DNA of 64,000 bases from Mariprofundus sp. (GCA_021772775.1 JAJFLH010000036.1:24800-88799), one strand, 5' to 3'. Shown: positions 1 to 64,000, counted from the first letter of the stretch. The notes: generated from the letters alone by a model not told the origin. Translations and numbers: made by a program.

Positions 1-88
1 TAGCCAAGACCATCAGAAGAATAATAGCCAACGACATTGAACCAAGCCGTTGCCAAAGTAGTTTTAGTGATTCAGAGAAGGATTGCAT
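1..88 (-). CDS. resB: Cytochrome c biogenesis protein ResB/Ccs1 (system II), 5' fragment running off the window edge
   Basis: Not in the ORF track. Manual translation gives MQSFSESLKLLWQRLGSMSLAIILLMVLA, matching the ResB N-terminal 'L.SM.LAI.LL' pattern. In-frame ATGs at 97 and 106 are alternative starts. Confidence 0.6.
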   Translation of the reverse strand, partial: MQSFSESLKLLWQRLGSMSLAIILLMVLA

Positions 89-120
89 GCGCGGCATGTT
101 AGCCATTCAATCAAGCCGCG

Positions 121-699
121 TCATGCTCTAAGGATGGTGCAGTCATTGCGCCATACACGCATGATTTGTGAGGCTTTGCCTGAACTTGAGTCACCAGTCA
201 GCCTTGCACTCAGAAATGAAGCGAAACGCAGCTGCGTTCGTCGATCCGCTGATTTTGTGCTTTTCCCTCTTCGATTCAGGCTACTCGAGAGCAACAGACC
301 ACCACAGGTATTCGCTAAAACCCGTGTTTCTTCTGAGGTATCCACACGAATCGCCATGCTTGACTTTTTATAACAAGCTTTATGAAGACCAGGTTTAGCC
401 GGAATAATCAGTGTCACAGGGCCAGGCCATGAAGAATGAACCAACCTACGCAAAACAGGAGAGATATAACGCGCCTGCCTCAACGCTGTTCCTATAGAAT
501 CCGCCAACAGTAAAAAAGGCCCCTGCCGCTGCTTGAAACATTGTAGCCGCTGAACAGCCTGTTTGCTATGCAAATCTGCCGCAATGCCTGGTAATGTGTC
601 CGTAGCATGCGCAATACAGCCGCCTCGTTTCAATACCTTGGAAACTCGCAAAGCCCGAAGCTTACCACTCACGCTCTTACCCTTCACTTTACACATCAC
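121..699 (-). CDS. tsaC: L-threonylcarbamoyladenylate synthase (YrdC/Sua5 family, short form)
   Basis: YrdC-like motifs HATDTLPG, KQRQGPFLLL, WPGPVTLI, AIRV and SSSLNRRG. Exact start uncertain. Confidence 0.8.
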   Translation of the reverse strand: MMCKVKGKSVSGKLRALRVSKVLKRGGCIAHATDTLPGIAADLHSKQAVQRLQCFKQRQGPFLLLADSIGTALRQARYISPVLRRLVHSSWPGPVTLIIPAKPGLHKACYKKSSMAIRVDTSEETRVLANTCGGLLLSSSLNRRGKSTKSADRRTQLRFASFLSARLTGDSSSGKASQIMRVWRNDCTILRA

Positions 700-985
700 A
701 ACAATAGTTAGCGTCTAGTTCAAAGGGAAAACACACCTTCAAACATTCATACACCTTATATAATACAACAACCATTCAACAGCCTCTTAACAATCAACAG
801 ATCAACACCACTGCCATGAAGCATATCAACATCACCTCTGGAATACACTCCTGATACAGAATGATATAAACGCCATTGATTGATTAAAAGTGTGTACGCT
901 TTATTTAATGCAGATGATGTAGAGGGTTATGCCCATTATTATACGTGCTTTCACTGCTGTAATATATATTCAGGGGATAAAATAG

Positions 986-1519
986 ATGCGACAGTACCTT
1001 ATGAAGTTTGACCTTGTTACTGCTTTATTGATGACACTGTTACTGCTGGCCGGCTGTGTCCCTCATCAAAGCCTGCATGGCAAAGCAAAACAGACGGATA
1101 CACGTCTATTAGCTGTCAGCGACTTTATATCCGAAGTCAGGTCTATTCATTTGAAACATGATGATAAAAAGCTATCGGAAAAGATATTTACCCGAGCGTT
1201 GTCAGGACTTAAAAAAAACACTGAGGATCAATTGCGTAAAACAGGCCGTTGGAAGGAAGATGAAAATATCATCTTGCATCTGGAAATCGAACAGATTCGC
1301 TTGCGCAAAATCGCGGCAGTTTTATTACTTGATCCTTTCGCCGGGAGCGACGAGATGACAATCAAAGTATGGATCACCAAAGAGGGCACGGTGATTGCAT
1401 CGGATACGATTTCAACAAGTCTGGGGGGTGGCGGCTTCATTAGCACTTTCCCATTAAGTAAACGGTTGGACATGTTATCTCAACAGATTGCACGTAAATT
1501 TGTCAGGGCACGCCTGTAA
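986..1519 (+). CDS. Putative lipoprotein, DUF4410-like
   Basis: Signal peptide with lipobox LLLAGC. The C-terminal half (FAGSDEMTIKV...SLGGGGF) resembles DUF4410 lipoproteins. Confidence 0.6.
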   Translation: MRQYLMKFDLVTALLMTLLLLAGCVPHQSLHGKAKQTDTRLLAVSDFISEVRSIHLKHDDKKLSEKIFTRALSGLKKNTEDQLRKTGRWKEDENIILHLEIEQIRLRKIAAVLLLDPFAGSDEMTIKVWITKEGTVIASDTISTSLGGGGFISTFPLSKRLDMLSQQIARKFVRARL

Positions 1520-1527
1520 TATGAGGC

Positions 1528-1716
1528 TCAAAATAACACGAGGCAATATGAAGTGATATAGAGCCGCGGCACCTCACAAATCTCCCCAAACACACCGGCA
1601 CTGGATGGAAAGACACCCGTAGAGCTATACTTCGGCACATTGGTAATCCAAAAGAGCACCAGTGAGTAACAACAAGCACCATAAATAATCGCTAAAATTA
1701 TCCTGCTGATGAACAT
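1528..1716 (-). CDS. Possible small membrane protein (62 aa)
   Basis: One hydrophobic segment (IILAIIYGACCYSLVLFWI). Fills the gap between two genes, but the RBS is weak and no family is recognised. Confidence 0.25.
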   Translation of the reverse strand: MFISRIILAIIYGACCYSLVLFWITNVPKYSSTGVFPSSAGVFGEICEVPRLYITSYCLVLF

Positions 1717-1753
1717 CTTCTCAGCGAGTTAAAGACTGCATCATGGAGAAGAA

Positions 1754-2365
1754 ATGGCTTCCACTTTGATAGACCTGCTGAAAAAAATACCCATTGATCT
1801 GGGGCAGGAATCGGTAGCCGATCGCACCGAGGGCAAACAGATTGCCTTGCGACTCGTGCCTTCTGACGGTCAAGGAAAGTCAGCGCTTGACGTCGGCGCA
1901 CGCATGGGAGAACAGACCCGTTTTCTTACCCAACGCGGTTACAGTGTTACCTCAGTCGATATTGAACCGAGATTTGAGGGGTGCCTCAGCATGGATGCCA
2001 ATCAACCATTGCCATTTGAAGATAATCAATTTGACCTGATCTGGTGCTCAGAAGTGATTGAGCACCTACAAGATCCAGCTCACTGCATCAGTGAATTCCG
2101 CCGCATTACCCGTAGCGGTGGCCAGATCATCATGACCACTCCCAATAGCTACGCTTGGTTCTTCCGCCTCTTCGCTCTGTTCGGACTACCTCCAGAGCGC
2201 TTGCAGCGCGCAGATCATATTCACTTTTTCTCCCTCGATGAGGTGCGTGATATTGCTCCCGATGCTGATCTGTATGGTTATTTCCCTTACATGCTGATCA
2301 AACGCACTATTCGTAAATCTCTGAATTTACTTACCCCCACCTTTATCATCCATATCAAAACATGA
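1754..2365 (+). CDS. Class I SAM-dependent methyltransferase
   Basis: Motif I ALDVGARMG and LPFEDNQFDLIWCSEVIEHL. RBS GGAG upstream. Confidence 0.9.
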   Translation: MASTLIDLLKKIPIDLGQESVADRTEGKQIALRLVPSDGQGKSALDVGARMGEQTRFLTQRGYSVTSVDIEPRFEGCLSMDANQPLPFEDNQFDLIWCSEVIEHLQDPAHCISEFRRITRSGGQIIMTTPNSYAWFFRLFALFGLPPERLQRADHIHFFSLDEVRDIAPDADLYGYFPYMLIKRTIRKSLNLLTPTFIIHIKT

Positions 2366-3945
2366 TGCATATCTCCGTCAATCAGATGATCGAACGCCCC
2401 TGGCTCTGGCTGATCGGGCTCGCCGCAGTTCAGTTACTATTCATGCTGGGGGGCCACACCTTCTGGGACATTGATGAGCCGATCAATGCAAGCTGCAGCC
2501 GAGAAATGTTGGAGGCTGCCAATTGGTTGGTACCCATGTTCAATGGCGAGTTACGCACTGGAAAACCTATTCTAACCTACTGGTTTATGCTCACCTCATA
2601 CAGCTTGTTTGGCGTCAGCGAGTTTTCAGCCCGTCTACCCTCGGCAATATGCATCACGCTGTTAATGCTAAGCATTACCTATTTTTCTCGTCGCCTGCTC
2701 GGCGCAAAATATGGTCTTATTGCCGGTGGCCTGTTCATCACTAGCTTGCATATGACCGTCATTGGGCGAGCCGCTACACCTGATGCGGTGTTTCTGTTAT
2801 TTCTCTGCACCGGACTACTGGCCGGTTTGTGTTACTGTGTTGAGGAGTTCAAACCGAAAAAGATGTTATGGTTGGCTTATGCCTGCTTTGGCATCGCTGT
2901 GCTGGCCAAAGGACCAGTAGCGGTCGCTATGCCGGGCATGATTCTCGCTACCTGGCTACTGTTAACAGGGAACTTGCGCAAATGGTCATCATTTCACATT
3001 GGACGCGGCCTGCTTATTATCTTCGCTCTGGCGCTGCCATGGTATATCGCCGTATGGCTGCAAACTGATGGCGAATGGGTAGAACGTTTTCTGATCACCG
3101 ATAATGTTGGTCGTTTCCTCGCTCCGATGGAGGGGCATAAGGGCTTCCCCGGTTTTTATCTGCTAAGCCTCTTACTCGGCCTGTTCCCATGGACAGGTAT
3201 CCTGATTGGCACCCTGATCCACTCTACATGGAGACCGTCGCTGCTGAAGCAACAGCCGATGCGTGCCTTTCTGATCAGCTGGGTCGGCGTGTTCTTCATA
3301 TTTTTCACTATAGCCCGAACCCAATTACCCAACTATATGTTACCAGTCATGCCAGCGCTGATTTTGTTGATGGCCATGTGGCTACGCGATACAGCCAGGG
3401 AAACAGTGAACCGCTATCTACTGTGGAGCGCTGGCATCATCTCTGCTGCCCTACTCATCGGCGGTGGATTCGCCCTGCAACATCAATGGCCGGGAGACTG
3501 GTATTATGCATTCAGCTTCCTGCCAGTACTGCTAGCCGTGCTCATCGCCTGGCGACAGCGGGAAAAATCACTGCAGCTGATCACTGCAGGCATGGTTATG
3601 ATGGTCATCATACTGGCAAGCTGGGCTCTACCCGGAATTGATAACCACAAGGCCCCCCGCACCTTGGCTCAAAGCGCTGCCGAAGCCGGTTACGCCAAGG
3701 GAAGTCTGGCAGGCTACCGTTACTTTCAACCTTCGATGCTGTTCTATCATGGCAATAACACCTTGCCTGTACTGATCACACCAAAGGAGTTACTGGAATG
3801 GCTCGAACAAAAGCGAGTAGCCGTCGTCCCCGAGCGCTACATGGCCGAACTATCCCCTGAAATACAGGCTCGTTTGAATGTCATTAAACGCGCTTATGGG
3901 CTCTATGCCCGCCAGGATCTGTTGCTGGTCAGCTTGCGCCAATAA
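2362..3945 (+). CDS. ArnT/PMT-family (GT-C fold) lipid-carrier-dependent glycosyltransferase
   Basis: Multiple TM helices with motifs WDIDEP, FNGELRTGKPILTYW, EFSARLPSA, LAKGPVA and QLPNYMLP. Overlaps the methyltransferase by 4 bp. Confidence 0.88.
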   Translation: MMHISVNQMIERPWLWLIGLAAVQLLFMLGGHTFWDIDEPINASCSREMLEAANWLVPMFNGELRTGKPILTYWFMLTSYSLFGVSEFSARLPSAICITLLMLSITYFSRRLLGAKYGLIAGGLFITSLHMTVIGRAATPDAVFLLFLCTGLLAGLCYCVEEFKPKKMLWLAYACFGIAVLAKGPVAVAMPGMILATWLLLTGNLRKWSSFHIGRGLLIIFALALPWYIAVWLQTDGEWVERFLITDNVGRFLAPMEGHKGFPGFYLLSLLLGLFPWTGILIGTLIHSTWRPSLLKQQPMRAFLISWVGVFFIFFTIARTQLPNYMLPVMPALILLMAMWLRDTARETVNRYLLWSAGIISAALLIGGGFALQHQWPGDWYYAFSFLPVLLAVLIAWRQREKSLQLITAGMVMMVIILASWALPGIDNHKAPRTLAQSAAEAGYAKGSLAGYRYFQPSMLFYHGNNTLPVLITPKELLEWLEQKRVAVVPERYMAELSPEIQARLNVIKRAYGLYARQDLLLVSLRQ

Positions 3946-4055
3946 ACAGAAGACTCGTAAACCGGCCACAAAAAGTAAGTTAACTTTGACAAGGAAAGTG
4001 CTATTCCGCCCTAATTTGGGGAGAAATGACTCAAAATGCGTGAGCACTTCAGACA

Positions 4056-4227
4056 CCTCACATCATGAAAATATATTCATACTTCATTCATGGCAGTCTA
4101 ACGTGAGGGCTCTAAAGTTCGCCATGTCTGGAGCGGAACTTCTCCCCCTCCCTGATCCCTCCAGACAATCATTTTTTCTCTTGATGTGTAAAAATAGAGC
4201 CCCGGCCCTCCCTCCGGGGCTTTTTTT
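4056..4227 (+). ncRNA. Candidate small RNA with C/U-rich hairpin loops
   Basis: Three hairpins: 4056-4108, 4125-4167 (loop ACTTCTCCCCCTCCCTGA) and 4196-4223 (loop CCCTCCCT) followed by a T-run. Strand and ends are inferred. Confidence 0.4.
4196..4227. terminator. Rho-independent terminator, probably bidirectional
   Basis: AGAGCCCCGG-ccctccct-CCGGGGCTTT stem followed by T7 on the + strand, with an A-run just upstream. Confidence 0.75.
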
Positions 4228-4383
4228 ACCCTCTTTTAGAAGCACAGCTTACTCTGATTATTAGCTCATCATGTTTGAACTCCAACTTCATAACAGCCTC
4301 TAACCTGAACCCCGCAAGCCCATCAGACTTTTGGCACATATCTTGTTGGTGGAGCGATAATCCACTGAATAGAGAGGTGCCTC

Positions 4384-4764
4384 ATGTACGATCATCATCA
4401 GTATAAAGAGCTCCGAAACTTTAAAAGGTTTTCGATTGAGTTTCCTGTCGAGATTATTGGCTGGTCAAATCAGGCTGAGAAATTCTCCGATTTTGCCGAA
4501 ATGAGTAACATCTCAGATAATGGTTTATGCTTTTCTACCACCAATTCCGATTGGTATTCTATCTCTCAGCAATTGACTGTTAATGTCCACCTACCAGAAA
4601 CAGGGCTATTGAACAGCGGTATTGAATGCCAAGCAAGCGTAATGTGGATGCACTATATTGATCAGCAGTGCTCTGAAACTAAAGATCAAACGCTAATCGG
4701 TTTGTGCCTGGAGAGTTTGATGACATTTGAAACGCAAAAGTTAAAAGAGTTCGCCAAAGCTTAA
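4384..4764 (+). CDS. Stand-alone PilZ-domain protein (c-di-GMP receptor)
   Basis: RxxxR (RNFKR) and (D/N)xSxxG (NISDNG) motifs. RBS GAGG upstream. Confidence 0.85.
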   Translation: MYDHHQYKELRNFKRFSIEFPVEIIGWSNQAEKFSDFAEMSNISDNGLCFSTTNSDWYSISQQLTVNVHLPETGLLNSGIECQASVMWMHYIDQQCSETKDQTLIGLCLESLMTFETQKLKEFAKA

Positions 4765-5002
4765 TGCTATTTATACAAACCGACTGCAACCACAACAGAT
4801 ATTAAAATAAATAAAAGAACACGAACAGCCCCTTGGGGACAATCCATAGCTTTAATAGCCACCCCGATTGAGACTTTCGCGCATAACACGATAGAGTTGC
4901 TTGAAGATACAATGAAGCACTAGTTTTTTACCCGATAACCCTATCTCCCCTCTTGATATATAATTGAATTATAATATAATTATTAAAAAAACGGAGTCTG
5001 TC

Positions 5003-5191
5003 ATGATGTTCATTAAGGATCAGAAAAATAACCGCAGGTGTAACTATCAGGCGCATGTCTGGTTCGATAAACACTCCCATTAATGCGGCTGTTTTGCAGT
5101 TAGAGCTGCTGCAGAGCAGTGGGCCCAATGGCTGCATAGAAGAGTGGCAACCGATGATCTGCTAAAAGACGTTCGTCAAAAGTCCGAATAA
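5003..5191 (+). pseudogene. Small gene (62 codons) interrupted by an in-frame TAA at 5081-5083
   Basis: RBS GGAG at 4993-4996. Reads MMFIKDQKNNRRCNYQAHVWFDKHSH*CGCFAVRAAAEQWAQWLHRRVATDDLLKDVRQKSE* in one frame. Confidence 0.5.
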
Positions 5192-5232
5192 AAAACTAAA
5201 ACTCATAGGCTTAAATAGTGGGCTTCGACACT

Positions 5233-7074
5233 TTACCCCCGTTTTGAGCGCAGTTCTGCCTGAATTTCAGCCACACGTTCACGGGTAAGCGGATAGAACC
5301 ACATCGATATGACAGCCAGGCTCAAAAACAGCACTGGAATTGCTAAATATGCACTACGCACCTTCAGCAGCGTATCATCGCTCAGCATTGTCTCCTGCCC
5401 TACTACGCCTGCCCAGGCCAGTAGCGCGCCACTGCCAAGTGCTACGATGCCAATAGCGGTTTTATAAACCAGCGCAAATACAGCGCTATATACACCCTCA
5501 CGGCGATGACCCGTATTGAGTTCATCCTCATCACAAATATCAGCCGCAAACGAGCCGTTTACCGCCCAGCAGGCACACAACCCCCAAGCAGCTACAACGA
5601 CAGGAATAATTTGCAGCCATGGATTTTCCGGTGTGAACAACCACCAGCTTGATGCATATCCGACAATGGAGATACTCAAACCAGTGAACAAGATAGTCTT
5701 TTTATCCAGCCGCTCACTCGCCCATGAGATCAGAGGCATGGCGAGAAACTGGCCAGTAACCTGAATAACAGTCATCACGCCACCAATCTCAGCGGCCAAC
5801 ATTTTATCCCCTTCGCAAACATAGAAGATGCCGATGTAGGTCATAAATGGCAGTGCAAAGAACAGCCCCATAAACACCGCAAATACCGAGCCCATCAACA
5901 TACGGAAACTCTTGTTCGTGGCGGTAAGTTTTATGGCCTTGAACAGCGGTAGATGCTCCTTTTTACGTTCACTCGATGCAAAGCGTTCACGGCATAAAAT
6001 AGCCGGTAACATAGTAGAGACCAACACCAACAGGCCGATGCAGACACCGACAATGCGTACACCCAGCACCTCATCACCACCCAGCCATGCCCCTGCCATT
6101 TGTGACCAAAGGTAGAGATAACCGACCAGCAGACTGGCGCAAAATGAAGCGACTAAACGATAGATTTGCAGATTGGTACGCTCTGAATAGTCGTCAGTCA
6201 ATTCAATACCCAGCCCCGAATAGGGAATCACGAAAACGGAGAAACTGAAATAGAACAGTAGGCAGACCAGTGCAAATGCCCCGAACATCTTCAGTGATGA
6301 ATAGGAGGTGATCCCAAATTGGTGCAACAAAGTGCTATCCAGCACATCAGCACTCGGCAAAATGCGCAGGCCAGCGGTGGTTTCTGCGCTAGCCTCGCTG
6401 GAGACTGCTGCCGTAACCGTTACAGATTGAGCTGCTTGCCAATTCTCCGACGTAAAGATCAATTGCGAGGGTTCAAGTTTCAAATGAATTGTCGCATCCC
6501 CATTCGCCACCGATTCGATGGTAAATGCGGTGGCCGCTTGTGGTGCCGACTTCAACACGACATTGAAACTGCCGGAAGTAGCATCGCTTGAAAGTCTGAC
6601 ATCCTTGCTGCTAACACCGTACCACGACAGAGAATCATGCAGTGCGGCGGCTTTTTGATTCTGCTCAGCAGCTTCAATAACAGGCCCATGCTGCAGATGT
6701 ACCGTGACTAGTTTAGGCAACTGCGGCATCAGTGAGGGCAGGAACCAGACAGCTGTAAAAAACAGCGTCATCAGAATCGAACCGACAAACATCCATGGCC
6801 GACGACGTCCCCAGCGCGATTCTGTGTTATCGGTCAAGTTCCCAATAATCGGATCAATGATGGCATCCAGAATACGGGAGACAGCCATCGCCAAGCCGAT
6901 AGCCAGTGTACTAAAGCCCAGTGCTACATTAAAGATCGGAAAAACCAGCGACAGGATGGCGGAGTTAGCAATATTTTCACCAAAACCACCTACACCCCAG
7001 CCCAGTTTGGTTTTAACCGGCAGCTTTCCTGCGGCCGGCCTCAGATCCGCAGAGCGCTGGCTCTCATCACTCAA
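5233..7074 (-). CDS. MFS sugar transporter, GPH/MelB family, with a large inserted extracytoplasmic domain
   Basis: GPH motifs SRILDAIIDPIIGNLTDNTESRWGRRRPW, ELTDDYSERT and ADICDEDELNTGHRREGVY. An insert of about 145 aa lies after TM3. Confidence 0.9.
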   Translation of the reverse strand: MSDESQRSADLRPAAGKLPVKTKLGWGVGGFGENIANSAILSLVFPIFNVALGFSTLAIGLAMAVSRILDAIIDPIIGNLTDNTESRWGRRRPWMFVGSILMTLFFTAVWFLPSLMPQLPKLVTVHLQHGPVIEAAEQNQKAAALHDSLSWYGVSSKDVRLSSDATSGSFNVVLKSAPQAATAFTIESVANGDATIHLKLEPSQLIFTSENWQAAQSVTVTAAVSSEASAETTAGLRILPSADVLDSTLLHQFGITSYSSLKMFGAFALVCLLFYFSFSVFVIPYSGLGIELTDDYSERTNLQIYRLVASFCASLLVGYLYLWSQMAGAWLGGDEVLGVRIVGVCIGLLVLVSTMLPAILCRERFASSERKKEHLPLFKAIKLTATNKSFRMLMGSVFAVFMGLFFALPFMTYIGIFYVCEGDKMLAAEIGGVMTVIQVTGQFLAMPLISWASERLDKKTILFTGLSISIVGYASSWWLFTPENPWLQIIPVVVAAWGLCACWAVNGSFAADICDEDELNTGHRREGVYSAVFALVYKTAIGIVALGSGALLAWAGVVGQETMLSDDTLLKVRSAYLAIPVLFLSLAVISMWFYPLTRERVAEIQAELRSKRG

Positions 7075-7077
7075 TGT

Positions 7078-8058
7078 TTAATTGCCAGCCTTAAGGTGAT
7101 CAATCACCGCCTGCGCCGTTGTAAAACACAAGCCTGTCACAGTATCAGCACAGCCATAATAGATCGCAATACGGCCACTCGGTGCATCCGTCAAAGCGGC
7201 ACAGGGGAAAGTAACATTCGGTACATCACCCACGCACTCATATTGCTCCCACGGTGCAATGAGGAAATTTTTGGAACGATGAATAACTTTCCATGGCTCA
7301 TCGAGATCAAGCAAAGCGGCACCAAAGCTGTAAACAAAACCGTTACAGGAGGTTAACACACCGTGATAAATCATCAGCCATCCTTCATTGGTCTCAATCG
7401 GGATTGGCCCTGCGCCAATTTTAGTGGACTGCCAGCCATCGGAAGTACCCATCACATGACGATGGCAGCCCCAATGCTCCATATCCGGACTCTGGCTGAC
7501 AAAAATGTCACCGAAAGGTGTATGGCCATTATCACTTGGACGTGACAACATCATATATTTACCGTTGATCTTGCGCGGAAACAGTACGCCATTGCGATTA
7601 AAGATCAGAAATGCATTTTCAAGCTGATGGAACTCTTTAAAATCCTTCGTCCACGCCACACCGATAGTCGGCCCATGATAACCGTTACACCAGGTGACAT
7701 AATAGCGGTCTTCGATCCAAACCACACGCGGGTCGTAACCATATTCCCAACCATTCACCTCAGGGTCTGCATTGATGAATTGAATGCGCTCATCATTGAT
7801 CTTCCAGTTGATACCATCATCACTGAAACCAACATGCAGCTGCATCTCACGCGCAGTTGAGTCACAACGGAACACACCTGCAAACTTGCCATTGAACGGA
7901 ACAGCAGCACTGTTGAACGTGCTATTCGCACCAAGAAAAGGATTGCGCGGAATAATTGGATTCTGGTCATAACGCCAGACCACTTCCTGAGAGTCCTGCG
8001 GTTTGTCCTGCCAAGGCATATTAGGCAACTCTTGCCCGATGATATCGATTTTGCTCAT
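7078..8058 (-). CDS. Glycoside hydrolase family 130 beta-mannoside phosphorylase (GH130_2-like)
   Basis: MPWQDKP...[43 protein letters not shown] and GDVPNVTFP are typical of GH130. Start set at MSKID (8058), with RBS AAGGA. Confidence 0.92.
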
Positions 8059-8308
8059 ATGTATTCCTTTGTTCGTGTTGATGGATTCGTCACTCAGGCT
8101 AGCCAGCAACCTGTCGTGCGGAGAAACAGTGGCCTGATTTAGGCCCAGCGTCAACGAAGAAACATCGTAACCGTTCCGCTCAGCCCTGATTCACTCAAGC
8201 TCTGCCTCAAACGTACTTATCTAGAAGAGTAAATTGCCTGCTTTTCCCTTGATTTTGGGTAAATAAGAAGCAAGCTAAACAGTCGATTATTCGTCATACC
8301 CCAAGCTA

Positions 8309-8555
8309 GCTTCTCTACCTTCGGCATTCACCTGCTTCCTGAGTGGTTTCATCAGGCAAGGAGAATCCGAGGGCATAGAGAGCCCCCCGCGGGAAGAATA
8401 CAGCTTTTCCGCATGATGGATTCCGGCTAAAATATGCCGGAACGATACTGATCTGTAGCTACTATTACTTTGCACGCACAGGTCGTTTTTAACCAACGAT
8501 CTGTGCGCAATAATGCTGAAACTTTCCGCGCCTTGAATGCTACTTATAAGGCGCG
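8309..8555. other. Highly structured intergenic region with four consecutive hairpins
   Basis: Inverted repeats at 8309-8383 (long, imperfect), 8421-8442, 8475-8507 and 8527-8555. Confidence 0.55.
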
Positions 8556-8563
8556 AAGAGATC

Positions 8564-9037
8564 TTAATCTGCCGCGAGAATAGCTTCAGCCTGTGCTGCG
8601 CGATCAGCTTTAAGCTTATCACTCAGATCTTCATCCGTTTGCGCCAACATCTGCACAGCCAGCAAACCTGCATTTTTGGAAGCGTTAATGCCAACAGTCG
8701 CAACCGGCATGCCAGGCGGCATCATCACGGTAGACAACAGCGCGTCTTCACCATTTAGCGGACCCGATGCAATCGGCACACCAATGACCGGCTTCACTGT
8801 TTTAGAGCATACAACACCGGCCAGATGAGCCGCCATGCCTGCAGCGCAGACAAACACCTTGCAGCCTGCCGCTTCAGCATCTTTGATCGCCTGCACAGTT
8901 GCTTCCGGTGTACGATGCGCTGAGCGCACCATTGTTTTATACGGTACGCCAAAAGCATCCAGTACGGCCTCTGTTTTTTTCATCACCGGCATATCACTGG
9001 CGCTACCCATCAAAATCAAAACTTTAATATTTTCCAT
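8564..9037 (-). CDS. purE: N5-carboxyaminoimidazole ribonucleotide mutase
   Basis: [29 protein letters not shown] and [10 protein letters not shown] motifs. Confidence 0.97.
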
Positions 9038-9116
9038 TATTAACCTCTTCTTTACAAAAACTTTTTACCACTAAGACACACAAGCTCAAAACCAGTTTAT
9101 CTCTTCGTGATATAAA

Positions 9117-10406
9117 TCATTTTTCTTCGCGGGCTAGCGCTCGATAAGCAATATCACGACGATAAAAACCAGTCGGCCAATCAAGGTTTTCCAATGCCAT
9201 ATATACTGCTGTCTGAGCTTCTTTCACTGAAGGTGCCACAGTGGTTACACCCAGGACACGTCCACCAGCATTCACAATAACACCATTTTTTTCTGCCGTA
9301 CCGGCATGAAAGACAGTTGCGCCAGCCGCTTCAACCGCATCCAGACCGCCAATGCGTTGTCCCTTCTCAAAACTACTCGGGTAACCATCCGAACTAACTA
9401 CCACGCACAATGATGTACCGGCTTCCCACTCTAGTTCCACGCCATCCAAGCGACGTTCAGCAGCAGCTAACAGTACTTCACCAAGATCGGACTTCAAACG
9501 GCTCATCAATGGCTGACATTCAGGATCACCAAAACGCACATTAAATTCCAAAGTCTTCAGTCCATTTTTTGTCAGCATCACACCGGCATACAATATACCG
9601 ATAAATTCTGCGCCCTTCTTTTTAAGCGCTGCAATGATAGGTCGCGCAATCGTTTCCAACACCTCGTTTTCAACCGCATCGGTAACACAAGGTGCCGGGC
9701 TATAAGCCCCCATACCACCAGTATTCGGCCCTTTATCACCATCGAGAAGAGCTTTATGATCTTGCGAGGATGCCAATGGTAGAATCGTATCACCAGACAC
9801 AATAAACAGACACGAAGCTTCTTCACCAATCAGACACTCTTCAATAATTACCTGCGAACCGGCATCACCAAAGGTATTGCCTGCCAGCATATCGCGCGCT
9901 GCAACAATGGCCTCTTTCTCAGTCTGGGCAACAATCACACCTTTGCCTGCCGCCAAACCGGAGGCTTTAATAACAATCGGAGCACCCCATGAACGGATTG
10001 TATCGACGGCTTCATCAGCATCGACATGCACTTCAAAACGCGCCGTGGGTACACCAGCGTCATGCATCAAACGCTTGGAAAATGACTTACTACCCTCAAG
10101 GTTTGCAGCAGCCTTATCCGGCCCGAATACTGCAAAACCCTCTTCACGCAATTTATTACCTAAACCAGCCACTAACGGTACTTCTGGCCCCACCACAACC
10201 AGATCAGGCTTTTCAGTTGCCGCCAAAGCCAATAAGCCGTCAACATCTTCAGCACCAACATTAACACAGCGTGCTTCGCGTTTGATGCCCGGATTACCCG
10301 GCGCACAGACAACTTCACCCACCGAGTCCGAACGGTTTAATTTCCAACAGAGGGCGTGTTCACGACCACCGCCACCAACAACCAATACTTTCATAGCTTG
10401 TCCCAT
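9117..10406 (-). CDS. purD: Phosphoribosylamine--glycine ligase
   Basis: GGGGREHAL, LEGSKSFSK, GLAAGKGV, QDHK, GPNTGGMGAY and EFNVRFGDPE motifs. Confidence 0.98.
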   Translation of the reverse strand: MGQAMKVLVVGGGGREHALCWKLNRSDSVGEVVCAPGNPGIKREARCVNVGAEDVDGLLALAATEKPDLVVVGPEVPLVAGLGNKLREEGFAVFGPDKAAANLEGSKSFSKRLMHDAGVPTARFEVHVDADEAVDTIRSWGAPIVIKASGLAAGKGVIVAQTEKEAIVAARDMLAGNTFGDAGSQVIIEECLIGEEASCLFIVSGDTILPLASSQDHKALLDGDKGPNTGGMGAYSPAPCVTDAVENEVLETIARPIIAALKKKGAEFIGILYAGVMLTKNGLKTLEFNVRFGDPECQPLMSRLKSDLGEVLLAAAERRLDGVELEWEAGTSLCVVVSSDGYPSSFEKGQRIGGLDAVEAAGATVFHAGTAEKNGVIVNAGGRVLGVTTVAPSVKEAQTAVYMALENLDWPTGFYRRDIAYRALAREEK

Positions 10407-10415
10407 CTGTTCCCC

Positions 10416-11972
10416 TTAATGCTTGAAGTGGCGAATGCCAGTAAAGATCATTGCCAAACCATGTTCATCTGCTGCTGCAATCACTTCATCATCACGAATT
10501 GAGCCACCCGGCTGAATCACTGCTTTTGCACCGGCATCGGCCAGTGCATCCACACCATCACGGAATGGGAAGAATGCATCCGATGCAACGGCTGAAGCCT
10601 GAAGGGTATCGCCACCATGATGTGCTGCGATACGGGTTGAATTGACACGATTCATCTGTCCAGCCCCAACACCGAGAGTCACACCCTCTTTGACAAATAC
10701 AATCGCATTGGATTTCACATGCTTGGCAACAGACCAGGCGAACAGCATATCGTTCCACTCAGCTTCTGTCGGGGCGCGTTTGGTCACCACTTTGCAGGCA
10801 TCACGATCAAGAATGTGCGCATCACGTTCTTGCACCAATAAGCCACCATTCACACGTTTAAACTCTAATCCACCAGACACAGCTTCAACAGATGGAGCCA
10901 ATAACAGACGCAGGTTTTTACGCTCTTTTAAGACTTCACGCGCTGCATCGGAAAAACCGGGTGCAATAACCACTTCCATAAATGTTTGCGCAATCAACTT
11001 GGCAGTATCTTCTGTAAGTTCACTGTTAAAAGCTGCAATACCGCCAAAAGCAGACACTGAATCAGCCGCGCGTGCACGCTCATAAATTTCAGCCTGCGTA
11101 CCACAGCCCATCGCCACACCACATGGATTTGCATGTTTAACGATCACAACTGCTTCATCATTCAGATCGCGAACCAATGCAAAAGCAGCATCGGCATCAG
11201 CAATATTATTATACGACATCGCCTTACCCTGCATCACTTCACAGTCAGCCATAGAGAGCCCTTCATCTTCTACATCGGCATAAAAAGCACCGTCCTGATG
11301 CGGGTTTTCACCATAACGTAGTGTATCAGCAGTTTTAATAAACTGACGGGTAAAGATATCAGGAAACTTACGGGTAGAGGCATCGGGATTCAGTGCTGAG
11401 AAATGGTTCGCAATCGCGCCATCATAAGCTGCCGTATGAGCAAATGCCTTGGTAGCCAATGCGCGGCGTACAGCTTCGCTCAATGCATTGTTATCCATAG
11501 CATTGAGGATCACACCATAATCGGATGGATCAACCACAATAGTTACAAATTTATGATTTTTGGCTGAGGCACGCACCATGCAAGGGCCACCGATATCAAT
11601 GTTTTCAATCGCATCTTCAATAGTGCAGCCCTCTTTGGCCACAGCCTCACGGAAGGGATAAAGATTCACACAGACCAGATCGATCTGCTCAATGCCATGC
11701 TCATCCATTGACGCCAGATCACCATCATTATCGCGGCGCGCCAGAATGCCACCGTGCACTTTCGGATTCAGTGTTTTGACACGTCCATCCATCATTTCCG
11801 GGAATCCGGTATAGTCCGACACATCACGGCACTCAACACCGGCGGCGCGCAATAACTTGGCAGTGCCACCTGTTGATAATATTTTCACACCACGATCTAC
11901 CAATGATTTGGCAAAACCTTCTACATTTGTTTTGTCTGACACACTGATTAGTGCCTGTTTGATCGAAGCCAT
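10416..11972 (-). CDS. purH: Bifunctional AICAR transformylase/IMP cyclohydrolase
   Basis: [43 protein letters not shown] and SDAFFPF motifs. Confidence 0.98.
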
Positions 11973-12220
11973 ACGGTCTCTCCAGAAGATAAATTACAAG
12001 GGAGCGGCAAGCTACCCGCTGGCAGCATGTTCGCAACAGAAAGTGAAATAGCAGCATCAAAAGCCGCCAAAAACAGAGTTTCACCGGAACGTCATTCATC
12101 ACAACTGGCAATAATCTTGCTTACTTATTTCAAAGACAGCAAAGGCACTCTTCCACATAGGCGCTAAAACTCATCACCCCCTATGATATATGATCTGCCA
12201 GCTCCTTTTCGGAGAACTCT

Positions 12221-12883
12221 ATGATTACTAAAAAATCAGCGCATGACCAGGGCCCCATTGAATGCTTCTTTGAAGATATTTTATGGAGTGGCCGATGGGC
12301 TGTTGTGCTCGCCGTACTCGGAGGCATGTTCACCGCGACCATCATGTTCTATATTGCCTCGGTTGACGTTTTTCACCTGCTGGAACTTATTATCGAATAT
12401 TCCACCATGGCAGACACCCCCGCTCGTGAAGCGTTAAGAGCAGATATCATCGGCCATGCTGTGGAAGTTATCGATGGTTTCCTACTGGCAATTGTTTTAC
12501 TCATTTTCTCTTACGGCATCTATGAGTTATACATCAGTAAGATTGAACTGGCATATACCGATGAGGCATCTGAACATCTATTGAGGATCAACAACCTTGA
12601 TGACTTAAAAGCACGTCTTGGCAAAGTTATCTTGATGATTTTAGTAGTTAAATTCTTTGAAGTCGCCGTCAGCATGCACGTCACAACAACAGAAGACCTG
12701 TTGATGCTGGCAGCATCCATCATCCTGATTGGCATCACCCTGTTCATGAATCAAGTCGTCGAATATTTTGTACACCTACCACGCCATGGAAAATCGGAAT
12801 ACAACGCCAATAGACACCCCAAACGAAGAAGTCACGACCATAGTCAAAACAATGATAAAGAAAACATAGCGAGTGAGTCATGA
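12221..12883 (+). CDS. YqhA/UPF0114-family membrane protein (paralog 1)
   Basis: VEVIDGFLLAIVLLIFSYGIYELYISKI and LDDLKARLGKVILMILVVKFF, with hydrophobic helices. Confidence 0.85.
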   Translation: MITKKSAHDQGPIECFFEDILWSGRWAVVLAVLGGMFTATIMFYIASVDVFHLLELIIEYSTMADTPAREALRADIIGHAVEVIDGFLLAIVLLIFSYGIYELYISKIELAYTDEASEHLLRINNLDDLKARLGKVILMILVVKFFEVAVSMHVTTTEDLLMLAASIILIGITLFMNQVVEYFVHLPRHGKSEYNANRHPKRRSHDHSQNNDKENIASES

Positions 12884-13500
12884 GCGTCGATAAAAACAGA
12901 GAAAGCACTTTTGAACAGGTATTTGAATTTATTTTATGGAGTGGTCGCTGGTCGGTTCTTCTTGCCGTCGTTGGTGGTATGCTCACCTCATTTGTGATGT
13001 TCTATATTGCTTCTGTAGATGTTTACCACCTGGGCAATTTGGTGCTGCAATATATGGAAACTACGGATCTCACGGCTCGCGAAGCATTAAGAGCAGATAC
13101 TGTCGGCCATGCAGTTGAAGTCATTGATGGTTTTCTTTTGGCCATTGTATTGCTGATTTTCTCTTACGGCATCTTTGAGCTTTATGTCAGTAAAATTTTT
13201 CAGGCCTATGACTCCAGCACAGCTCAACACCTGCTCAAAATCAATAGCTTAGATGATCTGAAAGCACGACTCGGCAAAGTTATTCTGATGATTCTGGTCG
13301 TTAAATTCTTTGAAGTGGCGATCAGCATGGATTTTGCCACCATGAGAGATTTATTGCTATTTTCAGCCTCCATCATTCTGATTGGCATCACACTATTCAT
13401 GAATCAACTGGTAGAGCACATTGTGCACAACAGGCGCAGTACTGATTTCAAACGAAGAGCAGAAGACTCAGGTAGCCACCCAGATCGCAGAGAGAGATAA
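12880..13500 (+). CDS. YqhA/UPF0114-family membrane protein (paralog 2)
   Basis: Same motifs as the upstream paralog. Overlaps it by 4 bp (ATGA). Confidence 0.85.
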   Translation: MSVDKNRESTFEQVFEFILWSGRWSVLLAVVGGMLTSFVMFYIASVDVYHLGNLVLQYMETTDLTAREALRADTVGHAVEVIDGFLLAIVLLIFSYGIFELYVSKIFQAYDSSTAQHLLKINSLDDLKARLGKVILMILVVKFFEVAISMDFATMRDLLLFSASIILIGITLFMNQLVEHIVHNRRSTDFKRRAEDSGSHPDRRER

Positions 13501-13550
13501 AACGTTCGCTAACAGTGCATTAGCCCCCTATCATTTGAAGGCTCTTATCA

Positions 13551-14090
13551 TTACGCTTTCCATCGCGTCAGAAAAACAATGATCGAATTCAACGCTTCCG
13601 GTTTTTTCATATCTCCGCGCGGCAACGTATAGTCCGCACACTCCTCATATAAAGGATAACGTATATCAGCCAGATCTTTTATCTTTTGGAGAGTATCACC
13701 ACCGGCAATCAAAGGGCGGTTACTATCCCCATCAATGCGCTTGGCTAGGAAGTTGGGGCTTGCTTTAAGCCATATCACGGGCGGATGATCTTTTAAAAGC
13801 TGCCGATTCTCCTCCGACATAACAGCACCACCACCTGTAGCAATCACCGCCGTTTTACCCAACACCTCACGCAAGGCTTCTGTCTCCAACTGACGGAAGA
13901 AAGCTTCGCCCTCCTGTTCAAAAATATCTGGAATAGAGCGACCGTCCTTCTCAACGATATATTCATCCAGATCAATCAAGGGTACATTGAGATGTTTCGC
14001 CAAACGTCGCCCAATACTGCTTTTCCCAGACCCCATAAGGCCTACTAAAACAGGACTAAGCTGCGCTATCTGTTCTTTTGAATCTTGCAT
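13551..14090 (-). CDS. aroK: Shikimate kinase
   Basis: P-loop GLMGSGKS, plus FRQLE, ATGGG and RPL motifs. Confidence 0.96.
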   Translation of the reverse strand: MQDSKEQIAQLSPVLVGLMGSGKSSIGRRLAKHLNVPLIDLDEYIVEKDGRSIPDIFEQEGEAFFRQLETEALREVLGKTAVIATGGGAVMSEENRQLLKDHPPVIWLKASPNFLAKRIDGDSNRPLIAGGDTLQKIKDLADIRYPLYEECADYTLPRGDMKKPEALNSIIVFLTRWKA

Positions 14091-14171
14091 AGCTATTCCT
14101 CAGGCCGCCATGACTGAGAAACGGGTCATGAATTCGGCATCGATGTGTCTGAAAATCTAATCTCCAGAGAG

Positions 14172-15239
14172 CTAATCGAGTACAGAATATTCATACACAT
14201 TCATTTCCACCCGACGGTTTTTAGCCCTTCCTGCTTTTGTTGCATTATCAGCTATCGGTTTAAATGCACCATAGCCCTTTGATTTCAACTGCGATTCAGG
14301 AACACCGCGCTCAAGTAGGTAGGCTTTAACCGCCCTCTCCCTTTTAAAAGATAGCTGAAGATTATACAAAGCACTTCCAAGGCTATCTGTGTGTGCCACA
14401 ATCTCTATGATCAATACAGGATTTATTTTTAAACCTTCAGCGATACGATCCAGCAGACGTAGTGACTCAGCATTAAGCGTATGGCCATCAAATCCGAAAT
14501 TCAGATCTTCCAAATGCATTCTCCAGTCATTGATTTCATCGACTTGCTGCTCAGATTGAGTAATGACTGGCTGAGGCTGTATTTGAAGCTCAGGAGTTAC
14601 CACTGCCGACTTAACTGGCTGAGCCTGTTCTTGATTCAGATATTCTCTCTGATCATCACCAAAGCCATAATTGAGAGAAACCATCACCCCTGGTGAAGAG
14701 AGGCCAACAGCTTTAGGGGTCAATGCAATCCCCTGCATAAATAAGCCGGCATCCACAATAAATTTCGGTGTCACTTTCCACGAAACACCAGCCCCGAGCC
14801 CAAGTCCCAAATAACGTTTTGATATAATATTACCATCGACAGCATTAACTATACGTTGTCTGACGTTCGACAGTGTCACTAAGCCATGCACACCTAGTTT
14901 ACCGGTGCCAAACTTGCGCACACGCATATACGCACTGGGCCGGGGCTCCAAACGTATGCCAATTGAACTGGTGCCACGGGAAGCTTTTTTTCTCGTGCTA
15001 CCAGACACCATCACCCCAACCTCCAAATCAGGCATAAGGGCATAACCAGCACTCAAAGTATAAGTCGGCACAGTTGCTTTATATGCCTCTTGAGCAGGTA
15101 GTTTTGAAGAGACCTTCGCTGCACCAGCACCAATCCCGATCCGAAAATGTTCAACGACAGAACCACTTTCAGCCACCACAGGACTTATCAACAACATCAA
15201 GCCAAGCAGAGGCAGATCTATATATCTATAAGCTCTCAT
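14172..15239 (-). CDS. OmpA-family protein (N-terminal beta-barrel plus C-terminal peptidoglycan-binding domain)
   Basis: Signal peptide and amphipathic beta-strands, then a P/Q-rich linker and the OmpA-C motifs AHTDSLGSALYNLQLSFKR and GRAKNRRVE. Confidence 0.9.
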   Translation of the reverse strand: MRAYRYIDLPLLGLMLLISPVVAESGSVVEHFRIGIGAGAAKVSSKLPAQEAYKATVPTYTLSAGYALMPDLEVGVMVSGSTRKKASRGTSSIGIRLEPRPSAYMRVRKFGTGKLGVHGLVTLSNVRQRIVNAVDGNIISKRYLGLGLGAGVSWKVTPKFIVDAGLFMQGIALTPKAVGLSSPGVMVSLNYGFGDDQREYLNQEQAQPVKSAVVTPELQIQPQPVITQSEQQVDEINDWRMHLEDLNFGFDGHTLNAESLRLLDRIAEGLKINPVLIIEIVAHTDSLGSALYNLQLSFKRERAVKAYLLERGVPESQLKSKGYGAFKPIADNATKAGRAKNRRVEMNVYEYSVLD

Positions 15240-18013
15240 CGAAGCTTCCCCAATCCTGATTGATCACGCCGTAAAATAAGATAAAAGATCGATAACACCA
15301 CCATGACAGGAAACAGAGGGTCAACAGAATTACGTACCGGATTCATCACGCAACCACCATCACGTATAACTTTCGCCACCACCAGTGATGATGAACCTAC
15401 ACCCACAGGGTCTACGATCATTCCGTTCGCGACCCTATCCAGATCAAACAGACCACCATCCAGCAATGTTAATACGATACTATTGCCATTGATCTGAACC
15501 CATTGATCCACACCCGCACCTTTCGGGATCAGACTATACGCACCGGCATTATCTACTTTATACAGCTCTAAATTCGCTGGCAGAGCATTACTAAAAGAGA
15601 GTGTGATAGCCTGGCTGGCTCCAACAGAAACACTCGTGTTATACGAAACAACCCCAAACGGAAACGATATCCCGGCAGGCTGACCTGCTCCACTGGGGCT
15701 AAATGCAACATTACTAACCACCTGGCCCGGACTGGAGATATTCACAGTACCACTGGCCACTGGCAGACCTGCAGCAATCGATGCATCCAGCGTATTTGCC
15801 CCAGTTTCAAACGCATCAATGAGCCCATCACCATCCTGATCATACGGATTAGCTGGATCACCAACTTCGACTGCATCTGGAATACCATCTCCATCAGCAT
15901 CTACCGTTGCAGCATTTGGATCAAAACCAAGCGCCAAAGCCTGCGCAATGGTCAAACCATTCCCCGATGGGGCCGGAGCATTGTTACCTGTGGCAGCTGG
16001 ATCAGTGACAGTTACCATTGCTGAGCCTGTCGAGGTATTGCCCAGTGCATCTGTCGCACTAAAGGTCACGATGGTTGCTGAGCCGTTAGCAAAAAGGGCT
16101 GGTGCATCATTTATCGGGGTGACTGCACCATCAACAATATCTGTCGCACTGCCGTTATTCAAAAATGCCACAATCTGCGCATCAGTAACTGCCACTCCCC
16201 CCAAGATAGCATCACCTATCAAGATGAGATTAGCGGGAGGCGTTACAGCAGGCCCAGTGGTATCAACCACATTGACTGTGCGAACCACGGCTATTGCTGC
16301 ATTCGTCGCTGCATCGGTGTAGTTATATGTCACCGTATAAACACCCGGTAGCGCTGTATTCACCGTGCTTACACCAGCCAACAGTGCGTTGGTGGCACCA
16401 ATATTATCAACCACTGTTGCTTTGGCATCGCCATAAACTGAACCCGCTTCCACGCTGACAGGTGTGACGCCATTAAGCGTAATGACCGGCAGAGTCACAT
16501 GCACTACATATGTAGAGACCAACGATGCAGCTCCAGTATTACCTGCCTGATCGGTAGCTATGGCAGAAAAAGAGTGAACTCCCCCACTAAGGGTTGCGCC
16601 ACCCGGAGCCAGACTCCAGTTGCCGGCCGCCGCGGTGATTAGTCCTAGTGAGACCGCGCCATCTTTAACCTCGATTGAGGCATTCGTCTCTGCCGTACCA
16701 GAGATTATTGGCCTGGCAGTACTATTCGTAAATACGTTATTGCCCGGCGCTACAATTATAGGTGCTGCCGGCGGCTGCGTGTCGAGGGTAATTGTGTCGC
16801 TTGCAGCATTAGAGACATTTGCTGCCGCATCGGTAAAACGGACATAGACAGTACGCACACCATCCACACCGGCCGACATCGTCCAGGTTTTGTTTGCCCC
16901 ATTGGCTTCCAGTACGCTCCAGGTTATATTGTCGTTAGAGAACTGCATCTGAGTACAAGCCACATTATCACCGCATGTGAGAGCCAAGGTCACGGTCGTA
17001 CTAGCAGTTACAGCATTTCCATTATCAATAGAAACGCTACCAACGGGAACTGTATTACTCCCCGTCTGAACGCCATTACCATTTGTTCCCGCATAGAGTG
17101 TAACAGATGTGGTCGGATCAATCACGATTGACCAGATAGTCATATTCGCAAGCCCTGTATTGATCGCAATCCAGTTCACACCACTATCCACACTTTTAAA
17201 TACACCACCATTTGTTCCAGCAAAGAGCGTGGCAGGATCGCTCACAACAATCGCAATAGAATAAACCGTTGTCGCTGTAAGCCCCGTATTGATCGCAACC
17301 CAGTTCGCACCACTATCCGTGCTCTTAAAGACACCAGCATTTGTTCCTGCATAGAGAGTGGCTGACGTCAGCGGGTCAATAACAACTGAATAGATAATTG
17401 TGTTCGTTAGCCCTGTATTGATCGCGCTCCAGCTCACACCTGCATCTGTACTTTTGAAGACACCACCGCCCACAGTTCCGGCATAGAGTATGGTTGGTGT
17501 ATTCGGGTCAATGGCAACTGAATAGATCATTGTATTTGTCAGCCCTGTATTGATCGCAACCCAGTTCGCGCCACTATCCGTACTCTTGAACACACCACCA
17601 AAAGTTCCCGCATAGAGTGTAGCCGGCGTGGCCGGATCAATCACAACGGAATAGACACTTATATTTGTCAGACCTACATTGATCGCAGCCCAGTTTGCAC
17701 CGCCATCCGTGCTCTTAAACAGACCACCACCATTGGTTCCGGCATAGAGTGTGGTTGGCGTAGCAGGGTCAATCGCAGCTGAATAGATATTGCTATTCGT
17801 CAATCCCGTATTCATCGCAGTCCAGCTCACTCCACTATCTATACTTTTAAACAGACCACCTCCTTGCGTTCCCGCATAGAGTGTGGCTGGTGCATTCGGA
17901 TCAATTACAACAGATCGGACAATCGGCCCAGCCACTGGCCCAGTCGCAGGAATCCACGTCACAGCCTCTGCCTGAATCGGCAAGAAACAGACCATGCTTA
18001 TCACTAAGACCAT
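15236..18013 (-). CDS. Large cell-surface protein: 7-blade Asp-box beta-propeller, several Ig-like/HYR domains, Ca-binding DxDxDG repeats, choice-of-anchor-U-like domain, C-terminal JDVT-CTERM-like sorting signal
   Basis: AEA signal cleavage site and seven repeats with SxDxGxxW. DADGDGIPD and DQDGDGLID follow, then LLDGGLFDLDRVANGMIVDP and the C-terminus GGCVMNPVRNSVDPLFPVMVVLSIFYLILRR. Confidence 0.85.
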   Translation of the reverse strand: MVLVISMVCFLPIQAEAVTWIPATGPVAGPIVRSVVIDPNAPATLYAGTQGGGLFKSIDSGVSWTAMNTGLTNSNIYSAAIDPATPTTLYAGTNGGGLFKSTDGGANWAAINVGLTNISVYSVVIDPATPATLYAGTFGGVFKSTDSGANWVAINTGLTNTMIYSVAIDPNTPTILYAGTVGGGVFKSTDAGVSWSAINTGLTNTIIYSVVIDPLTSATLYAGTNAGVFKSTDSGANWVAINTGLTATTVYSIAIVVSDPATLFAGTNGGVFKSVDSGVNWIAINTGLANMTIWSIVIDPTTSVTLYAGTNGNGVQTGSNTVPVGSVSIDNGNAVTASTTVTLALTCGDNVACTQMQFSNDNITWSVLEANGANKTWTMSAGVDGVRTVYVRFTDAAANVSNAASDTITLDTQPPAAPIIVAPGNNVFTNSTARPIISGTAETNASIEVKDGAVSLGLITAAAGNWSLAPGGATLSGGVHSFSAIATDQAGNTGAASLVSTYVVHVTLPVITLNGVTPVSVEAGSVYGDAKATVVDNIGATNALLAGVSTVNTALPGVYTVTYNYTDAATNAAIAVVRTVNVVDTTGPAVTPPANLILIGDAILGGVAVTDAQIVAFLNNGSATDIVDGAVTPINDAPALFANGSATIVTFSATDALGNTSTGSAMVTVTDPAATGNNAPAPSGNGLTIAQALALGFDPNAATVDADGDGIPDAVEVGDPANPYDQDGDGLIDAFETGANTLDASIAAGLPVASGTVNISSPGQVVSNVAFSPSGAGQPAGISFPFGVVSYNTSVSVGASQAITLSFSNALPANLELYKVDNAGAYSLIPKGAGVDQWVQINGNSIVLTLLDGGLFDLDRVANGMIVDPVGVGSSSLVVAKVIRDGGCVMNPVRNSVDPLFPVMVVLSIFYLILRRDQSGLGKLR
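17056..17930 (-). repeat. Seven tandem coding repeats of about 130 bp (43-44 aa; beta-propeller blades)
   Basis: Consensus TGLTNxxIYSVxIDPxTPxTLYAGTxGGxFKSTDxGxxWxAIN. Visible at DNA level as recurring gcatagag, ttgatcgca and ccagttc blocks. Confidence 0.9.
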
Positions 18014-18410
18014 GAGCTTATGAAATTGAATGGAAGTTATGATGACTCTCCTCTGTTTAAGCTGCTAACCCATATTGTTTCGTTTCGAAAATACGGCCAG
18101 CAGTATAGGTTAAATGCGGAAACAGTATATGCTTTTCTAGTTTTATTCGGCCAACTCACTATTATCCAGCTTGAACATAATTGGCCTCTCACTATGACCA
18201 GCATATTCAGCACCTCAAATAATTTGTTTTATATTCAGCTCTCATCATCACAAAAAGAGAAGAATTCTCCTGCATCGATTAGCATCTCGCTATGACATCA
18301 CTCTATTCGTGACTGCAAATACAATATCGAAATAAAACAGATGTTGTTTGAGTGGAGTCGAACCCATTTTCTGGCTATGCTTCGCTCCGATTTTACGATG
18401 AGGCAACCTT

Positions 18411-18689
18411 ATGGATATTGATGTAAAGAAAGTAGCGATGTTATCCCGCATTCGCTTGACGGATGACGAGGCGACAGAACTCGGCCCCCAACTGGCTAAT
18501 ATTATTGGTTATGTTGAGCAGCTGAGTGAAGTAAATACTGATGGTGTTGAACCCACTGCACACCCGCATGATGCTGCGATGCCATTGAGAGCCAACATTG
18601 TGACCAACGTCAATCGTCGCGAAGAGCTGCAAGCATCATCTCCTAAAATTGAATCAGGCCTCTATGTTGTGCCGAAGGTAATCGAATAA
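18411..18689 (+). CDS. gatC: Asp/Glu-tRNA amidotransferase subunit C
   Basis: VAMLSRI, QLANIIGYVEQLSEVNTDGVEP and YVVPKVIE motifs. Lies upstream of gatAB. Confidence 0.96.
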   Translation: MDIDVKKVAMLSRIRLTDDEATELGPQLANIIGYVEQLSEVNTDGVEPTAHPHDAAMPLRANIVTNVNRREELQASSPKIESGLYVVPKVIE

Positions 18690-20167
18690 TGCCATTTTCC
18701 TCTCTATCAGATATTCAGAACCGTTTAAACAGCGGCCAAACCACAGCTGTCGAAGTCGCACAGCTCTACCTTGATCGTATTCTGGCCTTTAATGACAAGC
18801 TTAATGCTTTTGTTCATCTTGATGCCGCCGATGTACTGGCTCAAGCCGAAGCATCCGATGCATACCGCGCCAAACATGGCGCACGTGCACTGGAAGGTTT
18901 ACCGATTGCTGTAAAAGATATTTTTTGTACTCAGGATGGTCCTACCCGCTGCTGCTCTAACATCCTCGAAGATTTCCATGCACCCTACGACGCCCATGTT
19001 ATCAGCCAGCTGAAAGAAGCAGGTGCCATACTGGTTGGCAAAACCAATATGGATGAGTTTGCCATGGGTTCATCTAACGAAACATCGGCCTTTGGCCCCT
19101 GCTGTAACCCATGGGATACAGACCGTATTCCGGGTGGCTCTTCCGGTGGTTCTGCAGCAGCAGTTGCAGCAGCACTCACACCCGCAGCCCTTGGTACCGA
19201 TACTGGTGGTTCAATCCGCCAACCAGCTGCACTTACTGGCATCACCGGCCTTAAACCAACTTATGGCCGTGTATCACGCCGCGGTATTATCGCTTTTGCC
19301 TCTTCACTCGATCAAGCAGGGCCTATGACCCGCAATGTAAAAGACACTGCGATGATTACTGCTGCCATTGTTGGCCATGATGCTGCCGATGCGACATCGG
19401 TTGCAGATGCTCCAATCATTGATTGGTTGGCAGCCTGCGAAGCGCAGGATATGAAAGGCCTCAAAATCGGTAAACCAAAAGAGTATTTTATCGATGGCAT
19501 GGATGCTGAAGTGCGCCAGACTGTCGAAGATGCATTGAAAAAATGCCAGGATCTCGGGGCTGAAATTATCGACATCAGCTTGCCTCATACTGAGTATGCA
19601 GTCGCAGCCTATTACGTGATCGCACCATCAGAGGCATCGGCCAATCTTTCACGTTATGACAGTGTACGTTTCGGACACCGCTGTGATAATCCGGAGGATC
19701 TGCTTGATATGTACACCCGCTCACGCGACGAAGGTTTTGGTTCAGAAGTGAAACGTCGCATCTTGACCGGCGCATTTACACTCTCATCCGGTTATTACGA
19801 TGCTTATTACCTCAAAGCTCAGAAGGTGCGCACCCTCATCCAGCAGGATTTCATTCAGGCCTTTGAACAGGTCGATGTGATTGCTACTCCGACATCTCCC
19901 ATCTCCGCCTTTAAACTCGGTGAAAAAACAGACGATCCACTGACCATGTATCTTTCTGACATTTACACCATCGCAGTAAATCTGGCTGGTCTGCCAGGCT
20001 TGTCACAGCCCTGTGGTTTTGCACAAAACCTGCCAGTTGGCCTACAATGGATTGGCCCGGCATGGCGTGAAGAGACCATCATTTCAGCAGCTTCAGCGTA
20101 TGAGTTTGCAACAGACTGGAGCACTCAGCATCCAGCTGAATTCAACGCCAATGGAGGTGAGTCATGA
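18689..20167 (+). CDS. gatA: Asp/Glu-tRNA amidotransferase subunit A
   Basis: Amidase signature KTNMDEFAMGS, GGSSGGSAAAVAA and GTDTGGSIRQPA. Confidence 0.98.
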   Translation: MPFSSLSDIQNRLNSGQTTAVEVAQLYLDRILAFNDKLNAFVHLDAADVLAQAEASDAYRAKHGARALEGLPIAVKDIFCTQDGPTRCCSNILEDFHAPYDAHVISQLKEAGAILVGKTNMDEFAMGSSNETSAFGPCCNPWDTDRIPGGSSGGSAAAVAAALTPAALGTDTGGSIRQPAALTGITGLKPTYGRVSRRGIIAFASSLDQAGPMTRNVKDTAMITAAIVGHDAADATSVADAPIIDWLAACEAQDMKGLKIGKPKEYFIDGMDAEVRQTVEDALKKCQDLGAEIIDISLPHTEYAVAAYYVIAPSEASANLSRYDSVRFGHRCDNPEDLLDMYTRSRDEGFGSEVKRRILTGAFTLSSGYYDAYYLKAQKVRTLIQQDFIQAFEQVDVIATPTSPISAFKLGEKTDDPLTMYLSDIYTIAVNLAGLPGLSQPCGFAQNLPVGLQWIGPAWREETIISAASAYEFATDWSTQHPAEFNANGGES

Positions 20168-21597
20168 GTTGGGAAACCGTTATCGGACTTGAGGTTCACT
20201 GCCAGATCAATACCGACACCAAAGCATTTTGTGGCTGCTCGACTGAATTCGGTGCTGAACCGAACAGCCAAACCTGTCCTGTTTGTCTCGGCATGCCCGG
20301 CCAACTACCGGTACTCAACACCGTTGCAGCCGACAAAAGTATTTTAACAGGTCTGGCTATCGATGCTCACATCAATCTGGAATCGAAATTTGATCGCAAA
20401 AACTATTTCTACCCGGATCTGCCTAAAGGTTATCAGATCACCCAGTTCACTGTACCAATTGTTGAAGGTGGTCATATTGACATCACCAGCAAAGATGGTG
20501 TTAAAAAGCGTCTCGGCGTCACCCGCATTCACATGGAAGAAGATGCTGGGAAATCCATGCATGAAGGCCTCGATGCGGTATCACATATCGACCTGAATCG
20601 CTCCGGCATTCCTTTGATGGAAATCGTATCGGAACCGGATATGCGCTCTGCAGATGAGGCCATTGCCTATCTCAAACAGCTGCATCAGGTCATACGTTTC
20701 CTTGGCGTATCTGGTGCCGACATGGAAAAAGGCCAGTTCCGTTGTGATGCTAATGTCTCGGTGCGTCGTCCTGGCGAACCTTTTGGTACCCGTACAGAGA
20801 TGAAGAACATGAACTCCTTCCGCTTCATCAAGCAGGCCATCGAATTTGAAGTAAATCGTCAGATTGAGCTTATTGAAGATGGTGGTGAAGTGGTTCAGCA
20901 GTCCCGCTTGTGGGACTCTGTTAAAAATGAATCCCGTCCGATGCGCAGCAAAGAAGAAGCACATGATTACCGTTACTTCCCGGAACCTGACTTGCCACCT
21001 TTGCGTGTAACACAGGAACACGTTGATGCGATTAGAGCAGGCATGCCTGAACTACCTGGCCAATTGCGCCAGCGTTTTGAAACAGACTATGGCCTCTCAC
21101 CTTATGATGCCGATGTATTGAGCCAGACACGTGAAACATCGGAATGGTATGAGTCACTGGTCGCCGCTCACCCGGCAGATCCAAAACGTTGTGCGAACTG
21201 GATGGCCAATGAACTGCTTGGTCGCCTGAAAGAAGCTGGCAAAGATCTGGCGAGTTCACCCGTATCAGCACAGCGTCTGGCTGGCCTTCTCGATCGTGTT
21301 GGCGACAACACCATTTCAGGTAAAAGTGCCAAAGACATTCTCGATGAAATGATGGTTTCAAATGACGATGCAGATAGCATTATTGAAGCCAAAGGCTTGA
21401 AACAGGTTAGCGATACCGGTGCTATTGATGCGATCATTCATGAAGTGATGCAAGCCAATCCGAATCAGGTCGCGGGCTATCGCGGTGGCAAAGATAAGTT
21501 GATGGGCTTCTTTGTTGGCCAAGTGATGAAAGCATCACGCGGCAAAGCCAATCCAGGCATGGTCAATCAGCGTTTAGCAGAGTTGCTCAAAGGCTAA
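20164..21597 (+). CDS. gatB: Asp/Glu-tRNA amidotransferase subunit B
   Basis: VIGLEVH, RKNYFYPDLPKGYQITQ, HMEEDAGK and RCDANVS motifs. Confidence 0.98.
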   Translation: MSWETVIGLEVHCQINTDTKAFCGCSTEFGAEPNSQTCPVCLGMPGQLPVLNTVAADKSILTGLAIDAHINLESKFDRKNYFYPDLPKGYQITQFTVPIVEGGHIDITSKDGVKKRLGVTRIHMEEDAGKSMHEGLDAVSHIDLNRSGIPLMEIVSEPDMRSADEAIAYLKQLHQVIRFLGVSGADMEKGQFRCDANVSVRRPGEPFGTRTEMKNMNSFRFIKQAIEFEVNRQIELIEDGGEVVQQSRLWDSVKNESRPMRSKEEAHDYRYFPEPDLPPLRVTQEHVDAIRAGMPELPGQLRQRFETDYGLSPYDADVLSQTRETSEWYESLVAAHPADPKRCANWMANELLGRLKEAGKDLASSPVSAQRLAGLLDRVGDNTISGKSAKDILDEMMVSNDDADSIIEAKGLKQVSDTGAIDAIIHEVMQANPNQVAGYRGGKDKLMGFFVGQVMKASRGKANPGMVNQRLAELLKG

Positions 21598-21810
21598 AGC
21601 CAAACTCTTCACATCGAAGAGAAATAAGGAAAAACATTTGGCTTAAGGAGTGGATGAAAAGAGATTGAAACTTATATTGCTGAAACTCCATGATGAATAG
21701 TTTTTCCTCGTCTCTTGATATTGCCGGACAAGAGCTATGGATATACCGGGACGGCTCTCATGAGCCGTTCCAATACCCTCGCTACAACAACCTGCAGTAC
21801 TGAACAATGA

Positions 21811-24462
21811 TTGACGCAGATTTACTCAACTGGCGCATCGCTTAATATGACTCAGAGAGTGCGAAACGGCTTTATTGTCAGCACTATTGCTTTGGCTCTA
21901 CTTAGCCTGCTGTGGTTCCGCCTGGACGCCAGCGCACTAAAAAACAGCTTAACAGAAAAATTAAGTGTTTATGCCGAATCCACCAGCATGCAGGCTGAGA
22001 CAAGCTCTTTAACATTCATGCATGGCATCGGCTTGAGACTGAATCAGGTAAAGCTTGATCACCCTAGCATTCAAATCACGGCCAAACATATCAATATAAG
22101 TATTCGCTTACTGCCACTGCTACTGGGAAAATTCGAAATCAATGAGCTTGATATGCATGATGCCGTTTTCAAACTCAAATCCGACTCACTGGCACTTAGT
22201 GCGGCATCGATCTCAAACCTGCCGCTTGAACGCATCCACCTAATTCGCAGCCGCATTGAATCAGTCGATGGCATCGCTCTGCTTAACAATATAAAGCTGG
22301 AGCTTAGAGGCATTGGCACTGAACACGAAACTCTGTGGGAATTAAATGCACAGGATGAACATCAGGAAGTCAGTGGGCATGGCAGAATACTGTTTCATCA
22401 AGGTCAGCTTGACTCTTCATTCGGGAAACTGAAATTAGCCAATATGCCTGTGACCAAGCTCCACTCTCTGGTACCGGCGCGATTACTGACATGGATTGAA
22501 GGCGAAGGTAACAAGCTGAGTGGTTCGCTCACAATGGATATGAGCAATCATCAGAGATGGGCTCTGTTCGGTGAAATGATGCTTGAAAATGAATTCACCC
22601 ATTTAGCCGCCAAGCTACGTGGTAAACTCAATCACCCTATGGATGGCAAGCTGGTGTGGAAAGATAGCTTCATCCATCTGGATAAAAAAGCGGTGATCGC
22701 GATTGCAGGCTCATGTGAACAGAATGAGTGCAACACAACACTGGATGCCAAAAACATTGCCATCGAGCGCTGGCACCCATTTATACCCGGCAGCATTACA
22801 TTTCATCGTAACATTTCAGCTTCGACACATCTGCTGGCTTCCATGCAATGGAACGATGAAATATGGCAAGGTACGGCGGCTCTAAAACTTAAGAAGGCGA
22901 GTTTTCTGCATAATGATAAAAACATTGCCCTACCTGACCTGAACTTTGATATCAGCGAACTATCCAGTCATGCAACAACGTGGTCAGCAAAATCAGCCAT
23001 CACATCAGCAAACATATCTGGTGTGATCAATGTAGAGAGCAATCAGGAAAGCTCTGGTGAGAAAAATATGGAGATAACAACGGACAATGCTGATAGCAAA
23101 TTATGGCAACCACTGGCCAATCTACTGCTCTCTTCATTGAAACTGGAACCTGATTTAGAGGCCCATGGCACCATTCAAGGCTCGGTGCATTTGCATCAGC
23201 ACAATAAGCGTAAAAAACTAGAGCTGGATGTGGATGCAACATCCACAGAGATTAACTATAGCCCATGGCTAAAAAAAGCAGCTGAAGTAGAGGCCACCTG
23301 CCAAGCAAACATCCAATTTTCTGATGCCCGGCCCTATGCCATCAACATGTCGAAATGTCAGCTGGGAGCATCCAGCATTGCTCAATTGAACTGGTCAAAG
23401 AAAAAAGAACGGCAAAAACTAGTCATTGATAAACTAAAATTGAACTTAGACTCACTGCATAAACATAGCGTTGCACTACCCGAAGCAGTAAAAAACTTCA
23501 GCGGTGACCTTACAGGAAGTGGCAAAACTTCGTGGAAAAACAGCGAACATTGGACTAAAACAATGCATGGAGCGTGGCTGCTCCGAAACATTGGCCCCCA
23601 GACATGGCAAGCCGATGCTGATATAGCTGTTAAAAAAGGACTATTCAGCAGTAAAAAAATGTCGATCAAGGGAATATACGGCCAGGCAGAACTAAAAGGG
23701 AGTTTTCACTTTGCAAAGAAACGAGGTGACATTGATATCATATCCAGCAGCATCGATTGGGACAGATATCCAACATTAACCTCATATTGGCACGATATAT
23801 CTCTACGCGGCAAGCTTAAGAAAACTGAATTAATCCTGTTAAACAACAACTGGCAGAATATCCACAGCAACTACACATTCTCTCAGGGAACCTTATCTCT
23901 AAAAAAACTACAGGGCAGAGTGGCAGATGGTTCAATCAGCAGTGATCAGCTGGCACTATCACCCGGCCCGAATGGCTTAAAGATTAAAGGTAATTTACGC
24001 GGCAAAAAAATTCAGCTGGATCAACTACAGGGTTTAAATGAATGGATTCAGGCAGATATGCGTGGAGCCTTGCATGCCAATATCAAACTCAATGGGCTCA
24101 TCTCTCCTAGCAGCACACTGCCGTGGTCAAAAAACTGGCAGCTAAGTAATGGCGATCTATTAATCTACAGTGGTGACTGGCAGCAGCACCAACAGGCTGA
24201 ATCACTCACCGAACAGTTGGGGATTAGCACTCCTATACTAGAAGAGCATTATGCTTTCAAAAAACTGGAATTCAGATTTAAAATTCGTGAAAATAAAACA
24301 GATATTAATGGCATCACATTGATTCGCCATAAACAGACTTACCGAGGCAAGTCGAGCATCACGCCTGATCTTCAGATATCTGGTAAGGTGCAAAATAGAG
24401 CTGATAAAACCTACTACCTGATGAATAGCCATCTGCCTCAAATCCACTGGCAAGCACAATAG
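21811..24462 (+). CDS. AsmA-like (AsmA/YhdP superfamily) envelope protein
   Basis: Single N-terminal TM anchor followed by a long beta-rich body, with LLPLLLGKFEINELDM typical of the AsmA N-terminus. Start may be 21847. Confidence 0.7.
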   Translation: MTQIYSTGASLNMTQRVRNGFIVSTIALALLSLLWFRLDASALKNSLTEKLSVYAESTSMQAETSSLTFMHGIGLRLNQVKLDHPSIQITAKHINISIRLLPLLLGKFEINELDMHDAVFKLKSDSLALSAASISNLPLERIHLIRSRIESVDGIALLNNIKLELRGIGTEHETLWELNAQDEHQEVSGHGRILFHQGQLDSSFGKLKLANMPVTKLHSLVPARLLTWIEGEGNKLSGSLTMDMSNHQRWALFGEMMLENEFTHLAAKLRGKLNHPMDGKLVWKDSFIHLDKKAVIAIAGSCEQNECNTTLDAKNIAIERWHPFIPGSITFHRNISASTHLLASMQWNDEIWQGTAALKLKKASFLHNDKNIALPDLNFDISELSSHATTWSAKSAITSANISGVINVESNQESSGEKNMEITTDNADSKLWQPLANLLLSSLKLEPDLEAHGTIQGSVHLHQHNKRKKLELDVDATSTEINYSPWLKKAAEVEATCQANIQFSDARPYAINMSKCQLGASSIAQLNWSKKKERQKLVIDKLKLNLDSLHKHSVALPEAVKNFSGDLTGSGKTSWKNSEHWTKTMHGAWLLRNIGPQTWQADADIAVKKGLFSSKKMSIKGIYGQAELKGSFHFAKKRGDIDIISSSIDWDRYPTLTSYWHDISLRGKLKKTELILLNNNWQNIHSNYTFSQGTLSLKKLQGRVADGSISSDQLALSPGPNGLKIKGNLRGKKIQLDQLQGLNEWIQADMRGALHANIKLNGLISPSSTLPWSKNWQLSNGDLLIYSGDWQQHQQAESLTEQLGISTPILEEHYAFKKLEFRFKIRENKTDINGITLIRHKQTYRGKSSITPDLQISGKVQNRADKTYYLMNSHLPQIHWQAQ

Positions 24463-24500
24463 TACTTGAGCATCTTTTTACAGCATGGCAGAATAATGTC

Positions 24501-25706
24501 ATGAAAAGACTATCTATTCGCGTCCAACAAATTAAAACATCGGCCACCTTGGCCATTACTGCCAAAGCAGCTGAAATGCGTGCAGCAGGCAAAAGTGTTA
24601 TTTCACTCTCCGTCGGAGAGCCTGACTTTGAGACACCTAAAGCTGCCCGTGAAGCAGGTATTGAAGCGATCAACTCAGGCTTCACTCGCTATACAGCCGT
24701 TGCAGGCATCCCGGAACTGAGACAAGCTGTCGCTAAAAAGTTCAAGCGGGATAATAACCTCTCATACAGTGCCGACGACATCCTTGTCTCTTCTGGTGGC
24801 AAGCAATGCATTTTCAACCTGTTAATGGCAGTCATGAATCCCGGAGAGCGTGCAGTTATTCCGGCACCATATTGGGTCTCATATCCGGATATGGTAAAGC
24901 TAGCGGAAGGCACACCGGTAATTGTAGAGACGACTGCCGCGTCTGGATTCAAAATCACGGCTGAGCAGTTGGATGAAGTATTATGCCATCGCTGTAAAAT
25001 CCTGTTCCTCAATTCCCCCTCCAATCCAACCGGCATGGCCTATTCTGCTGAAGAGTTAAAAGCCATTGGTAATGTAGTGCGTAAACATCCCGAGTTGATT
25101 GTTGCAACCGATGATATGTATGAAAAGATCCTCTTTGATGGTAAAGAATTTGCCACCTTCGCTCAGGTTAATCCTGATTTGAAAGATCAAACTGTAACCC
25201 TCAGTGGCGTATCCAAAGCCTACTGCATGACCGGCTGGCGTATTGGTTTCTGTGCTGGACCGAGTGCAATCATCAAAGCCATGACCAAGATTCAGGGCCA
25301 GAGCACATCCAACCCCAATGCCATTGCGCAAAAAGCGGCACTTGCTGCCCTCAATGGCCCAACGGATGAATTGGACAGAATGGTTGCCACTTATGAAGTC
25401 CGTCGCACATGGTTGGTTGCTGCAATCAATGCCATTCCCGGCATGCATGCAATTACACCAGATGGGGCATTTTATGTCTTTCCATCTGTTCAAGCCTGGA
25501 TCGGTAAAACCACATCATCGGGCATTGCACTGACCGATGATGTAGCTATCTGCGAATGGCTATTGGATGAGACCGGCGTTGCGCTTGTGCCAGGAACAGC
25601 CTTTGGCTCACCCGGACATGTCCGTTTTTCCTATGCCGTTAGCCAGGACACATTGGAAGATGCTGTGCAACGGATCTCCAAAGCAGCCCATAGCTTAGGC
25701 AGCTAA
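24501..25706 (+). CDS. aspC: Aspartate aminotransferase (PLP-dependent class I/II)
   Basis: LSVGEPDF, NSPSNPTG, DDMYE and SKAYCMTGWRIG (PLP lysine). Confidence 0.88.
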   Translation: MKRLSIRVQQIKTSATLAITAKAAEMRAAGKSVISLSVGEPDFETPKAAREAGIEAINSGFTRYTAVAGIPELRQAVAKKFKRDNNLSYSADDILVSSGGKQCIFNLLMAVMNPGERAVIPAPYWVSYPDMVKLAEGTPVIVETTAASGFKITAEQLDEVLCHRCKILFLNSPSNPTGMAYSAEELKAIGNVVRKHPELIVATDDMYEKILFDGKEFATFAQVNPDLKDQTVTLSGVSKAYCMTGWRIGFCAGPSAIIKAMTKIQGQSTSNPNAIAQKAALAALNGPTDELDRMVATYEVRRTWLVAAINAIPGMHAITPDGAFYVFPSVQAWIGKTTSSGIALTDDVAICEWLLDETGVALVPGTAFGSPGHVRFSYAVSQDTLEDAVQRISKAAHSLGS

Positions 25707-25897
25707 CCACTTGGGCTATTCAAATAGCTAGGTTGATAGAATATAACCCTGAGCATAGCTTCTTCGACCCTTTGATTGATCGTAATCGCTGTCTCGCAAT
25801 GACTGAGCCGGTCAGTAAGCTCGCTCTACGGCTTTGCAAACAAGCCTCCAATAAACTAGCTAGAGAAAGAAGTTTATAAGCAATCAGATCAACGCCC

Positions 25898-26263
25898 TTA
25901 CCCTTCCAACAGAGCGGCCACTTGATTGGAAAAATTCGATGGATCAATAGGTTTTTGCAGATAAGCTGAAAAACCACTATTTAACAATCGCTCTTCATCA
26001 CCTTTCATAGCTGATGCAGTTAACACCGCCACAGGAATATGAGATGTCGCTGCATTAGCATCTAGCACCAGCATCGCCTCCAAGCCACTCATCTCAGGCA
26101 TACGCAGATCCATCAGCACCAGATCTGGCTGCATCTGCACTGCCATTTCAATCGACTGCCGCCCTGAACTCGCAGTCATCACTTCAAAGCCATCCAACTC
26201 CAACACATCAGCGGCCAATTCGAGATTCAATAAATTATCATCCACAATCAATATCTTAGCCAT
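25898..26263 (-). CDS. Single-domain response regulator (DivK-like)
   Basis: ILIVDDN, VLMDLRMPEMSG and YLQKPID motifs. Start set at MAKIL, overlapping the kinase stop (TAATG). Confidence 0.92.
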   Translation of the reverse strand: MAKILIVDDNLLNLELAADVLELDGFEVMTASSGRQSIEMAVQMQPDLVLMDLRMPEMSGLEAMLVLDANAATSHIPVAVLTASAMKGDEERLLNSGFSAYLQKPIDPSNFSNQVAALLEG

Positions 26264-29200
26264 TAAACATCCCCCCCATAACAACCCACATCCCCACCTG
26301 CATTGACCGCTTCAGCTAATCGTTCTGCAAGGCATTGCATCAAACCGCCTATATCTTCGGCATCTTTGCCAAAGTGGGCTGCGGCAAAAGATGCTTTAAG
26401 CTCACCGGCTTGATCATCGGGCAATAAAAAACGTTGATGCCGGATACGCAAGCGCAATTTCTCAGCCACCCGCACAACGCCAAGAGTCGTAACCCCGGGT
26501 AGGAATAACATAAATTTATCTTCATCCATGCGTGCACATATATCACCCCGGCGCGTCACAGATTGAACCGTTTCCATGATCTCTTTTAATGCTGCGATAG
26601 CCCAACGCTCACCATAATTTCCAACATAATCATTATAATGATCAATCTTCCAAAACAGCAGCGAGAACTTGAGTCCATGTCGACTGGCGTTGGACGCTTC
26701 CTGCTCCAAACGCCGATCCATATAACGTGAGTTAAAGCAATTCAATACAGGATCAATCAACTGAGCGCGTACCGGATAGAGCAATTCCATTTTCTGCAGT
26801 TGGCGCAGCAGATCACCACGCCCATTGGCGCCCTTGATTAGCACACGCTCTGCCTCCTGTCCCAAATGTAGTGCTTCTGCACGCGTCAGATCCTTAGCTG
26901 TGTAGATCACAACCGGAATTTGGGCTGCGACCGGATGTCGATTCAATTGTCTAATCACATCAAAACCACTGATCTGTGGCATCATCAAATCCAGAATAAT
27001 CATATCCGGCTCTCTCTCCACAGCGACCTTGATACCCTCTTTACCATCGCGTGCCAGCAAAACCCTGAAGCCTTCTGATACCAGTGTATCTCTGAGGAAT
27101 TCGCGTACCGTCGCCTCATCATCAATAACCAGCACACTCGGCACCTCCGTACGAGCCGGTATGTAATGACAATAGCGGGATATAAGATCCAGCAGATCCT
27201 GATGTTTAATACCTTTCTCCATCACACCAACCGGCCCCATCGAGAACTCCATAGCATCGGCATCACCACCAATCAATATCACCGGCAAGTTGCGGGTCTC
27301 CTTATATGTTTTCAATGCCTCCAGCCTGTGATGCAGCTGTTTATCATCGGCTGGAATCCCTAGCATAATAAGATAGGCACACAAGGACTCACATTGTTCA
27401 GCAGCATTCAATATATCTGATGCAAAAGCCTCGTAGCCCTGCTGCTCCATTAGAGCAATCACAGCAGTCGTACGCAGCGTATCCTCATCAACAACCACTA
27501 TTTTAGGGCGTGGGCCACTCATGGGTACTATTTCAGCGATCATCTCATCAACTTGTTCCATATCTTGATCTTGAATCAAGCCTTCAGTTATTGATTGATC
27601 CTGTGAAACATGGATCGCTTCACCCGGTAATTCAACACTGAAACAGCTGCCTTCATCCGGTGTACTCTCCAGGCGAATCGAACCTCCTAGCAGATGAATC
27701 TGGCGCCGTGTAAGAGCTAAGCCCAGACCGGTGCCACCATGCACACGATTCAAACCGCCACTGGCCTGCACAAAGGGTTCAAAAATCTTCTCCTGATCTT
27801 CAACAGCAATGCCACAGCCGCTATCCCTGACCGCCACCGTTACAGATCGTTTATTCGCATCTGGTTTTTCAATACGCACAAGGATTTCGACCTGCCCTTC
27901 CTCAGGCGTAAACTTGATGGCATTACCAACCAGATTGACAATAATTTGATGTAGTTTTCCGGCATCGAGAATCACCTTTTCACTGTCTGAGCAATCATCC
28001 TTCAATGTCAGCGCGATCTGCTTAGCTGAAGCCAGCGGAATGAGCTCATTCAGCACCTCGCTTGCAATCTGTCCGGGCAGGCAGGGAATCTCATCAATCA
28101 TCATCATGCCAGCTTCAATTTTACTGATATCCAGTAGATCATTAATAATAGTCAGCAAACGTTTACCACTGACATGTACATGATCCACATAGCGACTCTG
28201 TCTCTCCGTCAAGCTGCCCATACGCGGGTTCTTCAACAATTCAGAAAAACCAATAATGGCGTTGAGAGGTGTGCGCAGCTCGTGACTGGTATTGGCTAAG
28301 AACTGACTTTTCGCCTCATTGGCCTGAGATAGCTCCTCATTTATCAATTCCAGTTCGATCTCTCTGGAGAGTAGGCGACGATTAACGACCGCCAATTCCG
28401 ACTGCGCATTGCGTTGATTAGCCAGCGCAATCGCGCAAGCTGATGCAAGCACTATGATTGCGCGTTCATCATCTTCATCGAAATCACAGCCATCCGTACG
28501 ATCACTTAAATAAATTGCGCCAAGTGTCTCCCCAGCAAAATCCAACGGTACACCCAACAGTGACTGCATGGGCGGATGACCTTCGGGAAAGCCAACGCTG
28601 GCTGGATGCGAAGCGATATTATTGATCCGCACCGGTTCATGACCATTCCAGAACAGCCCCAGCAAACCTTTACCTACTGGTAGCCTAGAAATTGCAGCTG
28701 CCTGCTTCTCACTGATCCCCAAAGGAATCAGATGATGCTCTCCTTTCATGTCGGTATAGGTCACCATCGCATAGCGCGCTCTGACCATATCCATGGCCAA
28801 TTCACCGACATGATGTAAAATATCCTCTTTTGCGCTCTGACGGGACAGACTAATCACCGCTTCAGTCAGCAGCTCCTGCCGCTTTTTCTGCTTGGCCTCT
28901 CCATCTATCCTGGACTCCACATGCCCAACCAACTCGTCAAATGCATTTGCAACCATGCCAAACTCATCCTTTCGCGATGAGTCGATGCGATAATTCAATT
29001 TACCCCGTGTCACTGTTTCAGCTGCCGCATTAAGAGCCATTAGCGGGCGGATGATCTGAGTACGAAAAAAAGCTACTGCAACAGCGATAAACAACAGCAT
29101 CATCGCCAAAAAAATCATCATCGTATCGGCCAACAACTCTTCCATACGGGTGGTCGTCGCTGATGTTGGCACACTCAGCACCAGCACACCGCGCAATGCA

Positions 29201-29709
29201 TTCTGTGTGTAACCATGACATGCCAGGCAGACCTGATCACCGCGCACCGGATAGAGCACAGTCAGCTGCCCTTCTTTATGAAGATTACTCTGGCGCCCTT
29301 CTCGCACAACCTTGTCAAACTCGCTCTGTAAGGACGTATCCAGATGAGCAGCACCAGCAATAGCTTCACGTTGAAAGCGTTGCTCGGAAAGGAATGCATT
29401 CACGGCAGCAACTGTTTTCAAATCACGAAACGCCTCAACACCATCTGGTCGATAGATCTTGGCAAAATCAATGGATGACTGAGCAGTAAGTCGTTCCAAC
29501 CAACCGTGTGCAGTATCCCCGCGCCCTGCCAGCATGATACTCTTCAGGCTACTGATCGCCGTATCCGCTGTACTTGCAGCCCGCTCCACCTCATCTTGTT
29601 GCATTAATGTTTGTCCCCGCATATCAATCCAATAGAGACCAGCGGCCAATAAGCTTGTAAGCAACAAGCTCAAAAACAGAGCAAATTTGACACTTATCTT
29701 ATGTGACAT
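26263..29709 (-). CDS. Hybrid histidine kinase: periplasmic CxxCH heme domain, HAMP, GAF, HisKA, HATPase, degenerate REC, REC, degenerate GGDEF
   Basis: Two TMs flank CLACH. Kinase motifs FLANTSHELRTPLNAII, NLVGNAIKFT and GGTGLGL. REC motif IILDLMMP and C-terminal RRGDICARMDEDKF. Start set at MSHK with RBS GGGAG. Confidence 0.92.
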   Translation of the reverse strand: MSHKISVKFALFLSLLLTSLLAAGLYWIDMRGQTLMQQDEVERAASTADTAISSLKSIMLAGRGDTAHGWLERLTAQSSIDFAKIYRPDGVEAFRDLKTVAAVNAFLSEQRFQREAIAGAAHLDTSLQSEFDKVVREGRQSNLHKEGQLTVLYPVRGDQVCLACHGYTQNALRGVLVLSVPTSATTTRMEELLADTMMIFLAMMLLFIAVAVAFFRTQIIRPLMALNAAAETVTRGKLNYRIDSSRKDEFGMVANAFDELVGHVESRIDGEAKQKKRQELLTEAVISLSRQSAKEDILHHVGELAMDMVRARYAMVTYTDMKGEHHLIPLGISEKQAAAISRLPVGKGLLGLFWNGHEPVRINNIASHPASVGFPEGHPPMQSLLGVPLDFAGETLGAIYLSDRTDGCDFDEDDERAIIVLASACAIALANQRNAQSELAVVNRRLLSREIELELINEELSQANEAKSQFLANTSHELRTPLNAIIGFSELLKNPRMGSLTERQSRYVDHVHVSGKRLLTIINDLLDISKIEAGMMMIDEIPCLPGQIASEVLNELIPLASAKQIALTLKDDCSDSEKVILDAGKLHQIIVNLVGNAIKFTPEEGQVEILVRIEKPDANKRSVTVAVRDSGCGIAVEDQEKIFEPFVQASGGLNRVHGGTGLGLALTRRQIHLLGGSIRLESTPDEGSCFSVELPGEAIHVSQDQSITEGLIQDQDMEQVDEMIAEIVPMSGPRPKIVVVDEDTLRTTAVIALMEQQGYEAFASDILNAAEQCESLCAYLIMLGIPADDKQLHHRLEALKTYKETRNLPVILIGGDADAMEFSMGPVGVMEKGIKHQDLLDLISRYCHYIPARTEVPSVLVIDDEATVREFLRDTLVSEGFRVLLARDGKEGIKVAVEREPDMIILDLMMPQISGFDVIRQLNRHPVAAQIPVVIYTAKDLTRAEALHLGQEAERVLIKGANGRGDLLRQLQKMELLYPVRAQLIDPVLNCFNSRYMDRRLEQEASNASRHGLKFSLLFWKIDHYNDYVGNYGERWAIAALKEIMETVQSVTRRGDICARMDEDKFMLFLPGVTTLGVVRVAEKLRLRIRHQRFLLPDDQAGELKASFAAAHFGKDAEDIGGLMQCLAERLAEAVNAGGDVGCYGGDV

Positions 29710-30092
29710 GTTTGATTCTCCCAAACAGCTTCATCCTTTGCCACCAGCCATGCATCAAAAACATCCAAGAGCGCATCAATCGGAACAGGTTTGTGAAGTA
29801 GAGATACGCCCAACCTTTTTATCGATGGATTCAAATCACCGGTGATCAGCACGGTGCTTGCCAGCAGCTCAGGGCGATGAATTTCTATCCACTCTATCAC
29901 CTGCAAACCACTGCCATCGTTTAAATTGTAATCACAGCCAACTGCATCGACTTGCTCATTTGCCAACAGCTTGAGTGCCTCTGCCACCGAATGCGCCACA
30001 AACACGTGATAATCAAGTGATAAAACCTCCTCATACAGCTCCAGCTGCGTAGGATCATCATCCACCATCAGGATACGCTTCGAGCTATTCAT
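29694..30092 (-). CDS. Single-domain response regulator
   Basis: ILMVDDD, CDYNLNDGSG, LITG and LHKP motifs. Confidence 0.88.
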   Translation of the reverse strand: MNSSKRILMVDDDPTQLELYEEVLSLDYHVFVAHSVAEALKLLANEQVDAVGCDYNLNDGSGLQVIEWIEIHRPELLASTVLITGDLNPSIKRLGVSLLHKPVPIDALLDVFDAWLVAKDEAVWENQTCHIR

Positions 30093-30697
30093 ATTCCCAA
30101 TCCACCTTGAAGCGATGCCTTGGCATCACCTAGAACGGTGTGCACCGTGTTAATAAATATCTTGAGATTCAGCGGCTTAAACAGCAACGCTTCTGGATTG
30201 GCCGTATTGATGCGATTGACGACTAACCTCCGGTCTGAGGCTGCTGTAACAACAACAATTTTAGCTTCAGCTAGCGGTGGCTCATCGCCCTTGAGCCGGT
30301 GGATGATCTCCAAACCATTGATATCCGGCATCATGATATCCAACACGATTAGATCTGGCTGAAGCCGCCCAATTTCAATCAGACCTGAATAACCATTATG
30401 AGCCGAATAGACTTCATAGCCGGCATTATCAACCTCCAACGCGCCGATCATCAATTCATGCGCTGTCAGATCGTCATCAATCAACAATATACGTTTAGGG
30501 GAGAGGACAGTATCAGCATTATTGCTTATGGCTGGCGCAGTAAACTTTTCCATAAATGTGAGAAATGATGCACGAGGAATACGCCAATGACCGCCTGGAG
30601 TCTGGACAGCGGCAATATCACCCTGACGGATCCAGTTTTTAATGGTATTTAATTTTACACCACAAAGTTTTGCCGCTTCACCGGTAGTAATATACAT
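30089..30697 (-). CDS. Response regulator with N-terminal excisionase-like (HTH_17/MerR-type) DNA-binding domain
   Basis: YITTGEAAKLCGVKLNTIKNWIRQGDIAAVQTPGGHWRI, then a REC domain (LLIDDD, VLDIMMPDING, KP). RBS GGGGGAG precedes ATG at 30697. Confidence 0.92.
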   Translation of the reverse strand: MYITTGEAAKLCGVKLNTIKNWIRQGDIAAVQTPGGHWRIPRASFLTFMEKFTAPAISNNADTVLSPKRILLIDDDLTAHELMIGALEVDNAGYEVYSAHNGYSGLIEIGRLQPDLIVLDIMMPDINGLEIIHRLKGDEPPLAEAKIVVVTAASDRRLVVNRINTANPEALLFKPLNLKIFINTVHTVLGDAKASLQGGLGI

Positions 30698-30758
30698 GCT
30701 CTCCCCCTGACAACTAAGGATCATAATTATGATTGCCCCAATATAACCAAACAAAAGT

Positions 30759-30803
30759 CACTTTCAACGGTTTTTACTATATATTCACTTTTGACACTTT
30801 TGA
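30759..30803. promoter_or_regulatory. Phased 9-bp direct repeats upstream of the HTH-REC gene
   Basis: Five in-phase units: CACTTTCAA, CGGTTTTTA, CTATATATT, CACTTTTGA and CACTTTTGA. Confidence 0.5.
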
Positions 30804-30905
30804 TATTTACTTCACGAAAGCAGTTGATGAAACGGCGATGATACCAGCCCTCTTTGCTCAGCCTGCACAAAAAAACAGCTATCCGAGTGGAAAAAAGCGA
30901 GCCGT

Positions 30906-30944
30906 CTGACATTTCTTTAGTGGATGTATAGATTCCCATCCATG
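30906..30944 (+). promoter_or_regulatory. Sigma70-like promoter ending at the start codon (leaderless candidate)
   Basis: CTGACA, 17 bp, TAGATT, 7 nt, then ATG(30942). No Shine-Dalgarno sequence. Confidence 0.6.
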
Positions 30945-31769
30945 ACTGATATTCTGCAACTGTATCCGCCTTCACCGCAGAAATTGCCTCTGAAGCATCT
31001 CTATCTGAGCTTAAACCTGCACAAGCAGGCTGCGCCATCAGAGTTACTGATTTATGCCAATTACATCGCCAGCGTGGATGGCCGCATTTCATTGCGCGAT
31101 GCCGAGTCAGGTGAGTTCATGGTGCCTGCCAGTATTGCAAACAAACGTGATTGGCGACTCTATCAAGAGCTTGCGGCGCAAGCAGATGTGATGATCACCT
31201 CAGCACGCTACTTTCGTCAATTGGCTAAGGGTAAAGCACAGGACCTTCTGCCTGTTGGCACCTCACCTGAATACGCCGATCTGGCTAATTGGCGAAGACA
31301 ACAGGGATTGAACAAACAACCTGATGTTGTCGTGATCTCAAACTCTTTAGATATCCCTTTCGAAGCTCTGGCACAGCTAGAAGATAGACGTGTGATCATC
31401 TGCACCAGCGAAGAAGCAAATCAACAGAAAATCAATCAACTGCAGTCCCTGGGCATCTCGGTACTGATCGCCGGCAATCAGCAGGTTGAAGGCAAACGAC
31501 TAAAGAAGCTATTAATCCAACAAGAGTATCGCAGCGCTTATATGATTGCCGGGCCAGAGATACATCGCACACTATTAAATGCAAAGGTGCTGGATCGCCT
31601 ATTTCTAACTAGCCGCTTAAACCTGCTGGCGGGTGATGCTTTTCACACCATACTCAACGGTGATATCCAACAGCCTGCAGAGTTGGAACTATTATCGCTG
31701 TATCTCGATAAAAGCAGCCCCCTGAAGCAAATATTCGCTCAATACACCCTAACAAGAACGGAGAAATAA
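30942..31769 (+). CDS. RibD C-terminal-domain (dihydrofolate-reductase-like) protein
   Basis: YANYIASVDGRIS, YQELAAQADVMITSARY and AGPEIHRTLL motifs. Confidence 0.85.
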   Translation: MTDILQLYPPSPQKLPLKHLYLSLNLHKQAAPSELLIYANYIASVDGRISLRDAESGEFMVPASIANKRDWRLYQELAAQADVMITSARYFRQLAKGKAQDLLPVGTSPEYADLANWRRQQGLNKQPDVVVISNSLDIPFEALAQLEDRRVIICTSEEANQQKINQLQSLGISVLIAGNQQVEGKRLKKLLIQQEYRSAYMIAGPEIHRTLLNAKVLDRLFLTSRLNLLAGDAFHTILNGDIQQPAELELLSLYLDKSSPLKQIFAQYTLTRTEK

Positions 31770-31770
31770 T

Positions 31771-32115
31771 ATGATCACAATGTATGGCATCAGCAATTGC
31801 GATACGATTAAAAAAGCACGTCGCTGGCTCGACCAGCATAGCGTGATATATCAATTCCATAACTACAAAACAGCGGGTATTGAAGCAGCACAGCTACAGC
31901 AGTGGACTGAACAGGTCGGCTGGGAAGTATTGCTGAACAAACGCGGCACAACATGGCGTCGTTTAAATGAAGATCAAAAGAGCGGTATTGATAGCGAGAA
32001 AGCTATCGCATTGATGTCTGAGCACACCTCAATGATCAAACGACCCGTACTGATCGTTGGCGATAACATTGAAGTGGGCTTCTCCGAACAGCGCTATGGT
32101 GAACTATTCAAATGA
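31771..32115 (+). CDS. ArsC/Spx-family protein (YffB-like)
   Basis: MYGISNCDTIKKARRWL, LLNKRGTTWR and MIKRPVL motifs. Confidence 0.92.
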   Translation: MITMYGISNCDTIKKARRWLDQHSVIYQFHNYKTAGIEAAQLQQWTEQVGWEVLLNKRGTTWRRLNEDQKSGIDSEKAIALMSEHTSMIKRPVLIVGDNIEVGFSEQRYGELFK

Positions 32116-32735
32116 CACTGCACCAACATCAAAAGGTCATGTTGGCTGGCCCTTCAGGTCAACTGGAAGGGCTGTATCAAAAAGGTGAAGCTGGAAAACC
32201 CGCCATTGTTGTCTGCCACCCCCACCCGCAATATGGCGGCACCATGCGCAATAAGGTGGTCTACTGGATAGCGCGGGCATTTGAAGACAGGGGGTGTTCT
32301 GTATTACGGTTTAACTTTCGTGGTGTAGAAAAATCAGAAGGCGAATGGGATAAAGGCCGTGGTGAGTCTCATGACGCATCAGCTGCATTAGACTGGCTGC
32401 ATAAACAACACCCGGATAGCCCATTGTGGCTGGCCGGGTTTTCCTTTGGCTGTTATGCAGGTCTGCAAGCAGCACGAAGAGACAAACGGGTATCCCGACT
32501 ATTTGCTGTCGCACCGGCAGTAAATCTATGGTCATTTGCATTCATGCAGGGTGATCAACGACCTTTTACAGTGATATCAGGCACCGCTGATGAAATCGTA
32601 CCATTTGAACAAGTACGCGCCAATGTGGTTGGACAGAGCAATATTCGTTTTCATCATATTGAAGGTGCAGGACACTTTTTCCCTGAACATAAAGATCAAA
32701 TGATTTCAGCACTCATGACAGATGTGAGGGTGTAA
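32112..32735 (+). CDS. Alpha/beta hydrolase
   Basis: CHPHPQYGGTMRNKVV, nucleophile GFSFG, GTADE and GAGHFF. Confidence 0.92.
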   Translation: MTLHQHQKVMLAGPSGQLEGLYQKGEAGKPAIVVCHPHPQYGGTMRNKVVYWIARAFEDRGCSVLRFNFRGVEKSEGEWDKGRGESHDASAALDWLHKQHPDSPLWLAGFSFGCYAGLQAARRDKRVSRLFAVAPAVNLWSFAFMQGDQRPFTVISGTADEIVPFEQVRANVVGQSNIRFHHIEGAGHFFPEHKDQMISALMTDVRV

Positions 32736-32780
32736 ACAAGTTAGTTGTGAAGAGTAAGGGAGCCTTCCCTCTTTATCCCC

Positions 32781-34751
32781 CTATTTCACCATTCTGCCAA
32801 TGAGCCCATCAAGATCATCTGGATTAAACGGCTTACTGATAAGAATGGTATTGTCCAAATTACGCGTCTCTTCTGTTACCAGAGACTGATCGTAACCCGT
32901 AGCATAAATCACCGGCAGATCAGGGCGTAATTTACGCATCTGCTTGGATGCTGCTACACCATCCATATGCGGCATCACGATATCAGTAATAAGAATATCC
33001 CAATGATCATATTTCCCTTCAAATATTTCACAAGCCGCACGTCCATCGGTAGCCAAGGTAACATGATGTCCCATACATTCGAGCAACTCCTTGGTGGGCT
33101 CCAGCACCCTGTTGTCATCATCAACAAGCAAAATATTTGCACTTCTATTCGATTGCTGATCATGCGCTATTGCAGCTGTTTTCTCAGGCATGAGTACCGG
33201 CAAAAACAGATGAAAACAGCTACCACGACCAAGCCTGCTCTCAACATCAATGATACCATGGTGATTGCGAATACAGCCCATAACCATGGCCAAACCCAAA
33301 CCACTACCCAGTTGTTTGGTCGTAAAAAACGGATCAAAAATACGATCCAGCATACTCTCGGGCATGCCTTTACCATTATCTCGAATTAACACGTGCGCAA
33401 AGTTCCCATGCCTGAGCACAGGATATTTCTTCAATAAATCGTTATGCTCGCTGCTATTGAAGGGCGTAAGTTTAATCTCGATATGAGCCGCATCAATCTC
33501 TTTGCAAGCTTCAACCGCATTATGAATAATATTGAGTAAAGATTGCTGCAATTGACCAGCATCGCCGCGAAAATTGACCGCCCCCGGCTCAAAGCTTGAT
33601 GTAAACCTAATATTCTCCGGCACACTATGCTGAGCCAATTTGACAAATTCATTGATGAAAGGTTTAAGTGAAAACTCTTTAGCATGGTGTTCACCCTGAC
33701 GAGCAAATGTCAGCAGCTGCGCGACAATTTCAGAGGCCTCCTGGGTCGTGGCCTGAACCTTTTTCATGCGCTCTGCGGTCTTTGGCAGATGAGCCACTTC
33801 TCTTGAAGCCAGGTAAATCTGTCCTACTAGGCCTGCTAGCAGATTATTGAAATCATGTGCAATGCCACCAATCAGAGTAATAAGTGCTTCCTGTTTCTGA
33901 GTATTACGCATTTTTTCTTCGAGTGATACCTGCTGACTAATATCTTCCTGAATAATGATGTGATGCGTCACATCACCTTCGACATTTCGAATCGGGGCAA
34001 TACTCACTGAAGCGATAAAACCTGTACCATTTTTACGGACAATATCGTGCCTATCCACCCAAGCCTCTTCTGCTTCAAGGCTAAGTTTCAACTGCTGGCT
34101 AAAACCATCAGTGCTTCCTTCAAACAGGGTCTCATAAAATACCCGACCTCTAATCTCATCGGTATCCCAGCCAGTCTGATCTGTAAATGTTTGGTTGGTG
34201 TATTCAATCTGACCATGTACATCAGTGATAATCACGGCCTCGCCTGCCTGATCAATAGCAGCAGCCAATTGCATATTTTTCTTTTCCAGGTCTAGCCTTT
34301 GATCAAGCTCACTTTTCAACAATTGAGCCGACGTTTTATATTGCTCAATCAATCTCAATTGCTCGGTTTGATCCTGAATCGTAAAGAGGGCAATTCGCTG
34401 CTCTTGCAACCATGACACAGTAACCAACTGTGCTCTGAATTCACCATGCGCCAACGGACAAGCAATTAAGTGATGGTGCAACTGGGCTGAAAATATGACT
34501 GGGGCTCCCCCCTTAAGAACCTGATCAATACGCAACTTAAAAACATCCGCAGCCGTATTTGGGAAGAGTTCAAACAAATTCTTATTGAGTACCTGCTGAC
34601 GGGGACGCTTGGTCCATTGCTCCATATTATTATTCCAAAGCACAATCGTTCCATCACGATTAATAGCCAAAATTCCACTGCCAATATGATCGAGAAGCGG
34701 AAATTGATCAGCCTTAACCAAATCGGACTGACGATGACCTAGATTGTTCAT
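32781..34751 (-). CDS. Cytoplasmic PAS-PAS hybrid histidine kinase (CckA-like, with REC)
   Basis: Two PAS folds, [26 protein letters not shown] and REC motif ILITDIVMP. Confidence 0.92.
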
Positions 34752-35344
34752 GCCATGAGTTCCTTATTAATGGAATAGATTAGACTCTGAAATGAGCCAA
34801 GCTCAAAGAACAGCAGAATATTTCCTTCAATACATAACTCATCAATATAGAAATTGGCACGGGCAATAAGCACAGCTTCTGCCTCTTGATGCCCCAGCAG
34901 ATCCTGCACTGGCACTTCCTGATATATAGGCACTGAATAATCCAGCGTAGAAGCCAGCATGTTACTCAATGAGCCCATGACTCCGTTAAGGAGAATATTA
35001 CCAACTTCTGCCAATGTACCTGAGCGCAAGTCATCCAGCTCTGCTGAATCAGGCTCCTCGCCAGTCAATACAGCCACCAGCGTTCTGGCTGACACCAAGG
35101 GAAACATAAGTGATGCATTACCATCAAAGTCACCATGAAAACTCATAGAAACGGATGAAATACCGTCCCCATCACCAATTGGAGGATTATGTCTTATTTT
35201 ATCAATACTAAGAAACTCCACCGTTGGTACAGTCAAACGTATGGTGTGATTAATCAAACAGTTTAATGTTGAAGCAGCATGCCCGACACCGATATTGATC
35301 AGCTCGGTCAGTGCATCGTTCTGCTCAACTGAAATATCCATCAT
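34748..35344 (-). CDS. cheC: CheC-like aspartyl-phosphate phosphatase
   Basis: Two CheC active-site repeats: DALTELINIG and TLAEVGNIL. Confidence 0.85.
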   Translation of the reverse strand: MMDISVEQNDALTELINIGVGHAASTLNCLINHTIRLTVPTVEFLSIDKIRHNPPIGDGDGISSVSMSFHGDFDGNASLMFPLVSARTLVAVLTGEEPDSAELDDLRSGTLAEVGNILLNGVMGSLSNMLASTLDYSVPIYQEVPVQDLLGHQEAEAVLIARANFYIDELCIEGNILLFFELGSFQSLIYSINKELMA

Positions 35345-35730
35345 ACAACATCCTTGCTACAGAGAGCAGCTTTTTTATTGAGAGCAACGTCCAAGGCATT
35401 TAATACTTCAGCCTCTTTCGGCGGTTTATTGATAAAACCAACAGCCCCAAGTTGTAAACATTCATCTCTGATTGTATCTTGAATATCCGCCGTCAATACA
35501 ATGACAGGCACAGGGTGGGCTTGTTCCTTCAATGCTGCCAATACAGATAGACCATCCATCTCAGGCATCACCAAATCAAGAAACACAACGTCTGGAGCAC
35601 CTTGCTTAATCTGATTCATACATTCGATGCCATTAACGGCTTCAGTAATGTTATGGCCACCAGACTTCAGAATACTGCATGTCCTACGTCTTAGAAAACT
35701 TGAATCATCCGTCACTAAAATATTGGCCAT
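35341..35730 (-). CDS. CheY-like single-domain response regulator
   Basis: ILVTDDS, FLDLVMPEMDG, LTAD and INKP motifs. Confidence 0.92.
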   Translation of the reverse strand: MANILVTDDSSFLRRRTCSILKSGGHNITEAVNGIECMNQIKQGAPDVVFLDLVMPEMDGLSVLAALKEQAHPVPVIVLTADIQDTIRDECLQLGAVGFINKPPKEAEVLNALDVALNKKAALCSKDVV

Positions 35731-35825
35731 GGGGTCCTCCCAAACGAGTTGAATTAATCAAATGTTTATGATTCTTACTTAATTATAATTTGGATCAGCA
35801 AGAATCAGGCCGAAACTTTAAGCCT

Positions 35826-37280
35826 TTAATGAACTGTTTTGATGACATCTCCACTATTGGGCTGCTCGTCCACATCCATACCATTGAGTGCAGCCAACTT
35901 CTCTGCGGTAAAGCGACCAAGGATATGATTGTTTGTTATGGCCAGTTTTTCCCAGCTGTCATCCAGCTTCCATCTGTAGAGAGAGATACGTGGAATATCA
36001 CCCTCACCTTCTGCCATATAGGTATCAAAGCTCTGTGCAATACTAGAAAACGCGCGCATATAATCGATAAATTCTTTGCGTGCACTCCACATCAACATCA
36101 CAAATGCCCGACGCCCTTTGATATAAATATAGGCATCAATCTTGGCTGTGCTGACGTGCGGAGCAGACATGGTAATTTCGGCATGAGAATATGACATACC
36201 AGCTTGCTGCCCGGTTTTTATAATCCTGGTATGGCGTTTCGGAAAACTACGTTTTAATAGTTCAGTTGGAGTCTCACGTTTCTTCAGCTCTTTTGTCTGC
36301 AACTGGAAATAAACATCTTTCTGGCGCAAGCGTGCGTTCAGTGAAGCAGGCGTGTTCGTAATCACCCACTCTTCTGGAAACTTTAGCTGAATACCGAGAT
36401 CTGGATGCAAAAAACGACGACCAACTACAGCGCCCTGCTCCGGGCTATCACCATAGGGATAGCCATCAACCGCAGCCAGCATGGCGTTGTGATTATCCAA
36501 CACGGTGTCTATTTGAGTCGACTTGGCTTGCGCAATAGCTTCTTTGATACGCTTTTCTGTTTTTGGATGACTGGCGAATGCCCCGTGGTACTCCTGCACT
36601 TTATCACCAGCATCTTTTGTCTCTTTGTCATTCAAATCCCGCAATCGTTTCAGCGTTTTAAGAATACCAACGGTAGCGTTAGGATCATAACCAGCACGTG
36701 TTAGATATTTGACAGATAACTCATCTGATTCAAGCTCAGCCTCTCTGCCATAGCCTTTGATAACAGCCGTCGCCAACAGATCAGAAAGCATGCCCGCAGC
36801 TTGCGGAACAGGCACAAACACAGATGCAATCATGGCTCCCACCTGATAGGCCTGAGCCTTGGAATATTGTTTCACCGAATGGCGTGCTGTGACATGGCCA
36901 ATCTCATGACCCAATACAGCCGCCATCTCAGCTTCGCTATTCATGTGATTAAGCAGACCTCTATGCATATAGATGTAGCCACCGGGCAAAGCAAAGGCAT
37001 TGATGGTATCATCATCAACAACATGGAAGCGATAAAAGAGTTCTGGTCGATCAGCGATAGCTGCCATTTTTTGACCTATACGATCCACATAACGTACCAA
37101 TGGATCTTTTTCATCCAATAGAACAAGGCTTTTATTGATTTCAGCGGCAGCCTGTTGCCCCAGCTCCAACTCCTTATTCTCACTCACCATCACAAAGTCT
37201 TTGGTCTTGGTGGCAGGATTAGTCACGCAGGAGACAAGCAAAAGTAGCAGTGTAATATTAAGAAGGCGGAAATATATCAT
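35826..37280 (-). CDS. M48-family zinc metalloprotease, probably a lipoprotein (BepA/YfgC-like)
   Basis: Lipobox-like LVSC, INAFALPGG, HEIGH, REAELESD and SHP motifs. Confidence 0.9.
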   Translation of the reverse strand: MIYFRLLNITLLLLLVSCVTNPATKTKDFVMVSENKELELGQQAAAEINKSLVLLDEKDPLVRYVDRIGQKMAAIADRPELFYRFHVVDDDTINAFALPGGYIYMHRGLLNHMNSEAEMAAVLGHEIGHVTARHSVKQYSKAQAYQVGAMIASVFVPVPQAAGMLSDLLATAVIKGYGREAELESDELSVKYLTRAGYDPNATVGILKTLKRLRDLNDKETKDAGDKVQEYHGAFASHPKTEKRIKEAIAQAKSTQIDTVLDNHNAMLAAVDGYPYGDSPEQGAVVGRRFLHPDLGIQLKFPEEWVITNTPASLNARLRQKDVYFQLQTKELKKRETPTELLKRSFPKRHTRIIKTGQQAGMSYSHAEITMSAPHVSTAKIDAYIYIKGRRAFVMLMWSARKEFIDYMRAFSSIAQSFDTYMAEGEGDIPRISLYRWKLDDSWEKLAITNNHILGRFTAEKLAALNGMDVDEQPNSGDVIKTVH

Positions 37281-37332
37281 GCATCAATTATTACAATTTC
37301 ACTCACGAAGATCAATTTCCCGACGATAGCTA

Positions 37333-38076
37333 TCAGCGAATTTCGTGAGGGGAGTGAATACTCAGATAGAGATTACCAGTAGATGAGATACGAACCACAC
37401 CTGCAATAATCACCTTGTCTCCTTTTTTTGGCAGATCAGCCGGAGTGAACCACTGGCGTGATATACGCGGTACAGTGATCGTTAATTTTGCCAATCGAAA
37501 ACGCCACGGCTGCACTGCATCAACGTAACCGCGCAGCAGATGAAATTGTCCGATGTGTTCATTGCGAAGATCCGAAGCATCCATAATTCGCCACCGGGAT
37601 GACTTCCACAGGCCGCGCATCTCATTGCGAGCAGCAGCTTCACTCTTTAATAATGAATCGGTCCAATAGAAATTAGGTGCAAAGCTGTATACATGCGCCA
37701 GCCCTTCGCGAACCATGATATCATTGATCCAGCGACCATCACGCAAATAGACTTGAGCCAGCGTGCGACCATATTTATCACGTTTTTCTCTGTCGGTACG
37801 CAGCTGTACCAACTGACCATTTATCAAGGCCCTCAGTCGTCGCTTCGCCTTAATGCCATAGGCTTCACTGGATTGACTTCCATGCGCAATTTCAGGTGTA
37901 TTGATCCCCAGCAAACGCACTTTCTCACCATTTCGTGTACGGAATGTATCACCATCAAACACATGAGCGACTTGTACCCAGCGCGACTTACCAATAACCG
38001 AGAGTGTTCCTGCCTCTGCTTGCACTGCAGCACAACAGAGCAGGCAGAGTGTTAAAAAGAGTTTATTTCGTAACAA
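37333..38076 (-). CDS. Secreted thermonuclease (SNase-like) with C-terminal OB-like extension
   Basis: Signal peptide (AVQAEA), VFDGDT, VRLLGINTPE, DKYGRTLAQVY and GLW motifs. Probable TTG start overlapping the pyrD stop; the ORF track begins at 38139. Confidence 0.85.
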   Translation of the reverse strand: MLRNKLFLTLCLLCCAAVQAEAGTLSVIGKSRWVQVAHVFDGDTFRTRNGEKVRLLGINTPEIAHGSQSSEAYGIKAKRRLRALINGQLVQLRTDREKRDKYGRTLAQVYLRDGRWINDIMVREGLAHVYSFAPNFYWTDSLLKSEAAARNEMRGLWKSSRWRIMDASDLRNEHIGQFHLLRGYVDAVQPWRFRLAKLTITVPRISRQWFTPADLPKKGDKVIIAGVVRISSTGNLYLSIHSPHEIR

Positions 38077-38998
38077 GTGATCCGACGAGATCAGCATAAG
38101 CATCCATATCATTCTGTTCGAGATATTCGGACATGCCATCGAGTAGTTTCTTACACATCAAGGGATCATAAAAAAGGCCAGTTCCCACACCGATGGCATC
38201 AGCACCAACAATGGCAAATTCGACGGCATCCTTTGCATTGGCAATACCACCCTGCCCCAAAATTGGAATACCATGTTTAGCAGCCACCGCCCGCGTCTGA
38301 TGAATTTTCCACAACGCTACCGGTTTAATCGCAGGGCCAGAGAGACCTCCTGAGACATTATCGATGATCGGTTTTCGACTGTTGATATCGACTGCCATGC
38401 CCACCAATGTATTGATCACGGAGAGACCATCACTGCCCGCCTCAATGACTGCACGTGCAGTTTCTGCAATATCGGCGTTATTTGGAGAGAGCTTGGTAAT
38501 CAGAGGCTTTTTCGTCATCGGACGCATCGCTTCAACTACACGTGCAGCCATGGCCGGATTATTACCAAAATGTACCCCTCCCTCTTTCACATTGGGGCAG
38601 GAGATATTAATTTCAATAGCGGTAACGGGTGAATCATCAAAGATACGTGCCATCTCGGCATACTCTTCAGGACTGGTTCCATTTGCGTTGGCCCAGAACT
38701 GCGTCTCATCATGCGGCAAATTTGGCAGGATGTTATCAATCACATAACGCGCACCGGGGTTTTGCAAACCAATTGCATTGAGCATACCCGAAGGGGTCTC
38801 ATACAGCCTACGCGGTGCATTGCCCATGCGCGGCTCTAATGTCGTGCCTTTGAGGATCACCGCGCCAATATCGCGATTATCCCAACCTTCGATATGGGTG
38901 TACTCCTCACCAAAGCCGACACAGCCAGAGAGTAGTACAAGTGGTGTTTGCAGCTTAAGTCCTGCAAAAGAGACGGAGAGATCTTTATGTAGAGTCAT
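38063..38998 (-). CDS. pyrD: Dihydroorotate dehydrogenase, family 1 catalytic subunit
   Basis: NAIGLQNPG, NISCPNV (catalytic Cys), KLSPN, INT and GGLSGPAIKP motifs. Confidence 0.95.
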   Translation of the reverse strand: MTLHKDLSVSFAGLKLQTPLVLLSGCVGFGEEYTHIEGWDNRDIGAVILKGTTLEPRMGNAPRRLYETPSGMLNAIGLQNPGARYVIDNILPNLPHDETQFWANANGTSPEEYAEMARIFDDSPVTAIEINISCPNVKEGGVHFGNNPAMAARVVEAMRPMTKKPLITKLSPNNADIAETARAVIEAGSDGLSVINTLVGMAVDINSRKPIIDNVSGGLSGPAIKPVALWKIHQTRAVAAKHGIPILGQGGIANAKDAVEFAIVGADAIGVGTGLFYDPLMCKKLLDGMSEYLEQNDMDAYADLVGSLVTK

Positions 38999-39010
38999 AG
39001 GCCAAGCATA
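38996..39010 (-). promoter_or_regulatory. -10 element directly before the pyrD start (leaderless candidate)
   Basis: TATGCT, 6 nt, then ATG. No Shine-Dalgarno sequence, and the -35 is weak. Confidence 0.45.
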
Positions 39011-39096
39011 GCGCCGAAAACAGATTCAGCCTATGATCTTTTTTGTGAAACGATTAACCTCCTCTATGAAGGTAAAAAAGGTGAAATAAATGCTTG

Positions 39097-39114
39097 TGAA
39101 AGTAAATACTCTCA
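39097..39114. promoter_or_regulatory. Candidate TetR-type operator
   Basis: Near-perfect inverted repeat TGA-a-AGTA-aa-TACT-c-TCA, 30 bp upstream of the TetR-domain gene. Confidence 0.45.
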
Positions 39115-39143
39115 TTTTTTATTCGCCTTATGGGTGAATTGAA

Positions 39144-39935
39144 GTGAAAACAAAAATTGCACAAACGCGTTGGAAACAGGTGCTTCGGGCTATCGATGAA
39201 ATCGCTGGCAAGGATCAACTGGCATTTATAACCACCCAGCGTGTATCGAGGCAGTCCGGCATTTCTGACGGTGTTCTGTTTCGTCATTTTTCTACCAAAG
39301 AAGTCATGTTGGCAACCTGGGTAGAGACTCGCGGCGATCAACTGCGCCTTCTGCTTGATGCCATGCCTGCCGGTCGAAGTGGTCTGATCTATCTGCTACA
39401 GCAGCTATTTCAACAAAAAGTCTTATTGAACTTTTTATGCTGCCAGCCAATGGACACACCATATTTACGGCAACTTTTGGACTCGTACCGTCTGCAATTC
39501 AACAGGGTCATACAGACCCGAATTGAGTTAATGAGTTCAACACCCATAGGAGTCACATCGGATGTACTTATCGATCATCTGATGCAATCGATTTATCGTG
39601 CCTGGAACCCCGACAACCCTGAGCGGGACTGGCAAAAGGAGCATCTCATGAATCAATTACCTTGGGAAAAAAACGAGATCAAAGACAACACGTTTCCATC
39701 ACAAGATATTATGCAAAGGCTAGCACTCAATGATAGCGGCTTTGTCTTTGACCCGGTCAATGGCAAGAGCTTCACAGCCAATGAAACAGGCATATATGCG
39801 CTGCGTTTTCTGCAACACAGTAGTGATAGCGAAGCTCTGTTGGTGGCTATTGCACGCGATTTCGAAGTCAGTCAATCCGATGCTGCGCGTGATATCACCG
39901 AGTTCTCCAGCCAACTGCGCAAGTTTCTGCAATGA
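39144..39935 (+). CDS. TetR-family HTH regulator fused to a C-terminal PqqD/RRE-like domain
   Basis: N-terminal TQRVSRQSGISDGVLFRHFSTKE, and C-terminal LALNDSGFVFDPVNGKSFTANETG...ARDFEVSQSDAARDITEF. GTG start. Confidence 0.8.
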   Translation: MKTKIAQTRWKQVLRAIDEIAGKDQLAFITTQRVSRQSGISDGVLFRHFSTKEVMLATWVETRGDQLRLLLDAMPAGRSGLIYLLQQLFQQKVLLNFLCCQPMDTPYLRQLLDSYRLQFNRVIQTRIELMSSTPIGVTSDVLIDHLMQSIYRAWNPDNPERDWQKEHLMNQLPWEKNEIKDNTFPSQDIMQRLALNDSGFVFDPVNGKSFTANETGIYALRFLQHSSDSEALLVAIARDFEVSQSDAARDITEFSSQLRKFLQ

Positions 39936-41035
39936 ATCAAGCATCGGATAAAAAAATAACCATCGCTGTCACCGGCATGAATGCCAAGCCAGATAATCCT
40001 GGCCCCGGTCTTGCCGTAGCGCGTTGTTTGCGTCTGGCACACGGCGATCAAGTGCGTATCATAGGTTTGGGTTATGACGTACTCGATGCCGGTTTGTATT
40101 TGGATGATATCTGTGATGCCGCCTATCTACTGCCCTACCCTTCGGCCGGTGAGCAGCAGCTGATGGAGCGTATGGATTATATTCAGCAACAAGAGTCGAT
40201 TGATGTACTTATTCCTTGTCTGGATGCTGAGCTATTAAGTTTTAGTCGCCTGCATCACGAATTTGAACATCTGGGCATTCGTATGCTCATTCCTGATGTC
40301 AGCCAGTTGCGTGATCGCAATAAAGATCGATTAGGGGAACTAGCAAGAAATGCCGGCATCCGATACCCGGAGACAAAAAACATCACCAGCGCCAATTTCT
40401 TTTATCGCTGCCATGATGACAACTGGAGCTATCCGATGGTGGTCAAAGGTATCTTTTACGATGCCACTATTGTGCATAACGCTGATGAAGGGGCCGAAGC
40501 ATTTCGAAACATTGCCGCCAGCTGGGGATATCCGGTTTTGGTGCAACGTTATGTGGAAGGCCATGAGGTGAACCTGACTGCCATTGGAGATGGCAAAGGT
40601 GAACTGCTTGGGGCTGTCATGATGCGCAAACAGGCCGTCACCGATAAAGGTAAAGCCTGGTCATGTGTCACTATTGAGGATCAGCGATTGGAGAGTGATG
40701 CGCTGAAACTGGTGCAGGCACTGCAGTGGGCAGGCCCTTTGGAAGTGGAAATGCTCAAGGAGTCAGACGGACAATACTTGCTGATTGAAATCAACCCCCG
40801 CTTCCCTGCCTGGATTTATCTTGCAGCTGAGGCAGGCAGCAATCTACCAGCGGGTTTAGTGGATTTGATCATGAACAAACAGAGTTTATTTGAGCCCCCC
40901 AAAACAGGCATGATGATGATTCGTTACGCGCAAGAGACCGTCATTGATTTGAGTACCTTCGAAGCCATGGCCATGCATGGCCGTTATATAGCAGATGTGA
41001 ACAGAGAAAATGGGCAGGAGCTAAATTATGAATGA
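39932..41035 (+). CDS. ATP-grasp-domain protein (amide ligase-like)
   Basis: IDVLIPCLDAEL, YPMVVKG, LVQRYVEGHE, GPLEVEM and LIEINPRF motifs. Confidence 0.9.
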   Translation: MNQASDKKITIAVTGMNAKPDNPGPGLAVARCLRLAHGDQVRIIGLGYDVLDAGLYLDDICDAAYLLPYPSAGEQQLMERMDYIQQQESIDVLIPCLDAELLSFSRLHHEFEHLGIRMLIPDVSQLRDRNKDRLGELARNAGIRYPETKNITSANFFYRCHDDNWSYPMVVKGIFYDATIVHNADEGAEAFRNIAASWGYPVLVQRYVEGHEVNLTAIGDGKGELLGAVMMRKQAVTDKGKAWSCVTIEDQRLESDALKLVQALQWAGPLEVEMLKESDGQYLLIEINPRFPAWIYLAAEAGSNLPAGLVDLIMNKQSLFEPPKTGMMMIRYAQETVIDLSTFEAMAMHGRYIADVNRENGQELNYE

Positions 41036-42434
41036 TGCAACGCATGAAATAAGTGAAAAAAAGAGATGGAGCAAACCCACGCTAACACCGCACCGCATCG
41101 GTTCGTTAAACAAGTTTGGCAGTGTCAGCGGTGGTCATTATCAGGATAGCTTTGAAGGTGTTCCCATTGCATCCCTCTTAGAAGAGTACGGTTCACCGCT
41201 ATTCGTTCTGTCGGAACAACGTCTGCGTAATAATGTGCGCAAACTTCTGCGCGCCTTTGAAACGCGCTATGGCAATGTCATCTACAGCTGGTCCTATAAA
41301 ACTAACTATCTGGCAGCTGTCTGCAGCACCCTGCATCAGGAAGGCGCATGGGCCGAAGTAGTTTCAGCATTCGAATATGAAAAAGCCCGCCAGCTTGGCA
41401 TGCCTGCAGAAAAAATCCTCTTTAATGGCCCGCACAAAGAGCGTCCCATCCTTGAGCGCGTGGTTGCAGAAGGTGCACGTATTCATATCGATCATCTCGA
41501 TGAACTTTATCTATTGGAAGATGTTGCCAAAGCGGCAGGCAAACAAGTTGATGTCACCATGCGTCTCAATTTCGACACAGGATTCACCGAACCATGGAGT
41601 CGTTTCGGTTTTAATATCGAATCAGGTCAGGCCCTCGATGCAGCCCGCATTCTCGGTGATAGCAAATATCTCAACCTGTGTGGTCTGCACAGTCATCTGG
41701 GCACATTTATTCTCGATCCTCGCGCTTATGGTGTACAAGTCCGAATCATGTGTGCTTTTATGGATAAGGTAGAAGTACTAACTGGCTGCACAATCGAAAG
41801 CATCGATATTGGTGGCGGTTTTGCCTCCATGAACTCCTTGCAAGGCACCTATTTGCCACCGGAACAGGTAGTACCAAGCATGGATCAGTATGCCGAAACG
41901 ATCTGCACTGCACTGAATGATGCTACCCGCGAACGTGATCTGCAGGGCAAGGGCAGACCTCGCCTTATTTTGGAAAGCGGCAGAGCCGTTGTTGATGATG
42001 CTGAAATTCTGGTCTCATCTGTCGTCGCCAATAAACGCATGCCCGATGGCAGACGTTCGGTTGTCATTGATGCAGGTGTGAATCTGCTGTTTACCGGGTT
42101 TTGGTACAATCATCAGGTCACACCGACGCGCCAACTCGAAGGCGTGCCAGAAGACACCGTGCTCTACGGCCCCTTATGTATGAATATCGATATCATGCGT
42201 GCATCGGTACTACTGCCACCACTAAATGTCAGTGACTCCATTATTTTTAGTAATGTGGGCGCTTATAATAACACCCAATGGATGCAGTTTATTGAATACC
42301 GCCCCAATGTGGTGATGGTGCATGCCGGCAATCAGGTCTCGATTGTGAGAACTGCAGAAGATCTGCATGTGATGACCGAACAGGAGAGCGTTCCTGCTCA
42401 TCTCTGCTCGGTTGAACCACAGCAGGGCGATTAA
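41028..42434 (+). CDS. PLP-dependent fold-III decarboxylase (diaminopimelate/ornithine decarboxylase family) with N-terminal extension
   Basis: YSWSYKTNY (PLP Lys), FNGP, SRFG, GLHSHLG, DIGGGF, ESGR, GPLC and NVGAY motifs. Confidence 0.9.
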   Translation: MNDATHEISEKKRWSKPTLTPHRIGSLNKFGSVSGGHYQDSFEGVPIASLLEEYGSPLFVLSEQRLRNNVRKLLRAFETRYGNVIYSWSYKTNYLAAVCSTLHQEGAWAEVVSAFEYEKARQLGMPAEKILFNGPHKERPILERVVAEGARIHIDHLDELYLLEDVAKAAGKQVDVTMRLNFDTGFTEPWSRFGFNIESGQALDAARILGDSKYLNLCGLHSHLGTFILDPRAYGVQVRIMCAFMDKVEVLTGCTIESIDIGGGFASMNSLQGTYLPPEQVVPSMDQYAETICTALNDATRERDLQGKGRPRLILESGRAVVDDAEILVSSVVANKRMPDGRRSVVIDAGVNLLFTGFWYNHQVTPTRQLEGVPEDTVLYGPLCMNIDIMRASVLLPPLNVSDSIIFSNVGAYNNTQWMQFIEYRPNVVMVHAGNQVSIVRTAEDLHVMTEQESVPAHLCSVEPQQGD

Positions 42435-42436
42435 GC

Positions 42437-44647
42437 TTGCTCTTCACGCCACTGCAAAACCAGCTGAAAGCCTCTGTGACAAAAACAGCCACAGGCCTGT
42501 TCAGAGCCTATGGGGCAATTCTTTTTGCTGAGAAGCCTTGGATTGGTAGCCTCTTTTTGCTTGCCACCTTCTGGTTTCCCAATGCTGGTTTTGCAGGGCT
42601 ACTGGCTGCAATAACGGGTATGTTAACGGCCCGACTATTGAAATTCAGGAATCTGGAAAGCGGTCTGCATGTATACAACAGCCTGCTGGTCGGCCTATCA
42701 CTTGGGGCATACTACACCCTCGATATTCATCTGGCTGTGCTGATTGTATTGGGTGCAGTACTGGCAGTCTTCGCTACCGTTGCCATGGCTGATATAGCAT
42801 GGCGCCTGGGCCGATTGCCGGTCTTAAGCCTGCCTTTTGTGATCGTTGCCCTGACGGTAACACTGGCAGCACACAGCTATGGCACATTAAGCCGTTATCT
42901 GGTGCCACTGGTTCCCAATGAGGGATTGATTTCACCCTTTATAGATCAGCTCCTTACAGCACTCGGTTCGGCTTTTTTCACACCCCATCCACTGGCTGGA
43001 CTGCTACTGTTTACAGGGCTATTGATCTCATCACGCTATCTGGCTCTGCTGGCCGTCGCAGGATTTTTATGCGGCTTTTCGGCCTATGCATTCCTCTCCG
43101 GCAGTCCACATCCCGATCTGGTGGCATGGAATGGCTTTAATTTTATTCTCGTGGCTATGGCACTCGGTGGTCTATTTACCGTACCCAGTTTGCCAACCTT
43201 TCTATTGGCCATGGTAGGTGCAGTTATTGCTGCGCTTGTCACCTCTGCCTCTGAAACGTTTATGCTGGTTTACGGCCTACCGGTGATGGCCCTACCCTTT
43301 TTAATTACCACACTGACTATTCTTCTTGCGCTTACCCACAGGCCAGCCTCTGATTCTTTACAGCTTACTTTGGATGCACCGACGCTTCCAGAAAAAAGTG
43401 CCGAACGAGCACGTCTGGCTATGGTTCGACATGGTGAATTTAACAGTATTCCTGTGCTAGCTCCGTTTTATGGTCGTTGGGAGGTTTATCAGGGCTTTAA
43501 TGGAAAACATACACATCAAGCGCCATGGCAACACGCACTCGACTTTTACATTGTTGAAGATGAACAGAGCTATCATACCGATGGTGTGAACTTGGTGGAT
43601 TATTACTGTTTTGGTCTACCGGTACTTTCTCCGGTTGGTGGCTATGTTGTAAAAACACTGGATAGCCTACCAGACAATCCTCCCGGCCAGGTTGATTTGG
43701 AAAACAACTGGGGCAATCATGTAGTGATCCGTATGCCTAATGGCCTCTATGCCCTGCTCGCACATCTAAAACAGGGCAGTGTGTGTGTAAAAACAGGGGC
43801 ATATCTGCAACCCGGGCAACAGCTTGCTGAATGCGGCAGTTCTGGCCGCTCCCCTCAGCCGCATCTGCATCTGCATATTCAATGGGGTGAAGCGCTTGGC
43901 TCAGCCACCCACCCTTTCCACTTAACCACAGTATTACATCAATCCAATGATCATAGTTCAACAGACTCCCCATCAAACCACACGACTCACGCAGACTTCA
44001 AACTGTTTTCCCGTCCCACTGAGGGAGAGCGTATCATGATGCCCAAAGTTGACTTGGCACTGGTCGAAAGTTTGAGATTAAGTGTGGGCAGGAAATTTTG
44101 TTATCAGGTCACACATGGCAATAGATCAGAAAAAAGAGAGCTGTTGGTCACCCTCAATTTAGCGGGGCAGTTACGCCTGACTGCAGATTCAGGTGCCAGT
44201 GCTGCATTCACTTCACAAGATCATCTGCTGGCATTTTATGATCGCCAGGGGCCTAAAGATGTATTTTTAGATACATGGTTACTGGCGCTCGGTTTGATGC
44301 CATTAACGGAAGGGGAATTAAACTGGAACGATCAACCTTCGATGCAGCTGCTACCCATGAGCTGGAAACAGAACTGGCTGGGTAAACTATTACGCCCATT
44401 GGGCGGTGGCATCGACAGCCGTTATGAGCGTCAATGGGATGGTAAATATTGGCAACAATCGGCCCAGCACAGCTTATCTCTTAGTTTAGGGCAACAGATC
44501 AAAGCGCAGTCATCAGTAAGTATTGAACCCCGCATGGGATGCAAACGCATTTCGATCAATAGTGCAGCAGGAAACCTTGAGGCCACACTGCTGGAAGTAG
44601 GGCAAAAAGCAGATGCCGGTATTCCAGCATGGAAAATTAAGGCATGA
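42437..44647 (+). CDS. Urea-transporter (UT)-family membrane domain fused to an M23-like peptidase domain and an unknown C-terminal domain
   Basis: UT repeats LPVLSLPF and LPVMALPF, plus YNSLLVG and GFNFILV. M23 motifs PVLSP, NWGNHVVI, AHLKQGS and SGRSPQPHLH. TTG start. Confidence 0.85.
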   Translation: MLFTPLQNQLKASVTKTATGLFRAYGAILFAEKPWIGSLFLLATFWFPNAGFAGLLAAITGMLTARLLKFRNLESGLHVYNSLLVGLSLGAYYTLDIHLAVLIVLGAVLAVFATVAMADIAWRLGRLPVLSLPFVIVALTVTLAAHSYGTLSRYLVPLVPNEGLISPFIDQLLTALGSAFFTPHPLAGLLLFTGLLISSRYLALLAVAGFLCGFSAYAFLSGSPHPDLVAWNGFNFILVAMALGGLFTVPSLPTFLLAMVGAVIAALVTSASETFMLVYGLPVMALPFLITTLTILLALTHRPASDSLQLTLDAPTLPEKSAERARLAMVRHGEFNSIPVLAPFYGRWEVYQGFNGKHTHQAPWQHALDFYIVEDEQSYHTDGVNLVDYYCFGLPVLSPVGGYVVKTLDSLPDNPPGQVDLENNWGNHVVIRMPNGLYALLAHLKQGSVCVKTGAYLQPGQQLAECGSSGRSPQPHLHLHIQWGEALGSATHPFHLTTVLHQSNDHSSTDSPSNHTTHADFKLFSRPTEGERIMMPKVDLALVESLRLSVGRKFCYQVTHGNRSEKRELLVTLNLAGQLRLTADSGASAAFTSQDHLLAFYDRQGPKDVFLDTWLLALGLMPLTEGELNWNDQPSMQLLPMSWKQNWLGKLLRPLGGGIDSRYERQWDGKYWQQSAQHSLSLSLGQQIKAQSSVSIEPRMGCKRISINSAAGNLEATLLEVGQKADAGIPAWKIKA

Positions 44648-44689
44648 ACAATACGATGAATTTCAAAAAAATGAAAATTGGAGGATAAT

Positions 44690-45592
44690 ATGAATATACA
44701 ACGGCACATGGTTTTGATGGCCTTTATCGCCAGCCTGTTCTCTGTTCAGCATACAGCCATGGCAGAAGAGAGTGACTGGACACTGAAAACAGATATTCAA
44801 GCCATCTATGGCAGTTACAGCGGTTCTCTTTCGCGCAAATCCCTTACCGGCGGCGGCCTGATTCTTAATGCGGATTATCTTGATCTGGGCGGTTTTTCAT
44901 TGGGTGCGAATTACGCCCAACTCGCATTCAGAAATGTCACCAATGATATCAAACAACAATCCTATTACGGAAGCTTGCACTACAACGCCTACCTCGATGC
45001 CATTCCCGGCCCGCTGACGCTGCGTTTGGATGGGCATGGTATAAATAATAATGACGCCAGTGGAAACACCGACAATGTGCGTGTCATTGCGCCACAAATA
45101 TCTTTTTTGAATTATGACAAAAGCTTTTATGCTGATCTCGGCTATGCCTATTCAACCTATCAGAACAACCTCAAAGTACATCAATTCACACCCACACTGG
45201 GCTTTGGCTTTAATGCATTGGCCGACTGGATACGCATACGCGGCTACTTCATTGATCCATCCAACGCATTACGTGCCCAAAACAAAAATAGCACCACCGC
45301 TGTAGAAGCCAAATGGACACATTGGTTTGATCCCGGTTCATGGCATAAACTAGATAACATGCAAATAGCGGGACTGGTAGGCGAAAGAATTTACGCTGTT
45401 GATAACGATGCAGCCGCTGTTTACAACCTGACAGACATTCAGCGTGGCTCCGTCTCTGTCGCTTTACAATGGAAGTTAACAGAACAGCTCAGTCTAATGC
45501 TGGTCGGAGGAAATGAACGTTATTTGAACAACACAGTTTCTGATGCCTACAGCAATCGTTATGGTTACCTTAATCTATCCACACAATGGTAA
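44690..45592 (+). CDS. Outer-membrane beta-barrel protein of unknown family
   Basis: Signal peptide (TAMA/EE), alternating beta-strand pattern and C-terminal YLNLSTQW. RBS GGAGG before ATG at 44690. Confidence 0.8.
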   Translation: MNIQRHMVLMAFIASLFSVQHTAMAEESDWTLKTDIQAIYGSYSGSLSRKSLTGGGLILNADYLDLGGFSLGANYAQLAFRNVTNDIKQQSYYGSLHYNAYLDAIPGPLTLRLDGHGINNNDASGNTDNVRVIAPQISFLNYDKSFYADLGYAYSTYQNNLKVHQFTPTLGFGFNALADWIRIRGYFIDPSNALRAQNKNSTTAVEAKWTHWFDPGSWHKLDNMQIAGLVGERIYAVDNDAAAVYNLTDIQRGSVSVALQWKLTEQLSLMLVGGNERYLNNTVSDAYSNRYGYLNLSTQW

Positions 45593-45615
45593 TGTTCAAT
45601 GCAAAGGAGAGCATC

Positions 45616-46236
45616 ATGTTAAAGTTTATATTGCTTCCAATCACATCAATTATTGTTGTGCTGATCAGTTTCACCACCACCGTTTACAGTGCTGAAATCA
45701 AAAGTCCTTGGAGTACCTCTTACACTTTAGAGGCCAATGGCGAATATGAAAAAGCCGCCTCAGTCATCTATCAATTTATAGACAGAGGCGCTGAAAATGA
45801 ATTTGCTCTGATACGCTATGGATGGCTCAATTATCTGCAAGGCAACTTCAATGACTCCATTCAGGCCTACCAACGGGCACTTGATCGCAACAATCGCTCT
45901 GTAGATGCACGGTTAGGCATTGCGCTTCCTCTTATGGCTCAGCGACGCTGGAGCAGTGCAGTGCGTTATTTGAAACAGGTCATAGGGCACTCCCCTCTCA
46001 ATTATACAGCCCATATCCGTTTGATGATCTGCGAAGAAGGCTTGCGCAAATGGGAGACTCTGGAAAAACATGCCAAAGAAGTCAGCATCCACTATCCCAC
46101 CGACACCTTAGCTCTGGTTTATCTTGCCCGTGCACATGCATGGCAGGGCGACAAACAAAAAGCCTATGCCGCATATAAACGCGTGCTTGTACGATACCCT
46201 GAACATCTGGAGGCTATCCGTTATTTAAACCCATAA
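45616..46236 (+). CDS. Secreted tetratricopeptide-repeat protein
   Basis: Signal peptide and TPR patterns (GWLNYLQGNFNDSIQAYQRAL, LARAHAWQGDKQKAYAAYKRVL). RBS AAGGAG. Confidence 0.85.
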   Translation: MLKFILLPITSIIVVLISFTTTVYSAEIKSPWSTSYTLEANGEYEKAASVIYQFIDRGAENEFALIRYGWLNYLQGNFNDSIQAYQRALDRNNRSVDARLGIALPLMAQRRWSSAVRYLKQVIGHSPLNYTAHIRLMICEEGLRKWETLEKHAKEVSIHYPTDTLALVYLARAHAWQGDKQKAYAAYKRVLVRYPEHLEAIRYLNP

Positions 46237-46270
46237 ACACAGATTCCAGGCTAGGGAGTTACAATCCAGG

Positions 46271-48979
46271 ATGCATGATAGACAAGGTGTGAGCGACATA
46301 AAAATACAGCGCGGCATGCGTTGGCGACTAATGCTTGGCATGGTCGGCATGATTGTGACCATGGTTGTTCTGTTAACCGTGTTACAGATCTCTGCACAAA
46401 AGGATAGTCTGAATAGCGCGCTTGCCTCACATACTTTTTTTCTTGAAGAGCAGCTGCATAAGAAAGCTGAAAAGGCTAGCAGCCAGATGTCAGGTCATAT
46501 CGAACGACTTATTTCAACCTATCGCCTTACTCTGGCCAATGAGTTTATTCGTAATGTCATCCGGGATATTGATGATTTGAGTTATGTCATATTGATGGAG
46601 GGAGGTGCTCCAAAGATAGCCATCGGCAGTGACCTTGTGGATGCCGAGTTACGTAAACATATTCTATCCGGTGACATTTCAGGTTTAGCGGCAAAACAAA
46701 CAGAAAAAATGCATCATGATTTTATTTTCGCAGATCATGGTTTCATGGAAAACGTAGTACCAATCATGCGGCATCAGGAGCAATGGGGGGTATTACGCCT
46801 TGGTTTTTCACGCGATGAATTGAATAACAATTTGGCATCTTCGCAGCTACGCATTCATCAAGAGATCAAAGATGCCTTATTCAAAACCTCGTTAACGTCG
46901 TTGATCTTTCTCATACTGGGGGCATTAACGGTCTATTATTTTGCCCGCCGCTGGACTGATCCCATTCAAAAGCTGGTGCATTTCTCCAACCGACTCGCCA
47001 GTGGTGATTTTTCTGCCACAGCCCATATCAGTACACGCCGTGATGATGAGATTGGTCTATTGGTTGTATCTCTGGAAGATATGGCAGCCTCCCTCAAACA
47101 GTCGTATGCTCAACTGGAAGAGCACAGTCATACACTCGAAGAGAAAGTAGAAAAACGCACCCATGAGTTAGCCGAAGCCCGTGATAAAGCCCTGGCTGCA
47201 ACACAAACAAAGAGTGAATTCCTGGCCAATATGTCGCATGAGATTCGCACCCCGATGAATGCAATCATAGGTATGGCACATCTGGCGCAGGATATGGCCA
47301 CAGCAGCTCCCCAGCGCCAGTATTTAAATAAGATTCTCACCGCTTCAGAGAACTTATTAAAAATCATCAATGATATTCTTGATTTCTCTAAAGTCGAAGC
47401 GGGTAAACTGGTATTGGAAGCCACAGACTTTCAGCTACAAGAGACGCTGAATCATGTTGAAAGCATCGCAAGTGTCCAGGCACATCAGAAAGGTCTCGAC
47501 TTTGCCTTTGACTCTCCAGCTGATTTACCTGTATTGCATGGTGATTCATTGCGTTTGGGGCAAATTTTACTCAACCTGACCACCAATGCGGTGAAGTTTA
47601 CAGCCTCAGGACATGTGCGTATCACGGTCGAAGTGGTTGAAAAAAACGAATCAACTATCGATCTTCATTTCAGCATCTCCGATTCTGGCATAGGCATGGC
47701 TGAAGAGCAGATGTCACATCTGTTTGAAGCCTTTACACAGGCCGATGCTTCGACCACGCGCAATTATGGCGGCACAGGATTGGGGCTCGCCATCTGCAAA
47801 CAACTGGTTGACATGATGCAGGGCAAAATCGTCGTTGAGAGCACGCCGAATCAAGGTAGTTGTTTCCATGTAAACATACAATTCGGCTTAGGCAATCCAC
47901 TCTTTATAGCTACAAAAACACCATCACCCCAAACCATGCAGTCGCTGCAAGGAACACGCTTGTTATTGGTTGAAGATTATGAAATAAACCAGCAGGTCGC
48001 AGAAGGGTTGTTATCCAAAGCAGGTGTAAGTCTGCACATCGTCGATAACGGAAAAAAGGCTGTTGATGCCGTTAAGAGCGAGGTATTTGATGGTGTTCTG
48101 ATGGATATGCAGATGCCTGTCATGGGTGGCATTGAAGCCACCCGCCTCATTCGTGCCGATGGGCGTTTCAATGAGCTTCCGATCATCGCCATGACCGCCA
48201 ATGCCATGCCCGAAGATCGACAAATGTGCATCGAAGCAGGCATGAATGATCATCTCACCAAACCCATTCATCCAGACGCCCTCTACAACACCTTGTCACG
48301 CTGGATCACAATTTCAGCACCAGCCATCACTGCAGAACCTTTACCCATGAAGAGCCCAAAGACCAATGATGATATCGGTTTTTCAGCACTGCGTGGCATT
48401 GATATCTCAGATGGTTTGCAACGGGTTGCGGGTGACCAACAGTTGTATGCGGCTATTTTATGTAAATTTCGTCATTCACAAGCTGATAGTTTGCAGAATA
48501 TGCAAGCCGCAACCGTAGCAAGTGATTTTGAACAGGCGGCATCTATAGCGCATGCCTTAATAGGTTTAGCTGGCAATATTGGAGCCAAAGAGCTCGCAGC
48601 ACATATCCGCACATTGGAATTTTCATTTACAAACGGTAAAGCTATTGATCTGCCAACATGGCAAGCTGCAGAGCAGCAGCTCTCATACATTATCGACAGC
48701 ATAGAACCCCTATGCGAAACAATCGCTACAACTAAAAAAACAGCTCCAGCTACAGATCATGCAGCAGCCAAACAGCTCATCACTCAGATGAGAAGCTTAT
48801 TAGAAGAGTCTGATGGCGATGCTGTTGATCTACTCGATGAACTCAGCGCAACTCTGGGAGATCATGCAACGAATCAGCATATTTCAATGCTCAGGCAGCA
48901 TCTCTCCGGCTATGACTTCGACGCAGCACTGGAAGATCTATCTGCCATATCACAACTGAACACCAATGCAGAAGAATAA
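46271..48979 (+). CDS. Membrane hybrid histidine kinase: periplasmic sensor, HAMP, HisKA, HATPase, REC, Hpt
   Basis: Two TMs, FLANMSHEIRTPMNAII, NLTTNAVKFT, YGGTGLGL, LMDMQMP and Hpt motif AHALIGLAGNIGA. Start uncertain. Confidence 0.92.
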   Translation: MHDRQGVSDIKIQRGMRWRLMLGMVGMIVTMVVLLTVLQISAQKDSLNSALASHTFFLEEQLHKKAEKASSQMSGHIERLISTYRLTLANEFIRNVIRDIDDLSYVILMEGGAPKIAIGSDLVDAELRKHILSGDISGLAAKQTEKMHHDFIFADHGFMENVVPIMRHQEQWGVLRLGFSRDELNNNLASSQLRIHQEIKDALFKTSLTSLIFLILGALTVYYFARRWTDPIQKLVHFSNRLASGDFSATAHISTRRDDEIGLLVVSLEDMAASLKQSYAQLEEHSHTLEEKVEKRTHELAEARDKALAATQTKSEFLANMSHEIRTPMNAIIGMAHLAQDMATAAPQRQYLNKILTASENLLKIINDILDFSKVEAGKLVLEATDFQLQETLNHVESIASVQAHQKGLDFAFDSPADLPVLHGDSLRLGQILLNLTTNAVKFTASGHVRITVEVVEKNESTIDLHFSISDSGIGMAEEQMSHLFEAFTQADASTTRNYGGTGLGLAICKQLVDMMQGKIVVESTPNQGSCFHVNIQFGLGNPLFIATKTPSPQTMQSLQGTRLLLVEDYEINQQVAEGLLSKAGVSLHIVDNGKKAVDAVKSEVFDGVLMDMQMPVMGGIEATRLIRADGRFNELPIIAMTANAMPEDRQMCIEAGMNDHLTKPIHPDALYNTLSRWITISAPAITAEPLPMKSPKTNDDIGFSALRGIDISDGLQRVAGDQQLYAAILCKFRHSQADSLQNMQAATVASDFEQAASIAHALIGLAGNIGAKELAAHIRTLEFSFTNGKAIDLPTWQAAEQQLSYIIDSIEPLCETIATTKKTAPATDHAAAKQLITQMRSLLEESDGDAVDLLDELSATLGDHATNQHISMLRQHLSGYDFDAALEDLSAISQLNTNAEE

Positions 48980-49010
48980 GAGAGCTATGTTACGCTTAAA
49001 CACTCTCTCT

Positions 49011-49048
49011 TTTACTATTACTGAAACATTGCATAGGTTCGATTCATG
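49011..49048 (+). promoter_or_regulatory. Sigma70-like promoter ending at the start codon (leaderless candidate)
   Basis: TTTACT, 17 bp, TAGGTT, 6 nt, then ATG(49046). No Shine-Dalgarno sequence. Confidence 0.55.
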
Positions 49049-49315
49049 TCTGAAGTACAAACTCAAAAAAACAATCCTCTGCACGGCATTACCCTGGAGA
49101 AGATGGTCACCACTCTGGTTGAATATTATGGCTGGGGTGAACTGGGGATCCTTGTCAAAGTCCGCTGTTTCAATAACGACCCATCTGTGAAGTCCAGCCT
49201 GAAGTTTCTGCGCAAAACCCCCTGGGCACGCGCAAAAGTGGAAGAACTGTATCTCGAAATGCTGAGAGAAAAGGCCGCCGACGAAAACAAATCGCCATGG
49301 CCAAACAGAGAGTAA
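49046..49315 (+). CDS. VF530/DUF2132-family small protein
   Basis: NPLHGITLE...YGWGEL...[26 protein letters not shown]. Confidence 0.92.
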
Positions 49316-49494
49316 ACAAGTGCTTACATATCCTACAAACTATGTTCTGAGCATTCACGGACAGGCTTTCGAGATCTAACACTCCCTGTAATGAATTTGA
49401 TTCCCCTCAGACCAATACGCAACAAAACAGTGGAAGGGCAAATAATCTTATCCACCGAGCCGTTCAAGTATTTAAAATTGAGGATGAAAGTCAA

Positions 49495-49866
49495 ATGAGA
49501 AACCCATTACTATTTTTTGTAGAACTAATGCAACAACCGCTATGGATACCTCTATGGGTATCGGCTCTGATGATGGTCAATATGGCCAGTCTCTTCTTCT
49601 GGCATGAAGTGTTGGCACAAATTATTTTCATCACATTTATGGCATCGGCAATGATCATGATGCTGCTTTATTCACATTTTGGTTTTGAGAAAATACTGGG
49701 GCTAGGCCATATCCTGTGGATCCCTCTGTTGATTTATATATTTATTCAGATCCCAGAAGCTGAACAAGCCTTCCGGCACTATCTAATCGTACTATCTGCT
49801 TTCATCTCAATCTCATTGCTATTTGATGCCATGGATACCTTCAAATATTTCAAAAAGAACGGATAA
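49495..49866 (+). CDS. Hypothetical 4-TM membrane protein
   Basis: Four hydrophobic segments, including GFEKILGLGHILWIPL. RBS GAGG upstream. Confidence 0.7.
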   Translation: MRNPLLFFVELMQQPLWIPLWVSALMMVNMASLFFWHEVLAQIIFITFMASAMIMMLLYSHFGFEKILGLGHILWIPLLIYIFIQIPEAEQAFRHYLIVLSAFISISLLFDAMDTFKYFKKNG

Positions 49867-49927
49867 CCCCTCAGTTTTCACAAAACATCGTGGCTCAGCT
49901 AAATGACAGAGCCGTATGCATATCGTC

Positions 49928-52795
49928 TCACGCATCAAGCTGTTCTCTGATCATTTGACTTAATTTTACGATATTATAGGGCTTAGAAAGAATCAGGGTT
50001 TTATCTGCAGGCATTTCACCCTTCAATGTTTCATCTTTATCATAGCCGGTTGCAAAAATCACTTTCGCTTCAGGGCTAACTATCTTGATGCGTTCAAAAG
50101 CTTTCAGGCCCCCCACTCTGGGCATAACAACATCCATAATAATCAGCGCAATATCGTCCTGATGCTGAGTGAATGTATCAATCGCCTCTAGGCCATCAAT
50201 AGCCACCAACACCTTATATCCTAAATTCTCTAGTACCTCTCGGCTGGTCTTACGGATCTCAGCATTATCATCAACAACCAGTATCAATTCACCATGACCA
50301 GGCAGTGCGTTTACGCTACCATCCGCTATCAATTCGATCTTGTGCTCCTCCAACAGCGGAAGATAGATATGAAAAGTAGTTCCTACCCCCTGAGTGCTCT
50401 CCATTTCGAGGATTCCATCGTGACTTTGCACCGCCCCATAGGCCATGGAAAGCCCAAGCCCCGTCCCAACTCCAATCCCCTTGGTGGTATAAAAGGGTTC
50501 AAAAATGTGCTCTTTGTCAGCACTGCTTATGCCGGAACCATTATCACTGACAATCAGATGAGCGAATAGGCTGCCACTCATATCAGGATGTTTATCCATA
50601 AACTCCTGATCCCCTTCAAACTCTTCAAGCTTCATCATGATGACGGGATCAGATACATTTTCGACAGCATCACGTGCATTGTTTAACAGATTCATCAGCA
50701 CCTGTTGAAGCTGAGTAGCATCACCTCTTACAATAAGCTCTTCAGCACAAAATTCACTCTGCGTATGAATGTTCTCAGGAATACTTGATGTATTCAGTTT
50801 GGATGCCTCTTTAATAAATGAGGTTAAACCGAAAGGTTTCATCTCAACCACACCTTTTCGGGCAAATGTCAGCAGTTGCTTGATCATCTCAGCAGCGCGA
50901 AAGCTTAAAGCAGACACACTATCCAGTTTTTCCACTACATCAGGAAAGCCTGCGACCTTTTTCTTAGCCAGATAGAGATTACCAGTCATACCCGCCAGCA
51001 TATTATTGAAATCATGGGCGATGCCACCAACCAGTGTTCCAAGCGCCTCCATTTTTTGAGCCTGACGAAACTTCTCTTCCAGGGATTCATGCATTGTCAT
51101 GTCCTGTTGAATACCCACATAGTGCGTAATCTGCTCATCTTCATTAAAAATGGGCGAAATTGTCATCAAAGCTGGATATTGTGAACCATCCTTGCGTCGA
51201 TCAACAACGGCACTATGCCAGACCTCTCCTCTGGAGATCGTACGCCAAAGGCTCTTATAAAACTCTTTACTTTGATTGCCACTTTTAAGAATTCTCGGAT
51301 TCTTGCCCAGAACTTCTTCAGGCAAATAACCGGTTATTTTTGTGAATGAAGAGTTCACATATTCAATAGTGCCCTCTTTATTCGTAATCATGACTGACTC
51401 TCCAGCTTGTTCAACGGCCTGAGACAGTTTACGCATCTCCATTTCTCTCTGAGTTCGGGACAATTCATTACCAATCCATGAGGCCATAAGTTGAAGCGCA
51501 TCAATATCAACATCTTCAAATTTTCTTTTCATCGGAGCCGGACTAGAAAAATTCAGGGTTCCAAAAACTTGCCCCTGAACAATAATTGGCGTTCCGATAT
51601 AGGCTTCGAGTCCAAAAGCCTTGTAGGCTGGGTGTATTCTTATCTCGGATTCTTTTACATGCTCAAAACCAACAGGGCCATTGGCCTTCATGGTGATTGC
51701 ACAGTAAGTATTGCCCAACTCAAAATGATCGCCTTCATTCAGCGCTATCTCAGCAGGACAGTGCCTGTATACAACCTCGTAATCATCCTTGACGATTTGA
51801 GACATAATACCAATTTCCAGATGAAATCGATTGCAGCCTAACTCCAGTAATTTATGAACTTTCTCCTCTAAATTGTAATGTGACTCAATCGATAACTGGT
51901 AAAGTGTACGGATAACGTTTTCGCTATCATGGAGCTCGGCTGTTCTCTCATCTACAGCACGTCGAAGTGTTACACTCCATATAAAAACAACGGCAAACAA
52001 CACAAACAGAGCCAAGGCAAGCATGAGGACTGACGGCCCATACTTCACAAACCAGCTATCTGGTTTAATCATCCATTGATTAAAAAGTTCGTCATAACGG
52101 CCAGAAGCTCTTAATTTGACCAATTCACTATCCAGCAGTGATATCATCGCACTATTGCCCTTTATTGCTGTGAAACAGAAGTCTTGCGGCCAAATATTCA
52201 CTTCTGCCAATTCAACATTTGTCAAATTATGCTGTTTAATAAAATAGAGTCCTGGTTGTGTGGCGCTAAAAAATGCAGCGGCCTTGCCTGAGTTCAGTTT
52301 AATGAAACCATCCTGTTTATTTTTAACAATAAGGCGCTCAAAGTCATTGCGATCAGATAGTTTTTCCAGCGCAATATCGTGTTGCTGTAAAATGACAATA
52401 GCGCCGGAGATTGAGTCTAAGCCTTCAATACCTGCTTTGTATCTGTTTCGAAACAGTGATTGATCAATACCACTATGCGGTTCAGAAAACTCATATTTAC
52501 TCACTCGATCAGGCGTACGAATCATGTTGATCAGATCAACTTCGCCGCTTTCAAGGCCTTTGACAGCATCAGGCCAGCTCATAGGTATAAATGTGAACCT
52601 GATTCCAGCAGTGGCTTCAATTTCCCGCAGAAGATCAGGAAGAAATCCTTTGATCTTGCCGTCGGAGTCTACAAACTCATAAGGGGCATATTCTGCATCA
52701 ATTGCCACCTTGATTTCTAATTGTTCTGCAGCTGAAACAGTAGATGAGGTTAGTACCATACATAATAGAAGAAAACATATTTTTGCCATAGTCAT
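49928..52795 (-). CDS. Hybrid histidine kinase: periplasmic solute-binding (SBP_bac_3) domain, TM, GAF, PAS, HisKA, HATPase, REC
   Basis: [35 protein letters not shown] and IIMDVVMP motifs. Start uncertain (52843, 52795 or 52789). Confidence 0.9.
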   Translation of the reverse strand: MTMAKICFLLLCMVLTSSTVSAAEQLEIKVAIDAEYAPYEFVDSDGKIKGFLPDLLREIEATAGIRFTFIPMSWPDAVKGLESGEVDLINMIRTPDRVSKYEFSEPHSGIDQSLFRNRYKAGIEGLDSISGAIVILQQHDIALEKLSDRNDFERLIVKNKQDGFIKLNSGKAAAFFSATQPGLYFIKQHNLTNVELAEVNIWPQDFCFTAIKGNSAMISLLDSELVKLRASGRYDELFNQWMIKPDSWFVKYGPSVLMLALALFVLFAVVFIWSVTLRRAVDERTAELHDSENVIRTLYQLSIESHYNLEEKVHKLLELGCNRFHLEIGIMSQIVKDDYEVVYRHCPAEIALNEGDHFELGNTYCAITMKANGPVGFEHVKESEIRIHPAYKAFGLEAYIGTPIIVQGQVFGTLNFSSPAPMKRKFEDVDIDALQLMASWIGNELSRTQREMEMRKLSQAVEQAGESVMITNKEGTIEYVNSSFTKITGYLPEEVLGKNPRILKSGNQSKEFYKSLWRTISRGEVWHSAVVDRRKDGSQYPALMTISPIFNEDEQITHYVGIQQDMTMHESLEEKFRQAQKMEALGTLVGGIAHDFNNMLAGMTGNLYLAKKKVAGFPDVVEKLDSVSALSFRAAEMIKQLLTFARKGVVEMKPFGLTSFIKEASKLNTSSIPENIHTQSEFCAEELIVRGDATQLQQVLMNLLNNARDAVENVSDPVIMMKLEEFEGDQEFMDKHPDMSGSLFAHLIVSDNGSGISSADKEHIFEPFYTTKGIGVGTGLGLSMAYGAVQSHDGILEMESTQGVGTTFHIYLPLLEEHKIELIADGSVNALPGHGELILVVDDNAEIRKTSREVLENLGYKVLVAIDGLEAIDTFTQHQDDIALIIMDVVMPRVGGLKAFERIKIVSPEAKVIFATGYDKDETLKGEMPADKTLILSKPYNIVKLSQMIREQLDA

Positions 52796-52891
52796 GGCAG
52801 CTAAAGCAGCAAGTTTCAGGCCATTCCCTACGTTCGGACTCAATCGCAGTTATTTGCCCCGATTTCTCAAACGAATGAGATCAATATTTCG

Positions 52892-53617
52892 TTATTCTTT
52901 AATAAGATCCTTGGCATGCAGGCTTTGACCACGTATCTCTTTTGAGTCATCGGAAAGTAGATAAAGATAGGCCGGCACTACAGTAGTTGCTGCAGGCACT
53001 TCATTAGGGTGCATGCCGCCAAACGTACGTTTAAACAGAGCTGTGCGTACAAGACCCGGATTCAATGCATTGAAACGATAAGGTTTTTCCTCATGTTCGT
53101 TTTGCCACATCGCGGCAGCATATGCTAAAGCCCGCTTTGCCATGCCATAAGCATGCCAGTTGTTCTGGTCCTCATCGACCATGTCACAAGTGGTAAAAAC
53201 AACAGAGGCAGCATCAGCCCGTCTAAGCAGCGGCAACATCATCTGTGTTAGCATATTCGGTGCTGTCAGATTGATATCCAGCGATTCTCTAAACACATCC
53301 TGTTTGATGTATTGCATTGGTGCACAACGATCGATTGATGCGGCACAGTGTACCAGCCCATCAAGATGCGGAATCTGATCTTTCAGGCTGAGAAACAATT
53401 TACCATAATTATCAAAATCAGTCAGATCAAAAGGCACACAGAGACAACGACCACCAAGCTCTTCAATGCGTTCCATTGTTTGCTGCAAACCATCTTCATT
53501 GCGGCCAATGGCAATAACTGATGCACCAGCCTCACCAAGGGCAGCTGCAACATGTTGGCCTATACCATCGGATGCGCCAGTAACCATAATAATACGATCT
53601 TGAAATGCTTTAGACAT
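52892..53617 (-). CDS. Short-chain dehydrogenase/reductase, YciK-like
   Basis: TGASDGIG, LDGLVHCA, YGMAK and NPGLVRT motifs. Confidence 0.88.
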   Translation of the reverse strand: MSKAFQDRIIMVTGASDGIGQHVAAALGEAGASVIAIGRNEDGLQQTMERIEELGGRCLCVPFDLTDFDNYGKLFLSLKDQIPHLDGLVHCAASIDRCAPMQYIKQDVFRESLDINLTAPNMLTQMMLPLLRRADAASVVFTTCDMVDEDQNNWHAYGMAKRALAYAAAMWQNEHEEKPYRFNALNPGLVRTALFKRTFGGMHPNEVPAATTVVPAYLYLLSDDSKEIRGQSLHAKDLIKE

Positions 53618-53899
53618 GTGTTCCCTCCAGCCTGCGGCATCTTAACGTTTGTAATTTATATTCATAGACCTTCAGCTCGAAGAGCATAAAAAGTCACGAG
53701 AGATTTTGATTTCACCAGCAAAGCCAACCATTCAGCCGTCGAAGGGTAAAATAGAGCCTATGAAACATACATTCACATTCGCACCATGCATCAAATCCGG
53801 ATTACAATTGTCCAATAAATGCCACGCATCTAACAAGTGTACCCAGCAAGCATAAAAAAGTGTGGGTTTTCAACAGTGTACGGCGATAGGAGAGCGCCC

Positions 53900-53916
53900 T
53901 ATACTCCCGCGCCATG
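53900..53916 (+). promoter_or_regulatory. -10 element directly before the rnfA start (leaderless candidate)
   Basis: TATACT, CCCGCGCC, then ATG(53914). No Shine-Dalgarno sequence in between. Confidence 0.45.
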
Positions 53917-54495
53917 ACTGAATTCGCTCTAATTTTGCTTTCCGCGGTGCTGGTGAACAACTATGTGTTGACCAAATTCCTCGGTATTTGTCCCTTTTTG
54001 GGTACCTCCAGCAAAGTAGAAACCGCCATTGGCATGTCCTTCGCGGTCATGTTTGTGATGACCCTGGCTTCAACCGCTTCATGGCTGGTCCAGCAATATG
54101 TGTTGATTCCATTGGAATTACAGTATCTGCAAACTATTTTCTTTATCCTGATCATCGCCTCTTTAGTGCAGTTGATTGAAATGATGATCCATAAAACCAG
54201 CCCTGTTCTCTATCAGGCACTGGGGATTTTCCTACCTTTGATTACCACCAACTGTGCTGTACTCGGTGTGGCTATTCTTAATGTGCAGCAGGAACAGACC
54301 TTTTTAACCTCAGCGCTATATGGCGGTGGTGCAGCCATTGGTTTTGCACTGGTACTAATTCTGTTTGCCGGTATTCGCGAACGCATTGACGTTTCCCCGG
54401 TACCTGCGGCTTTCAAAGGCTCACCATTGGCATTGATTACTGCAGGTATGATGAGTTTGGCATTCATGGGCTTTTCCGGCCTGGTTAAAGTTTAG
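53914..54495 (+). CDS. rnfA: Rnf/Rsx electron transport complex subunit A
   Basis: [16 protein letters not shown] and [16 protein letters not shown] motifs. Confidence 0.97.
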
Positions 54496-54504
54496 TTCGC
54501 TTCG

Positions 54505-55104
54505 ATGATGACAGAATCTATGACAGGCCTACTCTATGCCTTGGGCAGCCTCGGCGCTTTTGCACTCTGTGCAGGCATCGTTTTGGCCATTGCCCAAAAG
54601 GTATTTCATATCGAAGGCGATCCAATGATCGACAACATCGATGCCTTGCTACCACAAACACAATGTGGTCAGTGCGGTTATCCGGGTTGTAAACCCTATG
54701 CAACGGCAGTCGCCGGTGCTCAAGCCGATGTAAATCACTGTGTACCCGGTGGTGAACGCACCATGTTACAAATCGCCGCTTTGATGGGTGTGGAACCGAA
54801 AGAACTGGAAGAGGAAGCCAGTGCTCCGATGCTGGCTTTTGTGCGTGAAGATGAGTGCATCGGCTGCACCCTCTGCATCAAAGCCTGTCCTGTTGATGCC
54901 ATTATCGGGGCACCAAAACAATATCACACCGTGATCGGTGATCACTGTACTGGCTGCACGCTCTGTGTTGAACCATGCCCGGTAGATTGCATCGATATGC
55001 TGGTGAAACCTGAACTCATTGAACATTGGGCATGGCCATTGCCAGATACCAAACGCTCTCAACTGGGTCACGAAAGGCGGGAACAACATGCCGGCCATGC
55101 TTAG
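54505..55104 (+). CDS. rnfB: Rnf/Rsx subunit B
   Basis: LPQTQCGQCGYPGC plus two 4Fe-4S motifs (CIGCTLC, CTGCTLC). Confidence 0.97.
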   Translation: MMTESMTGLLYALGSLGAFALCAGIVLAIAQKVFHIEGDPMIDNIDALLPQTQCGQCGYPGCKPYATAVAGAQADVNHCVPGGERTMLQIAALMGVEPKELEEEASAPMLAFVREDECIGCTLCIKACPVDAIIGAPKQYHTVIGDHCTGCTLCVEPCPVDCIDMLVKPELIEHWAWPLPDTKRSQLGHERREQHAGHA

Positions 55105-56665
55105 AACACTAGCCCGCAAAATGGGTCTAATGGCACACAGTTTTTCCGGTGGCATTCATCCGGATATGCATAAACTATCGGCCGCATCTGCCATTGAAGA
55201 TGTGGGCATTTCCCCTGTACTCATCTTACCGATGAAACAGCATATCGGCTCCCCCTGTTCTCCTTTGGTCAGTGTGGGTGACAAAGTGCTACGAGGCCAA
55301 AAAATAGCCAAATCAGAAGGTTATCTCTCTGTTCCAGTACATGCCTCCACCTCTGGCCGCGTGGTTAAAATTGAAGAGCATGCTATTGCTCACCCATCCG
55401 GCATGGGCATGCCATCGATCTTTATCGAAGCCGATGGTGATGATCTGGCCGATGAAAGCCTTGAGCCGCTCACTGACTGGCGAAATGTAGATCCTACCGT
55501 CTTACGTGAACGCGCTCGCATGTGTGGTCTGGCTGGTTTAGGTGGAGCGGTATTCCCTACTTTCATCAAGTTGGTTCAGGACAAACGTTTTCCGATTGAA
55601 ACAGTCATTCTCAATGGCATCGAATGCGAACCTTATCTGACCAACGACCACCGTTTGATGGTAGAGAAAGCCTCCGATATTCTCGATGGCATGGCGATCA
55701 TCATGCATATGGTCGGCAGCAGTTCTGGCATCATTGCCATTGAAGACAATAAAGCCGATGCCGCCGAAGCCATGCAGGAAGCCCTTGATACAAAAGAGGG
55801 TATGGACGGTGTACAGGTAAAAGTATTACCCACCCGCTATCCACAGGGTAGCGAAAAACAGTTAATTTATAGCCTGACCGGTCGTGAAGTACCAGCCGGA
55901 AAATTACCCATGCATATTGGTGTTATATGCCAAAATGTAGGCACCACCAAAGCGCTGCGCGATGCTGTCATGCTGGGCAGACCACTGACTGAACGTATCG
56001 TAACTGTCAGTGGCGACGCCTTACCGAACCCTGCCAATCTTAGGGTCCGACTCGGCACACCTATCCGCTCGCTGTTTGCACGGCAGGGACTAGAAGACTT
56101 TAGCAATATCCAGGTCATTCACGGTGGCCCGATGATGGGCGAGCGTCTGCGTCATCCTGATATTCCAGTGGTCAAGTCGACTTCCGGCACTCTTGCTTTG
56201 AGTCAAAATGCTATGCAGAGCGCGCATACGGTTGAAAGTCCATGCATCCGCTGTGGCCATTGCAGTGAAGTTTGTCCGGCATCATTGGTGCCCAATCTGC
56301 TGGCTGACTTTTGTCGTAGCGATCAATTCGATAAAGCTGAAGACTATAAGTTATTTGACTGTATTGAGTGCGGTAGTTGCTCCTATGTCTGCCCTTCGAA
56401 TATCCCATTGGTGCACTATTTCCGTTATGGTAAAGGACAGATTGCTTTAGGTCGTCGTGAACAGGCTTTTGCCGAAGCATCACGTCAGCGCTCTGAAGGC
56501 AGAGATGAACGTTTAGCACAGGAAGAGGCCGCGAAAGCTGCACGCCGCTCTAAAGTACGCAAAACACATGCTCCAAAACCGGCAGCAGAGCCTGAAACAA
56601 ACACTCTAACCAGCGCCACAGACAACACCCCGGCCGCCACTGCAAAACCAGAGGAGAAGAGCTGA
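55088..56665 (+). CDS. rnfC: Rnf/Rsx subunit C
   Basis: GGIHP, QHIG, GLGGAVFPT, NGIECEPYL, YPQGSEKQL, CIRCGHC and CIECGSC motifs. Start set at MPAML. Confidence 0.96.
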   Translation: MPAMLRTLARKMGLMAHSFSGGIHPDMHKLSAASAIEDVGISPVLILPMKQHIGSPCSPLVSVGDKVLRGQKIAKSEGYLSVPVHASTSGRVVKIEEHAIAHPSGMGMPSIFIEADGDDLADESLEPLTDWRNVDPTVLRERARMCGLAGLGGAVFPTFIKLVQDKRFPIETVILNGIECEPYLTNDHRLMVEKASDILDGMAIIMHMVGSSSGIIAIEDNKADAAEAMQEALDTKEGMDGVQVKVLPTRYPQGSEKQLIYSLTGREVPAGKLPMHIGVICQNVGTTKALRDAVMLGRPLTERIVTVSGDALPNPANLRVRLGTPIRSLFARQGLEDFSNIQVIHGGPMMGERLRHPDIPVVKSTSGTLALSQNAMQSAHTVESPCIRCGHCSEVCPASLVPNLLADFCRSDQFDKAEDYKLFDCIECGSCSYVCPSNIPLVHYFRYGKGQIALGRREQAFAEASRQRSEGRDERLAQEEAAKAARRSKVRKTHAPKPAAEPETNTLTSATDNTPAATAKPEEKS

Positions 56666-57762
56666 TGTCTCTGATTATGCTCAGTTCACCGCATGCTCAT
56701 GGTGGCGATTCGATTCGCATGATGATGTTCACCGTTATGCTTGCACTACTGCCAGCCGCAGCTGTCAGTATCTATCTGTTCGGCTGGTTAGCATTTTTGT
56801 TGATTGTCAGCTGCATGCTCAGCGCACTCGCGACTGAAGCGGTCTGTCTAAAAATGATGAATCGTCCACTCTCGACAGTACTGGATAATTCAGCAGCTCT
56901 AACCGGTCTATTCCTCGCCCTCACTCTGCCCGCGGCAACGCCCTGGTGGATGGCTGTGCTGGGTAGTGTCTTTGCCATTGTACTGGGGAAACAGGTCTAT
57001 GGTGGTTTAGGCCATAATATCTTTAATCCAGCCCTTTCCGCCCGCGTGATTCTGTTAATTTCATTCCCTTTAAGCATGACGACATGGATCATGCCCATGT
57101 CTGCCATGGCACCCGCCATTGATCTGTACGACTTCTCCATCTGTGCCACAATATTCTTTGCAGGCACCGATGCACTGCTGGCAACAAGCCAACTCAGCCT
57201 CGATGCCATTAGCATGGCTTCTCCATTGGGCCATGTTAAAACAGAAGCGACGCTTGGTGTGCCAGTAGCTGAAGCACTCAAAGCTTATGATTACAGTTAT
57301 CTCGATGCCTTCCTTGGTTTTGAAGCCGGTAGTATTGGTGAAACCAGCGCTCTAGCACTGCTCATTGGTGGCATATTCCTGCTGGCGCGCCACTCCATCA
57401 CCTGGCACATCCCCTTCGCTTATATCGGTACCGTGCTATTGCTAGCCGCTATCTTTAATCAGGCTGCCCCTGATCAATTCGCCTCACCGATGTTTCATCT
57501 GTTCGCTGGTGGGCTAATCCTCTGTGCCTTTTTTATGGCAACCGATCCGGTCTCTTCACCGGTCACGCCAATGGGGCAGATCGTGTTTGGCATCGGTTGT
57601 GGTGTTTTAACATGGAGCATCCGCAGTTTTGGCGGTTATCCTGAAGGTGCGATGTTCGCTGTACTACTTATGAACTGTGCGGTTCCTTTGATTGATCATT
57701 ATTTCAGACCACGCGTATTTGGCCACCATGTCGATGAACAGAATGCAGGTAAAAAACAGTGA
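56665..57762 (+). CDS. rnfD: Rnf/Rsx subunit D
   Basis: SSPHAH, GKQVYGGLGHNIFNPA, GSIGETS, MATDPVSSP and GGYPEG motifs. Confidence 0.97.
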   Translation: MSLIMLSSPHAHGGDSIRMMMFTVMLALLPAAAVSIYLFGWLAFLLIVSCMLSALATEAVCLKMMNRPLSTVLDNSAALTGLFLALTLPAATPWWMAVLGSVFAIVLGKQVYGGLGHNIFNPALSARVILLISFPLSMTTWIMPMSAMAPAIDLYDFSICATIFFAGTDALLATSQLSLDAISMASPLGHVKTEATLGVPVAEALKAYDYSYLDAFLGFEAGSIGETSALALLIGGIFLLARHSITWHIPFAYIGTVLLLAAIFNQAAPDQFASPMFHLFAGGLILCAFFMATDPVSSPVTPMGQIVFGIGCGVLTWSIRSFGGYPEGAMFAVLLMNCAVPLIDHYFRPRVFGHHVDEQNAGKKQ

Positions 57763-58385
57763 AGATCGACAGAGATCAAATCCGTATGGTTATCGCGTTA
57801 TCTCTCGTTGCAGTCATTGCTGCAGCTGTCACCGGCCTTACCGACATATTCACCCGCGCCCCCATTGCTTCAGCACAAAAAGCGGCGCTACATAAGGCAT
57901 TGCAGCAGGTACTACCCGCCCATAGCAACGATGCTCAGGCCGAGGCAATCACCATTGAGAAGAGCTCCATATATCCCGCCAAAAGTGATGATGGTTCTCT
58001 CACGGGTTTAGCTTGGGAAGTCATCGCACCCGATGGCTATTCCGGTTCCATTCGCATTCTTGTTGGGCTGCGCCCTGATGGTGCTGTTCATGCCATCCGT
58101 ATCACCCACCACCGTGAAACGCCGGGTTTGGGGGATGGCATCACCAACAATCATTCATGGCTGGCGAGTTTTGTCGGTCAGAGTCTGGACAGCATCAGCT
58201 GGAAAGTGAAAAAAGACGGTGGTGATTTCGATCAGTTTACCGGTGCCACCATCACGCCACGCGCAGTTGTCAAAGCGGTGCAACAGGCACTGGAATTTTT
58301 CCACACGCATCACGACGTGATGCTTGCCAATATCATGAAGCAAGCAACAACAGGCAACAAACAAACGGGAGCTGGTCTTGAATAA
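57759..58385 (+). CDS. rnfG: Rnf/Rsx subunit G
   Basis: GYSGSI, HRETPGLG and FMN-attachment motif FDQFTGATITP. Confidence 0.96.
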   Translation: MKIDRDQIRMVIALSLVAVIAAAVTGLTDIFTRAPIASAQKAALHKALQQVLPAHSNDAQAEAITIEKSSIYPAKSDDGSLTGLAWEVIAPDGYSGSIRILVGLRPDGAVHAIRITHHRETPGLGDGITNNHSWLASFVGQSLDSISWKVKKDGGDFDQFTGATITPRAVVKAVQQALEFFHTHHDVMLANIMKQATTGNKQTGAGLE

Positions 58386-59055
58386 ATCTGACATCTTTTC
58401 CGATGGTTTTTGGCACAACAATACTGTCTTTGCTCAACTGCTCGGCATGTGCCCCCTACTCGGTGTCACTACATCGGCTGAAAATGGTTTCTGGATGGGA
58501 GCTGCTACCATACTGGTGCTGATTGGTTCCAATCTGGTTGTATCCATGGTGCGTGGTGTGATTCCAAAAAACGTACGTATCCCAGCTTACATCACCATCA
58601 TTGCTGCCTTTGTTACCGTTGTTGAAATGGCTATGAATGCCTGGATGCATGAAATGTATCTGGTGCTCGGTCTGTTTATTCCATTGATCGTAGTCAACTG
58701 CGCCATTCTTGGGCGTGCAGAAGCCTTTGCCAGCAAGAACTCCGTATCTGACTCCTTCGTCGATGCCATTGCTATCGGTACTGGCTTTACCTTTGCCCTA
58801 CTGCTGCTCGGCGGTGTACGCGAAATTCTGGGGCAGGGTGAACTGTTTGGTTTTGCTGTTTTCGGCGCCTCCTATCCCGACGTACTGATGTTCATCCTGC
58901 CACCAGGAGCCTTTATTGCCTTGGGCTTTATTTTGGCTGCCATTAATATTTTTAATGGCTATTTGAAACGTCGTAGTGAAAAACGTAGCAATGCCGCCAA
59001 ACCTGCACTGGCAACACTTGCTGCTGAGGTTAGTGCTGTGGAGATAAGTTCATGA
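58378..59055 (+). CDS. rnfE: Rnf/Rsx subunit E
   Basis: QLLGMCPLL, IPLIVVNCAILGRAEAFA and ILPPGAF motifs. Confidence 0.97.
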   Translation: MNKSDIFSDGFWHNNTVFAQLLGMCPLLGVTTSAENGFWMGAATILVLIGSNLVVSMVRGVIPKNVRIPAYITIIAAFVTVVEMAMNAWMHEMYLVLGLFIPLIVVNCAILGRAEAFASKNSVSDSFVDAIAIGTGFTFALLLLGGVREILGQGELFGFAVFGASYPDVLMFILPPGAFIALGFILAAINIFNGYLKRRSEKRSNAAKPALATLAAEVSAVEISS

Positions 59056-59288
59056 GTGGAATGACATTTTGGTTAATTATAGCCGTTATCTTTGTACTAT
59101 TATGGTGGGCGGGTTTTTATGCCACCAAAGATATGCGTGTGAAAAAAAATGCACTGCGTGTAGAGCAGGCTAAACGTAATCTGGAGCGACAGGCCCAGCA
59201 ACAGGCTGAGGCTGCTGCTGAAGCAGCCATCCCAGCAACAGATGAGACCAAAACCAATGAGGGTAACTCACCCAAGGATGCCAGCTGA
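59052..59288 (+). CDS. Small single-TM protein of unknown function
   Basis: N-terminal TM followed by a Q/A/E-rich helix. Overlaps both rnfE (ATGA) and the next gene (TGATG). Confidence 0.7.
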   Translation: MSGMTFWLIIAVIFVLLWWAGFYATKDMRVKKNALRVEQAKRNLERQAQQQAEAAAEAAIPATDETKTNEGNSPKDAS

Positions 59289-59626
59289 TGCCCTGTTTAT
59301 TCATACACACCAATGTCGAAGTGGCTGATAGTTCTGTTTTTCTGAGCTGCTGTTCATCCGGGATAGCCTCTGCATTGGGCAAACCCGAATCCTATGTCAT
59401 GGTCAAACTCTCCGACAATCAGAGCATGCTATTTGCCGGCACTGATGCTCCGCTAGCCTTTTTAGAGCTCAAAAGTCTCGGCCTGAACACAACGCAGACA
59501 GCAGATCTAACCGCCAACTTATGCACGCTGATACAAGCTGAATTAGGCATTGATAGCAGTCGTATTTATATTGAGTTTGCAGCCCCCGAACGCGCTATGT
59601 TCGGCTGGAACGGTGGTACATTCTAA
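59288..59626 (+). CDS. MIF-like phenylpyruvate tautomerase-family protein
   Basis: N-terminal Pro (MPCLFIHTNV), LGKPESYVMV, ELKSLG, RIYIEF and FGWNGGTF. Confidence 0.9.
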   Translation: MPCLFIHTNVEVADSSVFLSCCSSGIASALGKPESYVMVKLSDNQSMLFAGTDAPLAFLELKSLGLNTTQTADLTANLCTLIQAELGIDSSRIYIEFAAPERAMFGWNGGTF

Positions 59627-60168
59627 TGGCAGTTCAAGAGATATTAATTCATCCGGATGATCGTCTGCGCGAAATAGCCAAACCGGTGACGTTCCCACTC
59701 AGCGACGACACAAAACAGATCATCAGAGATATGGCTGACACCATGTATGATGCGCCAGGGGTTGGTTTAGCCGCGCCTCAAATTGGTGTATCTTTAAAGA
59801 TCGCTGTCACAGATACCCTCTGGCGCAGTGATGAAGTGCGCCATGATCCCGACAGGCCCGGTGGCACACGTGATCTGAAAGTATGGATCAATCCTGAATT
59901 TCTCTGGCATAGCGATGAGATGGCCACATGGGAAGAGGGTTGCCTCTCTATTCCGGAAACCTATGCCGATGTAAAACGGCCTGCGGCGATTCGACTGCGC
60001 TGGTTTGACATCGATGGGCAGCAGCACGAGAAGGATTTCGATGATTTTCAGGCCGTTGCCCTGCAACATGAGTTCGATCATCTGATTGGCAAGCTCTTTA
60101 TCGATTACCTCACTCCTTTAAAGCGTAATATGATTACCAAAAAGATGCGGAAGTTATTCAAAGAATAA
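59626..60168 (+). CDS. def: Peptide deformylase
   Basis: GVGLAAPQIG, EGCLS and QHEFDH motifs. Confidence 0.97.
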   Translation: MAVQEILIHPDDRLREIAKPVTFPLSDDTKQIIRDMADTMYDAPGVGLAAPQIGVSLKIAVTDTLWRSDEVRHDPDRPGGTRDLKVWINPEFLWHSDEMATWEEGCLSIPETYADVKRPAAIRLRWFDIDGQQHEKDFDDFQAVALQHEFDHLIGKLFIDYLTPLKRNMITKKMRKLFKE

Positions 60169-60200
60169 GTCATATATAGTCACATATGAATACAGATTAG

Positions 60201-60232
60201 TGACAAGCGTGCACTCCCCCTCCTGCTTGTCA
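60201..60232. other. Intergenic hairpin with CTCCCCCTCC loop
   Basis: TGACAAGC/GCTTGTCA stem. The loop contains the same 10-mer as the hairpin loop at 4142-4151. Confidence 0.55.
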
Positions 60233-60295
60233 TGCTTTAAATTGATAGTTCTCAATGATGCTGAATAGTTTCTTATATAAAAACATGGAGAAAGT

Positions 60296-61228
60296 ATGCG
60301 CGTAGTATTTGCCGGCACACCCGGTTTTTCTGTTCCTTGCCTGACAGCTTTAATTGAAGCCGATGGTATTGATGTCGCCGGTGTAGTCTCACAACCGGAT
60401 CGTAAGTCAGGGCGCGGCATGAAACTCACACCGTCAGCAGTCAAACAGGCAGCGCTCGATGTTGACATTGATGTCATCACACCTGAAAAATTACGTGATA
60501 ATGATGAAGCACTGGCATGGTTAGAGAGCAAACAGGCCGATATTTTAGTTGTCGTTGCCTTTGGCATGATTTTACCGAAATCGTGGTTAGATGCACCCAG
60601 CATTGCACCGGTCAATGTGCACGCTTCACTGTTGCCACGCTGGCGTGGAGCGGCTCCCATTGAGCGCTCTCTGTTAGCCGGAGATAACGAAACAGGCGTT
60701 TGCATCATGCAGATGGAAGAGGGTTTGGATACCGGCGGTATCTATAGCTGCCAAACCCTACCGATTACAGCACAAACTACCGGTTCTGAATTGTGGTTCA
60801 AACTATCCCCTATGGGCGCTGAACTGCTCATCGACACGCTACCAAAAATTGCTGCAGGCCTTCTACCAGAGCCACAGTTTGAAGATGGCATCACCTACGC
60901 CAAAAAGATCACCAATGAAGAGCGCATCATCGACTGGTCACAAACAGCCTCTGACATAGATCGATTGGTTCGCTGTTTCTCCCCCCGCCCAGGCGTACGC
61001 AGCCAGTGCAATGGTAAATGGTTGAAACTGATTTCTGGAGAACCTTTAGCGGCAACACATCACAATATGCCTGGAACGATTGTCGAGACAGCTGCAGGCC
61101 TGGATATCGCCTGTTCAGAAGGATCAGTCTATCGCATCACTGAGTTACAACCCGAAGGAAAAAAAGCCATGCCGGCCATCGATTTTCTTAGAGGTGCTCA
61201 GCTAAAGCGTGGCGCACTGTTAACTTAA
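60296..61228 (+). CDS. fmt: Methionyl-tRNA formyltransferase
   Basis: VVFAGTP, VVSQPDR, NVHASLLPRWRGAAPIER and GLDTG motifs. Confidence 0.97.
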   Translation: MRVVFAGTPGFSVPCLTALIEADGIDVAGVVSQPDRKSGRGMKLTPSAVKQAALDVDIDVITPEKLRDNDEALAWLESKQADILVVVAFGMILPKSWLDAPSIAPVNVHASLLPRWRGAAPIERSLLAGDNETGVCIMQMEEGLDTGGIYSCQTLPITAQTTGSELWFKLSPMGAELLIDTLPKIAAGLLPEPQFEDGITYAKKITNEERIIDWSQTASDIDRLVRCFSPRPGVRSQCNGKWLKLISGEPLAATHHNMPGTIVETAAGLDIACSEGSVYRITELQPEGKKAMPAIDFLRGAQLKRGALLT

Positions 61229-61231
61229 TCC

Positions 61232-61639
61232 ATGCAAATCACCCAGCTCCCATTTAATCAGCATATTGATCTGCAATCGGATGGTGATGTCGTATTCCTC
61301 AAACAGCAACCATGCCTGCTCAATCATGTCGGCAGCCTGCATGCTTCTGTTATTCATGCTTTAGCTGAGGGTGCCAGTGGTCATTATCTCATTCTAAATT
61401 TACTGCCCCTTTTCCCGCACTCCATTGTACTGGTCAAAAAGGCAGCCATTGAATACAAACGTCCGGCCATGCAGCAGTGCAGTGCAAAAGCAGACGTTAG
61501 CCCCGCCACATTGCAACACTGCATCGACACATTGAAACGCCGCAAAAGAACCATTCTTACCATCCCAGTCAACGTCTTCTGTGATAACAAAATCATCGCA
61601 ACCGCTGAAATTGATTGGTGGTTAAAAATAGAGGCATAA
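61232..61639 (+). CDS. Hotdog-fold thioesterase (PaaI/DUF4442-like)
   Basis: NHVGSLHASVIHALAEGASG and IEYKRPA motifs. Confidence 0.8.
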   Translation: MQITQLPFNQHIDLQSDGDVVFLKQQPCLLNHVGSLHASVIHALAEGASGHYLILNLLPLFPHSIVLVKKAAIEYKRPAMQQCSAKADVSPATLQHCIDTLKRRKRTILTIPVNVFCDNKIIATAEIDWWLKIEA

Positions 61640-61643
61640 CACC

Positions 61644-64000
61644 ATGGACCAAGCACAAACAATCTATCTGAAAGATTATCAGGCCCCCGCATTTCTGGTC
61701 GACCAGGTATCACTTACATTTTCGCTACAGCCCAATGCCACCGAAGTGCTATCACGCATTCAATATCGGCGTAACCCTGCAGCTTCCGACCCTGCTGCGC
61801 CCCTAATGTTGGATGGCCACAACATGGAGCTGCTCTCTGTTCTGTTAGATGGTAAGACTCTCTCATCCGATGATTATCAGCTGCATGATCATGGTTTGAA
61901 TATAAGCAACATCCCTGATGCATTTGAGCTGGAAATCACCACCCGCATCAACCCGCAGGGCAATACAGCGCTCGAAGGGCTATACCGCTCCGGTGGCAAC
62001 TACTGCACCCAGTGTGAAGCACAAGGCTTTCGTCGCATCACCTATTACCAGGATCGCCCTGATGTGATGGCGCCATTCAGCGTGCGCATTGTAGCCGACA
62101 AGCAGAGCAACCCTGTGCTTCTTTCCAATGGTAATCCTATTGGCCAGGGCGAGTTGGATAACGGCATGCACTGGGCTGAATGGCATGATCCCTTTATTAA
62201 GCCCTGTTATCTCTTCGCACTCGTCGCAGGTGACCTCTCCTCTGTTGAAGATCATTTCACTACGATGTCCGGACGTGATATTACCCTCCGTATCTTTACT
62301 GAAGAGCACCATATCCATCAATGTGGTCATGCTATGGCATCGCTCAAACGCGCCATGCTGTGGGACGAGAAGCGCTTTGATCTCGAATACGATCTTGATC
62401 TGTTCATGATCGTTGCCGTTGATGATTTCAATATGGGCGCGATGGAAAACAAAGGTTTGAACGTATTCAATTCACGTCTTGTATTTGCCAGCCCTGAATC
62501 GGCCACCGATGGAGATTACATGGCCATTGAAGCTGTGATCGGTCACGAATATTTTCATAACTGGACAGGTAACCGCATCACCTGCCGCGACTGGTTCCAG
62601 CTCAGTCTGAAAGAGGGGCTGACGGTATTCCGTGATCAGGAGTTTACCGCCGATACCCATTCGCATGCGGTAAAACGCATTGAAGATGTGCGCCTGCTGC
62701 GCACCCACCAATTTGCCGAAGATGCAGGGCCAATGGCGCATCCTATTCGTCCAGCCTCCTATATGGAGATTAATAACTTTTATACCGTCACGGTTTATGA
62801 GAAAGGTGCTGAAGTGGTACGCCTCTATCAGAGCCTGTTGGGAGTAGATGGTTTTAGACGTGGCATGGATCTCTATTTCAAACGCCATGACGGCCAGGCA
62901 GTCAGCACCGAGGATTTCCTCGCGGCCATGGCTGATGCCAATAATCGTGACCTCTCCCAGATGCAACAGTGGTACGATCAGGCCGGCACACCACGCCTGT
63001 CGGTGAGCATGGATTATGATGCCGATAGCAAGAGCTGCACACTGCATTGTCAGCAGTTTTCACCTGCCGCCCATGCAACAGGCGCGAGTGATGAGTGGGA
63101 TGATGAATGCAGCAACGAAAGCGATAAAAAACCATTTTTGATTCCACTTGAGCTGGGCCTGTTACTGCCCGATGGCACAGAACTGCAACTACAGTTGGCA
63201 GAAGAGGACGAGCCGCAAGGTACAACGATAACAGTGTTGATTACCGAGATGCAGCAGTCGTTCAGCTTTATCAATGTCACTGCTAAACCGCTACCCTCTC
63301 TGCTGCGTGGATTCTCAGCCCCTGTTGAGCTGGAATACAACTACACGCTGGCTGAGCACGCCTTTTTGATGTCTCACGATAGTGATTCATTTAATCGCTG
63401 GGCAGCAGCACAAGCTCTGGCCATGCAGACACTGCTAAATATGATCTCCGATGATTCGAAACCTACGGCTATCGTCAGTGAGGCCTTTGCCGCACTGCTA
63501 GCGGATGAGGAGCTGGACATGGCTCTGAAAGCCGAAGCGCTGTTACTGCCATCAGAAGCCGATATAGCTGAAGCATGTTCAAAAAATGCCGGTGAATTTT
63601 TTGCACCCGCCCTGATTCATGATGCACGTCAGCAGCTGCGCTATTTTCTTGCCAGCCATCTGCGTACTGATCTGGAGAGTCACTACCAACGCTTGTTGCC
63701 AGCGCAAGGCATGGATGATGAAGCCATGCAGCAGCGCAGCCTGAAAAATGTCTGTCTTAGCTATCTATCGGTACTCAATGACGAAGCATCCACAGCACTG
63801 GTCGCAGAGCAATTTAATACGGCCAGCAATATGACTGATCAATTTGCAGCCCTCTCTGCGCTGAGCAATTGTGATTGCCCTGAACGAAGCGCTGCACTAT
63901 CCAGCTTCGAACAACGCTGGATGGATGATGCCAATGTGATGGATAAATGGTTTGCAGTGCAGGCCACATCATCACTACCGGGCACACTGGCGCACGTAAA
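61644..64000 (+). CDS. pepN: Aminopeptidase N (M1 family), 3' end outside the window
   Basis: Not in the ORF track because no stop falls in the window. Manual translation gives MDQAQTIYLKDYQAP, TQCEAQGFRRIT, GAMENKGLN and GHEYFHNWTGNR. Confidence 0.97.
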   Translation, partial: MDQAQTIYLKDYQAPAFLVDQVSLTFSLQPNATEVLSRIQYRRNPAASDPAAPLMLDGHNMELLSVLLDGKTLSSDDYQLHDHGLNISNIPDAFELEITTRINPQGNTALEGLYRSGGNYCTQCEAQGFRRITYYQDRPDVMAPFSVRIVADKQSNPVLLSNGNPIGQGELDNGMHWAEWHDPFIKPCYLFALVAGDLSSVEDHFTTMSGRDITLRIFTEEHHIHQCGHAMASLKRAMLWDEKRFDLEYDLDLFMIVAVDDFNMGAMENKGLNVFNSRLVFASPESATDGDYMAIEAVIGHEYFHNWTGNRITCRDWFQLSLKEGLTVFRDQEFTADTHSHAVKRIEDVRLLRTHQFAEDAGPMAHPIRPASYMEINNFYTVTVYEKGAEVVRLYQSLLGVDGFRRGMDLYFKRHDGQAVSTEDFLAAMADANNRDLSQMQQWYDQAGTPRLSVSMDYDADSKSCTLHCQQFSPAAHATGASDEWDDECSNESDKKPFLIPLELGLLLPDGTELQLQLAEEDEPQGTTITVLITEMQQSFSFINVTAKPLPSLLRGFSAPVELEYNYTLAEHAFLMSHDSDSFNRWAAAQALAMQTLLNMISDDSKPTAIVSEAFAALLADEELDMALKAEALLLPSEADIAEACSKNAGEFFAPALIHDARQQLRYFLASHLRTDLESHYQRLLPAQGMDDEAMQQRSLKNVCLSYLSVLNDEASTALVAEQFNTASNMTDQFAALSALSNCDCPERSAALSSFEQRWMDDANVMDKWFAVQATSSLPGTLAHV

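Follow-up and report, generated by a model that had tools for sequence, protein, structure and literature searches.

The window, a 64,000-nt stretch of DNA from Mariprofundus sp., contains a compact operon on its plus strand, in which neighbouring genes overlap or stand 2–35 nt apart. The genes are as follows.

39144..39935, + strand: protein with a TetR-type HTH and a PqqD-like domain (Pfam PqqD, E = 1.2e-7; TetR_N, E = 1.6e-4)
39932..41035, + strand: ATP-grasp ligase (Pfam ATPgrasp_Ter, ATP-grasp_3)
41028..42434, + strand: fold-III PLP decarboxylase (Pfam), whose closest solved relative is FslC (N-citrylornithine decarboxylase)
42437..44647, + strand: fusion gene encoding a UT domain, a linker helix, an M23 domain and a beta-barrel, 736 aa
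44678..45592, + strand: probable outer-membrane beta-barrel (signal peptide, C-terminal Trp)
45586..46236, + strand: TPR protein with an N-terminal signal/anchor (Pfam TPR families)

The fusion gene begins with a TTG codon, 2 nt past the stop codon of the decarboxylase gene. The full-length AlphaFold2 model of its product had a pLDDT of 95.6 and a pTM of 0.93; the latter value suggests that the three domains are held in a fixed arrangement.

A search for relatives returned 672 cluster representatives at E ≤ 1e-30 and 9172 at E ≤ 1e-3. Nearly all of the best 150 of the 672 representatives were about 680–790 aa long, and most of these 150 aligned across most of their length. Both PF03253 and PF01551 were found in 120/120 close homologues among the matches listed. 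No free-standing close UT relative was found among the shorter relatives (19 matches, 17 at E ≤ 2.3e-32 and two weak ones at 1.4e-6 and 7.9e-4), most of these being family fragments from short contigs. For longer fusions, 0 of 4043 candidates above 1288 aa scored, which is weak evidence; one relative (P0170) carried an extra beta-lactamase-type hydrolase domain at its C-terminus. Source databases label the fusion proteins 'urea transporter', and hundreds are so named. The available part of Cagliani et al. (2026) lists the UT+M23 architecture without a function. Our literature searches found no paper joining 'urea transporter', M23 and ATP-grasp; a search on M23 peptidase, cytoplasmic, transmembrane and fused gave no UT-M23 fusion, as judged by the listing, and one on PqqD, ATP-grasp, decarboxylase and 'urea transporter' gave only an unrelated review. 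The family is large and uncharacterised, and its architecture alone is already in the literature. For all conservation counts below, we used 140 family representatives with a mutual identity of at most about 50%; since the motif pattern of the fusion protein is kept over representatives this diverged, it is not a product of chance.

The membrane domain has the urea-transporter (UT) fold. Its PF03253 match scored 177.3 bits against a cut-off of 25, and Foldseek gave target-normalised TM-scores of 0.86 to dvUT (3k3f) and 0.85 to human UT-A2. The Yut equivalog TIGR03441 (urea_trans_yut) was not reached, the fusion protein scoring 108.7 bits against a cut-off of 274.6. The filter residues of dvUT, UT-B and UT-A2 were taken second-hand from an excerpt of PMC4357013, and their positions were carried onto the fusion protein via alignments to dvUT and UT-B. 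The features of this part are listed here.

42497..43333, + strand: UT membrane domain, residues 21–299 (Pfam PF03253, E = 4.9e-52)
42515..42517, + strand: Ala27, at the site of the pore Gln (dvUT Q24) by alignment to dvUT
42815..42838, + strand: first signature repeat LPVLSLPF, residues 127–134, with Ser131 replacing dvUT T130
42968..42970, + strand: Ser178, at the site of the pore Glu/Gln (dvUT E187) by alignment to dvUT
43277..43300, + strand: second signature repeat LPVMALPF, residues 281–288, with Ala285 replacing dvUT T294
43388..43432, + strand: charged linker helix predicted by AlphaFold2, residues 318–332, after the last membrane helix

The two repeats, which an earlier reading of this DNA (the sequence-only reading) had placed at exactly these coordinates, correspond to PALTAPF and PALTWPF in the alignment with the Desulfovibrio urea channel. 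At the four polar filter positions that the excerpt gives for dvUT (Q24, T130, E187 and T294), the fusion protein has A27, S131, S178 and A285, respectively. Across the 140 members, position 27 was occupied by at least 14 different residues (A in 35, Q in 33, S in 29 and E in 13), with Q or E in 46. Position 131 was Ser in 98 (G 13, T 13, C 8, N 5, A 3), position 178 was Ala in 72 (S 25, G 13, T 12) and Glu or Gln in only one, and position 285 was Ala in 72 (T 27, S 16, I 13, V 9). Both signature-repeat Thr residues occurred together in 1/140 members, and all four canonical polar residues, as defined from the same excerpt, in 0/140. The substitutions were uneven: Thr was kept in motif 2 in 27/140 members and in 7/8 fusion proteins of a second phylum. 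Judged from these alignments, the polar residues that hold urea are swapped for small ones (Ala, Ser, Gly) in the UT domain.

The remainder of the pore was retained. Its hydrophobic wall was conserved at L84 (132/140), L238 (127/140), F181 (113/140) and L130 (126/140), as were the frames of the LPxxxxPF repeats at P128 (130/140), P133 (131/140), F134 (127/140), P287 (138/140) and F288 (130/140). The linker helix opens with a conserved PE motif that aligns with the canonical channels dvUT and UT-B, and P318, E319 and R331 were nearly invariant in the family. These data bear on whether the UT domain conducts anything at all or only anchors a cytoplasmic hydrolase in the membrane, probably as a trimer, an option that the sequence-only reading had raised as well. 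The variable polar residues, with the many alternatives at position 27, could reflect relaxed selection on the pore; however, the conserved pore wall and repeat frames would be superfluous for a simple anchor, and an anchor does not need the complete 10-helix channel fold. We consider this explanation quite unlikely. From the pattern of replaced and retained residues, we infer that the solute conducted by the UT domain is small, uncharged and different from urea. Since a UT pore is narrow, it would pass only very small or thin molecules.

Stand-alone UT proteins gave a different result. In a first sample (n = 13), the four filter positions were Q in 13/13, T in 12/13, E or Q in 13/13 and T in 13/13, and the full canonical polar set was present in 12/13, as against none in the fusion family. 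Two stand-alone UTs came from the second phylum: one was canonical and one (L095) was divergent at the filter positions. In a quick tree of the UT domains, a single branch with an SH-aLRT of 100 split 35 fusion proteins from the 13 stand-alone UTs. Urease alpha was found in 13/13 stand-alone-UT genomes, in five of them at a distance of less than 5 kb from the UT gene, but in only 1/11 fusion genomes (G058). The genome that carries the window, which is 99.96% complete, gave no match to urease alpha (PF00449) and no match to urea carboxylase (TIGR02712) above the cut-off. Urease genes never stood beside the fusion gene in the loci examined.

These results have to be set against the database name, according to which the protein is an ordinary channel for urea (or for urea, ammonia and water) with an accessory domain. 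The strong Pfam match and the UT fold agree with the name; in addition, Ser can chemically stand in for Thr, and some members keep the motif 2 Thr. Nevertheless, the missing polar set, the score far below the Yut cut-off, the lack of urease and of urea carboxylase above cut-off in the genome itself, and the contrast in urease between the two kinds of genome and locus make it very unlikely. The claim of the sequence-only reading that this is not a plain urea channel is supported by the first and third of these results. That reading would have lost its footing if bona fide channels commonly had Ser or Ala in the repeats; in the samples covered here they did not, with Thr in 12/13 and 13/13 cases of the first sample. 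Fusion-length genes outnumbered stand-alone UTs in both genome samples searched, and the fusion type may be the commonest bacterial 'urea transporter' gene.

The second domain is related to M23 peptidases, and its features are as follows.

43445..43936, + strand: M23/LytM-fold domain, about residues 337–500 (Pfam PF01551), probably cytoplasmic
43514..43516, + strand: His360 (of HTH: H358, T359, H360), proposed first zinc ligand from its conservation (H in 139/140)
43541..43543, + strand: Asp369 (of WQHALDF), proposed zinc ligand, likewise conserved (D in 139/140)
43763..43765, + strand: His443 (AHL), equivalent of the catalytic His of M23 enzymes (H in 140/140)
43862..43870, + strand: His476-Leu-His478, HxH motif (PHLH; each His in 139/140)

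The PF01551 score was 46.2 bits against a cut-off of 28.7. This match (residues 393–484, E = 5.5e-12) covered only profile positions 13–90 of 96, so that the first zinc motif fell outside it; the PDB profile search and hhalign also left this motif unaligned, their alignments beginning after it. The fold itself was well matched: VIA gave Z scores of 14.4 to 12, with DipM (14.4), EnpA (14.0), LytM (13.7) and EnvC among the matches, and Foldseek also pointed to LytM-type folds. Against the canonical M23 domains of the same genome, hhalign returned a probability of 98.4 and aligned His443 and PHLH with their conserved His and PHLH. Of the five separate M23 genes in that genome, four encode a canonical HxxxD. 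A degenerate M23 copy there (L092) has lost its metal ligands.

The motifs that the sequence-only reading had named, PHLH (H476, H478), WQHALD (H366, D369) and HTH, are all present in the translation. It had taken WQHALD as the first zinc motif and remarked on the absence of HxxxD. The absence stands, the residue four before D369 being Q365 (R, Q or K in the family); however, the conserved His is H360 of HTH and not H366, which was His in only 83/140 members (Y 43, F 7). The spacer between H360 and D369 was 8 residues in 139/140, and H360, D369, H443, H476 and H478 were present together in 139/140. The position of the first His thus does differ from other M23 domains, but with an invariant five-residue catalytic set, 'atypical' is too strong a label. 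An excerpt of PMC8715609 gives His22, Asp36, His82, His121 and His123 for beta-lytic protease (M23A), with the first His and the Asp far apart. Because the profile methods skip the first motif, the proposed role of H360 as first zinc ligand is based on conservation and on this M23A analogy.

A different view of the domain is that it is non-catalytic: together with the barrel, it would gate the pore by binding a ligand or peptide, or would offer the pathway enzymes a platform for docking, much as inactive LytM domains exert control over other proteins. Many LytM domains are regulatory, and the structural matches include EnvC, DipM and SpoIIQ; there is no canonical HxxxD His, and VIA also matched the domain to the regulatory IIA-Glc fold (Z = 8.6). 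Regulatory LytM domains, however, lose their metal ligands, as the degenerate copy in the same genome has done, and five His/Asp positions held in 139/140 members from many lineages are hard to explain without a metal site. We judge this view unlikely and prefer that of an M23-type zinc hydrolase with a complete catalytic set, which would be followed by a LolA/lipovitellin-like barrel.

Where this hydrolase would act was judged from the topology. Over the 140 members, the mean number of K+R was 10.1 in the predicted inner loops and 0.8 in the outer loops. The AlphaFold2 model showed no membrane helix after the UT domain (residue 300). The UT fold crosses the membrane an even number of times, and its two ends lie on the inner side, as they do in the tandem UT-A proteins. 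Because of the charge bias, the UT topology and the lack of a later membrane helix, the M23 domain and the C-terminal barrel are probably cytoplasmic, and a role in peptidoglycan is therefore unlikely. Here the results depart from the sequence-only reading, which had proposed a coupled peptidoglycan-binding or peptide-processing domain; its overall interpretation is supported in part, for the channel but not for peptidoglycan binding.

The opposite placement, in which the M23 domain is periplasmic, is anchored by the UT domain and binds or cleaves peptidoglycan, would suit the characterised M23/LytM structural matches, whose target is the cell wall, beyond the cytoplasm, and the signal sequences of the TPR and barrel partners, which mark these as envelope proteins. 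The extracytoplasmic location expected of M23 peptidoglycan hydrolases is at odds with the predicted positive-inside bias and with both ends of the UT fold lying inside with no extra helix after it. The genome also has its separate M23 genes, mostly with canonical HxxxD. We therefore regard a periplasmic M23 domain as extremely improbable, and continue with a probably cytoplasmic one.

43991..44644, + strand: C-terminal beta-barrel with inner helices predicted by AlphaFold2, about residues 519–736

The sequence-only reading had seen about 240 further residues of unknown fold at this end. The length is about right, 252 residues following the Pfam M23 match, but the last ~220 are predicted to form a beta-barrel. 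The AlphaFold2 prediction was confident here (model pLDDT 95.6, mostly >95). VIA over model residues 223–406 matched vitellogenin (Z = 10.8), lipovitellin (10.0), ApoB (9.8), the BDI_3050 lipoprotein (9.1) and LolA (8.9), with about 125–156 aligned residues and 4–12% identity; unrelated membrane barrels (autotransporters) reached Z scores of 8–9.8. The likeness of the model to LolA and lipovitellin may thus reflect general barrel shape alone. The domain matched no Pfam family, and its language-model atlas score of 0.77 gave no lead.

The gene neighbourhood was conserved. The decarboxylase gene stood immediately upstream of the fusion gene in 24/24 loci and in 12/14 further loci, including Thermotogota and Desulfobacteraceae MAGs. 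The two loci without it belong to one genus and have in the same operon a fold-I decarboxylase of the Orn/Lys/Arg type instead, together with an ATP-grasp protein of subfamily NF005096 (E = 4.7e-153) and a C45 acyltransferase/amidase. An ATP-grasp ligase was encoded upstream in 23/24 and 11/14 loci. The TetR/PqqD gene was syntenic in related loci, and distant loci matched its PqqD part only. On the downstream side, the outer-membrane barrel gene was syntenic in 19/24 loci and in many others. Its product had no Pfam match; a language-model likeness of 0.97 to YaiO clusters is a lead only. A TPR protein, too, was usually encoded near the fusion gene. The one in this operon is probably periplasmic, judging from its signal/anchor; in three other genomes, a TPR protein was fused to a half-UT membrane domain. 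In a profile search against the PDB, the decarboxylase matched 7kh2 with E = 3e-86 and 293 bits, compared with 210 bits for the best DAP decarboxylase, and it also matched BtrK (E = 1.7e-37). By this relationship, an FslC-/BtrK-like enzyme would act on acylated or tethered diamino or acidic amino acids. A classical RiPP cluster was considered and rejected, as no small ORF for a precursor peptide fits inside the tightly packed operon. A complex prediction of residues 321–736 with the decarboxylase scored 0.00 and gave no answer on binding either way.

Taking these results together, we put at about even the chance that the fusion protein is no urea transporter but a module of channel and hydrolase that serves a small amide or amine other than urea. 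The suggestion of the sequence-only reading that the channel was repurposed for the product of the operon is plausible in view of the conserved neighbourhood. In the mechanism that we propose, the ATP-grasp ligase would form an amide-linked intermediate, from which the decarboxylase would strip the alpha-carboxylate. The M23 domain would then cleave this amide where the pore opens to the inside. The small amine or amide would leave through the re-tuned pore, the outward direction being our inference, and would cross the outer membrane through the TPR protein and the barrel. The channel substrate would be the pathway product or a fragment of it. A bolder form of this proposal, which we hold only tentatively, is that the system is a 'cut-and-exit' machine and a new route by which a small metabolite or signal is secreted. 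Under a non-urea UT pore, an amine or amide that has been decarboxylated would be released by the M23 domain from its acyl or peptide carrier, for passage through the periplasmic TPR protein and a YaiO-like barrel.

The same module could also work inwards: a small uncharged solute would enter through the barrel and the UT-like pore and be trapped by M23 hydrolysis or ATP-dependent ligation, comparable to urea and urease. UT proteins are passive channels, and solutes move through them down the gradient. Placing a hydrolase at the inner mouth is reminiscent of the pairing of urea channel and urease, and stand-alone UT genes do adjoin urease genes in 5/13 genomes. On the other hand, the ATP-grasp ligase, the decarboxylase and the PqqD-type helper resemble a biosynthetic set, no recurrent catabolic genes were found in the neighbourhoods examined, and M23 grooves suit peptides rather than molecules small enough for a UT pore. 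Inward flow is therefore improbable in our estimate, and outward release of a small amine or amide is the direction that we favour.

If this reading is true, most UT-family genes in the bacterial samples searched are misnamed as 'urea transporter', and conclusions on the nitrogen cycle drawn from that name, for example that iron-oxidising Zetaproteobacteria use urea, would mislead. As far as our searches show, the UT fold would here gain its first substrate other than urea, and M23 catalysis would for the first time take place inside the cell, the M23 fold having moved from the cell wall to the cytoplasm. The fusion protein is the most tractable handle on a widespread operon of ligase, decarboxylase, channel-hydrolase, TPR protein and barrel.

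Compared with known UT channels (dvUT, UT-A/UT-B and the Yut type), the fusion protein shares the fold, the two inverted LPxxxxPF repeats and the PE motif after the last helix, as well as the hydrophobic pore wall (L84, L247, F190 and L129 in dvUT, according to the excerpt consulted). It differs from dvUT, by the same source, in Q24 to A, T130 to S, E187 to S and T294 to A, and from UT channels in general in forming a separate clade with no urease link, in scoring below the Yut cut-off, and in having about 430 extra, probably cytoplasmic, residues. With M23B enzymes (LytM, lysostaphin, MepM/ShyA) and M23A enzymes (beta-lytic protease, LasA), it has in common the fold (Z = 12–14), the HxH motif, the catalytic His and the Asp; as in the M23A enzymes covered by the excerpt, the first His stands far ahead of the Asp in the sequence. 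Unlike M23 enzymes, it has H-x8-D and not HxxxD, with about 18 residues inserted after the Asp, and the domain is fused to a channel, is probably cytoplasmic and has no peptidoglycan context. The predicted C-terminal domain resembles LolA/LolB and the lipovitellin-vitellogenin-ApoB group in its many-stranded antiparallel barrel around helices (Z = 8.9–10.8), but it has no sequence similarity to them and would lie in the cytoplasm.

At the level of the pathway, ligation followed by decarboxylation is also the logic of rhizoferrin synthesis by FslA/FslC (FigA/FigC) and of BtrJ/BtrK in butirosin synthesis, BtrJ being an ATP-dependent ligase. The ligase of this operon is an ATP-grasp enzyme and not an NIS synthetase; the operon has no carrier protein gene, and the known rhizoferrin and butirosin pathways have no UT-like channel or M23 domain. 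The release of a finished molecule by a hydrolase at the end of a pathway may be likened, by analogy only, to ClbP-type release peptidases and to LysW/LysX/LysK. ClbP is a periplasmic member of a beta-lactamase-type family with a fold unlike that of M23, and LysK is an M20 enzyme; the family of ClbP occurs as the extra domain in the relative P0170.

The fusion gene lies among the following genes of the window.

39144..39935, PqqD-like gene
39932..41035, ATP-grasp gene
41028..42434, decarboxylase gene
42437-44647 (+), fusion gene encoding a UT domain, a linker helix, an M23 domain and a predicted C-terminal beta-barrel
44678..45592, probable outer-membrane barrel gene
45586..46236, TPR gene

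The fusion ORF starts with TTG, 2 nt beyond the stop of the upstream gene, and encodes 736 aa. Pfam placed the UT domain at residues 21-299 (E 4.9e-52) and Peptidase_M23 at residues 393-484 (E 5.5e-12), the latter match entering the profile at position 13, i.e. past the first zinc motif. A sequence-only reading had described 42437-44647 as an altered urea channel fused to an atypical M23 domain, and this observation is confirmed. The two UT repeats, LPVLSLPF and LPVMALPF, lie at 42815-42838 and 43277-43300 as it had placed them and aligned to PALTAPF and PALTWPF of the Desulfovibrio urea channel dvUT (3k3f); PHLH, WQHALD and the upstream HTH were all found in the sequence.

Of 1.84 billion cluster representatives scanned, 9172 matched at E<=1e-3, 672 of them at E<=1e-30. 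Nearly all of the best 150 were 680-790 aa long, and the majority aligned across most of the query. Both Pfam domains were present in 120/120 close homologues listed, which carry the label 'urea transporter' wherever their sources give one. The named sources were Mariprofundus, Ghiorsea, other Zetaproteobacteria and Gammaproteobacteria, and the gene was also found in loci of one MAG each from Thermotogota and Desulfobacteraceae. A search for shorter relatives returned chiefly fragments of the fusion family; none of 4043 longer candidates (above 1288 aa) scored, which is weak evidence. UT matches above the cut-off occurred in 60 of 401 genomes of the window's phylum, only 13 of these being stand-alone UT genes and the remainder lying in frames of ~500-870 aa. 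A second phylum had such matches in 10 of 301 genomes (two stand-alone, seven of fusion length and one split). Occurrence among relatives was patchy: within the own genus, 9 of 30 genomes had the gene. The fusion protein is real and deeply conserved, and it is a variant of the UT kind and of the M23 kind alike. The accessible part of Cagliani et al. (2026; PMC12998343) names UT+M23 as a bacterial architecture and proposes no function there; our literature search found nothing else on the fusion or its operon.

Two relatives differed in architecture. A Desulfobacteraceae MAG (L024:2412-4240) has one ORF for the UT part (290 aa) and another for the M23 part (326 aa), with a 25-nt overlap and an apparently shorter barrel domain; the split may be natural or may come from assembly frameshifts. 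A metagenome relative of 1112 aa (P0170) carries an additional C-terminal beta-lactamase-type hydrolase domain (PF00144, residues 802-1086) beyond the barrel.

The full-length AlphaFold2 model (pLDDT 95.6, pTM 0.93) gave target-normalised TM-scores of 0.85-0.86 when superposed on dvUT and human UT-A2, and the UT domain is a genuine UT fold with an altered filter. The portions of PMC4357013 available to us assign L84, T130, L247 and T294 of dvUT to the middle filter site, E187, V188, F190 and L293 to the outer site, and F80, L129 and a Gln/Val pair (UT-A2 Q67, V68) to the inner site. Q24 and V25 of dvUT were taken as this pair from our own alignment, not from that paper. Filter residues were transferred to the fusion protein via HMMER alignments, and the 13 stand-alone UTs used for comparison came from the 401-genome sample of the window's phylum.

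Polar filter positions (dvUT; fusion protein; 140 family representatives; stand-alone UTs)
Q24; A27; A35 Q33 S29 E13; Q 13/13
T130; S131; S98 G13 T13 C8 N5 A3; T 12/13
E187; S178; A72 S25 G13 T12, E/Q 1; E/Q 13/13
T294; A285; A72 T27 S16 I13 V9; T 13/13

The claim that the signature Thr is replaced in both repeats thus holds, with S131 and A285 where dvUT has T130 and T294, and all four canonical polar residues together were found in 0/140 family members. In the second phylum, the eight fusion or split proteins had Ser at the first Thr position in 7/8 and Ala at 178 in 6/8 and retained the second Thr in 7/8. The family-wide marks are therefore the repeat-1 Ser and the lost outer-site Glu/Gln; the repeat-2 Ala is confined to certain lineages. 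One stand-alone UT of that phylum was canonical (Q, T, Q, T), and the other, on a 2.5-kb contig, had a divergent filter with the Thr displaced by one position. In a quick maximum-likelihood tree, a single branch (SH-aLRT 100) divided the 13 stand-alone UTs from the UT domains of 35 fusion proteins. The wall equivalents of dvUT F80, L84, L129, F190, L247 and L293 are Y80, L84, L130, F181, L238 and M284, and the pore wall is retained in the family (L84 132/140, L238 127/140, F181 113/140, L130 126/140). Set beside this wall, a UT domain acting as a closed anchor is a rather remote prospect. The uneven pore changes across the family and the narrowness of a UT pore both count against a channel-hydrolase.

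The own genome (99.96% complete) carries a single UT gene and lacks a urease alpha subunit, and no urea carboxylase scored above the cut-off there. Urease alpha was present in 13/13 stand-alone-UT genomes, no more than 5 kb from the UT gene in 5/13, and urease occurred in one of ten fusion-bearing genomes picked by high completeness (five Zetaproteobacteria and five of other families). These tallies are descriptive and do not amount to a statistical test, because the relatives are not independent. The fusion family showed no link to urea use in these genomes, and 'urea transporter' is probably a misnomer. The single urease-bearing fusion genome speaks against a channel-hydrolase. In view of the altered filter, we consider a plain urea channel very unlikely.

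Loops were assigned from the model helices and the standard UT topology. Mean K+R over 140 members was 10.1 in inner loops vs 0.8 in outer loops, and 4.9 vs 0.8 without the C-terminal linker. The AlphaFold2 model has no membrane helix beyond residue 300; residues 318-332 form a charged helix. The M23 domain and everything downstream are therefore probably cytoplasmic. On these grounds, the peptidoglycan role earlier proposed for the M23 domain is unlikely, and a periplasmic wall hydrolase is extremely improbable.

The AlphaFold2 model of residues 321-736 (pLDDT 95.6, pTM 0.91) matched LytM-type domains (Z 12-14.4; Foldseek E about 1e-5 to 1e-6). Against the four canonical M23 domains of the own genome, hhalign gave a probability of 98.4, aligning only from the 'GxPV' strand. 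Those four domains have HxxxD, and the fusion protein has Q365 four residues before D369. The substitution of WQHALD for HxxxD was thus rightly noted as regards the His position, but the His of WQHALD itself, H366, is not conserved (H 83, Y 43, F 7 in 140 members) and that of HTH, H360, is: it occurs in 139/140 members, invariably 8 residues ahead of D369. H360, D369, H443, H476 and H478 occur jointly in 139/140. In the accessible part of PMC8715609, the catalytic residues of beta-lytic protease (subfamily M23A) are His22, Asp36, His82, His121 and His123; the His22/Asp36 spacing therefore offers a precedent for a remote first His. From the sequence we infer an intact metal site of variant type. 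A non-catalytic gate or scaffold, which would agree with the departure from HxxxD, is unlikely next to the joint conservation of the five residues. Among five separate M23 genes of the own genome, one (L092, G000:C36:139441-139722) has RLQGVQ in place of HxxxD; with this degenerate first zinc motif, it probably acts as a regulatory LytM factor.

Residues ~519-736 are predicted by AlphaFold2 to form a barrel of long antiparallel strands surrounding two helices.

Structural matches to model residues 223-406
Vitellogenin, Z 10.8
Lipovitellin, Z 10.0
ApoB, Z 9.8
Bacteroides-group lipoprotein, Z 9.1
LolA, Z 8.9

Autotransporter barrels reached Z 8-9.8; therefore, the LolA/lipovitellin match shows barrel shape, perhaps with room for a ligand, and no more.

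The decarboxylase gene is immediately 5' of the fusion gene in 24/24 related loci, with ATP-grasp upstream of it in 23/24 (the remaining locus is cut by a contig end). PqqD, barrel and TPR genes were seen in 21, 19 and 18 of the 24, the misses falling mostly at contig ends. Among 14 more distant loci, decarboxylase was immediately upstream in 12 and ATP-grasp visible in 11. Both exceptions belong to one genus (L074:410-9542 (-) and L075:8606-17733), in the order fusion gene, TPR, fold-I decarboxylase, ATP-grasp, C45 acyltransferase/amidase and barrel. This decarboxylase is of the Orn/Lys/Arg type (915 aa, ~280 N-terminal residues unassigned), the ATP-grasp (500 aa) belongs to another subfamily (NF005096, E 4.7e-153; PRK06524-type), the C45 protein is of the AAT family (PF03417, E 7.3e-30), and the barrel is YaiO-like; no PqqD gene was seen in the two operons. 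These enzymes stand in for the usual ATP-grasp and fold-III decarboxylase. Ligation and decarboxylation are thus retained with unrelated enzymes, which we regard as the strongest evidence for a conserved partnership with the channel-hydrolase.

The decarboxylase of the window has a conserved N-terminal tail ahead of the catalytic domain (41028-41147 (+)), with the consensus KKxWxKPTLTPHRxGxLNKFGS and invariant P17, K29 and G31 in 34 sequences. The downstream 304-aa protein has a signal peptide and a C-terminal Trp; language-model features give a lead to YaiO clusters. A signal or anchor lies at the N-terminus of the TPR protein. The operon leaves no room for a small ORF. In three genomes (L076:7072-8643, L077:1894-3459 and L078:6897-8819, all (-)), a half-UT of one five-helix repeat is fused to the neighbouring TPR protein, which suggests that the TPR protein would sit in the membrane alongside the channel. 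In one of these genomes, the half-UT/TPR gene is separated from the fusion gene by a gene for an asparagine-synthase-type amidotransferase (L076:8812-10329 (-)). On contig L077 (2-8488), a decarboxylase fragment precedes the fusion gene and another PqqD/ATP-grasp/decarboxylase set follows it; that genome may therefore hold tandem cassette copies. Sensor histidine kinases adjoin the cassette in several unrelated lineages (window 46271-48979 (+), L024:4955-7387, L069:3884-5812, L074:12294-16025); three are hybrid, and that of L069 has HisKA and HATPase_c domains only. Such kinases might sense the operon product as a signal.

We put the chances evenly for and against the fusion protein being a channel-hydrolase module. 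The ligase and decarboxylase would make a decarboxylated amide conjugate, which the M23 domain would cleave at the inner mouth of the pore, and a small uncharged product would use the re-tuned pore. We favour export towards the TPR protein and outer-membrane barrel; import with trapping, which would use the pore in the other direction, seems improbable. FslC, which decarboxylates N-citrylornithine, scored 293 bits with the decarboxylase profile vs 210 bits for DAP decarboxylases; BtrK, whose substrate is carrier-bound glutamate, was also matched. M23B endopeptidases hydrolyse amide bonds in which a diamino acid takes part through its side-chain amine, and such a bond would be of the kind carried by an FslC-type substrate.
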